In this document: in pieces, positions 1 through 64,000 of the stretch | How the letters are laid out: each line of letters opens with the position of its first letter | Position numbering within the stretch: the stretch's first letter is position 1 | Assembly (NCBI GenBank): GCA_012719135.1 | Contig: JAAYAW010000035.1 | Span: 3,799-67,798 of the forward strand | Reading direction: 5' to 3' | Length of the DNA stretch: 64,000 bases | DNA from: Chloroflexota bacterium | GTDB lineage: Bacteria > Chloroflexota > Anaerolineae > UBA1429 | Position numbers and translations under genes: made by a program | The notes under the pieces: model-generated | Told to the model about the DNA's origin: nothing | Databases searched by the model: none | What the model saw: only the letters and a program-made list of their open reading frames with translations

Positions 1-256
1 CGCCCACGAGGCCGGCCAGCAACCCCTGCCTCAGCGACCGGTTCATGTCGCCCACCAACCCGAGCGGCGGGGCAAACCGGGCGTTCAGCGCATAGGACAC
101 CGGGACCATAGAACAGACCACCGCGCCGGCAAACATCACCTCAAAGACCACCTGGTTCACCATGCTGGGAGGCTGGCGCTGCATAAATGTCAACAGCGCT
201 GCCCAGACGACCAGCGATAGCAGCGCCAGGACGACCATGATACTACGGTTGCGCAC
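1..256 (-). CDS. Hypothetical membrane protein, partial (continues upstream beyond window start)
   Basis: Minus-strand reading frame with AAGGAG RBS 6 nt before a GTG start at about 256. It translates as MRNRSIMVVLALLSLVVWAALL..., hydrophobic/TM-like, with high GC3. Not in the ORF track because it runs off the window. Lies 34 nt downstream of the isomerase gene stop. Confidence 0.45.
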   Translation of the reverse strand, partial: MRNRSIMVVLALLSLVVWAALLTFMQRQPPSMVNQVVFEVMFAGAVVCSMVPVSYALNARFAPPLGLVGDMNRSLRQGLLAGLVG

Positions 257-290
257 GGGGTACTCCTTGGCCACGGGCGGCGGTTTGCTG

Positions 291-1208
291 CTAGATGGCC
301 GACCAGGCCTCACGCCAGGTGCGCTTGGTGTGCGCCCAGATGAGCTCTGAGGTCTCCCCTGCCTGTGGCTTGACCTCGATCCCGACCCATGGCGTAACCC
401 CGTGGTTCTTCTTCTGGAGGTAGCCGACATGGAACAGGTTCTTGAGGAAATCCACCAGCTCGGGCACGTCGTTGGCGCTCTCGGGATAGCCAAAGCGCGG
501 GTGGAGATCGCCATAGGCAGGCTTGCCGGGGATCGTGACGGCGTTGCCCACGTGGATGTGAACCAGGTGAGGCTGCAGGGTGGTGAGCGCTTCGCGGGCG
601 GTCTCGCCGAGCAGCGGTTGGTGGCTCAGGTCGTACATCAGGCCGAACGTGGGATGATCCGCGCGCATGCGCTGCGCAAAGGCCGCCGAGAGATCCGAGG
701 GGCCCAGCAGCGCCTTCTTGTCGACTTCCCGGTCAAAGGTTTCGAGCGTCAGCGCCAGACCTTTGTCGCCGGCATAGGGGCACAGGGTGTTGAGCGAGGC
801 GGCGAGGGCGTCCAGCGCGCGGGGGCGATCGGCGTCGCCTGGATCGCGGCCGGTGAGAAAGGCGACGCGCGCACAACCCATCTCTGCCGCTTCGTCGATG
901 CAGGACCGGATGAGATCGACGGCCCTGGCACGGCCGGCCTCGTCCAGATCGTTCAGGCTCAGACCGGATGAGAGCAGCAGGGGCTGGGCGCCGAAGCCGA
1001 TCTTGAGGCCGCTCTGCAGCGCGATGCTGCGCACAGACGCCCGGTCCTCGGGGCTGGAGATCCGGGTGATCTCCACCGCGCCGAGAAAATCGTCCAGAGC
1101 GAGTTTCTCGATCGTCTCAACCACCGGCCCCCCGCCCGATTGCGTCTCGGGGAAGAGCATGAAATGCACCACGCTGAGAGTGAGGATCGATTCCCAGGAC
1201 TTTTTCAT
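291..1208 (-). CDS. Sugar phosphate isomerase/epimerase (xylose-isomerase-like TIM barrel) family protein
   Basis: ORF 291..1469. The likely start is the internal Met at aa 88 (MKKSWESIL...), whose ATG was verified at 1206-1208. The AP-endonuclease-2/xylose-isomerase-like TIM barrel sequence pattern is present (GLKIGFGAQP..., CIDEAAEMGCARVAF, TLETFDRE). Confidence 0.7.
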   Translation of the reverse strand: MKKSWESILTLSVVHFMLFPETQSGGGPVVETIEKLALDDFLGAVEITRISSPEDRASVRSIALQSGLKIGFGAQPLLLSSGLSLNDLDEAGRARAVDLIRSCIDEAAEMGCARVAFLTGRDPGDADRPRALDALAASLNTLCPYAGDKGLALTLETFDREVDKKALLGPSDLSAAFAQRMRADHPTFGLMYDLSHQPLLGETAREALTTLQPHLVHIHVGNAVTIPGKPAYGDLHPRFGYPESANDVPELVDFLKNLFHVGYLQKKNHGVTPWVGIEVKPQAGETSELIWAHTKRTWREAWSAI

Positions 1209-1311
1209 TCGGCGCCCTCCTGTCGCATAGGACTGCATTGTTCGCGAGTGTACCACGGGGGCACAGGCGTGTCCAGAAGGGCCGGCGACGGCCTGAGTGA
1301 CCGGCTTGGAG

Positions 1312-2715
1312 CTAGCGGCTGACGCGGGCTGCCTCCTCGGTGGGATCGTGGTTGATGCCCACGAAGAGGATGGCTCCGGTGCTATCGTCCTGAAGGACAT
1401 AGAGGAAGGGCCGGTCCGCGAGAAAGGAGAAAGGCTCCTCTGGTGCCGCCGCCTGTGCGCGCAACTCAATCGAGGTGACCGCGGCCGCCTCCGTGCCCTG
1501 CTCGTTCACCTCCACGAAGGACTTGTGGAGGACACCATCGATCCAAGTGGGCTGGTCCATCTCGTGAATCCGGGAAAAGTCGGCTTCGCCTGGGATAAAG
1601 GCACGCTCCATCCCCATTGCCGCCAGCGCGTCATTCAGGCGCGCCTCGAACGACAGCGTGAATCGCGGCAGCGAGACGGTGCCGTCCTTGCGGGTGAGCG
1701 CGCCGACAAGCGCCTGCCACCCACTGGCATCCAGATCATCGAGCCAGGCATCCAGGCTCGTGCCATCCGCGGGTAGCACCGCGATCATACTGAGGCGCCC
1801 CCCGCTGTACGGCAGGCGGACGGCCTGGTAGTCGCCGGAGCGGGCGTATTCCCAGGATCCATAGCGGCTCATCATCAAGGCCTGCACTTGGGCGCCGTCG
1901 GCGCGGGTGAAGGCTTCTTCCGACGTAAGAGACTCATCGAAGGGGGTTTCCCAATCACCCTTAAAGTACACCGCGTTCATGATAAACAGGATCGCGAGAG
2001 GGTCGATGGGTGGGGTAACGATCTCTGTGATGCGCCCGCGGGTTTGGTCGGCAACCCAGCCGTTCATCACGTCAGCCGCCTCGGAGGAGCTGAAGTCCAG
2101 CCCGGACACCCGGGCACCAAAGTACCGCGCCACCGTATCGAGAAAAGTCGTGCGAAAGGGCAGCCCCTGGCGGAGCCAGAGTGCGTTGGCGATATCCAGC
2201 TCAACGCCCAGATCGTCACCGTCGAGCGCCTGGCCAAGGCCGGCGAAGGCCTGGTTGGCAGCCTTCTCGTCCCACCCCTGGAGATGCAGGGCGGCGCGGA
2301 TCCCCTCCTGGGTTTCCCCGCTCGCGCCGTTCGCGGCCATTCCCAGAGCCAACGCGACGCTCACCGGCGAGATGAAGAGGTTCGTTCCTGGCTCCGAGGC
2401 GGCACGGAGCCGTTTCAGCAAGTCCAGCCCCATGGCATTGGCGGAAACGATCTGATCGGGGTTCACAGGATGGTCCTCCAGTTCGCGAGTTTCAGCGTCC
2501 GGGCGGGCGCTGGCCTCAACAGCAGGAGTGCCGGTAGCCGTCTCTCGTGAGGGATCGGCCGCCGCACCCGTTGCAGCCGGGCTTGAGCGGGCGGTGTCGG
2601 TGCTCGATGGTGTGGTCTGGGCCGGCTCTGGCTGGGCATCCGCAGGCGTTTGGCAAGCGTTGACCACAATGGCGAGGGCCAGCAGAAACATGAGTAGTCG
2701 ACTACGGCGTGCCAT
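1312..2715 (-). CDS. Serpin (serine protease inhibitor) with N-terminal signal/lipoprotein-like peptide
   Basis: 467 aa. Canonical serpin motifs are present: FISPVSVALALGMAANGA, NAVYFKGDWETPF, the reactive-centre-loop hinge GTEAAAVTS, and C-terminal FLADRPFLYVLQ. N-terminus is MARRSRLLMFLLALAIVVNAC (signal peptide with Cys). Confidence 0.85.
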   Translation of the reverse strand: MARRSRLLMFLLALAIVVNACQTPADAQPEPAQTTPSSTDTARSSPAATGAAADPSRETATGTPAVEASARPDAETRELEDHPVNPDQIVSANAMGLDLLKRLRAASEPGTNLFISPVSVALALGMAANGASGETQEGIRAALHLQGWDEKAANQAFAGLGQALDGDDLGVELDIANALWLRQGLPFRTTFLDTVARYFGARVSGLDFSSSEAADVMNGWVADQTRGRITEIVTPPIDPLAILFIMNAVYFKGDWETPFDESLTSEEAFTRADGAQVQALMMSRYGSWEYARSGDYQAVRLPYSGGRLSMIAVLPADGTSLDAWLDDLDASGWQALVGALTRKDGTVSLPRFTLSFEARLNDALAAMGMERAFIPGEADFSRIHEMDQPTWIDGVLHKSFVEVNEQGTEAAAVTSIELRAQAAAPEEPFSFLADRPFLYVLQDDSTGAILFVGINHDPTEEAARVSR

Positions 2716-2817
2716 AGAGCCTCCTTAGAATCAGCGTACCGCATATCTTTCAGACGTGCGAGCGCCTCCGGGGGTTCCTGAGGGGGGACTCGGGCGACAG
2801 TAGGGGCGCGGCCGCCG

Positions 2818-2846
2818 TTGACATGACGCTCCGGGCGCCCTATACT
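2818..2846 (+). promoter_or_regulatory. Sigma70-like promoter for argJ (TTGACA, 17-nt spacer, TATACT)
   Basis: TTGACA at 2818-2823, 17-nt spacer, TATACT at 2841-2846, about 37 nt upstream of the argJ ATG at 2883. GGGAGG Shine-Dalgarno at 2875-2880. Confidence 0.5.
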
Positions 2847-2882
2847 CGCGCGGAGTTCGGACGGTAAGGCTGGCAGGGAGGA

Positions 2883-4124
2883 ATGGCGGATATGGCATTT
2901 CATGTGCGGCTGTTGCCGGGGGGATCGGTGACCTCGGTTCAGGGATTCGAGGGGGCAGGCGTTGCGGCAGGCATCAAGGCCTCCGGCAAGCTGGATCTCG
3001 CGCTGGTGCGCTCGACCAGGCCCTGCACCGGCGCCGCGCTCTTTACGACCAACTTGTTCAAGGCCGCGCCCGTGGTGTACGACCAGGAGGCGATCCTGCG
3101 GAACCCGACGACGCAGCGAGGCGTGGTGATCAACAGCGGTTGCGCCAATGCCTGCACAGGCGAGCGTGGTCTGCACGATGCGGAGGGCATGGCTGCTGCG
3201 TTGGCGCACCACCTGGGGGGAGCCGCGCAGGACTATCTCGTCATGTCCACGGGCGTCATTGGTCAGCCGCTGCCGATGGACAAGGTGCTGGCGGGGATCG
3301 AGCAGGCCGTTCCGGCGCTGGCGGGCGGCGTGGATGCCGGGCACCAGGCGGCCCTCGCCATCATGACGACCGATACGGTACCCAAGGAGGTAGCCGTGGA
3401 GGTGTCCGGTGAGGGTGTGTCGTTTATCATCGCCGGCATGGCCAAGGGCGCGGGGATGATCAGCCCCAACATGGCCACGATGCTGGCCACCATCACGACC
3501 GATGCGCGCATCGGCCCGTTGCCCGCGCGCGCGGCTCTGGTGGAGGCGGTGGACGAAAGCCTGAACATGATCACCATCGACGGCGATATGAGCACCAACG
3601 ATACGGTGCTGCTCCTGGCCAACGGCATGGCCGAGATGCCTGCGATCAGCTCAACCTCTTCTCCTCTGTACCAGGCGTTCCTCGCGGGCTTGAAAGAGGT
3701 CGCTGTGAGCCTGGCCAAGAACCTGGTGCGCGATGGTGAAGGCGCCACGCGCTTTATCGAGATCGCCGTAACCGGGGCGCGCAATCGGGCCGAGGCCCGG
3801 CAGGTGGCCATGTCGGTCGCAAAATCCGTGCTCTTCAAGACGGCTATCTACGGCCAGGACGCGAACTTTGGCCGGATCGTCTGCGCCATCGGGTACGCGG
3901 GTGTTCCGCTGGATCCGGGCTCTGTGAGAGTGTGGATGGGCGATCTGGAGCTGGTGCGCGACGGCGGGCCGTATCAAGTCGATGAGGGCCGCGCCAGCGA
4001 GATCCTCGCCGAACGCGAGATCAGCGTACGCATCGATCTCGGGCTGGGCGATGGAGAGGCAACCGTCTGGACGAGCGATCTCTCCCATGCCTATGTGGAT
4101 ATCAACGCCCACTACCGAACCTAG
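2883..4124 (+). CDS. argJ: Bifunctional glutamate N-acetyltransferase / amino-acid acetyltransferase ArgJ (ornithine acetyltransferase)
   Basis: 413 aa. Carries the ArgJ self-cleavage/active-site signature ...GMISPNMATMLATITTDARI... with the catalytic Thr after ATML. Overall ArgJ length and N-terminal KGF-like motif (VQGFEGAGVAAGIK). Confidence 0.9.
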   Translation: MADMAFHVRLLPGGSVTSVQGFEGAGVAAGIKASGKLDLALVRSTRPCTGAALFTTNLFKAAPVVYDQEAILRNPTTQRGVVINSGCANACTGERGLHDAEGMAAALAHHLGGAAQDYLVMSTGVIGQPLPMDKVLAGIEQAVPALAGGVDAGHQAALAIMTTDTVPKEVAVEVSGEGVSFIIAGMAKGAGMISPNMATMLATITTDARIGPLPARAALVEAVDESLNMITIDGDMSTNDTVLLLANGMAEMPAISSTSSPLYQAFLAGLKEVAVSLAKNLVRDGEGATRFIEIAVTGARNRAEARQVAMSVAKSVLFKTAIYGQDANFGRIVCAIGYAGVPLDPGSVRVWMGDLELVRDGGPYQVDEGRASEILAEREISVRIDLGLGDGEATVWTSDLSHAYVDINAHYRT

Positions 4125-4140
4125 AGCGCGGCCGCAGCAC

Positions 4141-4173
4141 GCGGGGGGAGCCGGGTTGTCCGGCTCCCCCCGC
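4141..4173. terminator. Bidirectional GC-rich hairpin terminator between convergent argJ and hydrolase genes
   Basis: Perfect 14-bp stem GCGGGGGGAGCCGG / CCGGCTCCCCCCGC with a 5-nt loop GTTGT. It sits 17 nt after the argJ stop and 19 nt after the minus-strand hydrolase stop at 4192. No U-tract, as usual for high-GC genomes. Confidence 0.55.
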
Positions 4174-4191
4174 GTCACGTCAGGACGGCGC

Positions 4192-5013
4192 TCAGTGGCC
4201 GGCCAGCCAGGTGGTGAGCCGGTCCATGAACACCTCCCAGCGATCGCGCTGGAGGTTGTGCCCGGCACCGTTGATGTGCAGCAGGTTGCCCTCCTTCCAC
4301 AGGCCGGTGGCCTCGATCGCGGCCTCCCACTCGGTATGTGACCCGAGCCCGGGATCGGCGATCATCAGGAGCATCGGGCAATCGACGGCGGCAATGATCT
4401 CCTGCCAGGGCCGTTTGTCCTGGGCGAAAAACCGGCCGTACTCTGGCGAGACCTGTAGCTTGCTCGCCGCCCATGGTGCGCGCTCCAGTTCGTGCCAGTT
4501 GGGGCTCTCTTTCGACAGGCGCGCCAATAGCCCCTCCATGCCGAGAGCGCGCATCTCCTCTACGCCCGCGCGCGAACGCGCTATGCGCTCCTCCGCGCCC
4601 TCCGAGGAGCCGCGGTAGGGCCCCCCATTGGAGATGAACCCGGAATCGAGAATCACCAGGCTGCGCGCCGTGCCCGGGTGATCCGCCACGCAGTTGGCCG
4701 AGATCTCCCCGCCCATGGAGTGGCCCACGAGGTGTGGCCGGTCCAACTCCAGGCCCACGATCAGTCCGGCGAGGTCGTCGCCCGAAAAGCGCGGCCCATA
4801 CTCGCTGCTGGGCTTGTCCGACAGGCCGTGGCCGCGGGCGTCCACCATGATCACGTCATAGTCCCCTTGCAGGGCCAGTGCGGTGCGCGTCCAGCAAAGG
4901 CCGCTATCCGTCGCGCCGTGGGAGAGCACAACCGGAAGCCCGCCTCCGCCGGTGCGCCAGTAGTGCATGCGTATGCCGTTGGTGTTCACATAGCCGGACT
5001 GCCAATCTCTCAT
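4192..5013 (-). CDS. Alpha/beta hydrolase fold protein
   Basis: 273 aa. HGxxDS-type oxyanion region (VLSHGATDSG), nucleophile elbow GHSMGG, and a C-terminal His region (NGAGHNLQRD). Confidence 0.75.
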   Translation of the reverse strand: MRDWQSGYVNTNGIRMHYWRTGGGGLPVVLSHGATDSGLCWTRTALALQGDYDVIMVDARGHGLSDKPSSEYGPRFSGDDLAGLIVGLELDRPHLVGHSMGGEISANCVADHPGTARSLVILDSGFISNGGPYRGSSEGAEERIARSRAGVEEMRALGMEGLLARLSKESPNWHELERAPWAASKLQVSPEYGRFFAQDKRPWQEIIAAVDCPMLLMIADPGLGSHTEWEAAIEATGLWKEGNLLHINGAGHNLQRDRWEVFMDRLTTWLAGH

Positions 5014-5291
5014 GGAAGGGGCTCCCTCTCTGGGTGGACTGCATGGCCGGCGACACCGGCTCCGTTCAGGATCTCCAGCCCAGTCTAGGTCGGGCCCGGG
5101 GGAACGTCAACGGCAGGGCGGCAGCGGGCGAGGCTGAAGCCTGAAAGGCCAAATGGGCAAGGGCCAGCGGGCCGAGCCCGGGGACGCCAGGAGGGGAAAA
5201 GAAAACGCCAGCCCTTGCGGCGCCTTGCCGTAGGTGCTGACCGGTGATCATGACCAGCAGCTATGCCGGTCGATTCGGTTGTGCGTACTGC

Positions 5292-5450
5292 CTACCAGGG
5301 CATGTGGAAGAGGTCTTCGTACTTGCTGGTATGGCTGGGCTCGCGCTCCACCAGGAGCACGCCGACGACGATCTCCAGCGCCCGCCTGGCCACCTGAGCC
5401 GCGCCCGCAATAGGGCGGGCCATCCGCGTTTCGGTCTGTCTGAGTTCCAT
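5292..5450 (-). CDS. Small hypothetical protein (52 aa)
   Basis: Minus-strand ATG at 5448-5450 preceded by a strong SD (GAGAGGAGAGAAAC-ATG). High GC3 (~84%), in contrast to the overlapping plus-strand ORF 5244..5690. Translation: MELRQTETRMARPIAGAAQVARRALEIVVGVLLVEREPSHTSKYEDLFHMPW. Confidence 0.35.
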   Translation of the reverse strand: MELRQTETRMARPIAGAAQVARRALEIVVGVLLVEREPSHTSKYEDLFHMPW

Positions 5451-5585
5451 GTTTCTCTCCTCTCAGAGTCCGGCGATGTCCGGACACCATCGGTTAGCAT
5501 ACCACGTACGCCGCGCAAGTGCAAATCGAGCGTTGCGGCCTCACGCGAATCTCTGGGACCCTGCAACGGAGGACGCCGTACCGCT

Positions 5586-6224
5586 TTAGGCGCCCGCCGC
5601 GGCCTCTTCGGCAGCATGAACCTTCTCCAGGTGCGCGCGTTCGTCCAGAGAGAGGATCCTCGCGCCGGAAGGGGTGAGGAGCACTCGTGAAAGCGACGCC
5701 GTCCCCACCACCGGTCGCCTGGCGGCAGCTTCTCCGCCGGCGAGCAGCGCGATCAGCACCCGCAGGCAGGCCCCGTGGCTGACGAGGGCGATCCGCTCCT
5801 CGGAAGGACGGTTGGCAAGCTCCTCCAGGAGCGCGGAAACCCGACTGGCGACGGCCGGTTCCGGCTCGCCACCCATCTCCTCCGGCACATAGCCGCCATG
5901 GCGCCAGGCCTCCAGCGTGGAGGGGTATCGCTGCGCGATCTCAGCCATCGTGCGCCCCTCCCAGGTACCGTAGCTGATCTCTCGCAGGCGAGGCTCGGGG
6001 GTAACGGTGAGGTGATGCCGTGCGGCGATGGCCTGCGCCGTCGCCATGGCGCGCGCGAGATCGCTGGAGTAGATGGCTTCCAGCGGCTCGGACGCCAGCC
6101 GTTGGGCGACGGCGGCCGCCTGCAGCTGCCCCGTGGCGTTCAACGGGCGATCCGCCCGGCCTTGAAGCCGATGCTCGGCGTTCCAGTCAGTCTGTCCGTG
6201 GCGGACGAGATACAGCAGTGGCAA
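5586..6224 (-). CDS. Histidine phosphatase family protein (phosphoglycerate-mutase-like)
   Basis: 212 aa. LYLVRHGQTDWN catalytic RHG motif, then ...SSDLARAMATAQ... and ISYGTWEGRT, with a C-terminal SHG. Typical PGM/cobC-like phosphatase. Confidence 0.8.
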   Translation of the reverse strand: MPLLYLVRHGQTDWNAEHRLQGRADRPLNATGQLQAAAVAQRLASEPLEAIYSSDLARAMATAQAIAARHHLTVTPEPRLREISYGTWEGRTMAEIAQRYPSTLEAWRHGGYVPEEMGGEPEPAVASRVSALLEELANRPSEERIALVSHGACLRVLIALLAGGEAAARRPVVGTASLSRVLLTPSGARILSLDERAHLEKVHAAEEAAAGA

Positions 6225-6362
6225 ATGGCTCCTTTCCTATATCGTGGTGTTCCTGGCGGTGTCGCGCCTCCCGCGACCGTGGAAAGTATAGCAGGGCCGT
6301 GCTATCGCCCGATCAACGGCATGTTAAGGCTCTGGAAAGACAGCCTCGCTCCAGGCATGACG

Positions 6363-6391
6363 ACGGCCGGGTACCCGTGAGGCCCGGCCGT
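6363..6391. terminator. GC-rich stem-loop downstream of sugar-kinase gene (candidate terminator)
   Basis: ACGGCCGGG ... CCCGGCCGT inverted repeat around an internal GGGTACCC palindrome. It lies 15 nt past the minus-strand stop at 6406-6408. No U-tract. Confidence 0.3.
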
Positions 6392-6405
6392 GAGGCGCGC
6401 CCTGC

Positions 6406-7800
6406 CTAGCGTGTGCCGCGCAGCAGTTGGATCATCCGGGCGAGCGACTCGGGCTCACCCACGTTCCCCGGGAAGACGACATAATCCATGGCCGGCCAGC
6501 GCGCTTCCGGCCCCGTACGCCATATTGGAACACCCGGGATCGCCTGCCCGCGTACCCAGGCGCGGCGAATGCCCAGCGCCTCGGTGGCAATGTCCGAGGA
6601 GGTGATGCCTCCTTTGGCAACGATCCAGGCGGGCTGAATCGCCAAACCCGCGACGAGATCGACGAGCGCTTGAGACACCTGTCTCCCGGTGTCCAGCGCG
6701 CTTCCGCCGGAGGCCTGCACGCGTTCCCGGCTGGTGTGCACGAGGGCATCGCGCCCGGCTGCCATCGCACCGGCGGCGGCCGCACGCGCGGCGTCGATCA
6801 CGGCGCTGGGGGAACCCGTGAACAGGCCCGGAACATCCAGTTCCACCGGCTCCACGCCCTTTAGGGCGCGCGCTGCCTTGATCTGCTCCGTCGTGCGGCG
6901 GACGTAGGACCCCGCGATGATGAGTCCTCCGCGGCGACCGCCCAAGTCAGCCGCGGTGAGCAGAGGCGCCGGATCCAGCCCTCCGCGCACGCGCACAAAG
7001 GACGCGGCCGTCCGGCAGAGGTAGCGCCGGCCCTGGGCCTCCGAGGCGAGCAGCGCGGCCACCAGAACCTCGAGATCTCGGTAGCACGTCGCATTGACGA
7101 TGCAGGGTTGGGCGTTCTCCAACTCGCTGAGGCAGATCTCGACACGTCGGGGCCCGCCGCCGCGCAGATCCGCGAGGGAGATGGACGCCACGGTGTCCGG
7201 ACTGCAGCCGCACCTCTCTGCGACCCACTGTCGCAAATTGCTGGAGGTGTATCCGAACACCGGATCGCGGGCGTACTCGGTATCGGCCGCCGGGATCAAC
7301 CAGCCGCCCTCCCGGACATAGTGCACATCATCGATAGTGTAGCGGCCACCCTCTTCGAAGAAGGGAACGAGCAGTATGCCGTCCACGGGCAGACCACTGG
7401 CCATCATCAGAGCGTCGGTCTCTGCGGGAAAGTGGCCGCGCAGGGTCGAGTCACTCCGGCTGACCAGCACATAATCCCGTCCCACGTCGGCGGCGGCAGC
7501 CTGCAGGTTCCGGGCGATCTCTGCGCTGCGCGCTGCGGCGGCCTCGCGCTCCAGGCTCCGGGAGTTGGTCAGAATGTAGAACAGGCTGGAGGGGTCGCGC
7601 AGTTCACCGGCCAGGGCCTGAGTGGACCAACCGGTCAGCACGGGCACGCCATGCACCGTCTGGGTGCCGGTCGGGTCGTCATCCAGTACGACGACCTTGG
7701 CTGCATCCGCCACGTGAGCCTGGATGAGCGGCAGCAGGGGCACATGCCATTCGGGCGGGAGCGCGTTCAGGAAGGTTTGGCTATGGATCGGCATCGGCAC
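6406..7800 (-). CDS. Four-carbon acid sugar kinase family protein (DUF1537/DUF4392; OtnK-like)
   Basis: 464 aa. N-terminal nucleotide/sugar-binding signature VVLDDDPTGTQTVHGVPVL, size and two-domain layout typical of 3-oxo-tetronate/four-carbon-acid kinases. Confidence 0.7.
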   Translation of the reverse strand: MPMPIHSQTFLNALPPEWHVPLLPLIQAHVADAAKVVVLDDDPTGTQTVHGVPVLTGWSTQALAGELRDPSSLFYILTNSRSLEREAAAARSAEIARNLQAAAADVGRDYVLVSRSDSTLRGHFPAETDALMMASGLPVDGILLVPFFEEGGRYTIDDVHYVREGGWLIPAADTEYARDPVFGYTSSNLRQWVAERCGCSPDTVASISLADLRGGGPRRVEICLSELENAQPCIVNATCYRDLEVLVAALLASEAQGRRYLCRTAASFVRVRGGLDPAPLLTAADLGGRRGGLIIAGSYVRRTTEQIKAARALKGVEPVELDVPGLFTGSPSAVIDAARAAAAGAMAAGRDALVHTSRERVQASGGSALDTGRQVSQALVDLVAGLAIQPAWIVAKGGITSSDIATEALGIRRAWVRGQAIPGVPIWRTGPEARWPAMDYVVFPGNVGEPESLARMIQLLRGTR

Positions 7801-7818
7801 CTCGTTCCCAATCTCCCT

Positions 7819-8457
7819 CTAGAAGGCGATAAAGGTGTCCACCACGTCCGCATCGACGAGGTGATGCCTGTCGTTGACAGACATGACCACGCTGCGCGCG
7901 GGAGTGAGTTGTACGATGGATAGCGAAGCGGTATCGACCCGCACGCGCCGGGAGTAGCCCTGCGGGACCGACAAGGCCAGGCACAGGAGGGCCCGGATCG
8001 AACCACCATGTCCGACGACCACGATCTGCTCGTCCTCGGGGCGCGCCCGCAATTCGTCCAGCAACTCGCTGACCCGTGCCGCCACCTGCTCGACACTCTC
8101 CCCGTTGACGGGAGCCACGGCCACGGGCTCTGTCATCCAACGGTCCACGACCTCCGGATAGAGCACGCGCAGCTCATCCATGGTCCGTCCCTCCCAATCG
8201 CCATAGTCGGCCTCGCGGAGGCGGGAGTCGGCATGGACCGGCAGACCATGGCAGCCGGCGATGGCCCGGGCGGTGTCCATGGCGCGCGTGAGGTCTGAGG
8301 AATAGACGGCGTCGATGCGCTCGGAGGACAGACGGTCGGCGATCAACTCGGCCTGTCTGCGTCCGGATTCGGTGAGGTGAGATTGTGCGTGCCCCTGGAT
8401 CCGCCCGAGCGCGTTCCAGTCTGTCAACCCGTGCCGAACAGCATAGAGACGTGGCAA
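7819..8457 (-). CDS. Histidine phosphatase family protein, paralog of 5586..6224 (TTG start)
   Basis: ORF 7819..8802 is over-extended. The conserved domain begins at LPRLYAVRHGLTDWN. AGGAGG sits 7 nt upstream of a TTG at 8455-8457. It is collinear with and ~45% identical by eye to the 5586..6224 product (SSDLxRAMxTA, DYGxWEGRTM, VxHGG). Confidence 0.7.
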   Translation of the reverse strand: MPRLYAVRHGLTDWNALGRIQGHAQSHLTESGRRQAELIADRLSSERIDAVYSSDLTRAMDTARAIAGCHGLPVHADSRLREADYGDWEGRTMDELRVLYPEVVDRWMTEPVAVAPVNGESVEQVAARVSELLDELRARPEDEQIVVVGHGGSIRALLCLALSVPQGYSRRVRVDTASLSIVQLTPARSVVMSVNDRHHLVDADVVDTFIAF

Positions 8458-8615
8458 GGTGGGTCCTCCTTCCTGCCGGGTGCTCCAGGCGACGGTACGC
8501 GCCGGGCTGGCGCCAACCCAGAGCCCTGGTCGAGCATACTCAGAAGGAGCGTGGGGGCAACTCCACCATGCCCTGCCCTGGCCCTGCTCGCAAGTTCCTC
8601 GCGGCGGCTGGCAGC

Positions 8616-9227
8616 CTAGTACTCCATTCCCGCGCGTGCCGCCACGCCGCTGTGAAAGGGATGCTTGACCTCCACCATCTCGGTGACCATGTCCGCAAGG
8701 TCGAGGATCTCTGGCACGGCGTCTCTCCCGGTGATGACGACGTCCACCCCCGCCGGCCGGTGCTGCCGCAGCCATGCCGCCACCTCCTCGGGTGCCAGCC
8801 ACCCGTAGCTGAGAGGATAGGTGAACTCATCCAGCACCACGAGATCGTACTCGCCCCCGGCGATGATCTCGCGGGCCAGCGCCCAACCAGCCAGAGCACG
8901 CTCGCGATCCCGCGTTTGATCACGCGCGGTGAAGGTGAACCCGGCGCCGACGGCATGCCAGCGAATGCCCAGACGCTCGGCGGCCATGGTCTCCCCCCAG
9001 CGTGCCCGCTCCTCTTTGATGAACTGGACCACACAGGGGCGCAGGCCGTGTCCCCAGGCGCGCAGGACAAGGCCCAGGGCAGCGGTCGTCTTGCCCCGGC
9101 CGTGGCCGGTATAGACGATGACCAGGCCCTGGTGCGGCTTTTGCGGCTGGCTACGAGCAGCCCCGGCAGCGAGCGGGCGATCCGGATCGGCTGGCAACGG
9201 GCTCTGGACAGAACGCACGGACGGCAT
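8616..9227 (-). CDS. cobO: Cob(I)yrinic acid a,c-diamide (cobalamin) adenosyltransferase, CobO/BtuR/CobA family
   Basis: Start at the internal Met (ATG verified at 9225-9227). P-loop YTGHGRGKTTAALG, then VVQFIKE..W.GE and DLVVLDEFTY..SYGWL motifs. Confidence 0.85.
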   Translation of the reverse strand: MPSVRSVQSPLPADPDRPLAAGAARSQPQKPHQGLVIVYTGHGRGKTTAALGLVLRAWGHGLRPCVVQFIKEERARWGETMAAERLGIRWHAVGAGFTFTARDQTRDRERALAGWALAREIIAGGEYDLVVLDEFTYPLSYGWLAPEEVAAWLRQHRPAGVDVVITGRDAVPEILDLADMVTEMVEVKHPFHSGVAARAGMEY

Positions 9228-9336
9228 CGAAAGCGCCTCCTGATAGATGATTCGGTTTGGCCTCGGTGGCGGCCTACACATGCGGCGCAGGGCGCCACGC
9301 CGGCTTGATGGCCGGAGCGTCGGGCGCGTGCGCCCC

Positions 9337-10494
9337 TCAGTACGCCTGGCGGTAGATCTCTCTCGCCGCTTCCAGCGTGACGACGCGCGGGTTGATGCTG
9401 AGCAGACGGGTGACGTCCATGGCGGCCCGAGCCATCGGCTCGATGGCATTCTCCGGGACATCCAGTTCACGCATGCGCGAGACGATGCCCACGTCCCGGC
9501 AGAGGCGTTCCACCGCCTCCACGGCCCTATCGGCCGCCGCTCGCGGCGCCAGCCCGTCGATGGGACTGCCCAGGGCCTCAGCGATCCGGTTAAAGCGCTC
9601 GACCCGGGCGATCAGGTTGTAGCGCATCACGTAGGGCAAGAGCAGCGAGTTGGCGATTCCATGGGGTATGTTGAACTGCCCACCGAGCGGGTAGGCCAGC
9701 GCATGGACCGCGCCGGTGTTCACGGTGCCCAGGCAAAGGCCACCCATGGTGCTTGCCAGCGACATGTGATAGCGGGCCTCGGCGTCCTCTCCGCAGGCCA
9801 CGGCCCTGGGCAGGTACCTGCCGATCATCCGGATCGCCTCGATGGCCAGCGTGTCAACCAGTGGATGCGGGAAGCGGTTGGTGTAGGCCTCTATGGCATG
9901 GGTGAGGGCATCTACTCCAGTGTAGGCGGTGATGTGCGGCGGGAGCCCCTGGGTGAGCTGCGGGTCCACCAGGGCGACATCCGCGTACAGATGTCGGCTT
10001 ACAACACCTTTCTTGAGATGGGCCGCTTCATCGGAGAGTATGGCGATGGGCGATACCTCACTGCCGGTGCCCGCCGTGGTGGGGATGAGGACCTTGGGCA
10101 GCCCCGGGAGCGGCACGGCATCGGTCCCAAGATAGTCGGCCGGAGAGCCAGCGTTTGTGAGCATGACGGAGGTCATCTTGGCGATATCGAGGGCGCTGCC
10201 CCCTCCTACGCCGATAACGGCGTCACAGGCGTGCGCACGGCCGGCGCCCGCGGCGGCGGCGACGATCGCGATGCGGGGATCCGGCTCTACGCCATCAAAG
10301 AGGGCGGCAGAGAGACCGTCTCTCTGGATGAGGTCGATGATCTGCGCCGGAATGCCCGTCCGCATCAGGCCGGCATCGGTGACGATGAGCGGTCTCCGGG
10401 CACCGAGCCGGGACAGGGCCGCCGGCAACTCGCCCAGAGCGCCGGACCCAAAGAGGAGTCGCCCACTGATCTGGAGATCCAGCAATCTGTCCAT
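9337..10494 (-). CDS. Iron-containing (group III) alcohol dehydrogenase
   Basis: Start MDRLLDL (ATG at 10492-10494). GGGS motif (VIGVGGGSALDIAK), metal-binding His region (GVDALTHAIEAY, HALAYPLGGQFNIPHG). Its ATG overlaps the upstream flippase stop (ATGA). Confidence 0.85.
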   Translation of the reverse strand: MDRLLDLQISGRLLFGSGALGELPAALSRLGARRPLIVTDAGLMRTGIPAQIIDLIQRDGLSAALFDGVEPDPRIAIVAAAAGAGRAHACDAVIGVGGGSALDIAKMTSVMLTNAGSPADYLGTDAVPLPGLPKVLIPTTAGTGSEVSPIAILSDEAAHLKKGVVSRHLYADVALVDPQLTQGLPPHITAYTGVDALTHAIEAYTNRFPHPLVDTLAIEAIRMIGRYLPRAVACGEDAEARYHMSLASTMGGLCLGTVNTGAVHALAYPLGGQFNIPHGIANSLLLPYVMRYNLIARVERFNRIAEALGSPIDGLAPRAAADRAVEAVERLCRDVGIVSRMRELDVPENAIEPMARAAMDVTRLLSINPRVVTLEAAREIYRQAY

Positions 10495-11879
10495 CACTCC
10501 GCTCCCGTCGGTGTAGAACGGCCTCGTTCCGGGGCGCCCACACCGGTGGCTGAACAGGCGGGCGGGTTGAGACCCGGGCGTACACGGTACCAGTAGAGCG
10601 CGGCGCCCGCCAGGGACAGCAGCCAGGCCGAGCCGAAGAGGATCGCGATGGCTGCGCCAGGTGTTCGCGCGCAGAGAGCATAGAGCACCGTCTGCACCGC
10701 GGCGAGCGCGACCATGACCCACGAAAGAGGGCGCGGATCCGCTGCCACGAGCACGTTCACCCAAACGAGGCTGATGCTGTAGCCGAGCATGGCGCCTGCC
10801 ATGGCGACGATCCAGCGGCTCGCGGCGCCAGGCTCTGCCCCGTAAGCCAGGCGGTAGATGGCCGGGCCGGCGACGGCATACAGGGCTGTCAGCGCCAGGC
10901 CGGCCGCCAGGACGACACCCAGCGACAGCGCGATGGCCCGGTCCGGACGTTCGCGCCGCCGAACGCCTCGCGCCACCCTCGGCAGGATGGCCATGGAGAT
11001 CGCCGTGGCAAAGACGGCCACGACACGGCGCAGCACGACCACTCGCCCGTAGGCATCGGCGACCGTGCCGGAGGCGATCCGGTTCACCCAGATGACGTCC
11101 ATATTGGTGAGGAGCATGTAGGACACGGACATCAGGAGGCCGGCAAAGGCGATGTGCCAGCCCTCTCGAACGGCAGCGCTGTCCAGGCTGCCGGGCTGCC
11201 TTGCGGTATTGCGCACCGCCAGCAGCGAAGCGAACAGCGCCGCCGCCGCACCGATCACCACCGTGGCGGCGGCACCGCGCACCCCCCAGTGCAAGAGCTC
11301 GATACCGGCGATAGCGAGGGCGGTTCTCACCAGTGCATTGGTCAGGTTGGTGAGCCCCAGCATGCCCAGCCGAGTCTGGCCCTGCAGCACGCCCAGCGCC
11401 ACGCCGCGAGGCGCGCCCAGCGGAAACAGGCAGGTGAGCATGAGGATCAGGGGCCTGGGAAGTCTCGTCGCCCGGGCGATGGGGAAGCTGAGCAGCGCGA
11501 AGACGGTCGTGGCGATGGCCGCCACTCCCAGGCTTTGCCGCCCCAACCGGCGCAGGATAGCCCCCTGCGTTGCAGGGCCGTCGCGACCGGCAGGCGGAGC
11601 AGCGGTATACCGGGCGGCAACGGGCTGCAGCGCAAAGGCGAGGATCAGCACGACGAGCGCCAGCGAGTTCAGGCTCTGAAACTGGCCAAAGGCGCCCAGA
11701 GGGAGGGCGCGGCCCAGGTACAGGTGAAAACCATAGTCCACGGCATGGGAAAGGGTGTCCGCTATCCAGAGAAGGCCCGTCTGCTGGATCACTCCGGATT
11801 CAGTCGCAACCCCGGCCAATCGACCGCAGATGGTGCGAACGGTGATGGTGGCTCTGGCGGGCGATGGCACAGCTGGCAT
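10494..11879 (-). CDS. Polysaccharide biosynthesis protein / Wzx-like MOP-superfamily flippase (multi-TM)
   Basis: Twelve or more hydrophobic segments and a MOP/Wzx-like size. The start is uncertain: 11879 (MPAVPSP...) is chosen, while the ORF could extend to 11975. The stop overlaps the ADH start. Confidence 0.55.
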   Translation of the reverse strand: MPAVPSPARATITVRTICGRLAGVATESGVIQQTGLLWIADTLSHAVDYGFHLYLGRALPLGAFGQFQSLNSLALVVLILAFALQPVAARYTAAPPAGRDGPATQGAILRRLGRQSLGVAAIATTVFALLSFPIARATRLPRPLILMLTCLFPLGAPRGVALGVLQGQTRLGMLGLTNLTNALVRTALAIAGIELLHWGVRGAAATVVIGAAAALFASLLAVRNTARQPGSLDSAAVREGWHIAFAGLLMSVSYMLLTNMDVIWVNRIASGTVADAYGRVVVLRRVVAVFATAISMAILPRVARGVRRRERPDRAIALSLGVVLAAGLALTALYAVAGPAIYRLAYGAEPGAASRWIVAMAGAMLGYSISLVWVNVLVAADPRPLSWVMVALAAVQTVLYALCARTPGAAIAILFGSAWLLSLAGAALYWYRVRPGLNPPACSATGVGAPERGRSTPTGAE

Positions 11880-12089
11880 AACCAGAGTATCATGGCGCCC
11901 GAGGCCCCTGTCAAACAGGCCAGGCGGGTGAGGGTGGCGGGGTATCCTACGAACGTCGGATATGTTCTGGCCCAAAAACGTTGCGCAGCCGTATGGAATA
12001 TGGTAAATATACAGACACGGTAGAGTGGTCTATCGGCATTGGCCGGGGCCGCCCCGGGCAGAGTGGCACCAAATGCGAGGAGGCATAGG

Positions 12090-12683
12090 ATGAAGTGGTC
12101 TTCAAGGCTGGCATTGGGGCTGGTGGTCACAGCACTGTTGCTGGCGGCCGGAGGATGTGCAGAAAAGGGCCCGGAAGCGGCGCTGACGCCGGGACAAAGG
12201 CTCTCTGCCATGGAGGCCTGGGCGATTATCGAGCCGGCGGCCATGGCGTGGAAGGCGGGATCTGTGATATCCGAGTGCCGCCTGCCCAACCGGCCCGGCA
12301 AGGAGGATCTGGGTGTGGACGGGCTTTCTTCGGCCTGGCGCTTTATTGTGGCGCCGGAGGGTGACGGCAACCAAGCCTATTACAGCCTGGATACGACGGA
12401 AAAGCCCATCAAGGCCAATCGTTCAGATCAGATTCGGCCGGCGGCCAAGGCCAACCTCACTCCCGGGGATTGGAAGGTCGACAGCCCTGAGGCCATGGAG
12501 ATCGCTCTCGCCAACGGCCTGCAGTCCTTTATAGACGAGCATCCCAGCTTCCAGGTCAAGACCATGACCTTTGAGATCGACGTAGACGTCGAACTGGGCG
12601 CCTACTGGCTTGTAGTCGCCAAGGACGGATCAGATACGCTGGAGATTCGGATCAGCGTCGTGGATGGCTCGCTCGTCGAATAG
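12090..12683 (+). CDS. Hypothetical lipoprotein
   Basis: AGGAGG RBS then ATG at 12090. Signal peptide with lipobox LLAAGGC. No recognisable catalytic motifs. Confidence 0.55.
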   Translation: MKWSSRLALGLVVTALLLAAGGCAEKGPEAALTPGQRLSAMEAWAIIEPAAMAWKAGSVISECRLPNRPGKEDLGVDGLSSAWRFIVAPEGDGNQAYYSLDTTEKPIKANRSDQIRPAAKANLTPGDWKVDSPEAMEIALANGLQSFIDEHPSFQVKTMTFEIDVDVELGAYWLVVAKDGSDTLEIRISVVDGSLVE

Positions 12684-12721
12684 TCTGCTGCACTTCCCCG
12701 CATGACCCGACGCTGTGCGGC

Positions 12722-15700
12722 CTAACGCCAGCCGCACAGCGTCTCAATCTGCTCTGCAGAACCATCGCGGAACCAGCCGTCCAACTGGTCACGCTCCTTG
12801 AGTTGCTGACCTCGGTTCGTGCTGACGGCCAGGTAGATACCCTGCCACTCGGGCAGGGCCGTCATATCCCCCCAAAGCTTTTCGTACTGTGCAACCGGGT
12901 ACACGTCCTCCTGACCGTTGCCCCAACGGCGCTTGACGTCCTTCAGCGTAACGTAGGTGGGCATCCGGCGCGCCATCTCGCGCGTCGCCGTCTCGACCGC
13001 CTCCGCATCCCTGAGCGTGGCGCGATCCAGGCCGAACAACTCGAGGAGACGATCGACCTGCAGCCAGAAGGTGTTTGAGTTGTAGTAGGTCAGGTCGAAC
13101 TCTTGCTCCTCACGCGGGATGGCGAGCCCCTCCACCAGCCTGAGGCGACCGTCCACTCGTGCCAGGCCTCCCCCGCGGTCCTGAATGCGGTGCGGGACGA
13201 CCTCTACCGCAAAAGGAACCTGGTGCTCGATCATCATACCGAGCAGCGTTGGGTCGAGAGAGGCGCCCAGCGTGTCGATGTTATGCACCAGCAGGTACTG
13301 CAGCCCGGGCTGAGCCTCAAGCAGCCGTGCCAAAACTCCGCTCCGGAAGAGGTTGGGGATCTCGTACCAGTGCCCGATTGGGCTCAGACACTGGAGGGCG
13401 AGGTTGTCGCGATAGTCGCGACCCTCGCCCATGCCTTCCGCCCAGGCGATCAGTGCGGCATTCAGGCTTTCACGCACCTTTTGGGCCTGCTCATCCAGCA
13501 GCTGCTGAGAGAGCTCCTCCCAGGCAAAGCGAAGGTCCCGCACCATCGGCACCAGGCGCAAACCAATGGCGCGACCCTGGCTGAGATACAGGGGGCCGCG
13601 GTACCCATAGTTGCCGCAACGGCCGAGGTATTCGGCGATCGGGCCGTGGGTGAGGTAGCTCGTCGTGATGACGTGAGCCAGCGGCGCCCCGGCCAACTCG
13701 GCCGTGCGCGCGCTCTTGGCCAGATGCACTTCCAGAAAGGTCCGCTGCGCGCCTCCCAGCCGGGCGAAGGGATTTATGGCCTTGACGACGCCGGCGCCCT
13801 GCGTCCAGCGGCTGCCGACGCCGCCGGCCAGGGTCACCACGGCCGCGGCGCCCCGAGCCAGCGCCTCCAGGCCCACACGCTCCAGATGTGCATTCCCCTC
13901 CGGCGCCCTGTGAACGTCCCCGGGAGCAACATCGCGGATCTCACTGGTCGCGGGGAGGCGATTCTGCGCCAGGCCGATGATGCCTGCGCGCAACTCCCGG
14001 CGAATCTGCTCGTGCTGCTGGCGATCAAAGCCGTTCTCGTCGAGAAGGCGATCCAGATCCTGCTGGCCCTCGCGCGGGGCCTCGGATTGCGGCAGGAGCG
14101 CGTCCAGCAACAGGCCCATCGCGGGGAGCATCTCGGGGCGCGTGCGCACGGCCCGCGAGAAGAGGTCCAGCTCGGCCCGCTGGCTCTCGGAGAGGTCGTG
14201 CCGGCTCTGCTTCAAAAGCCTGGGAACCGCCAGGCTGTAGTAGGAGCCGGGGAGTAGCGCCGCTTCGCCCTGCAGCAGCCTCGCCGCGCTTCCCACCTCG
14301 TTGATGGAAAAGTCATACACCACGGGATCCATGGCAAAGGGCAAGGCGTGCTCAAGGCGTCGCTTTTCCTCGTGCATCATCTCGAGCAAGTAGCCTTGGG
14401 CCGCGTCTCGCGCCTCGGGGGCCACCATAAAGCCCATGCCTCCCCCTGACATTCCCCCCAGCATCCAGAAGCCCCAGAACGCCTCCCCCAGATCCGTGCG
14501 GGCTCGTTCGATGAGCGACTCCACATACAGGTTGCTCGCCCACGGGACGATCGTCTGCAGGGGCCCGGTAAAGTTGTGCGTGGTCGCCTGCGCCAGTTCA
14601 GGCACCGATCCCGAGCGAAGGAGCTCCAGGACGTGATCGAGAATCGCGCCCGCCTCCTTTCTCGCCGACCATTCCTGAGGCGAGCGGAGGAGATAGCGCT
14701 CGGTGACCATCTCCAGGATGGGACCGACGTTCTGGGCCATCCCTCCATGCACCAACACCAGGCTATCCTGAAGCGCCTGGCGCATCTGGGGACGCACCTT
14801 GTCCGGCCCGAGGATCACGTGCTCCGGCAGCAGGCGGCCGCGGCTGACGCCGTATTCGGGGTCGCCATCCTGCGCCTGCACGCCGTGAATCAGCTTGATG
14901 CCGGGCCACACGCCTCCGGAATCCTGCCATCCGCCGCCGGACCCGGCCAGCCACTCGCCCAGTACGGCCCGGGCGGCTACCTGGCGCCGCTCGTCCTCAC
15001 GGAGAGGTCCCTCCAGCGTGGACACCTGACCGGTGCCTCGCATGAGCGCAGCGATCAAGGCGGCCAGGAGCGTTGTGGACACGGCGAGCCGGGAGCCCTT
15101 GGGAATACCCCGCACCTCGCTCACGAGCTCTATGCCCATGCCGGGGCCCACCACCCGAGCGAGGAGATCTGAAAGCGGATGGCCCGCGCCCTCCAGGCCG
15201 GGGGGAACGATGCCGGCGGCGATCACGGCGGCTTTGAGAAGCCCCAGATAGTCACGGGCGAAATCAAAGACCTCGCCAACGGTGCGGATCTCCGCTTGCG
15301 CGCCGAGGTCGAGGCTGGCCAGGCGCAACAACGGCTTGTCGATAACGCGTACGTACGCCGAGACGGGAGGCTGCGGCGCCGGGTCGCGACCGCGCACCGC
15401 CAGATCGACGGACACATTGATGACGCGGGCTCCCTCGGGATAGTCCATACCCAGGAAAAAGATGTCGCTCCAGCCACTGTGCGTCAGGTCCATGCGCACG
15501 GGCGTGAACTCGGCCACCACAGGGAAGAGGCCGGTCGCCGGATCTCGCCGGAGCAGCAGCGGATGCACCCGCAGAGGGTGATCGGCCGGGTGGCCCATGC
15601 GGAACATCCAGCGGTTTCCGGCGAACGAGCGTACGCTGCGGCGCACCTGATCCGCCAGAGTCTGGAAAGCGAGCAGGTGGTACGCCTGAGCCAAGCCGCT

Positions 15701-16045
15701 GGCCAGGGCCTCGGAGGGTCCTTCCCTGCGCGAGGCCGCCAAAAAGGCATCGATAGCCTCTTCAAAACGGCGTTCCAGGAGATGCGCGTAGCCCCCGTAG
15801 GGTATTCGCCCGGCGGGGGCAGCGGCCAGCCGGCGAGGCAGGTGAAAGCGATAGATGGCATACAGGAAGGCCGTGGCGCGCACGCGCTCAAAGAGATTTG
15901 TGCTGGAGCGCCTAAAGCTATCGAGCACGGCGCACTCCGCCTGGAGCTCTGCCAGGGAGAGCGGGACGCACAGGTCTCGGAGCGACCGATCGCGCACGGC
16001 TGGATCGGGTGACAGGATGGTATCAAGCAGCGCGGAACTAGGCAT
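12722..16045 (-). CDS. Fused sugar-1-kinase (GHMP family) / UDP-sugar pyrophosphorylase (UDPGP/USP-like), ~1107 aa
   Basis: GHMP motif II-like ([22 protein letters not shown]) and motif III-like ([16 protein letters not shown]) in the N-terminal 60%. The C-terminal domain carries the nucleotidyltransferase signature [23 protein letters not shown]. The start at the internal Met (ATG 16043-16045) overlaps the upstream gene stop (16038-16040) by 8 nt. Confidence 0.6.
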
Positions 16046-16895
16046 CGGCACTCTGGTCTGCCTCGCGCGCCGCGAGAAGCTCCAGCAGTTGGGCCAGCAC
16101 CACCTCACGATCCTGGCCGGCAAGGGCGAGGGCGATTTGCGCGGTGAGCAGGCCGTAACGGGCCCCCACATCGTAGCGTCGCCCAACGCTCTCCAGCGCG
16201 AGGTAGCGTTCGTGGCGGGACAACTCGTCCAGGGCGTCCGAAAGGGTCACGCCCTCCTGTTGGGCCTCCAGCCGGTCGCCCAGGATGGCCATGACAAGAG
16301 GCGTCAGCACGTGCATACCAAAGAAGCAGAGATAGTGTCCGGCGCGCAGGCCCGGAACCACCAGGAACTGCTCGGCCTCCGTGGGGGTGGGCTTTTCCAT
16401 GACTCGATCCACCAGGTAGAGGCGGCTGCTGCCCGCCACCCGCTTGCCACCCACACAGCCAAAGTACGGCAGCAGGCTCTCCCGTGAGGCCTGCACGGCG
16501 GAGACGGCGCAATCGTTGCGTTCCGCCATGCGCACGAGGTCCTCGGCGCAGCCGAGCTCGCCCCTGGTGATGGGGAGGTGGTCGCTCACCAGGTGGAGAA
16601 AGGGCTCGTCCCCGGCATACTCGTGGGCGCAGTAGATCGCGTGCCCGTAGCCCAACGGCTCGCTCTGTTCCACGAAGGTGATCCGGCTGAGATAGTCGCC
16701 AACCACCTCGCGATAGGCGACCTCATCCCCGGGGCTGACGACGACACAGACCTGTTCGATCCCGGCACGGAGCGCCTCCTCCACCAGGATCGCCAGAACG
16801 GCCTTCTCCCGGCCGTCCGTATCGATCAGCATCTGCAGTGGAAGCGTGCGCTGCCTGCGCCCGGCCGCGGTGATGATGGCTTTGGTGACGCGCAT
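16038..16895 (-). CDS. Sugar-1-phosphate nucleotidyltransferase (GalU/UTP-glucose-1-phosphate uridylyltransferase-like)
   Basis: 285 aa. N-terminal [17 protein letters not shown] (G-x-G-x-R nucleotidyltransferase loop). Mid-region [16 protein letters not shown] fits the GalU/RmlA fold. Confidence 0.7.
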
Positions 16896-16994
16896 GGGCT
16901 CGTCCCTCCGTGTGATCTCTGCTCTGATTTCCTGATTCTAGCGAGAGACCGCCAGCCGGACAAGCGGGACCCCGAGCCGGTTGTATGGCTGGGC

Positions 16995-18590
16995 TCAGGC
17001 GACCAGGAGGCTCGCGCGCGCGACCCAGGATAGCGTGGCGTCCAGATCGCGCCTCAGCCGGATGGCGGGATCCGCTTCGCCACTCTCGCTGCCATCGGTG
17101 TACCGCAGCGCACCGCTGTTGAGCAGCGCATCCAGCTGGGCGGCGATGTCATCACGGGTGTGGCTGCCATCCAGCTGCGGCAGCACGTAACGCGCCAGCG
17201 GGTCCAGGTGCACGCGCTCGTGTCGCAGGTTGGGGACCCGGTCGCTGGAGCGGGCCAGATAGCGGGCATAGGCGCTGGCTCGGGGATGCTCGCTGACGGC
17301 GGAGACGACCGGTGGGGCCCAGGCATGCAACTCGACGAGCGAGACGCTGTAAGAGAAGGCCTTGAGGAGGTTCGCCGCCAGCCGGCGGACGTCCGCGGGT
17401 TCGAGGGATGATGTGCCCTGCCGGCTGGCCGCCTCGTCGACCAGCCGGCCGAAGGGAATGGCGCTGGGCGCGATCGCGGCGAGATGATCGAGAGCTGCGA
17501 TGGTGACCGCGTCATCGGTCTGGAACAGGGCGCCATCGGGGCTGGCGAATCGAGCGATCCCGTCATCGGGAGCCTGGGGCGGCACCCGTTGGGCGCGCGT
17601 GGCGACGGCCATGCTCTGGACGCGGCTGCTGCGGAGCGTGCGATCCAGGGTCGCGTCGCTATGGCATAGCAGCGTGCGCCGAAACGCCCGGTTCCGCACA
17701 AAGTCCATGTACTGCTCCGTATCGACAATCGTCTCGCACACCTCCTGCAGGGAGCCAAAGGTCTCGGCGGAGAGATTGTCCGGCATGGACATGGGAAAGT
17801 CGGCCTCTACCAGGAACTGAAGCCCGTGCTGTCCGGCGTGCTCGGCGAACTGCCAGAAGTAGACGGGATCGTTCCATTCAGCCAGCTCATCGTGCAGGAT
17901 CACCGAGTCGATCTGTGGCCGGGCGTCCTCGGCCTGCTTATCCAGGAGTTCGCGGTAGGACTCCATAAAGGTGCCATAGGCCTGGTTGCGCTCGTCGTGC
18001 ACCGCGCGCGCAAGCAGGGCAACCAGTTCGCGCCCCAACTCGGCCCGGCGGTGGGGATCCCGTTCGGCGCGCATATGGTAGAGCATCATCTCTCGGAGGC
18101 CGCTGAGCATGTGCCAGCCCGGGTAGGTGTTGTAGCTGATATATGCGACGCCTGCAGTGGCCAGGTTCGCTGAGCAGACCCTTAGGAGCGCGTCGCGGAC
18201 TACCGGGGGCACCCAGGAGTAGACGCCATGGGCGATGATATAGTCAAAGGTGCCCAGCGCGGGGGTGATCTCGCAAAGGTCCATGGCGAGAAAGGCGATG
18301 TTGGAAAGGCGCAACGATGTGACGGCCTGTGAGGCCTCTTGAATCTGGTGAGCAGAGAGGTCCACGCCCACAAAGGTGCTGCCTGGCAGGGCTTCGGCCA
18401 TGGGCAGAAGGTTACCGCCTGATGCACACCCCAGCTCCAGCACGCGGCAGTGCTCCACGTCGGGTACGGGGAGCCCCAGCAGGCTCGCGCAGGTGGCCAG
18501 CCTGTCCGGATGGGTCTGCGTGTAGCAGAGGACGGGATAGGGTATCTCGTCGTAATCGGTGGGCAGGGCCAGTTCGTCGCGTACAGCCAC
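16995..18590 (-). CDS. Class I SAM-dependent methyltransferase with C-terminal methyltransferase-regulatory-like domain
   Basis: SAM-binding motif I VLELGCASGGNLLPMAE and a DL/acidic motif II. A ~300-aa C-terminal extension is present. The start is reassigned to GTG at 18590 (AGGAGA 6 nt upstream). Confidence 0.7.
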   Translation of the reverse strand: MAVRDELALPTDYDEIPYPVLCYTQTHPDRLATCASLLGLPVPDVEHCRVLELGCASGGNLLPMAEALPGSTFVGVDLSAHQIQEASQAVTSLRLSNIAFLAMDLCEITPALGTFDYIIAHGVYSWVPPVVRDALLRVCSANLATAGVAYISYNTYPGWHMLSGLREMMLYHMRAERDPHRRAELGRELVALLARAVHDERNQAYGTFMESYRELLDKQAEDARPQIDSVILHDELAEWNDPVYFWQFAEHAGQHGLQFLVEADFPMSMPDNLSAETFGSLQEVCETIVDTEQYMDFVRNRAFRRTLLCHSDATLDRTLRSSRVQSMAVATRAQRVPPQAPDDGIARFASPDGALFQTDDAVTIAALDHLAAIAPSAIPFGRLVDEAASRQGTSSLEPADVRRLAANLLKAFSYSVSLVELHAWAPPVVSAVSEHPRASAYARYLARSSDRVPNLRHERVHLDPLARYVLPQLDGSHTRDDIAAQLDALLNSGALRYTDGSESGEADPAIRLRRDLDATLSWVARASLLVA

Positions 18591-18720
18591 AGCACGTCTC
18601 CTACCGAGTTGAGATGGGCGCATTATAGGGCGCAGGAGGCAGGCCCGCCAGCGATAGAGGGCCTTGCCTGGCGGAGGCTCTGTGGTATCCTGCGCATACC
18701 CTGTGAATAGGAGAGCGTGA

Positions 18721-19422
18721 ATGGAGAGAGAAGAGAACCGCTGGATGCCGCCGTCGCCTCACCGCGAGGCGATCGAAGCGGACCTCCGAGCCGGACGGGC
18801 GCGCATCGTGGAGCGCGGCCACAACGTGCCGCCACTCCTCGTCTTTGAGGATGGGGGGGTGATCGAGCTCCCGCGGGTCAGGTTGGCAGAGACGCGCCGG
18901 GGGCTGCAACTGGTCGCTGCTGATGAGCCCGCCACCGGCGGCGAGACGCGCTTTGGCGATGTGTGCGGGACGGTTGACGAGATCCTCGGCACGCTGCGCG
19001 AAGTCGCGCCAGGCGCCGAACTGGATCCCGATGACCTGAATGCGCTCATCGAGGACATTGGCTATATGCTCGCCCGAATGACGAGGCGCAGCCAGCAGTA
19101 CCTGGCGTTTTTCGAGGGCGTGCAGTCCATCGCGGCGACGCTGCTCTCGCTGGAGCGCCCCAATGTCGCTTCGGCACAGGAGCGCCTGGACGCGTTGCGC
19201 AGGGCCCTCTGGGATCCGGGCGAACGGAACGCGGCGCGGCTGGAGGATATCGCCGGTCGGGCCGAGCACGCGCGCGCCCTGGCCCAGAGCCTGGAGGATT
19301 ACCTGGCGCAGTGCAAACTGGCCGCCACGCGTGTGGGCACCCTCTATGGGGAGGTCCGCGGCGGGCGTGCCTGGGCCCTGGCCCCGGATCAGGGCACGCC
19401 AGAGCCGGGATCCAGCGGCTGA
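18721..19422 (+). CDS. Hypothetical protein
   Basis: 233-aa ORF with good GC3. No recognisable motifs. It sits in the divergent intergenic slot opposite the methyltransferase. Confidence 0.45.
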   Translation: MEREENRWMPPSPHREAIEADLRAGRARIVERGHNVPPLLVFEDGGVIELPRVRLAETRRGLQLVAADEPATGGETRFGDVCGTVDEILGTLREVAPGAELDPDDLNALIEDIGYMLARMTRRSQQYLAFFEGVQSIAATLLSLERPNVASAQERLDALRRALWDPGERNAARLEDIAGRAEHARALAQSLEDYLAQCKLAATRVGTLYGEVRGGRAWALAPDQGTPEPGSSG

Positions 19423-19441
19423 AGGCTTCAGCAGCCCGGGT

Positions 19442-20536
19442 TCACCCGGCGCCGACGCCCGTGATCTGGGACAGACGCTCAAAGAAGGCTCGCTTGAAGG
19501 GCGTGTTGATGCCCCAGTTCACCGGGGGCGTCTGATAGCCACTGAGGGCGGCCCAGGGCGCATCGTCGCGATAGCGTGGCCGCGGGACATAGTCTTCCCA
19601 TGGATCGGCGCCCTGGCCGTGCCAGCCTTGATCGTAATACCCCCAGGAGACGCCGTGCGTCCAGGCGACCTCCAGGTTGGGCAGAGCCGGGGAGTCCTCG
19701 TTGATGATGATCGGCTTTGGTGCAAGGAAGTACGAGGGCATGCTCTGCACCGCCTCCAGCGCCGCGGCGAGTTGTAGAGGGCGCAGCCCGTTGCCGTGCA
19801 GCAAGACGTAATCCGCCGTACGGACGAGCGAGGGGGGCGGCATCCCGCGGCCCGTGTCTACCTCCGCACCGCCGCCGCTGGTAGAAAACAGCAGACTGGG
19901 GAACTCGGCCTTGAGGGCGCTGAGCATCTCGTGCTGACGCTCGGGGCGAAAGATCGCATAGGGCGTCTGGTCGACGACGACGTCGATCTCATTGGCCAGC
20001 TCGACGAGCACGTTTCTATGGCCGCAGGAAGCCAGGAAGGTGCAGGCCTCCCGGGCCGCGCGCCAGATGGCGTCCGCGTTTGCCATGCGCAGCAGCATCG
20101 TCCAGTAGAAGAAGCCGACGATGGTGACCATGCCCAGGGCGTCGGTGCGCCGGATGACTCGTGCCAGCCGGTCGGCGTAGGCCGGCTTGAGTTCGCCTTC
20201 CGGCGTAAAGCCGTTATTGTCATAATGACGGTTGATCTCGGGGACATAGAGCGGCCCACCGCCCTGCAGGTTGACCGTCACGGCGAGGACTCCATGGTCC
20301 CGCCAGTGGGCGAGGGCGGCACAGAACTCGGCCGTGTTGCGATCCGGATCCCAGGCTCCCGTGTCCGGATAGGCCCAGTTGGCGCTCGTCTGGGGAACCG
20401 CATCGTCAAAGATCGCCTGAACCGCTCGCACGTTGAACAGTAACCCCTCTACCGGGTGCCCGTCGTAGACTCTACCGGCATAAGTCCGCTTGCCATCCAG
20501 ACACACGTATTGGCCGTCAAATGAGACTGTAGTCAT
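19442..20536 (-). CDS. Clan GH-A TIM-barrel glycoside hydrolase (GH5-like), cytoplasmic
   Basis: 364 aa with no signal peptide. Candidate acid/base NE motif in LVELANEID and candidate nucleophile in PIIINEDSP, with spacing typical of a (beta/alpha)8 GH-A enzyme. Confidence 0.45.
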   Translation of the reverse strand: MTTVSFDGQYVCLDGKRTYAGRVYDGHPVEGLLFNVRAVQAIFDDAVPQTSANWAYPDTGAWDPDRNTAEFCAALAHWRDHGVLAVTVNLQGGGPLYVPEINRHYDNNGFTPEGELKPAYADRLARVIRRTDALGMVTIVGFFYWTMLLRMANADAIWRAAREACTFLASCGHRNVLVELANEIDVVVDQTPYAIFRPERQHEMLSALKAEFPSLLFSTSGGGAEVDTGRGMPPPSLVRTADYVLLHGNGLRPLQLAAALEAVQSMPSYFLAPKPIIINEDSPALPNLEVAWTHGVSWGYYDQGWHGQGADPWEDYVPRPRYRDDAPWAALSGYQTPPVNWGINTPFKRAFFERLSQITGVGAG

Positions 20537-20759
20537 ACCGATTCTCCTTCGGTTGCTCTGCCCTCAGCCAACGGATAGTACCGCATGGAAACGGATCCGT
20601 CATCCCTGTGCGCAGGGGCCAGGGGCCGAGCCCTCGCAAGCGGTAGCGTTGCGCCGGCCTTGAGACGATGCCGGCGAGGGGTATTGTTCCCCCGGCGCGC
20701 CCGTGCTATGATTGCGCGAATGAGCTGTGATCGCAACAGGCATCAGTAGAGGAGAACGG

Positions 20760-22097
20760 ATGAGTGACCTGAACGAGGCCGGATGGGCCGAGCGTCTGCG
20801 GCAGCGCATCGAGGATCGCAGCGCGAATGTGTGCGTCATGGGTCTGGGATATGTGGGGCTTCCTCTGGCCGTACTGTTGGGGCAAGCCGGTTTCCACGTG
20901 ACCGGGATCGACCCGGATCGAGAACGCTGTGCGGCGCTCTTGCGCGGTGAGAGCTATGTGGGAGATGTGCCCGCTGATGCCATCGCCGCGCTGACGGCGA
21001 GCGGGCATATGGACGCCTCTGCCGATCCGGAGCCCCTGGCCCGGGCCGATGCCGTCATCATCTGCGTACCGACGCCGCTGAGCAAGTCCAAGGATCCGGA
21101 CATCTCGTACATCGTGGGGGCCGTAGAGAACCTCGCCCGCCACCGGCATCCAGGGATGCTCGTGGTGCTGGAGAGCACCACGTACCCCGGGACCACCGAA
21201 GAGATCCTCATGCCCCGGTTGGCGAACGACGGGTTCGCCATCGGCGAGGACATCTTTGTGGCCTACTCGCCGGAGCGCGTCGATCCCGGAAACCGCAACT
21301 ATAGCATCCGGAACACGCCCAAGGTGATCGGCGGGGCGACGCCCGCCTGCCTGAGTCTGGCGGTGGCCCTCTACGGGAGCATCGTGGAGCAGACGGTGCC
21401 CGTCTCCAGCCCTGCGGCGGCCGAGATGGTCAAGATCCTGGAGAATACCTACCGGGCCGTCAACATCGGCCTGGCCAACGAGATGGCCCAGATCTGCCAG
21501 CGCATCGGTCTGGACGTGTGGGAGGTGATCGCTGCCGCCAGCACCAAGCCCTTTGGTTTCAGTCCCTTTTACCCGGGGCCGGGCCTCGGCGGGCACTGCA
21601 TCCCCATCGATCCGCTCTACCTCACCTGGAAGATGCGGAGTCTGAGCGTGCAGACACGCTTCATCGAGCTGGCCGATGTGGTGAACACCGACATGCCAGC
21701 CTATGTAGTGCGGCGCGTTCAGGATGCTCTGAACGATATCGAGCGGCCTCTCCGCGGGAGCCGTGTGCTCGTTCTCGGCGTCGCCTACAAGCCCGATGTG
21801 GCGGATCTGCGGGAAAGCCCGGCACTGACGATCATCGAGCTCTTGCAGGATCGGGGCGCGCAGGTTCTGTACCATGACCCCTTTGTGCACCAACTCGACC
21901 TGCCCGGCGGAGAGAGGCTGGCCGGGATCGAACTCGCCGAGGAGGACCTGGCGCTCGCGGATTGCGTCCTCGTGCACACCGCACACAGCAGTTACGATTG
22001 GGGTTGGGTGGCACGGAACGCACGCCTCGTCTTTGACACGCGCGGCGTGATCCAACCAGGAGAGGTTGCCAATGGCGCCCTCTACTACCGGCTCTAG
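20760..22097 (+). CDS. Nucleotide-sugar dehydrogenase, UDP-N-acetyl-D-glucosamine/mannosamine 6-dehydrogenase family (WecC/TviB-like)
   Basis: Rossmann motif [16 protein letters not shown], catalytic Cys region ([17 protein letters not shown]), and a UDP-binding C-terminal domain. The start was moved to ATG 20760 (AGAGGAGA RBS). Confidence 0.85.
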
Positions 22098-22845
22098 GTC
22101 CGGCGACCCACGGGCCGAGCGCATCAGCGGCGGTCCGGGGCTCTACATTCGGCGGCAGTCGGGCGGCGTGGGATGGTACGCGCTCGAACAGCTGCTCCAG
22201 AGCCTGGCGGGGTGGATTCCAAGCATCCTCGGGATCGCCGTCCGTGCCGTTCTGTACCGGCTGATGCTGCGCATGGACGGCTGGGCGGCCATCGAGCGCG
22301 GTGTGCGGCTGCGCTATGCGCGCCTGATCCGGCTGGGGGCGGGCAGCTATCTGGATGAGGGTGTGTACGTTCACGCGTGTCCGGGCGGAGTGTCCATTGG
22401 GGCGCGAACGCTGGTGATGCATGGGGCCGTGCTGCATGTGTACAACTTTCGTCAGCTACCGCATGCGGGCATCCATATCGGCCAAGATAGCCTCGTGGGA
22501 GAGTACAGCGTTATCCGGGGGCAGGGCGGCGTCACGCTGGGAGATCGCGTGTACACCTCTCCCCTGGTTCAGATCGTCGCCGTGAACCATGTCTATGATG
22601 ATCCCAGCCGCTCGTTCACGGACCAAGGGTTGACCGCCGAGGGGATCATAATCGAAGACGATGTATGGATCGGGTCAGGTGCGGTGATCACCGATGGGGT
22701 GCGGATCGGCCGCGGCGCGGTAGTCGCCGCCGGCGCAGTGGTGACGAGCGATGTGCCCGCGCACACCGTGGTCGGTGGCGTGCCCGCCCGCGTCCTGCAC
22801 GAGATCGATGGCACGCCCCGTACCGCCGGGAGATCGATCTACTAG
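22072..22845 (+). CDS. Hexapeptide-repeat (left-handed beta-helix) sugar O/N-acetyltransferase
   Basis: Repeating [LIV]-G-x-x-x-x hexapeptides ([52 protein letters not shown]). The ATG at 22072 lies 6 nt after AGGAGAGG and overlaps the dehydrogenase 3' end. Confidence 0.75.
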
Positions 22846-22896
22846 CCCCGCGGGTCACCGCCCGAGGCGTCCGCAACACAGGCAAGGCTGGCATCC

Positions 22897-24144
22897 ATGA
22901 ACACAGCGCAGGAGCGGGATAGCTTACAGGAGCCAAGAACCGCAAGTATGCTTTCGGTGGTGATCCCGGCATACAACGAAGAGCAGGGCCTCGCGGCGAT
23001 CATCGAGCGGGTTCTGGCGGTGCGGCCGGCCCTGGCGCTGGATGGCATCGGGCTGGAACTCCTGGTCGTCGACGACGGCTCGCGGGACGGCACGGCGGAG
23101 ATCGCGAGGCGGTACGCCGACGTGCGCCTCGTCCAGCACAGCACGAACCGCGGGTACGGCGCGGCGCTCAAGACGGGGTTTGCGGCGGCCTGTGGCGAAT
23201 GGCTGGGGTTTATGGACGCGGACGGCACATACCCGCCGGAGGAGCTTCCCGCGTTGTGCGCCGTCCTGTGCACGGGCGACGGAGCGGACCTGGTGGTCGG
23301 CTCGCGACGCTCGGGGCAGAGCAGCGAGATGCCCTTTCTGCGTCGGGTGGGCAACCGGCTATGGAGCGGCCTCGTGTCTACGCTCGGAGGCCGGAGGGTG
23401 CTGGATCCTGCCAGCGGGATGCGCGTGTTCCGCCGGGAGATACTCGCCAGGCTGTATCCGCTGCCCGATGGCCTGAACCTGACGCCGGTGATGAGCACCC
23501 GTGCAATCCACGAGGGGATCCGTCTCGCAGAGATCCCCATTCCCTATCGGGAGCGCCAGGGGCGGTCCAAGCTCAGCGTCGTCAACGATGGGATGCGTTT
23601 CCTTGGTACGATTGTGTGGACGGTTCTCACGTACAACCCGGCGCGGCCACTGGGCTTGCTGGGCGTGGGCCTTTTCTCCCTGGGTGTGCTGGCGGCTCTG
23701 GGGTTGGTCATCGCGCGGTTGGCCGGCATCACGTCCCTGGGGCCTATGGGCGTCCTTGTGGCCTATCTGGCGGCGCTGCTGCCCGTGGTGGGCTTTGACC
23801 TATTTGCACTTGGCGCAACCTTCAACTATGCCGTGTCTCTCTTTCACGCCCGCCCGGTACGGCAGGGGCTCTTTGGCCGGCCCATCTTTGATCCTCCGCT
23901 GGACCGGCATTTCTGGTGGATGGGCCTGCTGGCCGGTGGGGCCGGGATCGCCCTGGGGGCCGCGAGCCTCGTGCTGGGCCTCAACGGCTGGGGCGTTGAG
24001 CGCCTCTGGTTGTACCTTCTCGGTGCCGCGGCCTTGACTATGCTCGGCCTGAACCTGCTCGTGTTCTGGTTGATCATGCGGGTGCTGGAGGAGTTGAGCC
24101 ACCGGCAGGCGGACATCCAGGCCGATCTGGCTTGTGTGCCATGA
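22897..24144 (+). CDS. GT2 family polyprenyl-phosphate glycosyltransferase (GtrB/DPM1/ArnC-like) with C-terminal TM helices
   Basis: SVVIPAYNEE, VVDDGSRDGT and DADGTY (DxD) motifs. Four C-terminal hydrophobic segments, as in GtrB-type Und-P sugar synthases. Confidence 0.8.
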   Translation: MNTAQERDSLQEPRTASMLSVVIPAYNEEQGLAAIIERVLAVRPALALDGIGLELLVVDDGSRDGTAEIARRYADVRLVQHSTNRGYGAALKTGFAAACGEWLGFMDADGTYPPEELPALCAVLCTGDGADLVVGSRRSGQSSEMPFLRRVGNRLWSGLVSTLGGRRVLDPASGMRVFRREILARLYPLPDGLNLTPVMSTRAIHEGIRLAEIPIPYRERQGRSKLSVVNDGMRFLGTIVWTVLTYNPARPLGLLGVGLFSLGVLAALGLVIARLAGITSLGPMGVLVAYLAALLPVVGFDLFALGATFNYAVSLFHARPVRQGLFGRPIFDPPLDRHFWWMGLLAGGAGIALGAASLVLGLNGWGVERLWLYLLGAAALTMLGLNLLVFWLIMRVLEELSHRQADIQADLACVP

Positions 24145-25802
24145 GCGATACCGGCGTTGAGCGGCCTCGAGGGCGGACGGTGCCTCAGCGCGTATTCGCG
24201 GAGACGCCTCCGAACGCGGACGGGCTTGGCATCGCCACAGGCGCCGGCGCGGGGGAGCGCGTGGACATTCTGTTCGTGAACCCGCCCGCGCCCGACCGCG
24301 GGATCTGGATTCGGAGCCAGCACCGCGTCGGGAGGCGGTCACGCGAGGGAATGATCTGGCCGCAGGCCGATCTGGCGCAACTGGCAGCGCTGTTCCCCGA
24401 CAAGCGCGTGGCGATCATCGACGCGATTCCATCGCGCATGACGTGGGCGGCCTTTGCGGAGGAACTCAAGCGCCTGCAGCCCACGTTCTACCTCACCCAG
24501 GTGACGGCGCCGACGCTGGAGAACGACATGTACGGCGCGTTTCTCGCGCGGTCGGGTGGTGCGACCACGATCGCCATGGGGACACACGTCACACCCATGC
24601 CGCTATCCACGCTGGAGGCGTATCCGGCTCTGGACTATTGCCTGGTGGGAGAGCCCGAGCTGACGCTGCGCGAGTTGGTGGATGCCCTCTGCCCTGATGA
24701 AGCGGATCATCTCCGGGCCGTCGCGCCGGATACCGGTGCGGCCCTCGAAGGCCTTCTCGTCGCGTCGGACGCGGGGTGGAGGCCCGTTACGCAGCGCGGA
24801 ACGTCCACCGAGGAGCGCCTGGCGACGATACCCGGACTGGCGTGGCGCCGGAACGGCCAACCTGCTCTGAACGCTCCCCGCGCGCTCATAGAGGACCTGG
24901 ACGCGCTGCCCCTGCCACGGCACGATCTGCTGCCGCTGGCGCGCTACCGGGCGCCGCTCGTATCCGGCGCCTACTCCTTTGTGGTTACCAGCCGCGGATG
25001 CCCCGGCGATTGCCGGTTCTGCATCAAGCACGTCTCATACGGGCGCTCGGTGCGGTTCCGCTCGCCAGAGAATGTGCTGCGGGAGATCGAGATGCTGGCG
25101 GGACTGGGAATCCGCAGCATCCACATGTACGCCGATCTGTTTACCGTGAATCGTGATCACGTGCTGGGCATATGCCAGGGCCTGCTGGACCGCGGACTCA
25201 AGATCCGCTGGACGTGCAACAGCCGGGTCGACTTTGTCGATCCAGAGATGCTCGATCTCATGAAGCGCAGTGGCTGCTGGATGATCTCCTGGGGGATCGA
25301 ATCCGGGGACGTGGAGATGCTCCGGCGGATGCACAAGGGCATCACCCTGGAAGGGGTCCGCCAGGCGCTCGAGTGGTCCCGAAGGGCTCACATCCGCAAC
25401 TGGGGCTACTTTATCATCGGGCTCCCCGGGGAGAGTGAGCGTTCCATACGCCACACAATCGATTTCGCCAAGACTCTGCCCCTGGACCTGGCTCTCTTTC
25501 ACATCGCGGCCCCTCACCCGGGAACACCCTTTTTCTACGAGGTCGTGGACCAGGGATGGTTTCGGCCGGGGACCCGATGGGAACGCGTCGATATGGACCG
25601 CTCCACGGTGCTCGATTATCCGGAGCTGAGCGCCGAGGATCTGGAGGCGTGGGCACGGCGCGCGCTGCGCGAGTGGGCCCTGCGGCCGGGGCCGGTCTGC
25701 ACCTACGGTAGGATGCTGGCCACCAGTCCCTCGCTCTGGAGGGCTGCCTTGGCGATCGGGCTGGAGAGCCTCGGCTGGCTCCGTGGGGCGGGCAGCCGGT
25801 GA
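24141..25802 (+). CDS. B12-binding domain-containing radical SAM protein
   Basis: N-terminal cobalamin-binding Rossmann-like region (DILFVNPP..., VAIID...). Radical SAM CxxxCxxC (SRGCPGDCRFC) followed by an ELP3/TIM-barrel region. Its ATG overlaps the GT2 stop (ATGA). Confidence 0.85.
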   Translation: MSDTGVERPRGRTVPQRVFAETPPNADGLGIATGAGAGERVDILFVNPPAPDRGIWIRSQHRVGRRSREGMIWPQADLAQLAALFPDKRVAIIDAIPSRMTWAAFAEELKRLQPTFYLTQVTAPTLENDMYGAFLARSGGATTIAMGTHVTPMPLSTLEAYPALDYCLVGEPELTLRELVDALCPDEADHLRAVAPDTGAALEGLLVASDAGWRPVTQRGTSTEERLATIPGLAWRRNGQPALNAPRALIEDLDALPLPRHDLLPLARYRAPLVSGAYSFVVTSRGCPGDCRFCIKHVSYGRSVRFRSPENVLREIEMLAGLGIRSIHMYADLFTVNRDHVLGICQGLLDRGLKIRWTCNSRVDFVDPEMLDLMKRSGCWMISWGIESGDVEMLRRMHKGITLEGVRQALEWSRRAHIRNWGYFIIGLPGESERSIRHTIDFAKTLPLDLALFHIAAPHPGTPFFYEVVDQGWFRPGTRWERVDMDRSTVLDYPELSAEDLEAWARRALREWALRPGPVCTYGRMLATSPSLWRAALAIGLESLGWLRGAGSR

Positions 25803-27766
25803 TGCCCACGAGGCGCCTCTCCTGGCGGGATGCCTGGCCAACCCTGCAGGTGGGCTTGGCCCTGGTGGCATGCGGCCTGTGGTATGCCACGGGAGGGGCC
25901 GTCTGGTACCGGGTAACTTCCGTCGGCCTCTGGCCGGCTCTCCTGGTGGTGGCGATGTGGCCGCTGCAGCGTCTGGCCCGAGGCCGTTGGGAACGTCTCC
26001 AGGGCGTGCATCTCTGGTTGGGCATCTTTCTGCTCACCGCTGTCGTGAGCACGGTTGTGGCCTACAACAGGCCGGTCGCCGTAGCCAAGTTGGGGACGGT
26101 CATCGGCGCTGCAGGCCTGGCCCTGGCGCTATCGCATCAGCGGACACGGCGGCAGATCTATCTCTCGCTGGCCCCGCTGGGCCTGGGCCTTGCGGCGCTT
26201 GCGCTCTACTCCCTCGCCGGCAGCGACTGGGATGCTCAGGCTCTCAAGTACCCCGCGCTGGCCGAGGCAGGCCGATCCCTCACAGGATGGATCGCCTGGA
26301 CTCCGGGGCACCGAATCACGCCGAACGTGGCTGGCAGTATGCTGGCAGCGCTGTTGCCCTACGGCGTTGCGCTGGCGGGGCTCGCGCCGTCGCGCTGGCT
26401 GGGCATGCGCCAGCCGGGACCCCAAGCGGCCATCCGAGGCTGTTGGGCCCTTGCGGTGGCGCTCGGCGTATCGGCACTGATCCTCACGGGCTCTCGAGGC
26501 GCCTGGGGCGGTAGCCTGGCGATGGTCGCGGGCTGGGCGTTGTGGCGTTGGCTGGGCCGCCTTGCGCCGCCTGGGCCGGCAGGCTACCGGCGGCGGCTGA
26601 TCGGATTCGGTCTCATGGCCCTGGCGGGCGGCCTCGCTGTGGTCCTGGGAGGCTACCTGGTTCTCGTGCTGACGCTGCCGGGGGCCGCCGCGTTGGCGAA
26701 CCGGATCGATCTGATCACCCGCAGTCTATCCCTGGCGCAGGACTATGCGTATACCGGCGTGGGCCTTGGCCAGTTCCCCATTCCGTATTCGGTGTATACC
26801 CTGCTGATCCATGTGGGGTACATCGTAAACCCCCACAACACGCTTGTGGGGATCCTGGTGGAGCAGGGAGTGCTGGGGATGGCGGCGCTGATCCTCCTCT
26901 GGGTGAGCGCGCTCAGAGCCTTTGTTCGCACCCGCGCGCACGCCAGCCCGGGGCTGGGCATAGTGTTGGAGGCCAGTGTGGCCTCGCTCATGACGATGGT
27001 CGTTCATGGGATGGTGGATTCGGGACTGTACGGCAGCCGGGGGCTTCTGATCATGCTGGTGCCCGTGGGTGTGATCATCGCCTGTGCGCGGCACGTCGAG
27101 TCTGAGACCGCGGCCGCCGAGGGTGAGCGCAGCCCCGAGGCCTCGCGCACGCGAGACCGGACGGCTGTGCCGATCCTGGCGGGGTTGGCTGTCATCCTCC
27201 TGGTGCTCGTGGCCACCGCAGGCCGGCCGCACACAGCCTGGCTCGCCAATCGCGGCGCTCTCGAACAGACACGCCAGGAACTCGCCTTGTACGATCCCGA
27301 GCGATTCGCCGAGCTCTCTTTGGATGACGCGCGCCTGCGCGCAGATCTGGCGGAGGCCGAGCGCTTGCTGGCCGCGGCCGCGCGCCATCCCGGCCACCCC
27401 AGCGCTCCCCGGCGCCTCGCCGCCATCTATCTCTCCAGGAGCCAGTACCCGGACGCACTCGCCGTGCTGAAGGCCTCCTGGGATGCGGGCAGTCGGGATT
27501 CGACGACGCGGCTGTTGTACGGGGATGCGCTCATTGCGGCCGGCGATCCGGCCGGCGCCGCAGCGACCGTGAAGGGTATACGCTGGGCCGCCGAGCGGAT
27601 CGAGGGGCAGGCCTCGTCACGCTACGTGCCGAGGGGAGAGTGGGCTCAGGTCGCTTACGCCTATGAGGCGGTGGCTCGCCTGAACGGCACTGGAGAGGCG
27701 GATCTCGGGCGGATCAATGAGGCACGGCAGCGGGCGGGGCTTGCGCCGCTGGAAGCATTACCATAG
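25799..27766 (+). CDS. O-antigen ligase (Wzy_C) domain membrane protein with C-terminal TPR-like soluble domain
   Basis: About 12 TM segments. Wzy_C signature LTGSRGAWGGSLAMVAGW and a periplasmic loop. A C-terminal ~200-aa Ala/Leu-rich helical repeat region is TPR-like. Its start overlaps the rSAM stop. Confidence 0.7.
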   Translation: MMPTRRLSWRDAWPTLQVGLALVACGLWYATGGAVWYRVTSVGLWPALLVVAMWPLQRLARGRWERLQGVHLWLGIFLLTAVVSTVVAYNRPVAVAKLGTVIGAAGLALALSHQRTRRQIYLSLAPLGLGLAALALYSLAGSDWDAQALKYPALAEAGRSLTGWIAWTPGHRITPNVAGSMLAALLPYGVALAGLAPSRWLGMRQPGPQAAIRGCWALAVALGVSALILTGSRGAWGGSLAMVAGWALWRWLGRLAPPGPAGYRRRLIGFGLMALAGGLAVVLGGYLVLVLTLPGAAALANRIDLITRSLSLAQDYAYTGVGLGQFPIPYSVYTLLIHVGYIVNPHNTLVGILVEQGVLGMAALILLWVSALRAFVRTRAHASPGLGIVLEASVASLMTMVVHGMVDSGLYGSRGLLIMLVPVGVIIACARHVESETAAAEGERSPEASRTRDRTAVPILAGLAVILLVLVATAGRPHTAWLANRGALEQTRQELALYDPERFAELSLDDARLRADLAEAERLLAAAARHPGHPSAPRRLAAIYLSRSQYPDALAVLKASWDAGSRDSTTRLLYGDALIAAGDPAGAAATVKGIRWAAERIEGQASSRYVPRGEWAQVAYAYEAVARLNGTGEADLGRINEARQRAGLAPLEALP

Positions 27767-27804
27767 ACTGCAGACCCATACTGGCAGGGAGTAGAACACG
27801 CAGA

Positions 27805-30800
27805 ATGAGACTCTTGAGGATCACTATCGTTACGTCTGTTATAGTGTCTCTGTTTGCGCTCTGCTGGCCTCTTCGCGGCATGGCGGAGGGGCCTTCGTGG
27901 GGACGCCCCGTAAACCTGTCCCGCTCAGGCGCGGCGTCCGATCCGTCCCTGCTGTACGAAGGCGACCAGACCTACGCCCTCTGGTGGGATAGCTACGATG
28001 GCGTCACCGTGGCCGTGCGAAGCGATGGTGAATGGGGGAATCCTACGCCGGTTCCGATCTCGGACTATCTCTACGATGCCTCCGGCTCGATCCGCATCAA
28101 CGCCACGACCGGCGTATACCTCCGGGATACGATCCGTTCGGGCAGCATCACGGCGGATGGCACCGGGGGTGTGGCGGCCTTTTTCCTCGCGCGTGCCGAG
28201 GGCTCTGGCCCTCTGGCCCTGAGGCAGACGCGAGCTGCGCTGGACACGTTCGATTGGGCAGCGGCACAAACCGTGGTCAGTGCTGCATCGGGGTGGCGGG
28301 CCGTCCCCGGACCCGACGGAACGCTGCACCTTGCGGTGTTCTATACGGGCCGCGATGAAGGGACTCTGCCGGGGGTCTACTACCTTCGCTCGGAGGACGG
28401 CGGCGAAAGCTGGAGCGATATGGTTCTCGTGGCCGAATCGCTCTACGTGCGCCGGGCGACCCCTGAGAAGAGCCATATCTCTCTTTCCGCCGTGGAAGGC
28501 GGGGCGATCTATCTCGCCTGGAACGAGCCCGGCACTGGGCGAGCGCTCTGGAGTTGGAGCCAGGACGGCGGCGACACCTGGAGCCCCTCGCGCCTGGTGG
28601 CCCCAGACGATCCCAAGGCGAGCAACGCGCATCTGGAGAGCCTCGGCGACGGGCGCGTCCTGCTCCTGTGGGAGGGAACCGGTACGGGCGATGCCCCGGC
28701 GCTCTATTCCAGCGTATCGCCCGACGGAGGCAGCAATTGGCCGAAGCCCGATGCGGTGCTGAGCCTGCTGAACGGGGGGGCTGCGGGGTTGGCGCTTCAA
28801 CCTCATCCTGCCGGCGGGCTCTTGCTCGCTGCGGGCGGCGTGGCCGACGGGCCGGCGCTGGCCCGGTTCGGCAAGCTCGGGGAGGAGATAGTGGCGGACG
28901 CCTGGTCCGATTGCGTTACGCTGCCGCACGTAACGGGCGCCGCCGAGCGCCTTCGGGTGGCGAGTGTGGAGCGCTGGCAGGCCGTGGCCGCGGCGGGAGA
29001 GATCATTCTGACGGGGGTGGACCCTTCAGGGGACGTTTGGGCCCTGAGCAGTGCCATCGATACGCTGGAATGGCCTACGGTTGTGGCGCCCACCTGGGAG
29101 GAGGATGCCGATAGTAATGCCGGCCACACCCTCGCTGCAACCGGTGCGGTGGGCCCACCGACGCTGGTTCAGGGGAACGGGCCGGCTCGGCAGGCCTTCT
29201 GGTGGGACTCTGTTGAGGGATTGGTGAGCGCCTATAGCGACGGCGCCGTCTGGTACAGCGCTCAGGCCGCGCGGGCGGAGGCCACGGAGAGCGGTGTTCC
29301 CGGGCCCGTGCCGTTCGGCGCGCAACTGGCGACGAACTCGGCAGGAGACGTGATTGCCTGCTGGATCGCGCGTGAAGGTGCGGCTGAAGGACCGGTCCTG
29401 TGCCGCAGCCAGGCAATCGGCCTCCACCTCTGGGCAGATGCGGCGGTTGTCGCCGAGAGCGCCACGGCTTTCCGACTGCGGGCGGGCGGCGACGGGGCGC
29501 TGCACCTCCTCCTTGCGCGCTCCGCGGAGGCGGAGGAAGCCTCCGCCGGGCTGTACTATCTGACGTACTCTGAGGAGGCAGGAGAATGGAGCGAGCCTGT
29601 CCAGGTTGCGCCGGTTGGGTTGATCGAGGGTAGCGCCCTGTCGGACTCGGATCTGGATGTCGATGCTACCAATGGGCAGCGCCGGGCCGCATGGCTCGAT
29701 CCCATGGCCGGGGCGCTGTTCTACTCCGGCTCGGCAGATGGCGGGGTCACCTGGAGCGCTCCTCTCAACGCCTCGGAGGGTGTGGCAGAGCCGGCTCACC
29801 CGCAGGTAGCCGCCGACGGGGACAACACGATCTATGTGTTCCAGACGGCGGGGAGCGGGTTGCTCCAGACGCGTATCGACGCATCCGGAGGCCTTGTCGA
29901 CGGCCCGAAGAGCATTCTGTCGTCCTACTCAGGAGCGGCGCTCCGCTCCGGCTGGCAGTTGGCCGGGCAGGGAACCGATCGTCTGCTGCTGGTCGTGCCA
30001 GAGTCTCCGGTGGCGGTGGCCATCGCCACCTGGCTCGGCGACGGCTGGAGTGAGCAGGTGGTCCCGCTGAGCGGCGCGGCCAGTAGCACACCGGCGGACG
30101 AGGCGGCGGCCATGGCGGCGCACTATCAAGAGGGCCTCCTATCGATCACCACAGTGAGCGAAGCCGGCCAGGCGGTGCTCTGGGATCTGCCGGCTGCAGC
30201 CTCGGGGTGGGGACAGGAGGAAGGCGAGATCTGGTCTTGGCCCGTCAGGTCGGCTTCGCTGGCCGAAGGGGTGGGACGCCCCGCCGCACAGATCGACGGC
30301 GACCTCCGTGTCCACGTCCTCTGGCACACGGGCTCGCCGTACGGCGACGCGCTTTGGTACGCGCAATGGCTGGATACCAAGTGGAGCGCACCCGTTCAGG
30401 TGGTGCGGCCGGATGAGGGGATCGCCCGCGACCCGGATCTCGCGGTGATCGGCGAGCATCTGCACGCGGTTTGGTCGGCCGGATTCGATGGCGGACCGGA
30501 GGCAACCGTGACGTACACATCGGATGCCTCTGCGGCATCAAGCTGGCCGTTGGGCCGTGCGCTGCCTGGCCCGGTCTCGCCGCGCAATGCGATTGGGGCA
30601 CACCCGGCCCTGACCGCCGATCTGGCCGGCACGGTGCACGCCGTGTATGCTGTGCCGATCAACCAATACCGCGGGATCTACTACACCCAGTCGTCTGACC
30701 GCGGCGAAACGTGGCGCGCCAGCTCGCTGGTCTTTGATGCCGCCGTGGCGGGATGGGCCATGGTGGACGATCCGGCGATCGCCGTCGACCATGACGGGAC

Positions 30801-31611
30801 GCTATACGTCGCCTGGGTGCGGCAGGACCTCGCCGGGATCTCAAGGTCACGCGGGCTGTATGTTGCCCAGTCCGACGATGGAGGCGAACGCTGGAGCGAG
30901 CCGCGGTTCGTCTCTGAGGGGGAATGCGAGAACATCACGCTGGTCCTGGCGGCGGGCGGAGGGCCTCATCTGCTGTGGCAGGAGGCCGGCTCGGAACACG
31001 GCGTCTGGGAGAGCTACAGTTCGGACTCTGGCGCACGTTGGAGCCTCCCATCGCGGGTGCGCGGTTATGCGGCCCTGGAGGGGGCGGCCGGCATCGCAAC
31101 AGACGGCCAGGGGCGTCTGTTCCTGGCGGGCATACAGGCAGAGGATGGCGGCCGGCAGGCCTTGCTTACCGCCAAGTGGGAGCGCAGCACGCAGCAGTGG
31201 ACGATCGATGAGCCGGTGTTGCTCCCACGCGCCGTGACCGAGGCGACCGATGTATCACTGGCGTTGGAGCCCGATGCGGGGCGCCTGGCGGCTATCGTTT
31301 CCGCGCGAGCTCTCTCCGAGGGGGAGGGGGATGAGCCCGTGCTCCTGGCCATGAGTCGGCCGGTCGAACCTCGCGGGGTCGGGCCAGAGTGGCTCGGCGA
31401 CGCTCAGGTGGCGCCCACGACCCAGGCTCAGCCCACGACTATGCCGTCCGTCACGCCACAAGCATCAGTGCCGGCCGAGGCTCCCACTTCGGCGAACGGG
31501 ACGGTCGCCGTCGGACCGATGACGGTCCCGATCCTCTCCATCGGCGGCATCGTCCTGGTGGCTCTCTTGGTGGCGGGTGTGCTTGTGGTGAGGGGGCGGG
31601 CCAGGCTCTAG
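27805..31611 (+). CDS. Large Asp-box (BNR) repeat surface protein, sialidase/glycosidase-like beta-propeller(s), signal peptide + C-terminal TM anchor
   Basis: N-terminal signal peptide (MRLLRITIVTSVIVSLFALCWPLRGMA). At least 8 SxDxGxTW Asp-boxes (SEDGGESWS, SQDGGDTWS, SPDGGSNWP, SADGGVTWS, SSDRGETWR, SDDGGERWS, SSDSGARWS...). C-terminal Thr/Pro/Ala linker, then a hydrophobic helix and the RGRARL tail. Confidence 0.7.
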   Translation: MRLLRITIVTSVIVSLFALCWPLRGMAEGPSWGRPVNLSRSGAASDPSLLYEGDQTYALWWDSYDGVTVAVRSDGEWGNPTPVPISDYLYDASGSIRINATTGVYLRDTIRSGSITADGTGGVAAFFLARAEGSGPLALRQTRAALDTFDWAAAQTVVSAASGWRAVPGPDGTLHLAVFYTGRDEGTLPGVYYLRSEDGGESWSDMVLVAESLYVRRATPEKSHISLSAVEGGAIYLAWNEPGTGRALWSWSQDGGDTWSPSRLVAPDDPKASNAHLESLGDGRVLLLWEGTGTGDAPALYSSVSPDGGSNWPKPDAVLSLLNGGAAGLALQPHPAGGLLLAAGGVADGPALARFGKLGEEIVADAWSDCVTLPHVTGAAERLRVASVERWQAVAAAGEIILTGVDPSGDVWALSSAIDTLEWPTVVAPTWEEDADSNAGHTLAATGAVGPPTLVQGNGPARQAFWWDSVEGLVSAYSDGAVWYSAQAARAEATESGVPGPVPFGAQLATNSAGDVIACWIAREGAAEGPVLCRSQAIGLHLWADAAVVAESATAFRLRAGGDGALHLLLARSAEAEEASAGLYYLTYSEEAGEWSEPVQVAPVGLIEGSALSDSDLDVDATNGQRRAAWLDPMAGALFYSGSADGGVTWSAPLNASEGVAEPAHPQVAADGDNTIYVFQTAGSGLLQTRIDASGGLVDGPKSILSSYSGAALRSGWQLAGQGTDRLLLVVPESPVAVAIATWLGDGWSEQVVPLSGAASSTPADEAAAMAAHYQEGLLSITTVSEAGQAVLWDLPAAASGWGQEEGEIWSWPVRSASLAEGVGRPAAQIDGDLRVHVLWHTGSPYGDALWYAQWLDTKWSAPVQVVRPDEGIARDPDLAVIGEHLHAVWSAGFDGGPEATVTYTSDASAASSWPLGRALPGPVSPRNAIGAHPALTADLAGTVHAVYAVPINQYRGIYYTQSSDRGETWRASSLVFDAAVAGWAMVDDPAIAVDHDGTLYVAWVRQDLAGISRSRGLYVAQSDDGGERWSEPRFVSEGECENITLVLAAGGGPHLLWQEAGSEHGVWESYSSDSGARWSLPSRVRGYAALEGAAGIATDGQGRLFLAGIQAEDGGRQALLTAKWERSTQQWTIDEPVLLPRAVTEATDVSLALEPDAGRLAAIVSARALSEGEGDEPVLLAMSRPVEPRGVGPEWLGDAQVAPTTQAQPTTMPSVTPQASVPAEAPTSANGTVAVGPMTVPILSIGGIVLVALLVAGVLVVRGRARL

Positions 31612-31685
31612 CTGCCGCGCCGAGGTAAAAAAAGGACGAGCGAAGCGAGGGGGGTTGCTCCGCCCGTCCCGTGTCTCCCGCCTGG

Positions 31686-34600
31686 CTACGGGCGGAAGGT
31701 TATGGGCATCATCAAGTGGTAGTCGAACTGCTGCGCTTCGACTTTAAAGCTCCCGACGGTAGACCAGGGCCCCTCAGAGGTGCAGCCGCTCTCTGTGCAG
31801 ACGGCGCGGACGCGCCAGAAGTAGTCACCCGCCGGCGCGTGGCTGGCCAGTCGCATGCTCGTGCGTACGGTCGTGGTATCCATCGCCAGCGAGCTGAGCG
31901 AGGCGTCCGAGTAGATCTCCACCTCATAGTAGGAAGCGTTAGCGACCGTCTGCCACGCGAGCTCGGGCTCTTCGTTATAGCCAAAGGTTGTTGCAGCCAG
32001 CGGCGCGACCAGCGATACGGCTGCAGGCAACGGGCAGCTGAGCGTGGTGAAGGACCACCAGGGGCCCGCAGTGGGGCCGTTCAGCCCGACGGAGACGACC
32101 TGCCATTCGTAGACTGTAGCCTCGACCAATTCACCCGGATAACAGCTGGCAGAGCTCAGGTTGGTGCATACGCGTGTCCCCGAGCCGGACCCGCCGGTGC
32201 GCAGATATACGTCGTAGGTTACGTCCTCACCCGGGCAGGTGTGCCCGCCGCACCAGCTCAAAGTGACATCCACTGCCACGCCTGTGGCATCGTCTGCCGG
32301 GGTAGGGTCATACGGAACTGTTGGCGGCACGGTACAGGGCAACTGATCCGTAGTGAACTGCCAGAGGGGCCCGGTGGTGCTGCCCGCCGCGCTGGTCGCC
32401 ACGACCTGCCAGGTATAGGTCTCTCCACCGATCAACCCGCCAGGATTACACGTTGTATCAGAGCCTGAACAGACGAGAGTAGAGGCGCTGCCGCCGGTCC
32501 CCAGGTAGACCTCGTACGTGACGGTCTCGCTCAAGCAGGTGTGCCCCCCAGTCCAGGACAGCGCGCTATCGACGCTCACAGCCTGCGCCGCGTCGGCGGG
32601 GCTGGGCGAAGTGGGTGTGTAGGGCGCCACGGCGCAAGGATCGCTGGAGCCCATGCTCGAGAGGGAGAGCGATGGATCGCCGTACAGGTTGGCGCCCAGA
32701 AGGTTCATCCAGAACCCGCCCGTGGAGTAGAGTGCGCTGTAGGCCCGGAAGTAGGCCAGGGCATCCCCGATCGCGTCGCCATTGGCCGCCAGCCGCTCGC
32801 TGACCCGGTAGCCGATGGAGGCATTGTCCGCCCAACCTGCACCGGTCTTGGGAGTCCAGGCGCCCGTCATGTACCAGCTTAGACGCGAGGAGCTGATGGT
32901 GCCCACCGAGCCGTTCACCAGGAGCCGGTATCCGAGGTTGTCCAGACGCTCCGGTTGCCCGTTCAGGCAGGCGACCTGTACGACAAAGGATGGCCGATCG
33001 TTACTGAGCTGGTAGGTGTCACCCGAACTGAGAAACGTGGGTGAACTGGTCTCCTGCGAGTACTGGGTGATGCGGTCCGCCCGCGTGCTGTCGTTGACCC
33101 AGACGCGCCTGTAGGCCCCCATGTAGTTGCCGTGTCCCCACCAGGTCACGAGGCCGTAGCCTTGGTTCCACGCGCTGATCATATTCGCCGTGCTGAGGGC
33201 GGCATTGGTTAATGTCAACGGGTAGGCTGACCCATCCCCATAGATGCCAGACTTTTCGTAGAGTGTATACGCATCCAGGCTGGCCTCCGCGAGCATGGAT
33301 TTCACGGCCTCGCCCCAGTCATCGCCGTAGGTGCGCTGGCTGAGCTGGTAATCGGCCGTGCCATCGTTGTTATTATCCTGGGGGCCGTGGTTAGAGATGG
33401 CCGCGGCGATGATGGCGCGCTGGCGCCAGGACAGGTCGCCAGTGGCGCTGGCATAGGCCACGGAGCGGGCCAGGATCGCATCCAGATCGGCAAAGGTGCC
33501 GTAGAAGGGAATCCGGCCCACGGTAACCTCGGGCAGCCGGTCAATGCCGCCTGTGCCGATATCGGTGAGTTCGCCATAGGTACCGTTGCCGTTGAGATCC
33601 CAGGTGCCACTCAGGTCCGAGTAGAACATGTCCGTGGGAGTGCTCTGGTACGGGTTCGTGAGCTTCATCGGCACGCTGGTCGCCGAGCTAAAGGCCGTGG
33701 GATCGGGATTGCCCACGAGGAGCACATAGAGGATCCCCTCGGCGGCATAGTGCGCCTGGAGCCAGCTGCGGATGTTGTTGGCGCGGGCATCGGCGGTTGA
33801 CCCAGATAGATACGTGGTTGCCGTGTCAGCCGCGCCCTCCGTGACGACCTTGACGGTGTACCCGTTGGCCTGTTTGTTGGCGACGAACGCAGCGAGTTGC
33901 GCACTGCCATCGCGGATGGACGCCGTGGTGATGATCACATAGTCGTTCGTCGCAGCGGCCTCAGGCCCGTCCGGCAGGGTACCCCGGCCACCGGCCAGCG
34001 GCGCCTGCGGGTAAAAGGCGGTGCGATCCTCAGCGTTCACCAGTTGCGGGGCCAGCATGTCCCAGGCCACTCGCTCAGCGGCGTCGGCCTGTATAACAGA
34101 ACGAAGCTCCTGGCTGAAGGTCACCAACGCGGAGGCGTCGGCGCTCTGCCGCAGCGTGCCCTGAACGGGGTTGTAGGACAGGGGCCAGTAGGAGAGGGTG
34201 ACGACGCGGTAGCCGCGTTGCTCGCCGATCGATTCGATCGTGACGGGATCGGACGGCCAGAAGGCGTCCGCCTCGTAGATGGCCCTGAGTCCGCCTTCGG
34301 CAAGATCGTCCGCCTGCAGTCCGTTCCAGTTCTCCTGCGCCATCTCGTCGCTGGAGATCAGCGGTCCGGCGGGCGGCACAAAGATCGACCCGCCCAGGTC
34401 GGCCGACCCAGATGCCTCAAAGGAGACCGCCACAGAACCAAGGTCTGCGACGGAGGGCAACAGCACCTGCAGTGTTCGCACTGGAAGGCGCGGCTCCCCC
34501 GGGCGCGCATTCAGATCGTATCCCGGAAGCGACAGAGCCTCTTCCATCGGCAGGCTCAGGTCCGGGCTCGCCGCCATCGGCAGATCCACGCGGATGGCAC

Positions 34601-34724
34601 CCGTAGCCGGGGTGCCCAGTGCCACGGACGGCCACGCGCCGAGTGCCAGAACTACCACCAGCACCAGCGCGAGCAGCGCCTGTCCCCGTGCTTTGTTCAA
34701 GATCCCAACTGACTCTCTTCTCAT
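31686..34724 (-). CDS. Secreted peptidase C25 (gingipain-family, clan CD) with three C-terminal fibronectin-III-like domains
   Basis: Signal peptide. C25 catalytic-domain hallmarks (DYVIITT..., His in WWGHGN, Cys in VVQVACLNGQ). It is followed by three ~90-aa repeats with the FN3-like pattern (TYEVYLGTGG...TYTWQVVAT). Confidence 0.7.
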   Translation of the reverse strand: MRRESVGILNKARGQALLALVLVVVLALGAWPSVALGTPATGAIRVDLPMAASPDLSLPMEEALSLPGYDLNARPGEPRLPVRTLQVLLPSVADLGSVAVSFEASGSADLGGSIFVPPAGPLISSDEMAQENWNGLQADDLAEGGLRAIYEADAFWPSDPVTIESIGEQRGYRVVTLSYWPLSYNPVQGTLRQSADASALVTFSQELRSVIQADAAERVAWDMLAPQLVNAEDRTAFYPQAPLAGGRGTLPDGPEAAATNDYVIITTASIRDGSAQLAAFVANKQANGYTVKVVTEGAADTATTYLSGSTADARANNIRSWLQAHYAAEGILYVLLVGNPDPTAFSSATSVPMKLTNPYQSTPTDMFYSDLSGTWDLNGNGTYGELTDIGTGGIDRLPEVTVGRIPFYGTFADLDAILARSVAYASATGDLSWRQRAIIAAAISNHGPQDNNNDGTADYQLSQRTYGDDWGEAVKSMLAEASLDAYTLYEKSGIYGDGSAYPLTLTNAALSTANMISAWNQGYGLVTWWGHGNYMGAYRRVWVNDSTRADRITQYSQETSSPTFLSSGDTYQLSNDRPSFVVQVACLNGQPERLDNLGYRLLVNGSVGTISSSRLSWYMTGAWTPKTGAGWADNASIGYRVSERLAANGDAIGDALAYFRAYSALYSTGGFWMNLLGANLYGDPSLSLSSMGSSDPCAVAPYTPTSPSPADAAQAVSVDSALSWTGGHTCLSETVTYEVYLGTGGSASTLVCSGSDTTCNPGGLIGGETYTWQVVATSAAGSTTGPLWQFTTDQLPCTVPPTVPYDPTPADDATGVAVDVTLSWCGGHTCPGEDVTYDVYLRTGGSGSGTRVCTNLSSASCYPGELVEATVYEWQVVSVGLNGPTAGPWWSFTTLSCPLPAAVSLVAPLAATTFGYNEEPELAWQTVANASYYEVEIYSDASLSSLAMDTTTVRTSMRLASHAPAGDYFWRVRAVCTESGCTSEGPWSTVGSFKVEAQQFDYHLMMPITFRP

Positions 34725-34859
34725 GATCCAGGTCCCCCCACTTGCCCGCCCCTCGCGGGCTGCCTGCCTCGCAGGCAGAGCACGGTTCGCGCACCAGTAG
34801 CCAAATTCATGGTGCCTTTTGGTCTCGCTCTGCCCACATGATAGCGCGTGGGGTACCTG

Positions 34860-35010
34860 GTTGGCAACATTTATGCCGTGTTTACGTAAGTGGATATCTG
34901 ATTACATCATCTCAGTATGTGTAAATCATACATAAGCTGGCGCATATTCGTTTCTCGCGTTATCAGCAAGTGCACATCGTTATACTATAGTATATATTGT
35001 TCTCAGCGGG
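34860..35010. promoter_or_regulatory. AT-rich (~35% GC) intergenic island containing perfect 14-bp palindrome TATACTATAGTATA (34981-34994); probable promoter/operator region of C25 peptidase gene
   Basis: Sharp local GC drop in a 67%-GC genome. Contains TTACGTAA and the 14-bp perfect palindrome. Located 135-285 nt upstream of the peptidase start codon (34724). Confidence 0.35.
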
Positions 35011-35146
35011 CATTGAACGAGGCCTGACGACCGGCCCAGGGTAGAGCGGAGACGTCTGCGTAAAGACGCCAAAGAGGGATCAGGGTGTTCTCACAAGCTT
35101 TTTACGTATCGGGGGCGTATCGCGGGGATAAGGGAAGGGTAAACAG

Positions 35147-35713
35147 CTAGGGTTTGCGCGCACCGGGCTTGAGCGTGGCGACGAGGGGAAGATTACGAAA
35201 GTAGGAGGCTGAGTCGAGGCCGTAGCCCACCACGAACTCGTCAGGGAGCTCCAGCCCCCGGTAGGCGAGGGGCACATCGATGAGCCGGCGGTAGGGGCGG
35301 TCAAACAGCACGGCGACCTGGATGGAGGCCGGCTGGCGTGTGCGCAGTGTGCGAAGCAGATAGGCCAGGCTCAGCCCGGTATCGATCACGTCCTCAACAA
35401 AGAGCACGTGCCGGCCCGTGATCGGCAGATCAAGGTCCTTGACGATGCGCACCGTGCCTGAGGATGACTCCGGGCCATAGTGCGAGATGGCCATGAAATC
35501 CACGGCAACCGGGATGGAGATGGACCGTAACAGGTCCGCCATAAAGAGGACCACGCCGGTGAGGACGCCGACGAGGACGGGCTTCCTGTCGGCATAGTCG
35601 GCGCTGATGCGGGCGCCCATGGCGGCCACCGCCTCCTGAATCTCCTCGGTGCTCACGACCACCCGGTCGATGCGATCCAGAAGGCCGCCCTCACGGGGCT
35701 CAGTGCTCGTCAT
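35147..35713 (-). CDS. hpt: Hypoxanthine(-guanine) phosphoribosyltransferase
   Basis: 188 aa. PRPP-binding motif VLFVEDVIDTGLSL, plus the HPRT-typical VLVGVLTGVVLFMADL and LPDEFVVGYGLD. Confidence 0.9.
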   Translation of the reverse strand: MTSTEPREGGLLDRIDRVVVSTEEIQEAVAAMGARISADYADRKPVLVGVLTGVVLFMADLLRSISIPVAVDFMAISHYGPESSSGTVRIVKDLDLPITGRHVLFVEDVIDTGLSLAYLLRTLRTRQPASIQVAVLFDRPYRRLIDVPLAYRGLELPDEFVVGYGLDSASYFRNLPLVATLKPGARKP

Positions 35714-36125
35714 GGCTCAGCGCCCCTTTGCCGACGAGCTCCTCGGAATGCTCCTCACGACCGTAGCGACCCAGCATCCACTCAAAGTCTTTCCGATTCC
35801 ACAGTTTGATGCGAACATCCGGATACAGGCGTGCCAGCTCGCGCAGCTTGCGACGCTTTAGGCGGATCAGCTTCTGGCGGAGAGTGGTTAGCTCGACATA
35901 GAGATCCTGATCCACGAGATAAAAGTCAGGGGAAAACGCCTCCGTGATGTTCCCATGCTCGTCCCACTGGAGAGGAAAGGTGAACGGCTCGTACTCCCAG
36001 CGGATACCGTAAAAGTCCAGGACCCGGGCGAACTCGGCCTCACTGGGATGGGCAAAATCGATGGCTTTCTTCGGTTTGGACGGATTACGGAACGGCCGAG
36101 GTCTTGAGGGTGCGGCGTCTTGCAT
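35700..36125 (-). CDS. Hypothetical protein (conserved-looking, basic N-terminus), co-operonic with hpt
   Basis: Start MQDAAPS, assigned by amino-acid offset from the ORF end. A 14-nt overlap with the hpt start implies translational coupling. No motif recognised. Confidence 0.5.
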   Translation of the reverse strand: MQDAAPSRPRPFRNPSKPKKAIDFAHPSEAEFARVLDFYGIRWEYEPFTFPLQWDEHGNITEAFSPDFYLVDQDLYVELTTLRQKLIRLKRRKLRELARLYPDVRIKLWNRKDFEWMLGRYGREEHSEELVGKGALSHDEH

Positions 36126-36212
36126 GCAGGTGGTCTCAATCCTCCCGGGAGCTCGCTTATCTGGCCGCATTATAGACGGGGAAGGCACTCTGTCAACGGT
36201 GGGGACGGGGGC

Positions 36213-36506
36213 AACATAGAAAGGCCGCCATCCCCGTATCGGGATGGCGGCCTTCTCTCACACAGCGCAAGACCCCAAGTGACCGCTTCAGCGATCCATA
36301 CACCTTCGTTGTTAACGGAGTTTCTTCTCCACTAGCTCGAGTGAATCACCTTTCCCGTAACCGGTACTTGCTGATGGCTTTAGGTAGCAACTCTCGCCGC
36401 CATCTATAGACCACGAACGGCCCTCCGGGTTCCCACCCGGGAACATTCCGCTCACTCGGCTATTCAGTTGTGTATGAACTGCTTCTCCGACCTCTCAGGG
36501 CCTTGC
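36213..36506 (-). ncRNA. Candidate ORF-less structured RNA: ~290-nt leader (riboswitch/attenuator-like) or sRNA upstream of DUF-hpt operon
   Basis: Bounded by a sigma70-like promoter (36513-36541) and the intrinsic terminator (36223-36252). No ORF >60 aa on the minus strand, and GC is lower (~50%). Contains local hairpins (e.g. GUUCCC-GGGU-GGGAAC). Does not match purine, T-box or SRP consensus by eye. Confidence 0.35.
36223..36252 (-). terminator. Intrinsic terminator (12-bp perfect stem, 6-nt loop, U-rich tail on minus strand)
   Basis: GGCCGCCATCCC-cgtatc-GGGATGGCGGCC, followed on the minus strand by UUUCUAUGUU. Lies ~100 nt upstream of the DUF-hpt operon start. Confidence 0.6.
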
Positions 36507-36512
36507 ACCCAC

Positions 36513-36541
36513 ATAGTACAATACTCCCCGGGCGATGTCAA
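36513..36541 (-). promoter_or_regulatory. Sigma70-like promoter on minus strand: TTGACA (36541-36536), 17-nt spacer, TACTAT (36518-36513)
   Basis: Perfect -35, a 17-nt spacer and a 4/6 match at -10. Oriented toward the leader and the DUF-hpt operon. Confidence 0.45.
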
Positions 36542-36571
36542 TACCTCGGGGCGACTTTTGTGCCAAACTGG

Positions 36572-38974
36572 TCACGTCAGAGCGTGCACCTGCAATACGG
36601 CAGAAGCGGCGGCCAGAGAACCGGCGGAAGCCGATACGGTGATGGCCCCCGGTTCGCCGGTCGTACGCACGACGCACATCAGGCGGCCTTCGTAGGCATG
36701 CCGTGTGGGCCCCACGTAAGGCTCCTCGGAGAATGGATCCGCCGTTCCCATCGCCACCAGGTCGCCCGGCCCGGACACCTCGATGTAAACGGCATCGTCA
36801 GCCCAGGGAACCCGGCTGCCCTCGGCGTCCACCACCGTGACGGTAACGTAAGATAGGTCCCCATACGCCGGCTCCAGCACATTCCTGTCAGGATGCAGCT
36901 GCAAGGCTGCCGGTGGTCCCGCTGTGCGCAGGAACGCACGGCCTGATTCGGCGCCGTCGCGATAGGCGATCGCCTCCAGCGTACCTGGCTCGTAGATGAC
37001 GTCAAAGCGCGCCACGTTCTCGCCAGCCGCACCAGCTTCCGTCCGGCCCAGCGATCTGCCGTTCAGGATGAGCTCTACCTCATCATCAGCCGAATAGACG
37101 TCCACCCTGGTGGCGCGCCCCTCTTTCCCGGGAAACGTCCAACTCTCGGTAACGGGCTCCCAGCTCCAGGGGCTAGAATGGAGCGGACGCCCATGGTCCA
37201 CAGGATCGAGCACCAGAATGCAGGGCCCCGTTTGCACGCCCCACAGCACATCGCGATAGAAGGAGGGGGCGCGCTTGAATCCGCAGATGTCGATATCCCC
37301 GCAGTTCGCCAGGTGATAGGGGTAGGGAGCCCCAAAGCCGGAGCCGGGTTCGTAGCTCACGCGCCCGATTCCGCTTTCGCCCAGGTAGTCGATCGCCGTC
37401 CAGACAAAGTCGCCAATCACCTGGGGCAGAGCCTCCGTCGCGCGCCAGGTGGCATACGCCATGGCTGGAAAGGTCTCCGTGCCGGCCATCACGCGATCCG
37501 GAAAGCGGCGTGAGTCATGGTCATAGCGCGGGTAGAGATAGTTGTAGCCGACGACATCCAGAGCCCTACAGAAGGGAGCGGTAAGCCTGCCCCATACTTC
37601 GGATTCCTCATCCGCCGGGATGAGCCGCGCAGGATCGAACATGCTCTGGGCATCGGTGACGCTTTCGGGCGCAGTCAGCGCGTCCTGGAACACGGCCTCA
37701 AAGAGAAAGGGCAGCGCACTGGTGACCGGACGGGTGCCGTCGAGGGAGCGCACAAAATCCGCCTGCCTCTGCGCCCAGACATAGCCGTCGGACACGCCGG
37801 CACGTTCGGGGACCTCGTTCCCGATGGACCACATGATCACGGCCGGATGGTTGAGATCACGCCTCACCATCGAGGCCGTATCACGCGCCCACCACTCCTC
37901 AAAGTACAGGTGATAGTCATTTGGGTTCTTGCCTGTACGCCAGCAGTCAAAGGTCTCATCGATCACCAGCATCCCCAGCCGGTCACAGGCATCCAGGAGA
38001 GCCGGTGCGGGGGGATTGTGGGCACAGCGGATGGCGTTGTAGCCCGCGGCGAGCAGCAACTCGACCTTGCGCTCCTCGGCGCGGGCATAGCTGGCAGCGC
38101 CCAGCAGGCCGTTGTCGTGGTGCACGCAGCCCCCTTTGAGTTTGATCGTGCTGCCGTTCAAGCGGAAACCATGGCGAGCGTCCACGCTGATCGTCCGGAT
38201 CCCGAGCGGGATCGTCGCCTCGTCGCACACCCGGCCATCGACGACAAGCTCCGCGTTGAGGCGGTAGAGATAGGGATCGCCGAGGGACCAGGGACGTGGC
38301 CGGGGAACCCGCAACTCCTGCTCGGCCAGGCCTGCGCGCGCATCCACAGGCGCCTCTGTCTGGGCAACCGGCTCACCGTCGGCATCCAGTATGCGGATGC
38401 GCAGGTGCGCCTCCGATCCGGCCAGCCCGGCCGTCTCGGCTGAGACGCGCACCCGAGCGGACTCGGAGGAAAGCTCGGCCGTCGTGGCGTAGAGGCCCCA
38501 GGGTTCGATGTGGGCGCCCTCGCCGACATGCAGGCATACCGGCCTGTAGATCCCTGTTCCGGTGTACCAGCGCGAGTTGGGTTGTGCGCTGTTGTTCACG
38601 AGGACGCTGAGCACGTTATCTTGCCCGTACTTGAGGCCGCCCGCCAGATCGACGAGAAACCCTGTATAGCCGTAGGGGTGGCGGGCCAGCAGGTCACTGT
38701 TCAACGTGACCTCGGCGTTCATATACACGCCCTCGAACTCCAGCTGGACCGACTTGCCTCGCCAGGATTCTAGCACGTGGAACACCTTGCGGTAGGTCAC
38801 CAGGCCGCTCCAAGCATAGCCTCCTCCGCCGCCGGTCGGGTGGGCCGCACTGCGTGGCCGCTCGATGGAGACATCATGCGGCAGGTGAACGGGCGTCCAT
38901 TCCACACCCGGCGGAACCGACATTCCCGCATGAACAGAGTACTCCCAGTCCGCATCAAAGCTCGTCCTTTGCAC
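36572..38974 (-). CDS. Glycoside hydrolase family 2 (beta-galactosidase/beta-mannosidase/beta-glucuronidase-type)
   Basis: N-terminal sugar-binding region (FDADWEYS), TIM barrel with the acid/base motif VIMWSIGNEVPE, and GH2-typical length. The start is reassigned to GTG 38974 (AGAAGGAGA 6 nt upstream), which avoids a 73-nt overlap with the SCP2 gene. Confidence 0.85.
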   Translation of the reverse strand: MQRTSFDADWEYSVHAGMSVPPGVEWTPVHLPHDVSIERPRSAAHPTGGGGGYAWSGLVTYRKVFHVLESWRGKSVQLEFEGVYMNAEVTLNSDLLARHPYGYTGFLVDLAGGLKYGQDNVLSVLVNNSAQPNSRWYTGTGIYRPVCLHVGEGAHIEPWGLYATTAELSSESARVRVSAETAGLAGSEAHLRIRILDADGEPVAQTEAPVDARAGLAEQELRVPRPRPWSLGDPYLYRLNAELVVDGRVCDEATIPLGIRTISVDARHGFRLNGSTIKLKGGCVHHDNGLLGAASYARAEERKVELLLAAGYNAIRCAHNPPAPALLDACDRLGMLVIDETFDCWRTGKNPNDYHLYFEEWWARDTASMVRRDLNHPAVIMWSIGNEVPERAGVSDGYVWAQRQADFVRSLDGTRPVTSALPFLFEAVFQDALTAPESVTDAQSMFDPARLIPADEESEVWGRLTAPFCRALDVVGYNYLYPRYDHDSRRFPDRVMAGTETFPAMAYATWRATEALPQVIGDFVWTAIDYLGESGIGRVSYEPGSGFGAPYPYHLANCGDIDICGFKRAPSFYRDVLWGVQTGPCILVLDPVDHGRPLHSSPWSWEPVTESWTFPGKEGRATRVDVYSADDEVELILNGRSLGRTEAGAAGENVARFDVIYEPGTLEAIAYRDGAESGRAFLRTAGPPAALQLHPDRNVLEPAYGDLSYVTVTVVDAEGSRVPWADDAVYIEVSGPGDLVAMGTADPFSEEPYVGPTRHAYEGRLMCVVRTTGEPGAITVSASAGSLAAASAVLQVHALT

Positions 38975-39039
38975 GCCGACTCTCCTTCTCGGTGAGGCAG
39001 GGCCGGCAGGCTCCTGGCCGCCGGCCCTGAACAGATCGA

Positions 39040-39429
39040 TCAGCCTCCAGTCGCCGCCTTGTAGAGCGGCACCATCTGGTAGATGTAGCCAGCCAGCCCT
39101 TCGGCCATCCACTCATCGCCACGAAGCTTCACCTGCCCGGAAAAGTAGGCCGATTCGCCGCTGAGCTGGCCGCTGAATATGCGATCCAGGACGTCCTGGG
39201 TGAGCGTGACGGTGATGCTGGCGCTGGCCGCTCCTGAGGTGGATCCGAGCACCTCTCCGTTCTTGAAGGATATGACGTACTCGGCATCCGCCAGATCGGA
39301 CACGATCAGGCCCATGGAGACGTTGGCTGTCTTGATCCGATTGCGCACGGCCTCGTTCTCGTTGAGGCCAGCGACGACCTTGTCCAGAACGGCTTTCAGT
39401 TCGTCGCGATCTGCATACCTTGCCATCAT
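39040..39429 (-). CDS. SCP2 (sterol-carrier-protein-2-like) domain protein
   Basis: 129 aa. SCP2 fold pattern (...ISFKNGEV...LDRIFSGQLSGESAYFSGQVKLRGD...). AGGGAGG RBS precedes ATGATG. Confidence 0.65.
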   Translation of the reverse strand: MMARYADRDELKAVLDKVVAGLNENEAVRNRIKTANVSMGLIVSDLADAEYVISFKNGEVLGSTSGAASASITVTLTQDVLDRIFSGQLSGESAYFSGQVKLRGDEWMAEGLAGYIYQMVPLYKAATGG

Positions 39430-39549
39430 GACCTCCCTGTCATCACGAACGCGGATCGTCTCACCGCCGGGATTGTAGGAGAGCGATCGGGTAAGCGCAA
39501 GCGCACCAGGGAGCTTGCGCCACGGGCTGCCTTGGTCGACCCAGAAAGG

Positions 39550-39590
39550 CGGACGGCCATGGCGCGGGCTGTGCGAGGGCGCTATAATGC
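39550..39590 (+). promoter_or_regulatory. Candidate promoter of GH127 operon (perfect TATAAT -10 at 39583-39588)
   Basis: TATAAT lies 17 nt upstream of the GGAGG RBS and ATG 39606. No convincing -35 hexamer. Confidence 0.3.
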
Positions 39591-39605
39591 GCCCGGAGGT
39601 GTGGC

Positions 39606-41549
39606 ATGAATGGCGAGCGAGCCGGGTTGGTTCCGCGGGCTCTTGAACCGCTGCCGCTGGGGGCGCTACGGCCCCGCGGCTGGCTCCTGGACCAGCTGCG
39701 CATTCAGGCTGAGGGGCTTAGCGGTCATCTCGAGTCCTTCTGGCCCGATGTGGCCGAGAGTGGGTGGATCGGGGGCGCTGCGGAAGGCTGGGAGCGCGGC
39801 CCGTACTGGCTCGACGGCACCGTCCCGCTGGCTTTTCTGCTGCAGGACGCCCCTCTCATCGGCCGGGTGCGGCACTGGATGGATGCCATCCTCAGCGCAC
39901 AGAGTGCCGATGGCTGGTTGGGGCCGCGCCAGGACATGGGAACGGGCCGGTACCGCCCCCTGGATCCCTGGCCGGTCTCTGTATTCGTCAAGGGCGCTCT
40001 CCAGTACCACAGCGCGACCGGGGATCCCCGGATCCCTCCGGCGCTTTCCTCTTTTTACCGGCGACTCGCCGACCAACTGGCCTCAACCCCTCTCTTTGAC
40101 TGGGGGCGCATGCGCTGGCCTGAGCTTGTTCTGGGAATGGAGGAGTTGTACGAGCAGACTTCCGAGGCCGACCTGCTGGCGCTGGCCCGGGAGACGTGTC
40201 GTCAGGGCTATGACTGGGATCGCCTCTTCCGGGAGTACCCCTATAGAGGGCGGACAGGGCGCTGCGCGATCGCCATGCCCACCCACGTGGTAAACAACAC
40301 CATGGCGATCAAAGGAGGCGCGCTGCGTTACCGGCTGAGCCATGATCCCGTCCACCTGGCGGGCACGTGGCGGATGATCGACCTTCTGGAGGCGTACCAC
40401 GGGCAGGTGACCGGCGTCTTTACCGGCGATGAGCACCTCGCGGGCCGCGATCCCTCCCAGGGCACAGAGCTGTGCGCGGTCGTTGAGCTGATGTACTCCC
40501 TGGAGGTGCTGGCTTCCGTGCTGGGCGATCCGTCTCTGGTTGACCGGCTTGAGCGGATCGCGTTCAACGCCCTCCCTGCGACGTTTCGGCCGGACATGTG
40601 GGCCCACCAGTACGACCAGCAGGTGAACCAGCCCGTGTGCCAGGTGGTATCGGACCCGATCTATACCAACAACGCGCCGGAAAGCAACATATACGGGCTG
40701 GAGCCCAACTATGGGTGCTGCACGGCGAACATGCACCAGGGATGGCCCAAGTACGCCTCCAGCCTGTGGATGCGCTCGCCCGCGAGCCGTGGGCGTAAGG
40801 AGGGGCTGGCGGCCCTTTCACTGGCCCCCTGTGAGCTGCGGTGCCGCCTCTCCGGCGAGGAGGTCTACATCCGTGTGGATTCCGACTATCCCTTTGGTGA
40901 GGAGGCGCGCATCCTCGTGCAAGCGAGCGTTCCGCTCTCCTTCTGCCTCAGGATACGGATCCCCGACTGGGCGGAGGGCGCAACGGTGCGCATCCAGGGG
41001 CACCGGGAGATGCGGGGTGAGCCTGGCACGTTCTGTGACCTGGATGTGGACGTCGCCGGCTACCTGGAGGTGTCCATCCGGCTGCCGATGCGGCTGCGAG
41101 TGGAGACCAGGTACCATGGTTCCGCCTCTATCCTGTACGGGCCGCTGGTTCTCGCACTGCAGATCCAGGAGGAGTGGCGGCAGATCGGGGGAACGTTGCC
41201 TCACGGGGATTGGGAGGTGCATCCCACCACGCCCTGGAACTATGCCCTGGTGCTCGATCGCCACCGGCCTGAGCGTTGCATTCGGGTGAGTCGCGGTCCG
41301 TTGGGCGCGACGCCGTTTAGCCCGGATGGGGCGCCGGTTCGCGCTCGCGTCATGGGCGCCCGGCTCACCAGTTGGGGCCTTGAGCGCGGCACGGCCGGAT
41401 CGTTGCCGTGGAGCCCCGTTATCATGGAGGCTCCTCTGGAGCCGCTCTGCCTGATCCCCTTTGGGGCCACGAATATCCGGATCGCCGAGTTCCCCACGGT
41501 GCAGGGAGCTGAGAGCCAGGAGACAGCGATCCATGACGCAATGCCGTAG
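39606..41549 (+). CDS. Glycoside hydrolase family 127 (beta-L-arabinofuranosidase, DUF1680) protein, copy 1
   Basis: 647 aa. DUF1680/GH127 N-terminal pattern (RGWLLDQL...GGAAEGWERGPYWLDG) and an (alpha/alpha)6-like mid region (ELMYSLEVLASV...NQPVCQVV). Lacks an obvious signal peptide. Confidence 0.8.
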   Translation: MNGERAGLVPRALEPLPLGALRPRGWLLDQLRIQAEGLSGHLESFWPDVAESGWIGGAAEGWERGPYWLDGTVPLAFLLQDAPLIGRVRHWMDAILSAQSADGWLGPRQDMGTGRYRPLDPWPVSVFVKGALQYHSATGDPRIPPALSSFYRRLADQLASTPLFDWGRMRWPELVLGMEELYEQTSEADLLALARETCRQGYDWDRLFREYPYRGRTGRCAIAMPTHVVNNTMAIKGGALRYRLSHDPVHLAGTWRMIDLLEAYHGQVTGVFTGDEHLAGRDPSQGTELCAVVELMYSLEVLASVLGDPSLVDRLERIAFNALPATFRPDMWAHQYDQQVNQPVCQVVSDPIYTNNAPESNIYGLEPNYGCCTANMHQGWPKYASSLWMRSPASRGRKEGLAALSLAPCELRCRLSGEEVYIRVDSDYPFGEEARILVQASVPLSFCLRIRIPDWAEGATVRIQGHREMRGEPGTFCDLDVDVAGYLEVSIRLPMRLRVETRYHGSASILYGPLVLALQIQEEWRQIGGTLPHGDWEVHPTTPWNYALVLDRHRPERCIRVSRGPLGATPFSPDGAPVRARVMGARLTSWGLERGTAGSLPWSPVIMEAPLEPLCLIPFGATNIRIAEFPTVQGAESQETAIHDAMP

Positions 41550-41567
41550 CCGAGCGAAAGGAGAGCC

Positions 41568-43502
41568 ATGACCGATGCCACAGCAAGGCGCGCCGTTCCA
41601 GTCTCGCAGGTTCACCTCCAAGGGGGCCTGTGGGGTGCACGCCAGGCCGTCAACCGACTGGTGAGCTTGCCCGTCGAGTATGAGCGTTGCAAAGAGACCG
41701 GGCGCTCTGCGGTGTTCGATCTGAACTGGCATGCCGGCATGTCGTACCGGCCCCATCCTTTTTACGATTCCGACGTGGCCAAGTGGATAGAGGCCTCCGC
41801 TTATGCCCTGGCGACGAACCCGGACCAAAGGCTGGAGGCCCGCGTCGACGAGATGATCGAGAGGATCGCCGGGGCGCAGCAACCCGATGGCTATCTGAAC
41901 ACCTACTTTACGATCCTTGCCCGGGATCAGCGTTGGACCAACCTCCGTGACATGCACGAGCTCTATTGTGCCGGGCATCTGATCGAGGCCGCCGTCGCCT
42001 ACTATGAGGCCACGGGCAATACGCGCCTGCTCGACGTCATGCGCCGCTATGCGGACCATATCGCGGCTGCCTTTGGCCCAAGTGAGCGCCAGAAGCACGG
42101 CTACCCGGGACATGAGGAGATCGAACTAGCCCTCGTCCGGCTCTACCATGCCACCGGCGAGTCCCGTTACCTGGATCTGGCGCGCTACTTTGTCGACGAG
42201 CGCGGCCGGCAGCCGCACTATTTTGATGCCGAGGCCCTAGAGCGGGGTGAGGATCCGGGGGCGGCCCATTACGGCCATGATCACCGCTACAACCAATCTC
42301 ACCAGCCGGTACGGCGGCAATCCACGGCGGAGGGTCACGCCGTGCGGGCAATGTACCTCTACAGTGGCATGGCCGCTGTGGCCCTTGAGACCCGGGATGA
42401 GGAGCTGGCGGCAGCCTGCCGGCGCCTCTGGGAGAACACGACTCTGCGCCGCATGTACATCACCGGAGGCATTGGCTCCAGCGCGCGCGGGGAACGCTTT
42501 ACGGTGGACTATGATCTCCCCAACGACCTCGCCTATGCGGAGACGTGCGCCGCGATCGGCCTGGTGCTGTTCGCCCAGCGTATGTTTCTGCTGGAAGGGG
42601 AGGCCCGCTACATCGATGGGCTTGAGCGCGCCCTTTACAACGGGGTGCTGAGCGGCGTGTCGCTCGAAGGGGACTCCTTTTTCTATGCCAATCCCCTGGC
42701 CGTAGATCCTGCGCAGTACGCCGCACGCCCGGACCTGTATCGCGGTGGCGTGGTCGCGCCCCGCAGGCAGTCCTGGTTCGATTGCTCCTGCTGCCCGATG
42801 AACCTGGCACGTCTCCTGGCCTCAGTCGGCGGCTATGCTTATGCCGTGGATCGCGACACGGCCTTTGTCAACCTGTATGCCAACGGCAGCGCCGAGATCC
42901 CGCTGGCGGGCGGGACCGTGAGAATGGTTCAGGAGACGGACTATCCCTGGGAGGGCCGCGTTCGCCTCGCCGTCGAGGCAGCGGATCCCCTGGCGGGCAC
43001 GCTGGCGCTTCGCATTCCCGGATGGTGCCGGCTGTACGAGGTGGCCATCAACGATTCACCGTACGATGGCAGCCGCGCACTGCACCGCGGATACCTCGAG
43101 ATCACGCGAACCTGGTCACCGGGGGACGTGGTGACGCTGGACCTGGCCATGCCGGTGGAGCGCGTGTATGCCAGGCCTGAGGTGCGAGCCAACGCGGGCC
43201 GCGTCGCCCTTCAGCGAGGCCCCATTGTTTACGCTCTGGAGAGTTGCGACAACGGAACCAACCTGGACGCTCTTACTCTGCCCAGGGATGCGACGCTCTC
43301 TGCGCACCGGGACCCGGACCTCCTCGGAGGCGTGGTCGTCGTCGAGGCCGATGGGATGCGCACCATCGCGGATCCGAGCTGGGCGGGCCTCTACCGGCCG
43401 CGGGCGAACGCCAGCCGAGCCGCTCGGCTGATGGCCGTCCCGTACTATGCCTGGGCCAATCGTGAGCCCGGCGAGATGATCGTCTGGATCCGGGAGGGCT
43501 AG
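41568..43502 (+). CDS. Glycoside hydrolase family 127 (beta-L-arabinofuranosidase) protein, copy 2
   Basis: 644 aa. Classic GH127 features: HELYCAGHLIEAAVAYYEATG, YITGGIGSS..GERFT, and the Cys-rich Zn site SWFDCSCCPMNLARL. Sits 18 nt after copy 1, preceded by an AAAGGAGAG RBS. Confidence 0.9.
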   Translation: MTDATARRAVPVSQVHLQGGLWGARQAVNRLVSLPVEYERCKETGRSAVFDLNWHAGMSYRPHPFYDSDVAKWIEASAYALATNPDQRLEARVDEMIERIAGAQQPDGYLNTYFTILARDQRWTNLRDMHELYCAGHLIEAAVAYYEATGNTRLLDVMRRYADHIAAAFGPSERQKHGYPGHEEIELALVRLYHATGESRYLDLARYFVDERGRQPHYFDAEALERGEDPGAAHYGHDHRYNQSHQPVRRQSTAEGHAVRAMYLYSGMAAVALETRDEELAAACRRLWENTTLRRMYITGGIGSSARGERFTVDYDLPNDLAYAETCAAIGLVLFAQRMFLLEGEARYIDGLERALYNGVLSGVSLEGDSFFYANPLAVDPAQYAARPDLYRGGVVAPRRQSWFDCSCCPMNLARLLASVGGYAYAVDRDTAFVNLYANGSAEIPLAGGTVRMVQETDYPWEGRVRLAVEAADPLAGTLALRIPGWCRLYEVAINDSPYDGSRALHRGYLEITRTWSPGDVVTLDLAMPVERVYARPEVRANAGRVALQRGPIVYALESCDNGTNLDALTLPRDATLSAHRDPDLLGGVVVVEADGMRTIADPSWAGLYRPRANASRAARLMAVPYYAWANREPGEMIVWIREG

Positions 43503-43511
43503 GGCAGCGCC

Positions 43512-44360
43512 CTATCCCGGGAGCCTGAGTTGCCCCGAGAAGACGACGACGGCCTGGCCGGTGATGCCCACGCGGCCATCGCGGAGCACCTCCACCGCGA
43601 GATCTCCGCCTCTTGCGGAGACCTGGCGGGCGCGCAGGCTGGTGCGCCCCAGGATCCCGGCCCAGTACGGGCCCAGAACGGTGTGCGACGAGCCGGTTAC
43701 CGGATCCTCGGGAATGCCAAGCGCAGGGGCAAAGAACCGGGATACGAAATCGGCGGGGGAGCGCCCTGCTGCCGTGACGATATAGCCCATCCCCCCCGCG
43801 GGGGCACTGGCCCCTGCCAGTGCCTGCATGTCTGGACTCAGGCGCTGCACGACGCCGGCGTTGTCCACGTGGACGAGCACCATGCCCAGGCGCGGGGAAC
43901 GGAGGCTGGCCACGACGGGCGGCTTGCCCAGCGCCGTCCATACGGCCGGAGGCAGCGTATAGGGAGCCGGAGGATCGGCGGGAAAGTCCAGCTGGATGCC
44001 CTCTGGGCGTCTCCGCGCCGTGAGGACGCCGCTGCGTGTATCGAACTCGACGAGATCGACCTGGACGCCCTGTTCACCAAAGAGCACGGCGGCGGCCGAT
44101 AGCGTTGCGTGGCCGCACAGGGCTACCTCTGTGCGGGGCGTGAACCAGCGCAGTCCGTATCTGAGCGGCGCGCGTCCCTCGCCGGGCGGGACCATCTGGA
44201 CAAAGGCCGTTTCCGACAGGTTCATCTCGACGGCAATCGCCTGCAGGGTGGCGTCCGGCAAGGCGCCCTCCAGCAGACAAACGCCGGCAGGGTTGCCCGT
44301 AAAGGGACGGTCGGTGAAGGCATCAACCTGGTATAAAGCGACCCTCTGCATACGCGTCAT
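43512..44360 (-). CDS. PhzF-family (phenazine-biosynthesis-like) isomerase
   Basis: QVDAFTDRPFTGNPAGVCLL ... LSETAFV ... a second half carrying CGHATL. DapF-like fold signatures. Confidence 0.85.
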   Translation of the reverse strand: MTRMQRVALYQVDAFTDRPFTGNPAGVCLLEGALPDATLQAIAVEMNLSETAFVQMVPPGEGRAPLRYGLRWFTPRTEVALCGHATLSAAAVLFGEQGVQVDLVEFDTRSGVLTARRRPEGIQLDFPADPPAPYTLPPAVWTALGKPPVVASLRSPRLGMVLVHVDNAGVVQRLSPDMQALAGASAPAGGMGYIVTAAGRSPADFVSRFFAPALGIPEDPVTGSSHTVLGPYWAGILGRTSLRARQVSARGGDLAVEVLRDGRVGITGQAVVVFSGQLRLPG

Positions 44361-44645
44361 CTCCCATCGTCTCTCGGTATGTCCCATTCTTGCATGAGGC
44401 CTGCGACTGCGTTCCCCGTAATCCCGACTTGTTCGCTATCGCCGCCCTGTCCGGATGCCACCATCGCATCTTAGTCTACCTGACAGCGCTTCTCTCATAT
44501 GTATCGTCGCCTGGGCAGATTGGTCGTACACCGTATCAGCGCGAACGGCTCCATGGTGTCCGGATCACCTGCGTGGCTTACGGTCGCGATGGAGTACGTC
44601 GCCACTGCCGTTGCATCCGCCTCTGCCACTAGGCAGCCGAATGCC

Positions 44646-45482
44646 TCATGATCTGGCGGGATGACCGCCAGTATCCACGACAGAGTCATTTTCTGCCGCG
44701 CCGCCAAACAGGGCCTGGGCGCACGCCACGCTCCGGGCGATCCAGCGCTCCTCCTGGAGCAGTGTCTCAACCCTCGATGGGGCGGGGTCCATCCAGCACT
44801 CGAGGAAGACGTCCATCTCGCGCTCCAGAGGGCGTATGAGCCGGATCGTGGCGCGGAGATCCAGCGCCCCCTCGCCGAGGGGGCAACCGGTGATGCGGTA
44901 GCCCACGGGCGAGCGCTGCACGACATAATCCTTGAGGTGAAGCTGCGTGGCGCGGCCAGCCAGAGGCGCCATGGTCTCCATCGGGCGCTCCAGCAGCACC
45001 AGATTGTTGGCGGTATCCACGCAAAAGCCAAGGAGCGGATGACCGATGCGCTGCACCAGCGCCTCCAGCTCGGCCGCGGGCATCTCGCCATGGTTCTCAA
45101 TGGCGAGCGGCAGGCGGTGTTCTTCGAGCAGGGGCAGCAGCCAGCGCAGCTCACTCTCTGCACGCCCAGAGTCCGGCTCATCCAGGACCAGACGAAGCGC
45201 GTGGCTGCCATAGAATGCTGCCAGAGCCACATAGGAACGGAGCAGTTGGTGATCCATCCCGCGGGTGCCGACCTCGATGCCCACGCCCAGGTCGCCCGCC
45301 AAGTTGCGCAACGCGGCGTGCTCGGACTCGCCCATCAGATGGAGAGGGAGGTTGTCGGAGAACTGGACGGCGTCCAGCCCGTAGGCGTAGGCCCGCCGCA
45401 GCAGCGTGAACGCGTCCATGGGCTCACCAACGGGCGCCCCGACGGCATAGCGAAAGACAAAGCTGGATAGTCCCAGTCGCAT
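44646..45482 (-). CDS. Sugar phosphate isomerase/epimerase (xylose-isomerase-like TIM barrel) family protein
   Basis: Start at the internal Met (MRLGLSSFVF), with ATG verified at 45480-45482. LAIENHGE metal-binding Glu motif and HLKD motif. A second paralog of this fold in the window. Confidence 0.7.
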   Translation of the reverse strand: MRLGLSSFVFRYAVGAPVGEPMDAFTLLRRAYAYGLDAVQFSDNLPLHLMGESEHAALRNLAGDLGVGIEVGTRGMDHQLLRSYVALAAFYGSHALRLVLDEPDSGRAESELRWLLPLLEEHRLPLAIENHGEMPAAELEALVQRIGHPLLGFCVDTANNLVLLERPMETMAPLAGRATQLHLKDYVVQRSPVGYRITGCPLGEGALDLRATIRLIRPLEREMDVFLECWMDPAPSRVETLLQEERWIARSVACAQALFGGAAENDSVVDTGGHPARS

Positions 45483-45578
45483 CGGTTCGAGCCCTCCAAG
45501 CGGCACACCTGCCGCCGAATACGTGCGGACATCGTAGCGCATGGGAGCAGACGCTGCAAGAGGGCTGGCGACCTCTCA

Positions 45579-46544
45579 TTGACAGAGCCGGGCACGGGGC
45601 ATACCATGCCTGCCATGACAACGGTTGAAGGCCTCTCCAAGCGCGGCACGATCACAGAGATCCAGCGCTACTGTATTCACGACGGCCCGGGGATCCGTAC
45701 GACGGTTTTCCTCAAGGGCTGCAATCTGCGCTGCTTCTGGTGCCATAACCCGGAGACTCTGGCCCGTGAGCCCGAACTCCAGGTGTTTCCGGAGCGGTGC
45801 ATTGATTGCGGTGCCTGCATACTGGCGTGCCCGTGCGGCGCCCTTGAGCGGACCGAGGCGGGCAAAGTGCTCGTCCGGGAGCGGTGCACCGGCTGCGGCC
45901 GCTGCGCGGCCGAGTGCTTTGCCGAGGCTCTCGTGATGGTCGGCCATGAGGTCTCGGCCGGCGAGGTGCTCCTGGAGGTGCTTGCCGACCGTGCGTTTTT
46001 CCAGAGTTCGGGAGGGGGTGTCACCCTGTCGGGGGGTGAGCCTCTGCTCCAGGCGGAGTTCTCGGCGGCGCTGCTCTCGGCCTGCCAGGCGGATGGCATC
46101 CACACCGCCATCGAGACGGCCGGGCACGTCCCGTGGGACCGATTTGCCACGGTATTGCCGGCCGTGGATTTGCTGATGCTCGATCTCAAGGTCATGGACT
46201 GCGAGTTGCATCGCCGCGTCACAGGCGTGAGCAACGCTACGATCCTGGAGAATGCCCAGCGCCTGGGCGCTGGGCCTCTCCCGCTGGTTATCCGCATCCC
46301 AGTGATCCCCGGCGTCAACGACACGGCAGAGGCAATCGGGTCCATTGCGCGGTTTGCCAGTGGCCTACCTGCGCTACAGCACCTCGAACTGCTGCCGTTT
46401 CATCCGATGGCGGCCGGCAAGTACGATAGCCTCGGCCTCACCTATTCTGCGCGGAGCCTGGCCCGTCCAAGTCCGGAACGCATGGCCGCCCTGGCGGACG
46501 TAGTGGCCTCCTTCAGCGTTCCGGTACGCGCCAGCTCCGCCTGA
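45579..46544 (+). CDS. Glycyl-radical enzyme activating protein (radical SAM, PflA/GRE-AE family with ferredoxin-like insert)
   Basis: IQRYCIHDGPGIRTTVFLKGCNLRCFWCHNPE (CxxxCxxC with flanking GRE-AE motifs). Two extra 4Fe-4S cysteine clusters (CIDCGACILACPCGA; CTGCGRCAAEC). The start could be a downstream Met. Confidence 0.85.
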   Translation: MTEPGTGHTMPAMTTVEGLSKRGTITEIQRYCIHDGPGIRTTVFLKGCNLRCFWCHNPETLAREPELQVFPERCIDCGACILACPCGALERTEAGKVLVRERCTGCGRCAAECFAEALVMVGHEVSAGEVLLEVLADRAFFQSSGGGVTLSGGEPLLQAEFSAALLSACQADGIHTAIETAGHVPWDRFATVLPAVDLLMLDLKVMDCELHRRVTGVSNATILENAQRLGAGPLPLVIRIPVIPGVNDTAEAIGSIARFASGLPALQHLELLPFHPMAAGKYDSLGLTYSARSLARPSPERMAALADVVASFSVPVRASSA

Positions 46545-46560
46545 CCGATCCCGACTGCGG

Positions 46561-48180
46561 CTAGCGCGTCATTACGACGCGCACCACCTGAACGTCGGGC
46601 TCCACCCAGATCCCGTTGTCCGTCTCGTCACCATTCCGGCGGCGATCCACCACAAAGGCGCCGGCCTCATCAAAATGGCCTTCGTCCACCGAGACAAAGT
46701 GCGCCTGGCGCTCGCGGAACCAATCCGTCGAGCGGGTCGGATCCAGCGTCTCGCTGGCAGGCCCCTTGCGCAGGAGGCCCAGCCGGTAGGCGCCTCCGAC
46801 CAGGTAGAACGTCTCCTCATCGGCCTGGAACACGAGCCCTCTGCCGCGCGGCGCCCGGGGCTGCTCGACGAGCGCCCGATCGCCACCGGTGTGCCGCCAG
46901 TCCATGCCGGCATAGGTGTAGCCGCCATAGCCAAAGCGGGCGACGCCCACCCAGCCATCCATATCGAGATGCTGTTCCTGCATGCCCTCGTACTGGGCGA
47001 TGGCATGGACGCGCCCGGTGCCCTGGTACTTGAGCAAGAGCGGGATCGCGGCGGCCGTGGCATGGAAGCTGCCCACGATATCCTTGGCCGCGGGGTTGAC
47101 CTCGCCATCGGGGCCGACGATGTGTTCGATGGCGAAAAAGTGGTATCCCACGGCGGAGCAATCCGCCAGGGCATAGAACATATTCCAGGCGTTGGAGCCC
47201 CAGGGGGCGGATTCGGGTACAAACAGCGGGTTGTCGTCCCGAGCGTAGGCGCGGCAGATGGCACGGTAACCATCCGCATCCGCGATGTAGATATCCGGGG
47301 CGATCAGGTCGATGTGCGGCGTAGCCAACTTCCAGATATCGAGCGTCTTGCTGACGGCACCGCCCGAAGGATAGGTGCCCGCCTGTCGGAAGCCCTGCTC
47401 GCCCAGCCAGACGTTCACATAGAGCGGAATGTCATAGATCGCGCGGCCTGCCTCGGCCAGGCGGTCGATATATCGTCCGATGCTCCAGGCCGTCATGTAC
47501 TCGCCGGCGTCGGCCCCGAACACCTCATCCCAGCTGCCGGAAGCCCTTTGGCCGCAGGCGAGCCACGAGCGAAATACCGGGCTCTCGGTCAGCGCAGGGA
47601 GGCACTCCAGAACCTTGGAGGGCACCGGGCTCTCAATAGCTGCCTGCCCCTCCGGGCCATAGTCCCGATCGCTCCCAAGAATGCCCGGCTCGTTTTCGAT
47701 CTGTACGGCAATGACGGTGCGCTCTTCCGAATCCGCCTCCTTGAGATGGGACATGAGCGCCGTAAAGGCTCGTTCATCGGCCTGGTACGTCGCCTCGCAA
47801 TGAGAGGAAAGGACCCAGACGGTATTGCCGAAGGGGTTGGTCACGCGCTTGAACCGCTCCGGCTGGCGCTTTACCCAGTCCGGCGTGTACTCCATATTGC
47901 CGTTCTTCCAGGTGCCAAACCAGAGCAGCACCAGACGGACCTGGTTCTCGCGTGCCATCGCCAGGAGGGTATCGACCGAGCCAAAGTCGAACTGGCCTTC
48001 GACGGGCTCGACCTGCTCCCAATAGACCGGGATCTCGAGCGTGTTACCATGGAGAAGCTTGACGGCCCGAAAGGCCGTCTCCGCCTCTGCGCGGTTGTAC
48101 CCGCTGGAGTTGCGTGATTGGCCGCCCAGGCTAAAGAAGGGCTTACCATCGACGGTGAAGGGTCGCCGAACCGTGGACAT
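46561..48180 (-). CDS. GH35/GH42-like (clan GH-A) beta-galactosidase-family glycoside hydrolase, cytoplasmic
   Basis: FTVDGKPFFSLGGQ..., NTLEIPVYWEQVEPVEGQFDFG and VQIENEPG (acid/base NEP), paralleling the GH35 N-terminal barrel. No signal peptide. Confidence 0.55.
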   Translation of the reverse strand: MSTVRRPFTVDGKPFFSLGGQSRNSSGYNRAEAETAFRAVKLLHGNTLEIPVYWEQVEPVEGQFDFGSVDTLLAMARENQVRLVLLWFGTWKNGNMEYTPDWVKRQPERFKRVTNPFGNTVWVLSSHCEATYQADERAFTALMSHLKEADSEERTVIAVQIENEPGILGSDRDYGPEGQAAIESPVPSKVLECLPALTESPVFRSWLACGQRASGSWDEVFGADAGEYMTAWSIGRYIDRLAEAGRAIYDIPLYVNVWLGEQGFRQAGTYPSGGAVSKTLDIWKLATPHIDLIAPDIYIADADGYRAICRAYARDDNPLFVPESAPWGSNAWNMFYALADCSAVGYHFFAIEHIVGPDGEVNPAAKDIVGSFHATAAAIPLLLKYQGTGRVHAIAQYEGMQEQHLDMDGWVGVARFGYGGYTYAGMDWRHTGGDRALVEQPRAPRGRGLVFQADEETFYLVGGAYRLGLLRKGPASETLDPTRSTDWFRERQAHFVSVDEGHFDEAGAFVVDRRRNGDETDNGIWVEPDVQVVRVVMTR

Positions 48181-48263
48181 ATGCCTGCCTCCCGTATCGT
48201 GTGTGTGTGGATAGCGCGTTCATTCTAGAGGACGACAGGAGCCCGTCAAGCCCTTTCGGCGGC

Positions 48264-49460
48264 TCAGGGCGCCGGCCGCCGCTTCCAGGGCCAGCCCTTG
48301 AAAGCGGGCAGCTTGAGGCGGCGCGAACGACGCGCCGGGGGTTCGAGCGTCTGTGACGGAGGCATAACCGGAGCGTAGCAGTAGGCGCAGGCCTCGGCGC
48401 CAGGCTCCAGTGGCTGGCCGCAAAAGCGGCAGAAGTGCGTCTGCCGGGGGAGGCTGGGTTGCTCGGTGGCCGGACGCCGGCGGCGTCTGCGGGGAAACCC
48501 CGCGCCCAGGCGTTTGGCGGCGTTCTTGCCGGATTCTATCGCCTGCCGGTATACGGCTCGCAGCTGTTCCTTGGAGAGGTGCCTGCCCGTGAGATACCAG
48601 TGCCATACGACGTTGCCGACCACAAAAGTCCCGGCATAGGCCACGCCGACCTTGGGCACGATGCCCAGCCAAGGGATCAGGCCGACCAGGGTGCGTGCCA
48701 GTTGCCGCCACATGAACCCGCCGCCGATGACCGTCCCGAATTCGCGCACATAGTCCTGCCAGCGCGTGGAGAGGCCCAGAGCAAGGCCGAGGCGGTACAC
48801 CAGAAAAGCCTGGGCCTTGGTGAGCACCGCCATATCGGTGACGTTCAACGGGATGTTCAGCAGCGGTATCACACCGGCCAAGCCGGTGGAGAGGGAGTAG
48901 GTCGCGTTGGCCAGGCTCGTCTCCTCGATCAGCCGGCGTGCCACCGTTGCTCGGAAGAGGGGCAACTGCCGGGCCAGCGCCAGGTGCCGATCCGGGAGAG
49001 CCTCCAGGACGGCTGGGACGAGCTCGCGCTCGAGAAAGGCTGCATCCTCCACGGCGCCAGCGAGATAGGGTCCCGCCTTCCAGAAAGCGGCGGAGGGCAG
49101 CGCCCCGGAGGCCGTGCCCGTGTTCATGATCGTGATCACCGGCACGTGGGCGCCGCGAAGCGCCACGGCGAGGTCGCGCTCCGTGCCAGCCTCTGCGCTC
49201 GCGGGGGATACCACAAAAAGCACCATCTCGGCGCCCTGCAGATCCGATTGGGAGCGTGGATCCACCACCACCAGGGGTGTGGCTGACACGGTCGCAAGGC
49301 GATAGGGATCGGTGCGCAGCATGGTGGCCAGGTCATCCACGCCGGAGCCACGGACACCAACCAGCGCCATCCGCACAGGCTCAATAGCCTGCTGCAGGAT
49401 CGGGCGCAGGTCGACTTCCTTCAGGTGCTTCCAGATTTGAACGTCACGGAGACCCGCCAT
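48264..49460 (-). CDS. DUF697/YcjF-like protein with degenerate GTPase-like N-domain and C-terminal zinc-ribbon
   Basis: Start at internal Met MAGLRDV (assigned by aa offset from the ORF end). G1 position degenerate (VGVRGSGVDDL, no GKS/T). DUF697-like membrane-associated stretch (GVIPLLNIPLNVTDMAVL...). CxxC...CxxC near the C-terminus (CRFCGQP...CAYCYAP). Confidence 0.45.
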   Translation of the reverse strand: MAGLRDVQIWKHLKEVDLRPILQQAIEPVRMALVGVRGSGVDDLATMLRTDPYRLATVSATPLVVVDPRSQSDLQGAEMVLFVVSPASAEAGTERDLAVALRGAHVPVITIMNTGTASGALPSAAFWKAGPYLAGAVEDAAFLERELVPAVLEALPDRHLALARQLPLFRATVARRLIEETSLANATYSLSTGLAGVIPLLNIPLNVTDMAVLTKAQAFLVYRLGLALGLSTRWQDYVREFGTVIGGGFMWRQLARTLVGLIPWLGIVPKVGVAYAGTFVVGNVVWHWYLTGRHLSKEQLRAVYRQAIESGKNAAKRLGAGFPRRRRRRPATEQPSLPRQTHFCRFCGQPLEPGAEACAYCYAPVMPPSQTLEPPARRSRRLKLPAFKGWPWKRRPAP

Positions 49461-49668
49461 GTCCCTCCGCCTTTTGTGTGGTGTACAGCGCCATTGGACG
49501 CCCGGATTATAGCCTCTTCTCCGCCGGGTTGCATCCTCCCGGAGGCACGCAAGGGTACCCTTGCTCTGGCAGACCTTGATGTGCCAGAATGCCTGTGCCT
49601 GCTCCCGGCGCGCTGCCTGCCGCGGACACCGACGCCCAGGCCGGGAGAGAATCACAGGAAGGGGAACC

Positions 49669-50148
49669 ATGCACGCCAATCCCTGTCCCTTTTGTGCGGG
49701 AGAGATCGCACCGGCGACCTTTGCCGAGACGCTCCAGCTCCGAGCCATCTACAACCGCGCGCCGTTGGTGCCCGGGCACTGCCTGATCATCCCTCAGCTG
49801 CACGTCACCACATTGTCCCAGCTCAGCAGCATCGAAGCCTCGGCCCTGGTGCCCTTTGCAGCCCGCATAGCGGAGCTGGTAATGGCCGTCTATGGCGGCA
49901 CGGGCGTGGATCTGTCGCTTCAGCAGGGGCAATCGGCGGGGCAGACCGTATCCCACCTGCACCTGCACGTCATTCCGCGGCATGAGGGCGACGTGATGGC
50001 GGATTGGCATTCCGAGTTGCTCGATAGCGAGCATCGCCCGCCGCTCAGGTCCGAGGATATGGCTAGAGAGGTTGCCCGGCTCAGGCGAGCCCTGGCCATG
50101 TGGCCGGAAAGAACAAGTGCCCCGGGCATCCCCGGGGCACTTGAGTGA
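49669..50148 (+). CDS. HIT-family (histidine triad) nucleotide hydrolase/transferase
   Basis: Start verified (ATG 49669, AGGAAGGGGA RBS). N-terminal Cys motif CPFC and the histidine triad HLHLHVIPR. Confidence 0.8.
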   Translation: MHANPCPFCAGEIAPATFAETLQLRAIYNRAPLVPGHCLIIPQLHVTTLSQLSSIEASALVPFAARIAELVMAVYGGTGVDLSLQQGQSAGQTVSHLHLHVIPRHEGDVMADWHSELLDSEHRPPLRSEDMAREVARLRRALAMWPERTSAPGIPGALE

Positions 50149-50161
50149 GCGCAGGCTGCGC

Positions 50162-51058
50162 CTAGTCCTCTTTGACCGGCAGCTCTGTGTTGCTCAGCTG
50201 CGCAATGACCTTGACGACGGCCGAATGATCCAGGCCGCCCCAGCCATTGGCCATCATGGCGGAGAAGAGCTCGTGCGCGAGGGCCGAGGCCGGCAGAGAG
50301 GCGCCATAGGCTCGCGCCGCCTCGCGGATGATATTCAGGTCTTTGTAATGGAAGCTGGCCCTGAATCCGGGCTCAAAGTCACCCTTGAGCATGCGAGGTC
50401 CGCGCACATCCATGACCCGCGTTTGAGCATAGCCCGCACTCAGAACCTTGATGATGATCTCCGGGTCAACGCCTGCCTTGACGCCGAGCACGAGGGCTTC
50501 GGCCAATCCGACAAAGTTCATCGCGACCTGAATCTGGTTGCAGGCCTTGACGATCTGCCCCGAGCCGGAGGCGCCACAATAGGTCGGCTTGCCCATGATC
50601 TCAAAGAGCGGGCGGGCGCGCTCAAACACCTCGGGATCGCCACCGACCATAATAGACAGCGTCGCCTGCTGCGCGCCGACTTCTCCGCCCGAGACGGGGG
50701 CGTCCAGCATGGGGCAACCCTTTTCCGCGGCCGCCTTGGCGACCTTGATGGCCATCACCGGGGAGATGCTGGACATGTCCAGCAGGAGTGTGCCGGGCTT
50801 GGCCCCCTCAAGGACGCCCTTCTCGCCGAGATACACCGCCTCCACATGGGGCGAATCCGGCACCATGGAGATGACGATATCCGCCTGAGCCGCCGCCTCC
50901 GCCGAGGAAGCTGCAGCCCGGCCGCCCATCGATACGAGCTCCTCCACAACCGCAGGCACCAAGTCGAAACCGATGATCTCATGGCCGGCCTTTATCAGGT
51001 GGCCCGCCATCGGCGTTCCCATAATCCCCAAGCCAATGAAGGCTATCTTGTTCCCCAT
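50162..51058 (-). CDS. NAD(P)-dependent 3-hydroxyacid dehydrogenase (2-hydroxy-3-oxopropionate reductase / 3-hydroxyisobutyrate dehydrogenase family)
   Basis: KIAFIGLGIMGTPMAGHL Rossmann motif, catalytic Lys region (GASGSGQIVKACNQ) and the C-terminal 6PGDH-like helical domain. Confidence 0.85.
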   Translation of the reverse strand: MGNKIAFIGLGIMGTPMAGHLIKAGHEIIGFDLVPAVVEELVSMGGRAAASSAEAAAQADIVISMVPDSPHVEAVYLGEKGVLEGAKPGTLLLDMSSISPVMAIKVAKAAAEKGCPMLDAPVSGGEVGAQQATLSIMVGGDPEVFERARPLFEIMGKPTYCGASGSGQIVKACNQIQVAMNFVGLAEALVLGVKAGVDPEIIIKVLSAGYAQTRVMDVRGPRMLKGDFEPGFRASFHYKDLNIIREAARAYGASLPASALAHELFSAMMANGWGGLDHSAVVKVIAQLSNTELPVKED

Positions 51059-51137
51059 ATTGTACCCCTTTCTACTTTCAGGCTCGCACTCTGCATTCTA
51101 CCCGATCACGCCCGTGCCGTGCAAACCGCTGTGCAAA

Positions 51138-53144
51138 CTACCACTCGATCCTGATGGCCTCCATGAGCCCCAGGCGAGGAATGGCCATCGTGAGCTCCCC
51201 GGCGGCGTGTACCCCCGTGATCCGGTCTCCACTGACCAGGCTCGTCAGGCGCTGCGGCTCCCGTGCACAGGGGATCGTGAGTTGCAGATCCGTCATAACC
51301 ACAGGCGGGAAAAAGCTGACCCCATGGTGCCCCGAGCTGTTCACGAGATGCACCAGATCAAAACCGGAGCGGCCCCGCAACCGGGTGACCTCCACCTGCT
51401 CGGGCAGGTTCCCGCCCAGAGGCGGGACGGCCGCAATATGCTCGAGCAAGTCGGCCATGAACCATGATGTATTGACATAACCTTGACGATAGAAGAGACT
51501 GCCGGGCAGCCAGGGGACGTGAATCGCCTTGCCATCGCCGTAGGGGCGCGTCGTAAAGCAGGGACGATCGACAACCACTCTGTAATAGCACCGCTCGGGG
51601 GGGCCAAAGGGATGCGGCGGGATGAACTGCATCCACTGGCGCACATCACCGCTGTAGCGGCCGTAGAGGTACGGGCCGTCCAGATACACCAGGCCGGTAT
51701 CCCGCAGCCGGGGGAGATGAGGCTCCTCCTCGGCCCGCTTGCGGAAGTAGGATCCGCGCGTGTCCCGCCGCAGATCCTCGATCCCGTCCAATCCCAGGCA
51801 GGACACAGCGCACGCCTCCCGTGGTTCAGAGGCCTCATCAGCCAGCCCCGCGCGATGCACGGCGATCAGGGTGCCTCCTGAACGGACATAGCCATCGATC
51901 CGTGCCGCGAGGGCATCGCTGATCGGGCGCACGTCCGGCAGGATGATCGCGCGGTATCCGGACCAATCGGTCTCCAGCGCCGTATCGAGGAGGGGGGCGT
52001 CAAACAGCCAGTGTCCCTCTGTGAGGACCCGATACCATCCACGGGTCTCGGGATCCGAACAGCGCCCCTCCATCAGGAGGAGAACGTCGGATACCGGCCG
52101 GTTGTGTGCGTATTCGTCCTCATGCGCGGCATGGTAGTGGAACAACTCCCGGACGGGAGCGAACGCTGTACGATCGACCTTATTATCCAACCGCCCGATC
52201 AGGTACCAATCCGGCTGGCCCCCGTTGGCCAGGCTTTGAGCCAGCCGCAGCCTCTGCTGTTCGGGGGAGACGGACACGTGCCGGTATGGAAAGTCGATAA
52301 AGTCGACGCTGGTGCTGGTGGAGATCATCTCCGGGTAGGTACCCACGGCCCACTTGGTGTTGGACGACGCCTGGTAGGGCCAGTGGGGAAGCGACCGGTC
52401 GATCGCGGTGTTCGATTCCTGCCGGATGTACCCGGCGCGCCGCGTCGAGTCACTATCGATGGCCATGTCCGGACGCAGCCGGTGGATCAGTTCCCGCACT
52501 TGCGTGTTCAGGTCTCGGATCACGCGGGAGGTGAACACCCGGTAGCGCCGGTACACCGGATCGTCCATGTCCGCGCGTGGGGGGAGGGCCAGCCCGCAGA
52601 ACTGCGCAAAGGCTCGGCAACACGCGCTGCAGTGGCATATTCCATGGTCGACGCCGGAATAGTCCCGCGTCTGGAAGCCACCCATGTTGAAAAAGATACC
52701 GTCTACAGCGAAACGGGTGATCAACTCCTCGATGATGCGAGGCGCATACACCTGTTGGTAATCGCCCAGCGGGCAGACGTGGACATCGCCGTTGTAGTCA
52801 ACGATGTCTCCCGCCGGCGTGCGGTAGGCCCAGTCTGGGTGGGCCTCGTACAGCGGCCTCCGCACCTTGGAAAAGTCGGTCCGCGCCAGCAGGCGAATGC
52901 CTGCGCTGTGGCAGGCTTCGATGATGCGCTCCAGGTCGTCCCCCTGCAGGAAGGGACTCTGAAAGTGATAGGGCAGATCGGTGGGGTAACTGGCGATGAT
53001 GCCCGCGCAGTTGAACAGCGCCACGGTGGCCTTGAACGCCTGCAGATCGGCCACATAGCGCTCCGCGTCGATATCGAGCATGTCGATCTCGCGGAGGTTC
53101 GTCTGGATCAGCCGCCAGGGATGATTGTCCCACCAGTAGGCCAT
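51138..53144 (-). CDS. Putative glycoside hydrolase: GHL6-like TIM barrel fused to GH42-type beta-galactosidase trimerisation (ThuA-like) domain
   Basis: The ORF 5' end is over-extended into the MFS gene. Start set at MAYWWDNHPWRLIQTNLREIDM (GGAAAGGAG RBS). C-terminal RAIILPDVRPISDALAARIDGYVRSGGTLIA resembles Glyco_hydro_42M. Confidence 0.5.
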   Translation of the reverse strand: MAYWWDNHPWRLIQTNLREIDMLDIDAERYVADLQAFKATVALFNCAGIIASYPTDLPYHFQSPFLQGDDLERIIEACHSAGIRLLARTDFSKVRRPLYEAHPDWAYRTPAGDIVDYNGDVHVCPLGDYQQVYAPRIIEELITRFAVDGIFFNMGGFQTRDYSGVDHGICHCSACCRAFAQFCGLALPPRADMDDPVYRRYRVFTSRVIRDLNTQVRELIHRLRPDMAIDSDSTRRAGYIRQESNTAIDRSLPHWPYQASSNTKWAVGTYPEMISTSTSVDFIDFPYRHVSVSPEQQRLRLAQSLANGGQPDWYLIGRLDNKVDRTAFAPVRELFHYHAAHEDEYAHNRPVSDVLLLMEGRCSDPETRGWYRVLTEGHWLFDAPLLDTALETDWSGYRAIILPDVRPISDALAARIDGYVRSGGTLIAVHRAGLADEASEPREACAVSCLGLDGIEDLRRDTRGSYFRKRAEEEPHLPRLRDTGLVYLDGPYLYGRYSGDVRQWMQFIPPHPFGPPERCYYRVVVDRPCFTTRPYGDGKAIHVPWLPGSLFYRQGYVNTSWFMADLLEHIAAVPPLGGNLPEQVEVTRLRGRSGFDLVHLVNSSGHHGVSFFPPVVMTDLQLTIPCAREPQRLTSLVSGDRITGVHAAGELTMAIPRLGLMEAIRIEW

Positions 53145-53194
53145 GGTCGCGCTCCTTTCCGGTTGCTCCGTGTCAACAGCAGAGGGCATTGGTG

Positions 53195-54514
53195 TCAGCC
53201 GGTGGCCCCGGCTCGCTCCGGCCCCCTGATGCGCGGGTCTGCCACACGGGTGGCCAGGAGCAGAGCCCCGATCAGTGAAAGGCCGGCCGCGGCGGCGAAG
53301 AGGCCACCGTAGCCCACGCCGGAGGCCAACGCCCCGCCGAGCACCGGGGCCAGCGCCCGTACCGGCGCCAGCAGCGTGCTCGTGAGGCCGATGTAGGTGG
53401 GTCGATCCGCCGGCGGAGCGAACTCCAACAGGATGTTCGAGCCCGAGATGAACTCGCCGGCGACCACCGCTCCGGCGGCCGCCATGGCCACGTAGAGCCC
53501 CTCTACCACGGGCGTGAGCGCCGCGCAGGCCACCGCCAGGGCCATCATCAGGCCGCAACCGCAGAGGACGGCTTTGTGGCCGTAACGATCCGCAACGGCT
53601 CCCCACAGAAGGTACATGGCCGCCTGGACGACGGCCACGGTGGCCGTGATGCCGCCGATCTGCATTCCGCTGAGCTCAAAGCGTGAGGCGCCGTGCACCA
53701 CCAGGAACGCCATCGCCATGGTGCCCAGCACCAGGATCATCCGAGCGGCAACAAACCAGGTGTAGTTGCGGTCACGGCGCAAAAGTGCCGGGAGTTGAGA
53801 GAGATAGGCACGCAGCGGTGGACGAGGCTTGACCACCAAATCGGGTGGCTCGCGCGTAGACGCCAGGCCCGCCCAGGAGACGAAGAGCGCCGCCGAGCCA
53901 AGCATCAGGCACCAGGCAAAGCCCCTGGGGAAGGCCAGCGTCTCCAGCAGGTGGCCTGCCAGCATGGCGCCACCGACGCCCACCAGCGCACCGATGCCGC
54001 GCCCGAGGCCAAAGACCTGCCCCCGCTTGCGCGTGGGTATCACCTTGCCGATCATGGTGGACCAGGCCGGGATGATCATCCCAAGGCTGATCGAGCCGAG
54101 GGTGCGCAGGACCATGTAGATCGCCAGCACCAGGCCCGGCCGGCTGCTGCCCCAAAACCAGACTGCCAGTCCCACGAGAAAAAACGAGCCGCGCTCTATG
54201 GCACCGGAGATCAGGCTGATGGGCTTCTTGTAGCGCAGGCCCTCTGTTACCCCGGCCATGAGCAGTTGAGGAAGCAAAACGCCAAGTTGGACCAGGGCCG
54301 TAGCCACCCCAAGGAGCACCGTGGAGGCGCCCAACCGGGTGAGGAGGAGGGGGATGACCGTCTCGGTGGACATGATCTGCGCGGCCAGGGCGTAGAACAT
54401 GGCGTCGACCATGGCGGCCGCCATGTTCCACTTGAGGTGGCGCTCTATGTAGGCGGAGACTTGCTCCGCAGTACGGAGGGCGAGTGCCTCCCGAGATGTC
54501 AGCCACTCGAGCAT
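53195..54514 (-). CDS. MFS transporter (12 TM)
   Basis: 439 aa with 12 hydrophobic segments and MFS loop 2-3 / 8-9 basic motifs (GKVIPTRKRGQVFG; DRYGHK). Confidence 0.8.
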   Translation of the reverse strand: MLEWLTSREALALRTAEQVSAYIERHLKWNMAAAMVDAMFYALAAQIMSTETVIPLLLTRLGASTVLLGVATALVQLGVLLPQLLMAGVTEGLRYKKPISLISGAIERGSFFLVGLAVWFWGSSRPGLVLAIYMVLRTLGSISLGMIIPAWSTMIGKVIPTRKRGQVFGLGRGIGALVGVGGAMLAGHLLETLAFPRGFAWCLMLGSAALFVSWAGLASTREPPDLVVKPRPPLRAYLSQLPALLRRDRNYTWFVAARMILVLGTMAMAFLVVHGASRFELSGMQIGGITATVAVVQAAMYLLWGAVADRYGHKAVLCGCGLMMALAVACAALTPVVEGLYVAMAAAGAVVAGEFISGSNILLEFAPPADRPTYIGLTSTLLAPVRALAPVLGGALASGVGYGGLFAAAAGLSLIGALLLATRVADPRIRGPERAGATG

Positions 54515-54674
54515 CTGTTACCCCCCGTACGGGCACACGCCAGGCCTGGCCGTCCCCGCGACGATCGGCGAGAGCGGGCGGGCGCCTGCCGTTCCTTTGG
54601 CGGCGGGCGGTCTGCGGCGGCTGAAGCACAGGCCTCTGCAGGCTCTCCGCCCGCGCCGCGATGACCCCGTGCGA

Positions 54675-55364
54675 TCAGGCCGGGCCACGTCCATACTCGC
54701 GCGCATAGAGCTCCGAGTCGTAAGGCGCGCGCCTCCCGGGGCAAGCGGCCATCGGACACAACTGGCAGGACTGAAAACCCGTCTCCAGAGGGAAGCGGAT
54801 CCCCGTGACGGACTTGTTCGGGGTCATCAGGCAACTCTCACTGAGAGTCACTCCGAGAGCCTCTGCGGCCTCCCTCATCAGGGTGAAGAACGGTTGTTGC
54901 TGCGATAAAGGCCAATCCGCCAGCGACCCCGGGTTCATGATCGAGGTCTTGCCGGGGGAGTAGTCCGCATCAATCCGGGCATAGAGCGCACCGGTGGCGG
55001 CCCGCAGGGCGGCCGCCTTGATCTCCTCGGCCCAGTACTGGTGCACCATGTCACCGAGGCTGTGGGCCCAGCGATCGAGGGCGGTGCCGCACGTCGCCAC
55101 ATACAGGAACACGCGATGGGCGTCTCGTAGATTCACGGCCAACACGCGGCTCTGAAAGACCGTCCCGGCGATGCGAACCTGGTCCTCGCCCACCTCCTCA
55201 AGGTATACCGCACGATAGCCCGCTCCAGGACGGGCGAGCGAGAAGGCCTCCTCCAGCAGACGTCGCAGGTCGGCCGCATCCGTGTCGCTGCGAATGCGTA
55301 GACGCTTCAGGAGCGCGTCGGCATCGAGATCAAAGGAAATGTCCTGCAGCAGTATCGTATCCAT
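54675..55364 (-). CDS. Hypothetical protein resembling the vitamin-B12-dependent methionine synthase activation (AdoMet-binding) domain, with C-terminal Cys cluster
   Basis: DYSPGKTSIMNPGSLADWPL resembles the MetH activation-domain YSPGY..DWxL region. C-terminal CQLCPMAACPG. Low-certainty family call from memory only. Confidence 0.35.
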   Translation of the reverse strand: MDTILLQDISFDLDADALLKRLRIRSDTDAADLRRLLEEAFSLARPGAGYRAVYLEEVGEDQVRIAGTVFQSRVLAVNLRDAHRVFLYVATCGTALDRWAHSLGDMVHQYWAEEIKAAALRAATGALYARIDADYSPGKTSIMNPGSLADWPLSQQQPFFTLMREAAEALGVTLSESCLMTPNKSVTGIRFPLETGFQSCQLCPMAACPGRRAPYDSELYAREYGRGPA

Positions 55365-55498
55365 GGCTTCCCCCACCGGCTCCCGCGTCAAGATACCAGA
55401 TCGCGGCTGACAGCGCTGTCAGCCGCAGGATCCAAGCCCGGCATGTCGCCATAGCCCGGGCTAGAGACCGTGTGCCCGAAGAGATTTGGCGGGCCGCG

Positions 55499-56479
55499 CT
55501 AGGCGACGCCCTGGATCTCCCTCTGGATCTCCTCGATAAACGCCCGTGTTTCGGCGCTGGCGCCCTGCTGAGCCCATACCTCGGATAGATGGCAGGTCTC
55601 CTCGGCGATGCTCGGCTCATCGGTATGGGTCATATAGTGCACCACCACATCGATGCCCGTGTGGTCCGGATGCTCGGCAAACACATCCAGCTCGTCACTT
55701 AGCCAAGCAAAGTGCTTCAAGAGCCGGTCGATCCGAGTGCCGCCCAACTCCCGGCCGCTGGCCGTGACGAGCCGAGGGACAAAATCACGCCGCTTGCCTT
55801 CAGCCCACTCGGGCAGGTTGGCCCGAATGTACGGCTCCAGATACTCCAGAGGCCGGTCAAGAAGTATCTGCCCGATGGAGGGTGCGTCCGGGCCCTTGCG
55901 CTGGTCATAATAGTGGTGGTGGATATAGATGTTCCGCACAAAGGCGGGCAGGCCGATATTCGCGTCGATGGTATCGGCATCATAGAGGCAGCCGCTCTCG
56001 GTTGGCGCATCTTCGGGGGGCCGGAGGTGATGCTGGATCGTCTCGGCCACGCGTTCGCAGATCCTCTCGTCCACGCCATAGCCACGGAGGAGTTCGCGCG
56101 CTATGATCGCGCCGGACTCGTTATGGAGCGTACCGGCGAGGCCCAACCGGTCATACATCTCGGTAACGCGGTTCTGCCTGGCGGGCAGCCGCGTGGCGTT
56201 GTGCCACAGGCCGTGCTCATCCACCAGGCGCTTGCCATCGGGCCCTACGAGATAGTCGCCGTCATACGGCTTGGTGATGTCGTGCAACAGTGCGGCCAGC
56301 TGGGTAACCCAGACGTCCCCGCCCTCCCGCTCGCAGAGCGTCATCGCCAGCCCCGTTACCCGCTGAGTGTGGTCGTATGTATAGGCGCGCCAGTTGAAGG
56401 TTACCCAACCGGGTTCCCACAGCTCAAACGTCTCCTTCAGCAGCCCATTCAGTTCGCTGATCAGTTGGACCTGTTCCAT
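55499..56479 (-). CDS. HD-domain phosphohydrolase
   Basis: H...HD metal motif (AALLHDITKP), and a downstream D (CLYDADTIDA). Confidence 0.8.
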   Translation of the reverse strand: MEQVQLISELNGLLKETFELWEPGWVTFNWRAYTYDHTQRVTGLAMTLCEREGGDVWVTQLAALLHDITKPYDGDYLVGPDGKRLVDEHGLWHNATRLPARQNRVTEMYDRLGLAGTLHNESGAIIARELLRGYGVDERICERVAETIQHHLRPPEDAPTESGCLYDADTIDANIGLPAFVRNIYIHHHYYDQRKGPDAPSIGQILLDRPLEYLEPYIRANLPEWAEGKRRDFVPRLVTASGRELGGTRIDRLLKHFAWLSDELDVFAEHPDHTGIDVVVHYMTHTDEPSIAEETCHLSEVWAQQGASAETRAFIEEIQREIQGVA

Positions 56480-56489
56480 CTAGCCCTCA

Positions 56490-57584
56490 CTATATAGATT
56501 GGGATTCCGAACCGGACTCGTGAAGCAACCACTGGGATACGGAGCGAAGACGATCCAGATCCGCATTCAGAGGGAGCGGGCCGGCCAGGCCCAACAGCAC
56601 GCCACTGTGCCCGGCGGAATCCGCCGCTGCCTCCTGGACCGCACGCTGGAAGGCCTCCGGAGGTTCCGGTGGGCAGAGCGCTGCCGCAGATATGCCTCCC
56701 CACAGCACGAGCCTCTCCCCAAGGCGCGCGCTGATCGCTCCGGCCGATGAGCCAGGGCCATCGGCGGCCACGTTCGTCAAGCCGCTGATGCCGGCAGTGA
56801 GAAGCGCCTCGGCGATACCGTCGACTGGTCCCAGGGAGCGCACAAGCAGCTTTTTGCGATACTCTCCCAGCTCTGCAACGGTCGTGCTGTAGGCCGGCAG
56901 CACATAATCCTCCAGGAACGCGGTCGGAAAGACGCCGGCGCCAAGGTCATCGGGGCTCAACATAAAGGTAGGCGCCAGCTGAGCCAGGGCGGTCACCAGA
57001 TCCAGATGGCTGTTGGCGAGCGCCTCCAGAATCAGGGCGATGGCCGGCTCGCCCAGGAGCGACGAGGCACGCTCCCACCCGATGAGGTCTCTGGCGACCT
57101 GTGTGGCCGGATGGGCCGGCAGCTCGATCACCAGCACACCATCGGACCCGATCTCGGCTTCCATCTCCGTGAGGCCGGCGGTATCGAGCGAGTAACTCTG
57201 GGCCCGTGCCCAGAGCACGGCCGCCGGCAGATCGGCCGCCCCGGTTACGGGATAGCCACGCTGTTGCCAGATGCCGTCAGAGTCACGTTGCCATCGCCAG
57301 ACCAGCGGCCCCGACGCCGTCTCCACCGTCAGCGTGCGGGCGGTCGCGGTGGCCTCCTTCCGGACGTGAAGGCCGGGATACTCGACCTTCCAGGGGCGCG
57401 CGACCTGCCAGATGGGAAGCCCAAGTTCGCGGTAAATCTGGGGCAACGTCTCCCCTCGCCAGGGCGATTCTGCTCCCTCGCTCTCCACCAGGCGGCGGTG
57501 CCACGCCGACAGATCGACCAGTAGGCGCGGATCGTTGCCGCCAGCGCCCGTCAGCCGGTTCCTGATCTTGCTCTGCAGGCTCAT
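56490..57584 (-). CDS. Uroporphyrinogen decarboxylase (URO-D) family protein (MtaA/CmuA-like methyltransferase fold)
   Basis: 364 aa. TIM-barrel URO-D-like pattern (LILEALANSHLDLV..., VLWGGISAAAL). Located 11 nt upstream of the HD gene stop. Confidence 0.55.
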   Translation of the reverse strand: MSLQSKIRNRLTGAGGNDPRLLVDLSAWHRRLVESEGAESPWRGETLPQIYRELGLPIWQVARPWKVEYPGLHVRKEATATARTLTVETASGPLVWRWQRDSDGIWQQRGYPVTGAADLPAAVLWARAQSYSLDTAGLTEMEAEIGSDGVLVIELPAHPATQVARDLIGWERASSLLGEPAIALILEALANSHLDLVTALAQLAPTFMLSPDDLGAGVFPTAFLEDYVLPAYSTTVAELGEYRKKLLVRSLGPVDGIAEALLTAGISGLTNVAADGPGSSAGAISARLGERLVLWGGISAAALCPPEPPEAFQRAVQEAAADSAGHSGVLLGLAGPLPLNADLDRLRSVSQWLLHESGSESQSI

Positions 57585-57797
57585 ACCTGTGTTCCCTTCG
57601 GTACGCGAGGCCGCACAAGCGGCCGCTCCTCAGCCATGATGCATTGTAAGCGCGCGGGCCGCCTGCGTCAATCGTGCCATGATCTGGACTCTGGCGCGCA
57701 CGTATGTCCGGACCTGCCGTCGTATGGCCGCGCGGTCCTATCCGTGCTATACTCGGGCCAGTATGAGCCCCAGAATACTCTTTGAGAGAGGTGTAGC

Positions 57798-59915
57798 ATG
57801 ACAGAAGCTGCAGCCCACGGAAAGCCGGCCTACCTGGACGTGTCCAGGTCCTTTGAGGAGCGCGCCAAGGACCTTGTCTCGCTAATGACGCTCCAGGAGA
57901 AGGTATCCCAGATGGTGCACGATGCGCCGGAGATCGACCGCCTGGGCATCCCCTCCTACAACTATTGGAACGAATGCCTTCACGGGGTCGCCCGAGCGGG
58001 GATCGCCACGGTGTTCCCCCAGGCCATCGGCATGGCGGCCACCTTCAATACGGCGCTGGTCAAGCGGATGGCCGAGGCCACCTCGGATGAAGCGCGTGCC
58101 AAGCACCACGAGTTCGTGCGGCAGGGCGATCACGGCATTTACAAGGGTTTGACCTTCTGGACGCCGAACATCAACATCTTTCGCGACCCGCGCTGGGGCC
58201 GGGGACAGGAAACCTACGGTGAGGATCCGTTCCTGACCAGCCGGATGGGCGTTGCGATGGTGGAGGGCCTGCAGGGAGACCACCCTCGATATCTCAAGCT
58301 GGCGGCCACCGCCAAGCACTTTGCCGTTCACAGTGCGCCGGAGGCGGACCGCCATCACTTTGACGCCATCGCCAGCCCCAGGGACATGCGCGAGACGTAC
58401 CTGCCCGCTTTTGAGGCGCTCGTCCGCGAGGCCAAGGTCGAGGCCGTGATGGGGGCCTACAACCGAACCAACGGCGAGGCCTGCTGCGCCAGCACGACGC
58501 TGCTCGCCGACATACTCCGCGATGAATGGGACTTTCAGGGACACGTCGTCTCCGACTGCTGGGCGATCCGGGACATTTGGGAGAACCACAAGATCGCTTC
58601 CAGCCCCGAAGAGGGCGTGGCGATGGCCGTCAAGGCCGGCTGCGATATCAACTGCGGCGAGGCGTATCTGTTCCTTCTCGGGGCGGTTGAGCAGGGCCTC
58701 ATCGATGAGAAGACGATCGATACGGCCGTCGAGCGGGTCATGACCACCCGGATGCGCCTGGGCATGTTCGATCCCCCGGAGATGGTTCCGTACACGAGCA
58801 TCCCCTACAGCGTGAACGACAGCGAAGAGCACCGCGCCCTATCACACCTGGTGGCCCAGGAGTCGCTGGTGTTGCTCAAGAACGACGGCACGCTGCCGCT
58901 GAAGGAAGGGCTAAAGATCGCCGTAGTCGGCCCCAACGCGGCCGATGCCGAGGTGCTTGTGGGCAACTACTCGGGCCAGCCCTCGCGGTCCGTGACGCCG
59001 CTGGAGGGCATCCGCGCCGCAGCCGGACGCCATGGCGGGTCGGTGCTGTACGCCAGGGGCTGCGGCCTGCTGGATACGGATGAGAGCGGCTTTTCGGAAG
59101 CCGTGGCGGCCGCCACGTACTCGGACCTCGTCATCGCCTGTGTCGGCATCTCCCAGCTTGTCGAGGGGGAGGAGGATCCGGCCAAGCCCTGGGCCGACCG
59201 GCCGGACATCGATCTGCCAGTTGTTCAGCAGCGCCTCCTCGAGGCCCTGGCCAGGACGGGCAAGCCTCTGGTGGTGGTGTTGCTCAACGGCAGCGCCCTG
59301 GCGGTCAACTGGGCTGACTCCCATGCTCAGGCCATCCTGGAGGCGTGGTATCCCGGTGAGGAGGGCGGAACCGCGATCGCGGAGGCGCTCTTTGGCGAGT
59401 ACAACCCGGGCGGTCGGCTGCCAATCACCTTCTACACGGGCGTCGAGCAGCTGCCTCCTCTGGAAGACTATGCCATGCAGGGCCGCACCTACCGGTTCTT
59501 TGAGGAGCAGCCGTTGTACCCCTTCGGCTTTGGCCTCTCCTACACCCAGTTTGCTTACAGCGATCTGGAGGTAACACCTCGCGTCGCGGCCGGGCAGTCC
59601 GTCAACGTGAGCGTGCGGCTCACCAACGTCGGCCCTGTCGCCGGCGATGAGGTCGTGCAGGTGTATCTGACGGATGATCAGGCCAGCTATCCGGTGCCGC
59701 TGCGGAGCCTCGTGAGCTTTGATCGCGTGCATCTCGCGCCCGGCGAATCCCGCCGCGTGGGCTTTACCATTGGCTACCGTCAGTTGGCGGCGTTCGACGA
59801 CGAGGGTACGCCTGTTGTCGAGCCCGGGACCTTTACGGTCTCGGTGGGCGGTGGGCAGCCGATCGCACAGGGCGGGGCGCCTTTCGTCACGGGCCGCTTG
59901 ACGGTTGCCGGCTAA
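57798..59915 (+). CDS. Glycoside hydrolase family 3 (beta-glucosidase/beta-xylosidase-type), cytoplasmic
   Basis: GH3 N-terminal barrel (LTLQEKVSQM, NECLHGVARAG, FWTPNINIFRDPRWGRGQETYGEDPFL with catalytic Asp in VVSDCWAI). C-terminal alpha/beta domain and FnIII-like tail. Confidence 0.9.
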   Translation: MTEAAAHGKPAYLDVSRSFEERAKDLVSLMTLQEKVSQMVHDAPEIDRLGIPSYNYWNECLHGVARAGIATVFPQAIGMAATFNTALVKRMAEATSDEARAKHHEFVRQGDHGIYKGLTFWTPNINIFRDPRWGRGQETYGEDPFLTSRMGVAMVEGLQGDHPRYLKLAATAKHFAVHSAPEADRHHFDAIASPRDMRETYLPAFEALVREAKVEAVMGAYNRTNGEACCASTTLLADILRDEWDFQGHVVSDCWAIRDIWENHKIASSPEEGVAMAVKAGCDINCGEAYLFLLGAVEQGLIDEKTIDTAVERVMTTRMRLGMFDPPEMVPYTSIPYSVNDSEEHRALSHLVAQESLVLLKNDGTLPLKEGLKIAVVGPNAADAEVLVGNYSGQPSRSVTPLEGIRAAAGRHGGSVLYARGCGLLDTDESGFSEAVAAATYSDLVIACVGISQLVEGEEDPAKPWADRPDIDLPVVQQRLLEALARTGKPLVVVLLNGSALAVNWADSHAQAILEAWYPGEEGGTAIAEALFGEYNPGGRLPITFYTGVEQLPPLEDYAMQGRTYRFFEEQPLYPFGFGLSYTQFAYSDLEVTPRVAAGQSVNVSVRLTNVGPVAGDEVVQVYLTDDQASYPVPLRSLVSFDRVHLAPGESRRVGFTIGYRQLAAFDDEGTPVVEPGTFTVSVGGGQPIAQGGAPFVTGRLTVAG

Positions 59916-59937
59916 TCACACAGGGAGCAATCGCGGA

Positions 59938-60888
59938 ATGGGTGAGCTCATCGCCGTAGAGGGTCCTCTGCCTACAGAGCGCCTGGGCACTACTCTCATG
60001 CACGAGCATGTGATGGTGGACTTTGGCGCGGAGCTTGCCCATCCGCAGCGCTGGGACCGTGATGAGGTGACGCAGGTCATGCTCCCTCACCTCCAGGAGA
60101 TCGTACGGCAGGGGGTCAATAGTCTGGTGGAGTGCACGCCGGCCTTCCTGGGCCGAGACCCCCTCCTGCTGGAGGAGCTGAGCCGGCTCACCGGACTGCA
60201 TATCATCACCAACACCGGTCTGTACAAGGAGCCGTATCTGCCCCGCTGGGCGATCCCGGCGGAACCCAAGCAACTGGCAGAGCGCTGGGTGCGCGAGTTC
60301 CACGAGGGGATCGACGGGAGCCAGGTACGCCCCGGGTTCGTCAAGATCGCACTGAACCCGGGTGGATTGCTCCCGGTTCAGCGCACGATCGTGCGTGCGG
60401 CCGCGCTCACACACCGGGCAACGGGACTGGTGGTCATGGCGCATGCCGGCGAGTTGGAGGCAACCCGGGAGAGCCTGGATCTCATCGAAGCGGAGGGCAT
60501 GTCTCCTGGGCGTTTCATCGTCGCGCATGCGGACCAGATGGCGGCGGACATCGGGCCCCAGGATCCTGCCTGGAGCCAGGCGCTGGAGATGCATGAGGAG
60601 TTGCTCAAGCGCGGGGCCTGGCTGGAGTATGATGGCCTCGGCTATGGCGACCTGGAACGTCCAGCTCAGCTCCTCGCAGAGATGATCGATCGCGGATACG
60701 AGCGACAGTTGCTGATCTCTCAGGACGCGGGCTGGTATCACGTCGGCGAGCCTAGCGGCGGCACGATCACGCCGATGACGCGACTTTTGGACGACTTTCT
60801 GCCGGCTCTGCGCCGTGCCGGCCTGGGCGCGGACACGTTGGGCGCCCTGTTGATCGATAACCCCGCTAGCGCCCTCGCCATCGGGTGA
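59938..60888 (+). CDS. Phosphotriesterase-family (PTE/PHP, amidohydrolase superfamily) protein, probable lactonase-type
   Basis: GTTLMHEHV metal-binding HxH motif, plus downstream His/Asp ligands (VMAHAG..., IVAHAD, ISQDAGWY). Starts within the GH3 3' end (coupled). Confidence 0.85.
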   Translation: MGELIAVEGPLPTERLGTTLMHEHVMVDFGAELAHPQRWDRDEVTQVMLPHLQEIVRQGVNSLVECTPAFLGRDPLLLEELSRLTGLHIITNTGLYKEPYLPRWAIPAEPKQLAERWVREFHEGIDGSQVRPGFVKIALNPGGLLPVQRTIVRAAALTHRATGLVVMAHAGELEATRESLDLIEAEGMSPGRFIVAHADQMAADIGPQDPAWSQALEMHEELLKRGAWLEYDGLGYGDLERPAQLLAEMIDRGYERQLLISQDAGWYHVGEPSGGTITPMTRLLDDFLPALRRAGLGADTLGALLIDNPASALAIG

Positions 60889-60977
60889 CCGCACAGACAC
60901 GACGCCCCTGGCGCACCTGCCGAGAGGGAGAGCCGCCAGTTGCGCATCCCGCCTCTCGTGGCTACTATGGCCGGGTG

Positions 60978-63005
60978 ATGCGCCATACCTACCGCCGGAT
61001 ACACCACGCCTTATTCGCTCTGATCGTCGCTTTGGCCGTCTGTGCCGGCCTGGTGGGATGCAGGGCGTTTTGGGTTCAGCCCGCTCCCGAAACCATCGCC
61101 CCGACTCCTGTTACGCCCCGGGCAACGCGGAGTGCCCCTTCCAGCCCAACGCCGGCGCCCGCGGAGACGGCCACGCCCCTCCCTACAGAGCCTCCCGCAA
61201 ACCGGCTCGATCTCACGGCGGAGCGTGTGCAGTACTGGTCCAACCCGAACCGCATCCTGGACGTGCTCTGGGATGGCAGTAGCCTCTGGGCCGCTACGTA
61301 TGGCGGGCTGGTACAATGGACGTCCGGAGGCGAGTATGTGATCTATGGCTTGCAGGAGGGGCTCGCCTCACAGGCGGTGCGTGCGCTGGCGGTAGACGCT
61401 CTGGGGAGACTCTGGGTGAGCTATGCGGACGTGGATGGCTACACCGTTCGCACAGGCGGCGGCTGGCAACACTATGCCACGCGCCGGGAAGCGATCGCCT
61501 CCGAGTACTCCAACCTTCTCAACTCGCAGCGTACGAGCGCGGAGATGTGGGTCAACCGGGCCGATAGCGGCTGGCTGTGGCAACCCCGCACCGATGGTGC
61601 GGTGGAGGCGTATGACGGTTCGCGCTGGCGTACCTATGGCACGGCCAACGGCGTGACGGAGGCCAGTCGCTTTGTGGCGATCTCGCCGGCCGGTCGCGTG
61701 TGGGCGGTGGGGGAGGGTATCGCCTATGCGGAGGAGGGCGAGCTCTACTGGACCGACCACACCTTTTTCTCCGAGATCGAGCGCCCCGAGGACGTAACCG
61801 ACGTGACGGTGGACGAGGAGGGGACGCTCTGGCTGACCTTTGCGGGTGACGCGCGAGGAGGGCTGATCCGCTTCGATCCCGCTCAGGAGCGCTGGGAAGG
61901 GCATCTGCATGACTTGAACCCGGCCGTTCCGAGCGGCGCTCACACCGTTCGAATCGACCCCGATGGCACGCTGTGGGTCGCCGGTTCGGAGACGATCAGC
62001 TATCATGCGCCGCAGCGCCAGTTCCGCACGATGCGGCTGGAGGGCCTTACCGTACTATCCTTTGACGAGGGCGCAGAGGCCGATATCTGGATCGGCAGCG
62101 ATACGGGCCTGTGGCGTTACGACACAGAGGAGGGCGCGCTGGATGGCCCCTGGAGCGTGCCTTCGCCACTGCCCGATAACCGGATCGTGGGGCTCGCCCT
62201 GGACGTGACGAATACGCTGTATGTGGCTACGCCGCGCGGGACCTCCTGGGTGGACGCATCCGGGAACACCGGGGTGGCCACGGAAGAGCCGCTCTCCTGG
62301 CTGGGCGTAGATGCAGCCGGCCAGGTATGGGCAGCGGGCGTTACGGGTGTCGCCAGGCTGGGTAAGGAGGGCCTCAGCGCGATCACCTATCCCAGCGAAG
62401 GTGTATTCGGCGCGGCATTCTCTCCCTCCGGGGCCCTCTATCTGATCACCGAGGATGGCAAGCTGCTTGCACATGATGGGCAGAAGACCCGTGAGCTCGC
62501 CGACGTGCGCACGTGGACGGGCGCTGACGTTCGGGCGCTCGCGGTGGACGCCGATGAAGGGGTGTGGGTGGCCACCGGAGCAGGCCTGGCCTATGTCGCC
62601 TCAGACGGCTCGCAGACGCTCTACACCAAAGATAACGGGTTGCTGAGCAACGATGTGCGCGGCATGAGCCTGGATGGCGAGGGCAATGTCTGGGTCGCGA
62701 CGGCCAGCGGCCTGGCGCGGCATCGGCCCGACGGGCGCTGGACGCGGTTCACGGTGGAAAGCACCGAGGGTGGCCTCCGGGACATGGACATGCGGGGACT
62801 GTCCGTCGGGCCGACCGGCGAGCTTTGGATGACCACGCGCGCCGGCATATCCCGCCGGGAGCCCACCGAGGCGGATTGGGCGTATGTCGACCTCCCCGGG
62901 GCGCAACGCGTCCTCCATGACGGCGAGGATAGCATCTGGGTCAGCACAGGCGCGGGTCTCTACCGCGTGCCCGCCGGCGTGTTGACGTCTGTGAGCCAGG
63001 AGTAG
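60978..63005 (+). CDS. Two-component-regulator-propeller (Reg_prop/Y_Y_Y-like) repeat protein, membrane/lipid-anchored sensor-like, no kinase domain
   Basis: N-terminal TM/lipobox (ALFALIVALAVCAGLVGC). A Pro/Thr linker, then about 11 repeats of the G-x-LWVAT-x-x-GL type. The alternative start is 60885. Confidence 0.55.
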   Translation: MRHTYRRIHHALFALIVALAVCAGLVGCRAFWVQPAPETIAPTPVTPRATRSAPSSPTPAPAETATPLPTEPPANRLDLTAERVQYWSNPNRILDVLWDGSSLWAATYGGLVQWTSGGEYVIYGLQEGLASQAVRALAVDALGRLWVSYADVDGYTVRTGGGWQHYATRREAIASEYSNLLNSQRTSAEMWVNRADSGWLWQPRTDGAVEAYDGSRWRTYGTANGVTEASRFVAISPAGRVWAVGEGIAYAEEGELYWTDHTFFSEIERPEDVTDVTVDEEGTLWLTFAGDARGGLIRFDPAQERWEGHLHDLNPAVPSGAHTVRIDPDGTLWVAGSETISYHAPQRQFRTMRLEGLTVLSFDEGAEADIWIGSDTGLWRYDTEEGALDGPWSVPSPLPDNRIVGLALDVTNTLYVATPRGTSWVDASGNTGVATEEPLSWLGVDAAGQVWAAGVTGVARLGKEGLSAITYPSEGVFGAAFSPSGALYLITEDGKLLAHDGQKTRELADVRTWTGADVRALAVDADEGVWVATGAGLAYVASDGSQTLYTKDNGLLSNDVRGMSLDGEGNVWVATASGLARHRPDGRWTRFTVESTEGGLRDMDMRGLSVGPTGELWMTTRAGISRREPTEADWAYVDLPGAQRVLHDGEDSIWVSTGAGLYRVPAGVLTSVSQE

Positions 63006-63025
63006 GAAATCAGCGTGGCACCACC

Positions 63026-64000
63026 ATGGCCTGGGGAAGGGTAAGCGTGGACGACGAGAGCATCCAGATCGGATACGGCCCGGGCTCCCTGGTGGCCTCT
63101 GGCGCGGACATATGCCAGGATCTCGAGCCCAGTCTCGTGGCTCGCAAGGGGCGCCTGACGCTCCTGGCGTCGGACGACGTTGACCCGGCAGCGATCGCCT
63201 GGCTCTGTCACGACTATTACGGGAACCGTTCCTTTGATGTGATTCCAACCCTGGTTCACAGCCTGTCGCAGGCGTATCGCGACCATCCGGAACTGGAAGA
63301 GCATCTCTTTCTGGCCCTTGTCCAGCGCGGCCTGGACACGTTCATGGTGGGGACGGCCCGGGCCGTGGTGCGGCTCGCGCGGTATGATGTCGTTCGTGAT
63401 CTGTATGACCCGGAGGCGGCACAGACAGGCTATCGGGTATCGCTGAGAGAGCACCCGAGCAACGGACCGGCGCCCACGCTGTATTCGACCGTTTGGCGCG
63501 TTGTGCGGGGCGACATGATGCTCGTTACGCTGCGATCCGTCGCGGCACGGATCGGCACGACCGCGCTGGTCAGGGCGTCCCGACAGATGGCCCGGCCGGA
63601 GCGCGTGGTTCGCTCGCTGGCGCGCTCGCTACCCGCGGCGGACCCCGCCCCCCTCATTATCGTCCGGTATTCCCAGATATCGCCGGTTCCGGACGTCCCG
63701 GCGCCGCCGCGCCCCGAGGGCGAGCCAACGCCTGCCCCTCACATACCGCGTCCACGCCGCCAGGGGGTATCGCCACTGCTGATCGCGGGCCTTCTCGCGC
63801 TGGCCTCGGTACTCTACTCCGCCTGGGCCACCGGCACGCAGATCAAGCCGGAGGAGATCCCGGGGTATCTGCAGATGTACTTTTTCCCAGAGCCCACGCC
63901 GACGGCCACGCCCACGCTGAGTCCGGAGGAGGTACTGGAGGCCGAGAGCCGCATCATCTACGTGGCGCCACAGCCCGTGGCGCCGTACAACGGCGCTCGC
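63026..64000 (+). CDS. Hypothetical protein with internal TM helix, 3'-partial (runs off window end)
   Basis: ATG at 63026. Open frame to 64000 with high GC3 and no stops (translated manually). Contains LLIAGLLALASVLYSAW. Absent from the ORF track because it has no stop in the window. Confidence 0.5.
   Translation, partial: MAWGRVSVDDESIQIGYGPGSLVASGADICQDLEPSLVARKGRLTLLASDDVDPAAIAWLCHDYYGNRSFDVIPTLVHSLSQAYRDHPELEEHLFLALVQRGLDTFMVGTARAVVRLARYDVVRDLYDPEAAQTGYRVSLREHPSNGPAPTLYSTVWRVVRGDMMLVTLRSVAARIGTTALVRASRQMARPERVVRSLARSLPAADPAPLIIVRYSQISPVPDVPAPPRPEGEPTPAPHIPRPRRQGVSPLLIAGLLALASVLYSAWATGTQIKPEEIPGYLQMYFFPEPTPTATPTLSPEEVLEAESRIIYVAPQPVAPYNGAR

Follow-up and report, generated by a model that had tools for sequence, protein, structure and literature searches.

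A putative stand-alone gene for an Anaerolineae family of structured noncoding RNA upstream of a DUF-hpt operon

Does a promoter-to-terminator unit of ∼290 nt, located directly in front of a purine-salvage operon, act in cis as a riboswitch or attenuator of that operon, or is it a gene in its own right? The question arises from a locus in the window (the whole stretch of DNA analyzed here, 64,000 nucleotides), for which the original prediction had put forward a candidate regulatory leader and, as a fallback, an independent sRNA.

A promoter-to-terminator unit in front of DUF-hpt

All features of the unit, as well as DUF and hpt, lie on the minus strand of the 64-kb window. The locus comprises the following elements:

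36513-36541, minus strand: promoter of the RNA gene, TTGACA (36541-36536), 17-nt spacer, TACTAT (36518-36513); predicted +1 is G36506
36267-36506, minus strand: RNA core, 240 nt, bounded by the first and last bases of the closing helix P1
36455-36312, minus strand: GTG ORF of 47 aa inside the RNA core
36213-36266, minus strand: 3' tail of the primary transcript, U/G-rich linker, GC hairpin, and U-tail (intrinsic terminator)
36266-36253, minus strand: U/G-rich linker between the 3' end of P1 and the terminator hairpin
36252-36223, minus strand: 12-bp GC hairpin, GGCCGCCATCCC / GATACG / GGGATGGCGGCC
36222-36213, minus strand: U-tail, TTTCTATGTT in the DNA and UUUCUAUGUU in the description of the RNA tail
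36169-36196, minus strand: DUF-hpt promoter, TTGACA-16-TATAAT (12/12 match), between the RNA terminator and DUF
35147-36125, minus strand: DUF-hpt operon, context outside the RNA gene
36125-35700, minus strand: DUF gene, ATG start at 36125, 141 aa, in agreement with public gene calls
35713-35147, minus strand: hpt, 188 aa

The TTGACA-17 nt-TACTAT promoter predicted at 36541-36513 was present as described, and a promoter scan over 4 kb returned 4 promoter-like sites versus 1.0 expected. Its TTGACA was invariant in 11/11 aligned homologs, in which the −10 region (mostly TGCTAYTAT) was likewise conserved at fixed spacing, and both elements were also kept in metagenome copies. In copies that were read across the promoter, the −10 hexamer was followed after 7 nt by the first base of P1, and this base coincided with the predicted +1. 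The 12-bp GC hairpin with its U-tail at 36252-36213 was confirmed as well; with its flanks it had a folding energy of −34.7 kcal/mol, and it was not listed by a simple terminator scan. A strong hairpin (−19.7 to −34.8 kcal/mol) not more than 60 nt from the 3' end of P1 was present in 15 of 20 family members including the window, mostly with a T-run next to it, and most homologs carried at the equivalent place a GC-rich hairpin of different sequence plus a T-run. The promoter-RNA-terminator unit as a whole was conserved in related genomes and metagenomes, and by its sequence motifs it represents a predicted RNA gene with its own promoter and its own terminator. Transcription would start from the near-consensus sigma-70-type promoter at the first base of the closing helix and end at the RNA's own intrinsic terminator, and the predicted products are a primary transcript of ∼292 nt including the terminator and a core of ∼240 nt. 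The GC content amounted to 54.6% for the core, 55.0% for 36213-36541, and 65.8% for the whole window, so that the earlier figures of ∼50% against a background of ∼67% did not hold.

The ∼290 nt had also been described as devoid of ORFs. In the strict sense this is incorrect, since the 47-aa GTG ORF lies in the core; what stood is that no ORF is conserved. The frame was absent or broken in close homologs, and L010 and L094 contained no ORF of ≥25 aa. Moreover, alignment indels were not multiples of three, and substitutions kept base pairs, not codons. These observations argue against the RNA being an mRNA for a small protein, a reading that has the existence of the ORF in the window in its favor and to which we assign a negligible probability.

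Fold and covariation of the RNA

The core folded with a z score of −7.96, and 0/200 shuffles folded as well. An nhmmer search with the family profile matched exactly 36506-36267 (E = 7e-45), and this was the sole copy in the window. The fold is composed of the following parts:

36506-36494 and 36492-36488, minus strand: 5' strands of P1 and P1b, holding the near-invariant GAGRG
36483-36470, minus strand: 5' strand of P2, a long-range helix prolonging the P1 rod; pairs with 36303-36290
36462-36333, minus strand: P3 domain, with the closing helix P3 at 36462-36452 / 36344-36333
36451-36413, minus strand: P3a, arm of the four-way junction
36412-36376, minus strand: P3b, arm of the four-way junction, GAGA tetraloop
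36375-36345, minus strand: P3c, arm of the four-way junction
36330-36317, minus strand: P4 hairpin, GGAG-AAGAAA-CUCC; family consensus GGAGRAGAMACUCC, stem never varies
36316-36304, minus strand: J4/2 joiner, single-stranded, A-rich, GUUAACAACGAAG, containing the conserved AACGA
36303-36290, minus strand: 3' strand of P2, partner of 36483-36470
36285-36281 and 36279-36267, minus strand: 3' strands of P1b and P1, holding the invariant GGUCACUUG; pair with 36492-36488 and 36506-36494

P3 opens into a four-way junction without unpaired joiners, and the size of this domain varies by member (enlarged in L101, small in L090b, and present in duplicate in L097). The single-stranded A-rich segment of ∼10 nt in J4/2 is conserved in the family.

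Covariation had been proposed as a check on the unit, and covarying helices were indeed found in both subfamilies of the RNA. Within the small family sample of ∼20 distinct sequences, 90.8% of cells were paired in subfamily I, versus 33 to 45% in slid controls, with double-sided change at 17 pairs versus 1 to 5 in the controls; in subfamily II, 86.6% of cells were paired, versus 28 to 44%, with double-sided change at 21 pairs versus 3 to 8. In subfamily I, P3, P3a, and P3b were 94 to 98% paired and showed double-sided changes, and the same three helices were recovered with covariation in subfamily II. The outer pairs of P1 covaried (GC/AU swaps), and the inner part, GAGRG/CACUUG with an A-A mismatch, was invariant (GAGRG near-invariant). 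For P2, an alignment-free test gave −18.9 kcal/mol for cognate and −11.6 kcal/mol for noncognate strands (permutation p < 5e-5), and compensatory changes were clear in L094 and L100; in subfamily I, a local hairpin competing with the P2 5' strand was also predicted. The four pairs of P4 are invariant and thus speak for sequence conservation only, not for covariation. A pseudoknot between AGAC of the P4 loop and an upstream GUCU was considered and rejected: it showed no covariation, the loops are sterically too short, and in the window and L101 the loop reads AGAA with no compensating change in the putative GUCU partner. Judged from the aligned sequences, covariation supports a predicted architecture in which a P1-P2 rod carries the P3 four-way junction, P4, and the AACGA joiner.

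Relation to the DUF-hpt operon and to known RNAs

Downstream of the unit, a gap had been anticipated before the DUF gene, at ∼100 nt; it does exist, and measures 87 nt from the U-tail to the ATG. The claimed translational coupling of DUF to hpt is plausible, as their frames overlap by 14 nt (35700-35713). The hpt product matched TIGR01203 (HGPRTase) with 176 bits against a cutoff of 150 bits. The DUF protein had no match in Pfam or NCBIfam; in a profile comparison, it weakly matched T7 endonuclease I. In 9/9 genome homologs, a perfect TTGACA-16-TATAAT separated the RNA terminator from the DUF start codon; for L014, the script chose another register, and the motif is readable in its sequence. 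This second promoter (36196-36169 in the window) is absent from the original prediction. Its position within the 87-nt gap changes the reading of the RNA entirely: DUF-hpt would be transcribed from a perfect consensus promoter of its own and not from that of the RNA.

Copies of the RNA without DUF/hpt beside them were found at ≥7 distinct metagenome loci with unrelated neighbors. Adjacency of the RNA to DUF-hpt was confined to one clade, in which it was retained even where the upstream gene differed, and within this clade there may be a local functional link between RNA and operon. Tandem paralogs occurred at L024/L095 and L090, each copy with its own promoter and terminator, and contig UOXR01000043 held two RNA copies. 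Members were typically 240 to 275 nt long, with a range of 190 to 455 nt: L090b is a mini-version of 190 nt, and L097/L102 represent an internally duplicated form of 455 nt, in which the [P3 + P4 + AACGA] module is duplicated inside a single P1 frame. So far, the family has been found only in Anaerolineae (Chloroflexota). Searching the other 71 DUF loci with the family-wide nhmmer profile yielded no additional copies; a 5'-motif match upstream of the DUF gene in L020 was discarded as fortuitous, no RNA being present at that site. Within ±4 kb of the RNA, the only genes were those for GH2, SCP2-like, DUF, hpt, and a C25 peptidase, and no gene co-occurring with the RNA across contexts was found among the neighbors. 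A phage or mobile-element origin was rejected, as the family pattern had 0 matches in viral contigs and the neighboring ORFs, checked by ORF list, included no transposase or RT.

A search of the whole window against Rfam 15 at gathering thresholds gave 0 matches, and no tRNA or tmRNA gene was present in the window (ARAGORN, Rfam). At E ≤ 10, the region 36050-36700 returned only weak matches (15.9 to 19.8 bits)—three sRNA families centered on the terminator hairpin and, within the body of the RNA, one model of an archaeal snoRNA. There were likewise no Rfam matches in 20 genome loci and none overlapping the RNA in 7 divergent metagenome loci. The RNA family is absent from the Rfam 15 catalogue, in line with the earlier failure to match the leader to a known consensus. 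Full-text literature searches found no description of the RNA and no publication on noncoding RNAs of Anaerolineae.

How, then, do these data bear on the regulatory leader, in which a ligand or tRNA would decide between a stop at the 36223 hairpin and read-through? The layout does recall riboswitches for purines, PRPP, ppGpp, or xanthine and T-boxes, in which a structured domain upstream of hpt likewise leads into an intrinsic terminator: the promoter-to-terminator unit sits directly upstream of the operon and in its orientation, the structured domain has the size of an aptamer, and the adjacency persists in one clade despite the change of the upstream gene. Unlike in these systems, however, a conserved perfect promoter separates the terminator from DUF, the RNA occurs away from hpt (the ≥7 loci above), and tandem copies are each equipped with their own promoter and terminator. 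The 18-bp P1/P1b is far too stable for ligand gating, and a linker separates this closing helix from the terminator. The one alternative terminator pairing looked at, between GAUGGCGGC of P3b and the 5' arm of the terminator, is possible in the window and was not conserved in homologs. No riboswitch or T-box model matched at E ≤ 10. The element GGGUGGGAACCCGG, earlier noted as T-box-like, proved to be the hairpin tip of P3a, the loop of which varies freely among homologs (UGGGAA, UGGAAG, GUAAGA, and GUGGUC), and a T-box leader was dismissed on these grounds. The claim of a riboswitch or attenuator leader of DUF-hpt was thus not supported and is largely refuted; we regard it as very unlikely. 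Conversely, the second promoter in 9/9 homologs, the loci without DUF/hpt, the tandem paralogs, and the 455-nt duplicated form indicate an independent gene and not a leader. The arrangement teaches that a promoter, a structured RNA, and a terminator that precede a metabolic operon do not necessarily make up a riboswitch.

Among known trans-acting RNAs, 6S RNA and Ms1, abundant RNAs that bind RNAP and tune global transcription, offer a functional parallel: with them, the RNA shares a strong promoter of the housekeeping type, a long and irregular rod that is closed by the 5' and 3' ends and contains internal loops, and an asymmetric junction, which here bears the small P4 hairpin together with an A-rich strand. 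Paralogs, some of them in tandem, are reported for 6S genes of the Bacillus cereus group (PMC7726162), and the 190-nt L090b falls inside the 6S size range of 153 to 237 nt (PMC7726162). However, beyond the junction the RNA does not continue as a terminal stem, and carries instead a branched four-way-junction domain with three hairpin arms and GNRA loops, at a length of 240 to 275 nt (up to 455 nt); a large two-sided central bubble was not seen in the fold, no Rfam 6S match was obtained (E ≤ 10 for the window region, E ≤ 5 for the seven divergent members), and the known distribution is narrow. In addition, a passage in PMC7726162, citing Wehner 2014, reports canonical 6S RNAs in Chloroflexi, so that a replacement of 6S is not needed. 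We therefore consider this analogy distinctly improbable. A base-pairing regulatory sRNA of the Hfq type or similar, whose seed would lie in the AACGA joiner or in the loop of P4, would agree with the RNA's own promoter and intrinsic terminator, the U/G-rich stretch ahead of the terminator hairpin, the U-tail, and the conserved ∼10-nt single-stranded A-rich segment. Against it stand the size, the four-way junction, the covarying long helices, and the helix-internal invariant bases, all atypical of seed-pairing sRNAs. An A-rich joiner is also more typical of tertiary A-minor contacts, and sites complementary to the joiner were not in excess in the window (5, one of which is the RNA itself, versus 3.6 expected). 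On balance, a seed-pairing sRNA appears improbable.

The inner P1 (5' CGAGAG / 3' CACUUG) may further resemble the conserved Ro-binding helix of human Y RNA stems, which would suit a bacterial Y RNA whose closing stem binds a Ro60/Rsr orthologue. YrlA/YrlB, too, combine a terminal stem with conserved bases and a modular internal domain, and exist in more than one copy per genome. Bacterial Y RNAs, however, are characterized by a 5' motif GNCGAAN0-1G, a length of 80 to 130 nt, and tRNA-like T/D arms, and their genes share a strand with rsr at a distance of no more than 4 kb (PMC4201824). Of these features, the motif was present in only 3/20 members, the family is about twice as large (190 to 455 nt), a tRNA-like module and an Rfam match were lacking, and no rsr/TROVE gene was among the flanking genes within ±4 kb; this identity is extremely unlikely. 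The closest parallel is the raiA motif RNA, which is lineage restricted and has a function not deducible from neighbor genes (PMC10861870), and more loosely OLE, ROOL, and GOLLD. Like these, the RNA is a stand-alone gene in varied contexts with no expression platform, restricted to one lineage, and has a complex multihelix fold with covarying helices and blocks of invariant nucleotides. It matches none of their Rfam models, OLE, ROOL, and GOLLD are larger, and raiA, which occurs as a single copy, is all but absent from Anaerolineae (PMC10861870), whereas the RNA has paralogs and is so far Anaerolineae specific.

Possible role and meaning of the family

Taken together, the locus very probably contains an independent gene for a structured noncoding RNA. 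The fallback proposal of an independent sRNA is in this respect strongly supported, with the amendment that the RNA exceeds a typical sRNA in size and in the elaborateness of its fold. The full reading—an independent gene of an Anaerolineae noncoding RNA family not catalogued in Rfam, likely a trans-acting protein-binding or scaffold RNA—we consider probable. That the RNA acts by protein binding or scaffolding is, taken by itself, a tentative suggestion. It would then act in trans as a stable RNA, with the sequence-invariant core, i.e., the inner P1 GAGRG/CACUUG with its A-A mismatch, the purine-rich internal loops, P4, and the AACGA joiner, as its recognition surface and the variable P3 domain supplying folding and stability. 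Invariant nucleotides within helices and joiners next to covarying outer helices form a pattern typical of a surface for sequence-specific protein or tertiary contacts, and the duplication of [P3 + P4 + AACGA] within a single P1 frame would fit a modular binding unit.

Complex-folded orphan noncoding RNAs are uncommon, and time and again such RNAs have been recognized as ribozymes, as RNP scaffolds, or as global regulators. With slightly better than even confidence, we propose that the RNA is the founding example of a new complex-folded class, specific to Anaerolineae and orphan like raiA and OLE, built on a modular, duplicable unit the core of which may bind a protein or ligand or be catalytic. 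Anaerobic digesters, sediments, and sludge harbor Anaerolineae as some of their most abundant bacteria, and members of this class are hard to culture. The family consensus, now defined, can be converted into a covariance model for the annotation of Chloroflexota MAGs. If the new class holds true, it would suggest that, in an abundant, little-studied lineage, RNA takes part in a cellular process with which it has so far not been connected.

Promoters and terminator of the RNA gene and DUF-hpt

Comparative sequence analysis showed that the predicted promoter-to-terminator unit is a separate transcription unit for a conserved, elaborately folded RNA, untied to hpt. On these grounds, the original prediction of a riboswitch or attenuator of DUF-hpt was wrong, and its fallback, an independent sRNA, was right: the RNA is very probably an independent structured noncoding RNA gene. 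Its minus-strand promoter, confirmed by sequence reading and promoter scan, and its perfect GC hairpin with tail were present as originally described, but a second promoter had been overlooked.

Features of the RNA gene and of the operon 3' of it:
36541-36536 and 36518-36513, minus strand: RNA gene promoter, TTGACA, 17-nt spacer, TACTAT
36252-36223, minus strand: terminator hairpin, perfect 12 bp, GGCCGCCAUCCC-GAUACG-GGGAUGGCGGCC
36222-36213, minus strand: U-tail UUUCUAUGUU, directly 3' of the hairpin
36196-36169, minus strand: DUF-hpt promoter from the promoter scan, TTGACA-16-TATAAT, perfect 12/12
36125 (ATG), minus strand: start of the DUF gene (141 aa), agreeing with public gene calls

In an 11-sequence alignment, TTGACA was invariant, the −10 region was conserved (mostly TGCTAYTAT), and the first base of helix P1 followed the −10 hexamer by 7 nt, the usual +1 position. 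Each aligned copy had a hairpin and T-run after the RNA, differing in sequence, and most homologs had a GC-rich hairpin and T-run at the equivalent place. The RNA probably starts at the first P1 base and ends at its own terminator. The hairpin at 36252-36223, with flanks, folded at −34.7 kcal/mol and was not among the sites listed by a simple terminator scan. The originally noted GC contrast (∼50% versus ∼67%) was real but smaller, at 54.6% for the RNA core versus 65.8% for the window. Nor was the unit strictly ORF-less: it contained a 47-aa GTG ORF, which showed no conservation among close relatives.

In most family members, a short U/G-rich linker (YUUUGU-like; 36266-36253, minus strand, in the window) began right after the P1 3' strand and preceded the terminator hairpin; it might serve as an initial stop for transcription or as a site where a protein binds single-stranded RNA. 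The P3b 5' strand GAUGGCGGC (36396-36404, minus strand) repeats the terminator 3' arm (36223-36234). Pairing with the 5' arm would thus be conceivable; this is probably coincidence, and the pairing was not kept in homologs.

The second promoter starts 17 nt past the U-tail, and the DUF ATG follows the U-tail by 87 nt. Given this position, DUF-hpt is served by a consensus promoter of its own, and its leader is short, at about 37 nt. A perfect TTGACA-16-TATAAT lay between RNA terminator and DUF ATG in all nine genome loci with the RNA before DUF, its sequence and spacing strictly kept across related genome loci. DUF and hpt overlap by 14 nt, and hpt encodes a genuine HGPRTase (TIGR01203, 176 bits; cutoff, 150 bits). 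The DUF protein had no Pfam or NCBIfam match. Its 2,975 homologs, the named ones being from Chloroflexi or Anaerolineae MAGs, were mostly from Chloroflexi, with some loci labelled Bacillota/Firmicutes, Clostridia, Methylomirabilota, or Atribacteria. HPSExEF, PDFxL, and ELTT are invariant motifs of the protein, and its profile weakly matched phage T7 endonuclease I (3cae, E = 0.0028). The protein, kept beside hpt, may have a PD-(D/E)xK-type nuclease fold.

The 420-nt AT-rich gap 3' of hpt (34725-35146, minus strand; GC, 43 to 47%) contained a promoter-like TTGCCA-18-TATCAT (34867-34838). With a fold z-score of only −1.7, the gap resembles a common promoter or leader more than another RNA gene. 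Beyond it, 31686-34724 (minus strand) encodes a secreted-looking, 1,012-aa protein with a peptidase C25 (gingipain-like) domain and propeptide; the same gene also lay 3' of hpt in L011, L012, L014, and L093.

Secondary structure and covariation

The RNA of the window folded at −138 kcal/mol, versus −99 ± 5 kcal/mol for shuffles (z = −7.96).

Helices and joiner of the RNA:
36506-36494 / 36279-36267, minus strand: P1
36492-36488 / 36285-36281, minus strand: P1b
36483-36470 / 36303-36290, minus strand: P2
36462-36452 / 36344-36333, minus strand: P3
36451-36413, minus strand: P3a
36412-36376, minus strand: P3b
36375-36345, minus strand: P3c
36330-36317, minus strand: P4, GGAG-AAGAAA-CUCC
36316-36304, minus strand: J4/2, the A-rich joiner between P4 and P2, GUUAACAACGAAG

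P3 leads to a four-way junction with arms P3a, P3b, and P3c and no unpaired joiners. Individual minimum-energy folds gave the same architecture in most of 20 distinct members. Invariant positions formed four clusters: inner P1 (GAGRG/CACUUG, enclosing an A-A mismatch), the internal loops rich in purines between P1b and P2, P4, and AACGA.

RNAalifold (10 sequences) returned a P1/P1b of 17 bp with compensatory changes. When a majority vote of individual folds was applied to tool alignments, paired cells reached 90.8% in subfamily I (8 sequences; slid controls, 33 to 45%) and 86.6% in subfamily II (9 sequences; 28 to 44%), percentages that are inflated because the voted structure was built from the same sequences. 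Double-sided changes occurred in 17 pairs (controls, 1 to 5) and 21 pairs (3 to 8), with covariation scores of 0.200 (0.04 to 0.09) and 0.315 (0.05 to 0.10), respectively. The originally suggested search for covariation in homologs found compensatory changes in both subfamilies. Since P2 aligns poorly, it was tested alignment-free: cognate 5'/3' duplexes averaged −18.9 versus −11.6 kcal/mol for non-cognate ones (permutation P < 5e-5), with textbook compensatory blocks in L094 and L100. P4 never varies, so its support is sequence conservation only. Subfamily I also has a predicted local hairpin that would compete with the P2 5' strand, in columns non-homologous between the clades.

Homologs, neighbors, and copy number

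A DUF-protein profile retrieved 80 genome loci, which were screened for the RNA by blastn, nhmmer, and an iterated profile. It lay immediately 5' of DUF in nine (L007-L012, L014, L024, L059), with two tandem copies in L024; the window held a single copy, exactly at 36506-36267. Scanning metagenome contigs for GGAGRAGAMACTCC...AACGA...GGYCACTTG yielded 16 loci, all with the full RNA and same promoter. DUF-hpt followed in 6 of these 16, and L092 and L094 were too short for a call. At least seven distinct loci carried the RNA without DUF-hpt (L090, L091, L097/L102, L098, L099, L100, L101), beside mutually unrelated neighbors. The pattern had no matches in viral contigs. In the DUF-linked clade, the 5' gene was GH2 in the window, L007-L010, and L087, and another gene in L011, L012, L014, L024, and L059; RNA-DUF adjacency is thus kept in one lineage and is not universal.

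Variant copies:
L090, approx. 2322-2511, minus strand: 190-nt mini-form without P3a and P3b, GGAGAAGGCACUCC in P4, tandem with a full-length copy
L097, 1245-1699, and L102, 3923-4377, minus strand: 455-nt form, two tandem modules, hairpin GGAGGAGAMACUCC
L091, 2515-2705, minus strand: keeps P3-P4 and the 3' P1 strand, without promoter and 5' P1/P2 strand

The mini-form suggests that the core can do without the P3 arms. The 455-nt form is a natural internal duplication, doubling a module of P3 domain, P4, and AACGA within one P1-P2 frame. Either pseudogene decay or a chimeric assembly accounts for the L091 copy. L088 and L092 represent two copies on one 150-kb contig.

Identity and possible mode of action

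The originally suggested Rfam search assigned the RNA to no known family. Rfam 15 gave no matches at gathering thresholds in the window, only weak ones at E ≤ 10 (15.9 to 19.8 bits, three on the terminator hairpin), none in 20 genome loci, and, in 7 divergent members, none that overlapped the RNA. No tRNA or tmRNA was found. The element GGGUGGGAACCCGG, originally thought reminiscent of a T-box, is the P3a tip, whose loop varies freely in homologs. Bacterial Y RNAs carry a 5' GNCGAAN0-1G, measure 80 to 130 nt, and lie within 4 kb of rsr (PMC4201824); here, only 3 of 20 members had the motif, and size and linkage were missing. The raiA motif RNA, reported to occur in single copy and to be virtually lacking in Anaerolineae (PMC10861870), gave no model match, whereas the present RNA has paralogs and an Anaerolineae host. 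We found no description of this RNA in the literature.

Its invariant core and variable P3 module lead us to favor, tentatively, a trans-acting protein-binding or scaffold RNA. Locking both ends in a helix of ∼18 bp would suit a stable RNA. Invariant helix and joiner bases beside freely covarying outer helices may form a protein recognition surface, a ligand-binding or tertiary/catalytic center being less likely; the variable, expandable, and duplicable P3 module would likewise point to such a surface. An RNA polymerase-binding, 6S-like role has low probability: canonical 6S RNAs of 153 to 237 nt are reported for Chloroflexi (PMC7726162), and this RNA matched no 6S model and, where 6S RNA has a terminal stem, its distal domain is branched. 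Seed-pairing regulation is improbable, as is a remaining cis-acting role within the DUF-hpt clade, for which the adjacency retained within one lineage would speak.

The RNA is a new family among lineage-specific structured noncoding RNA genes. Although it changes no paradigm, this well-defined, mid-size orphan RNA has covariation support and an unusual modular duplication and comes from an important and understudied lineage, and it can now be tested by transcriptomics and biochemistry.
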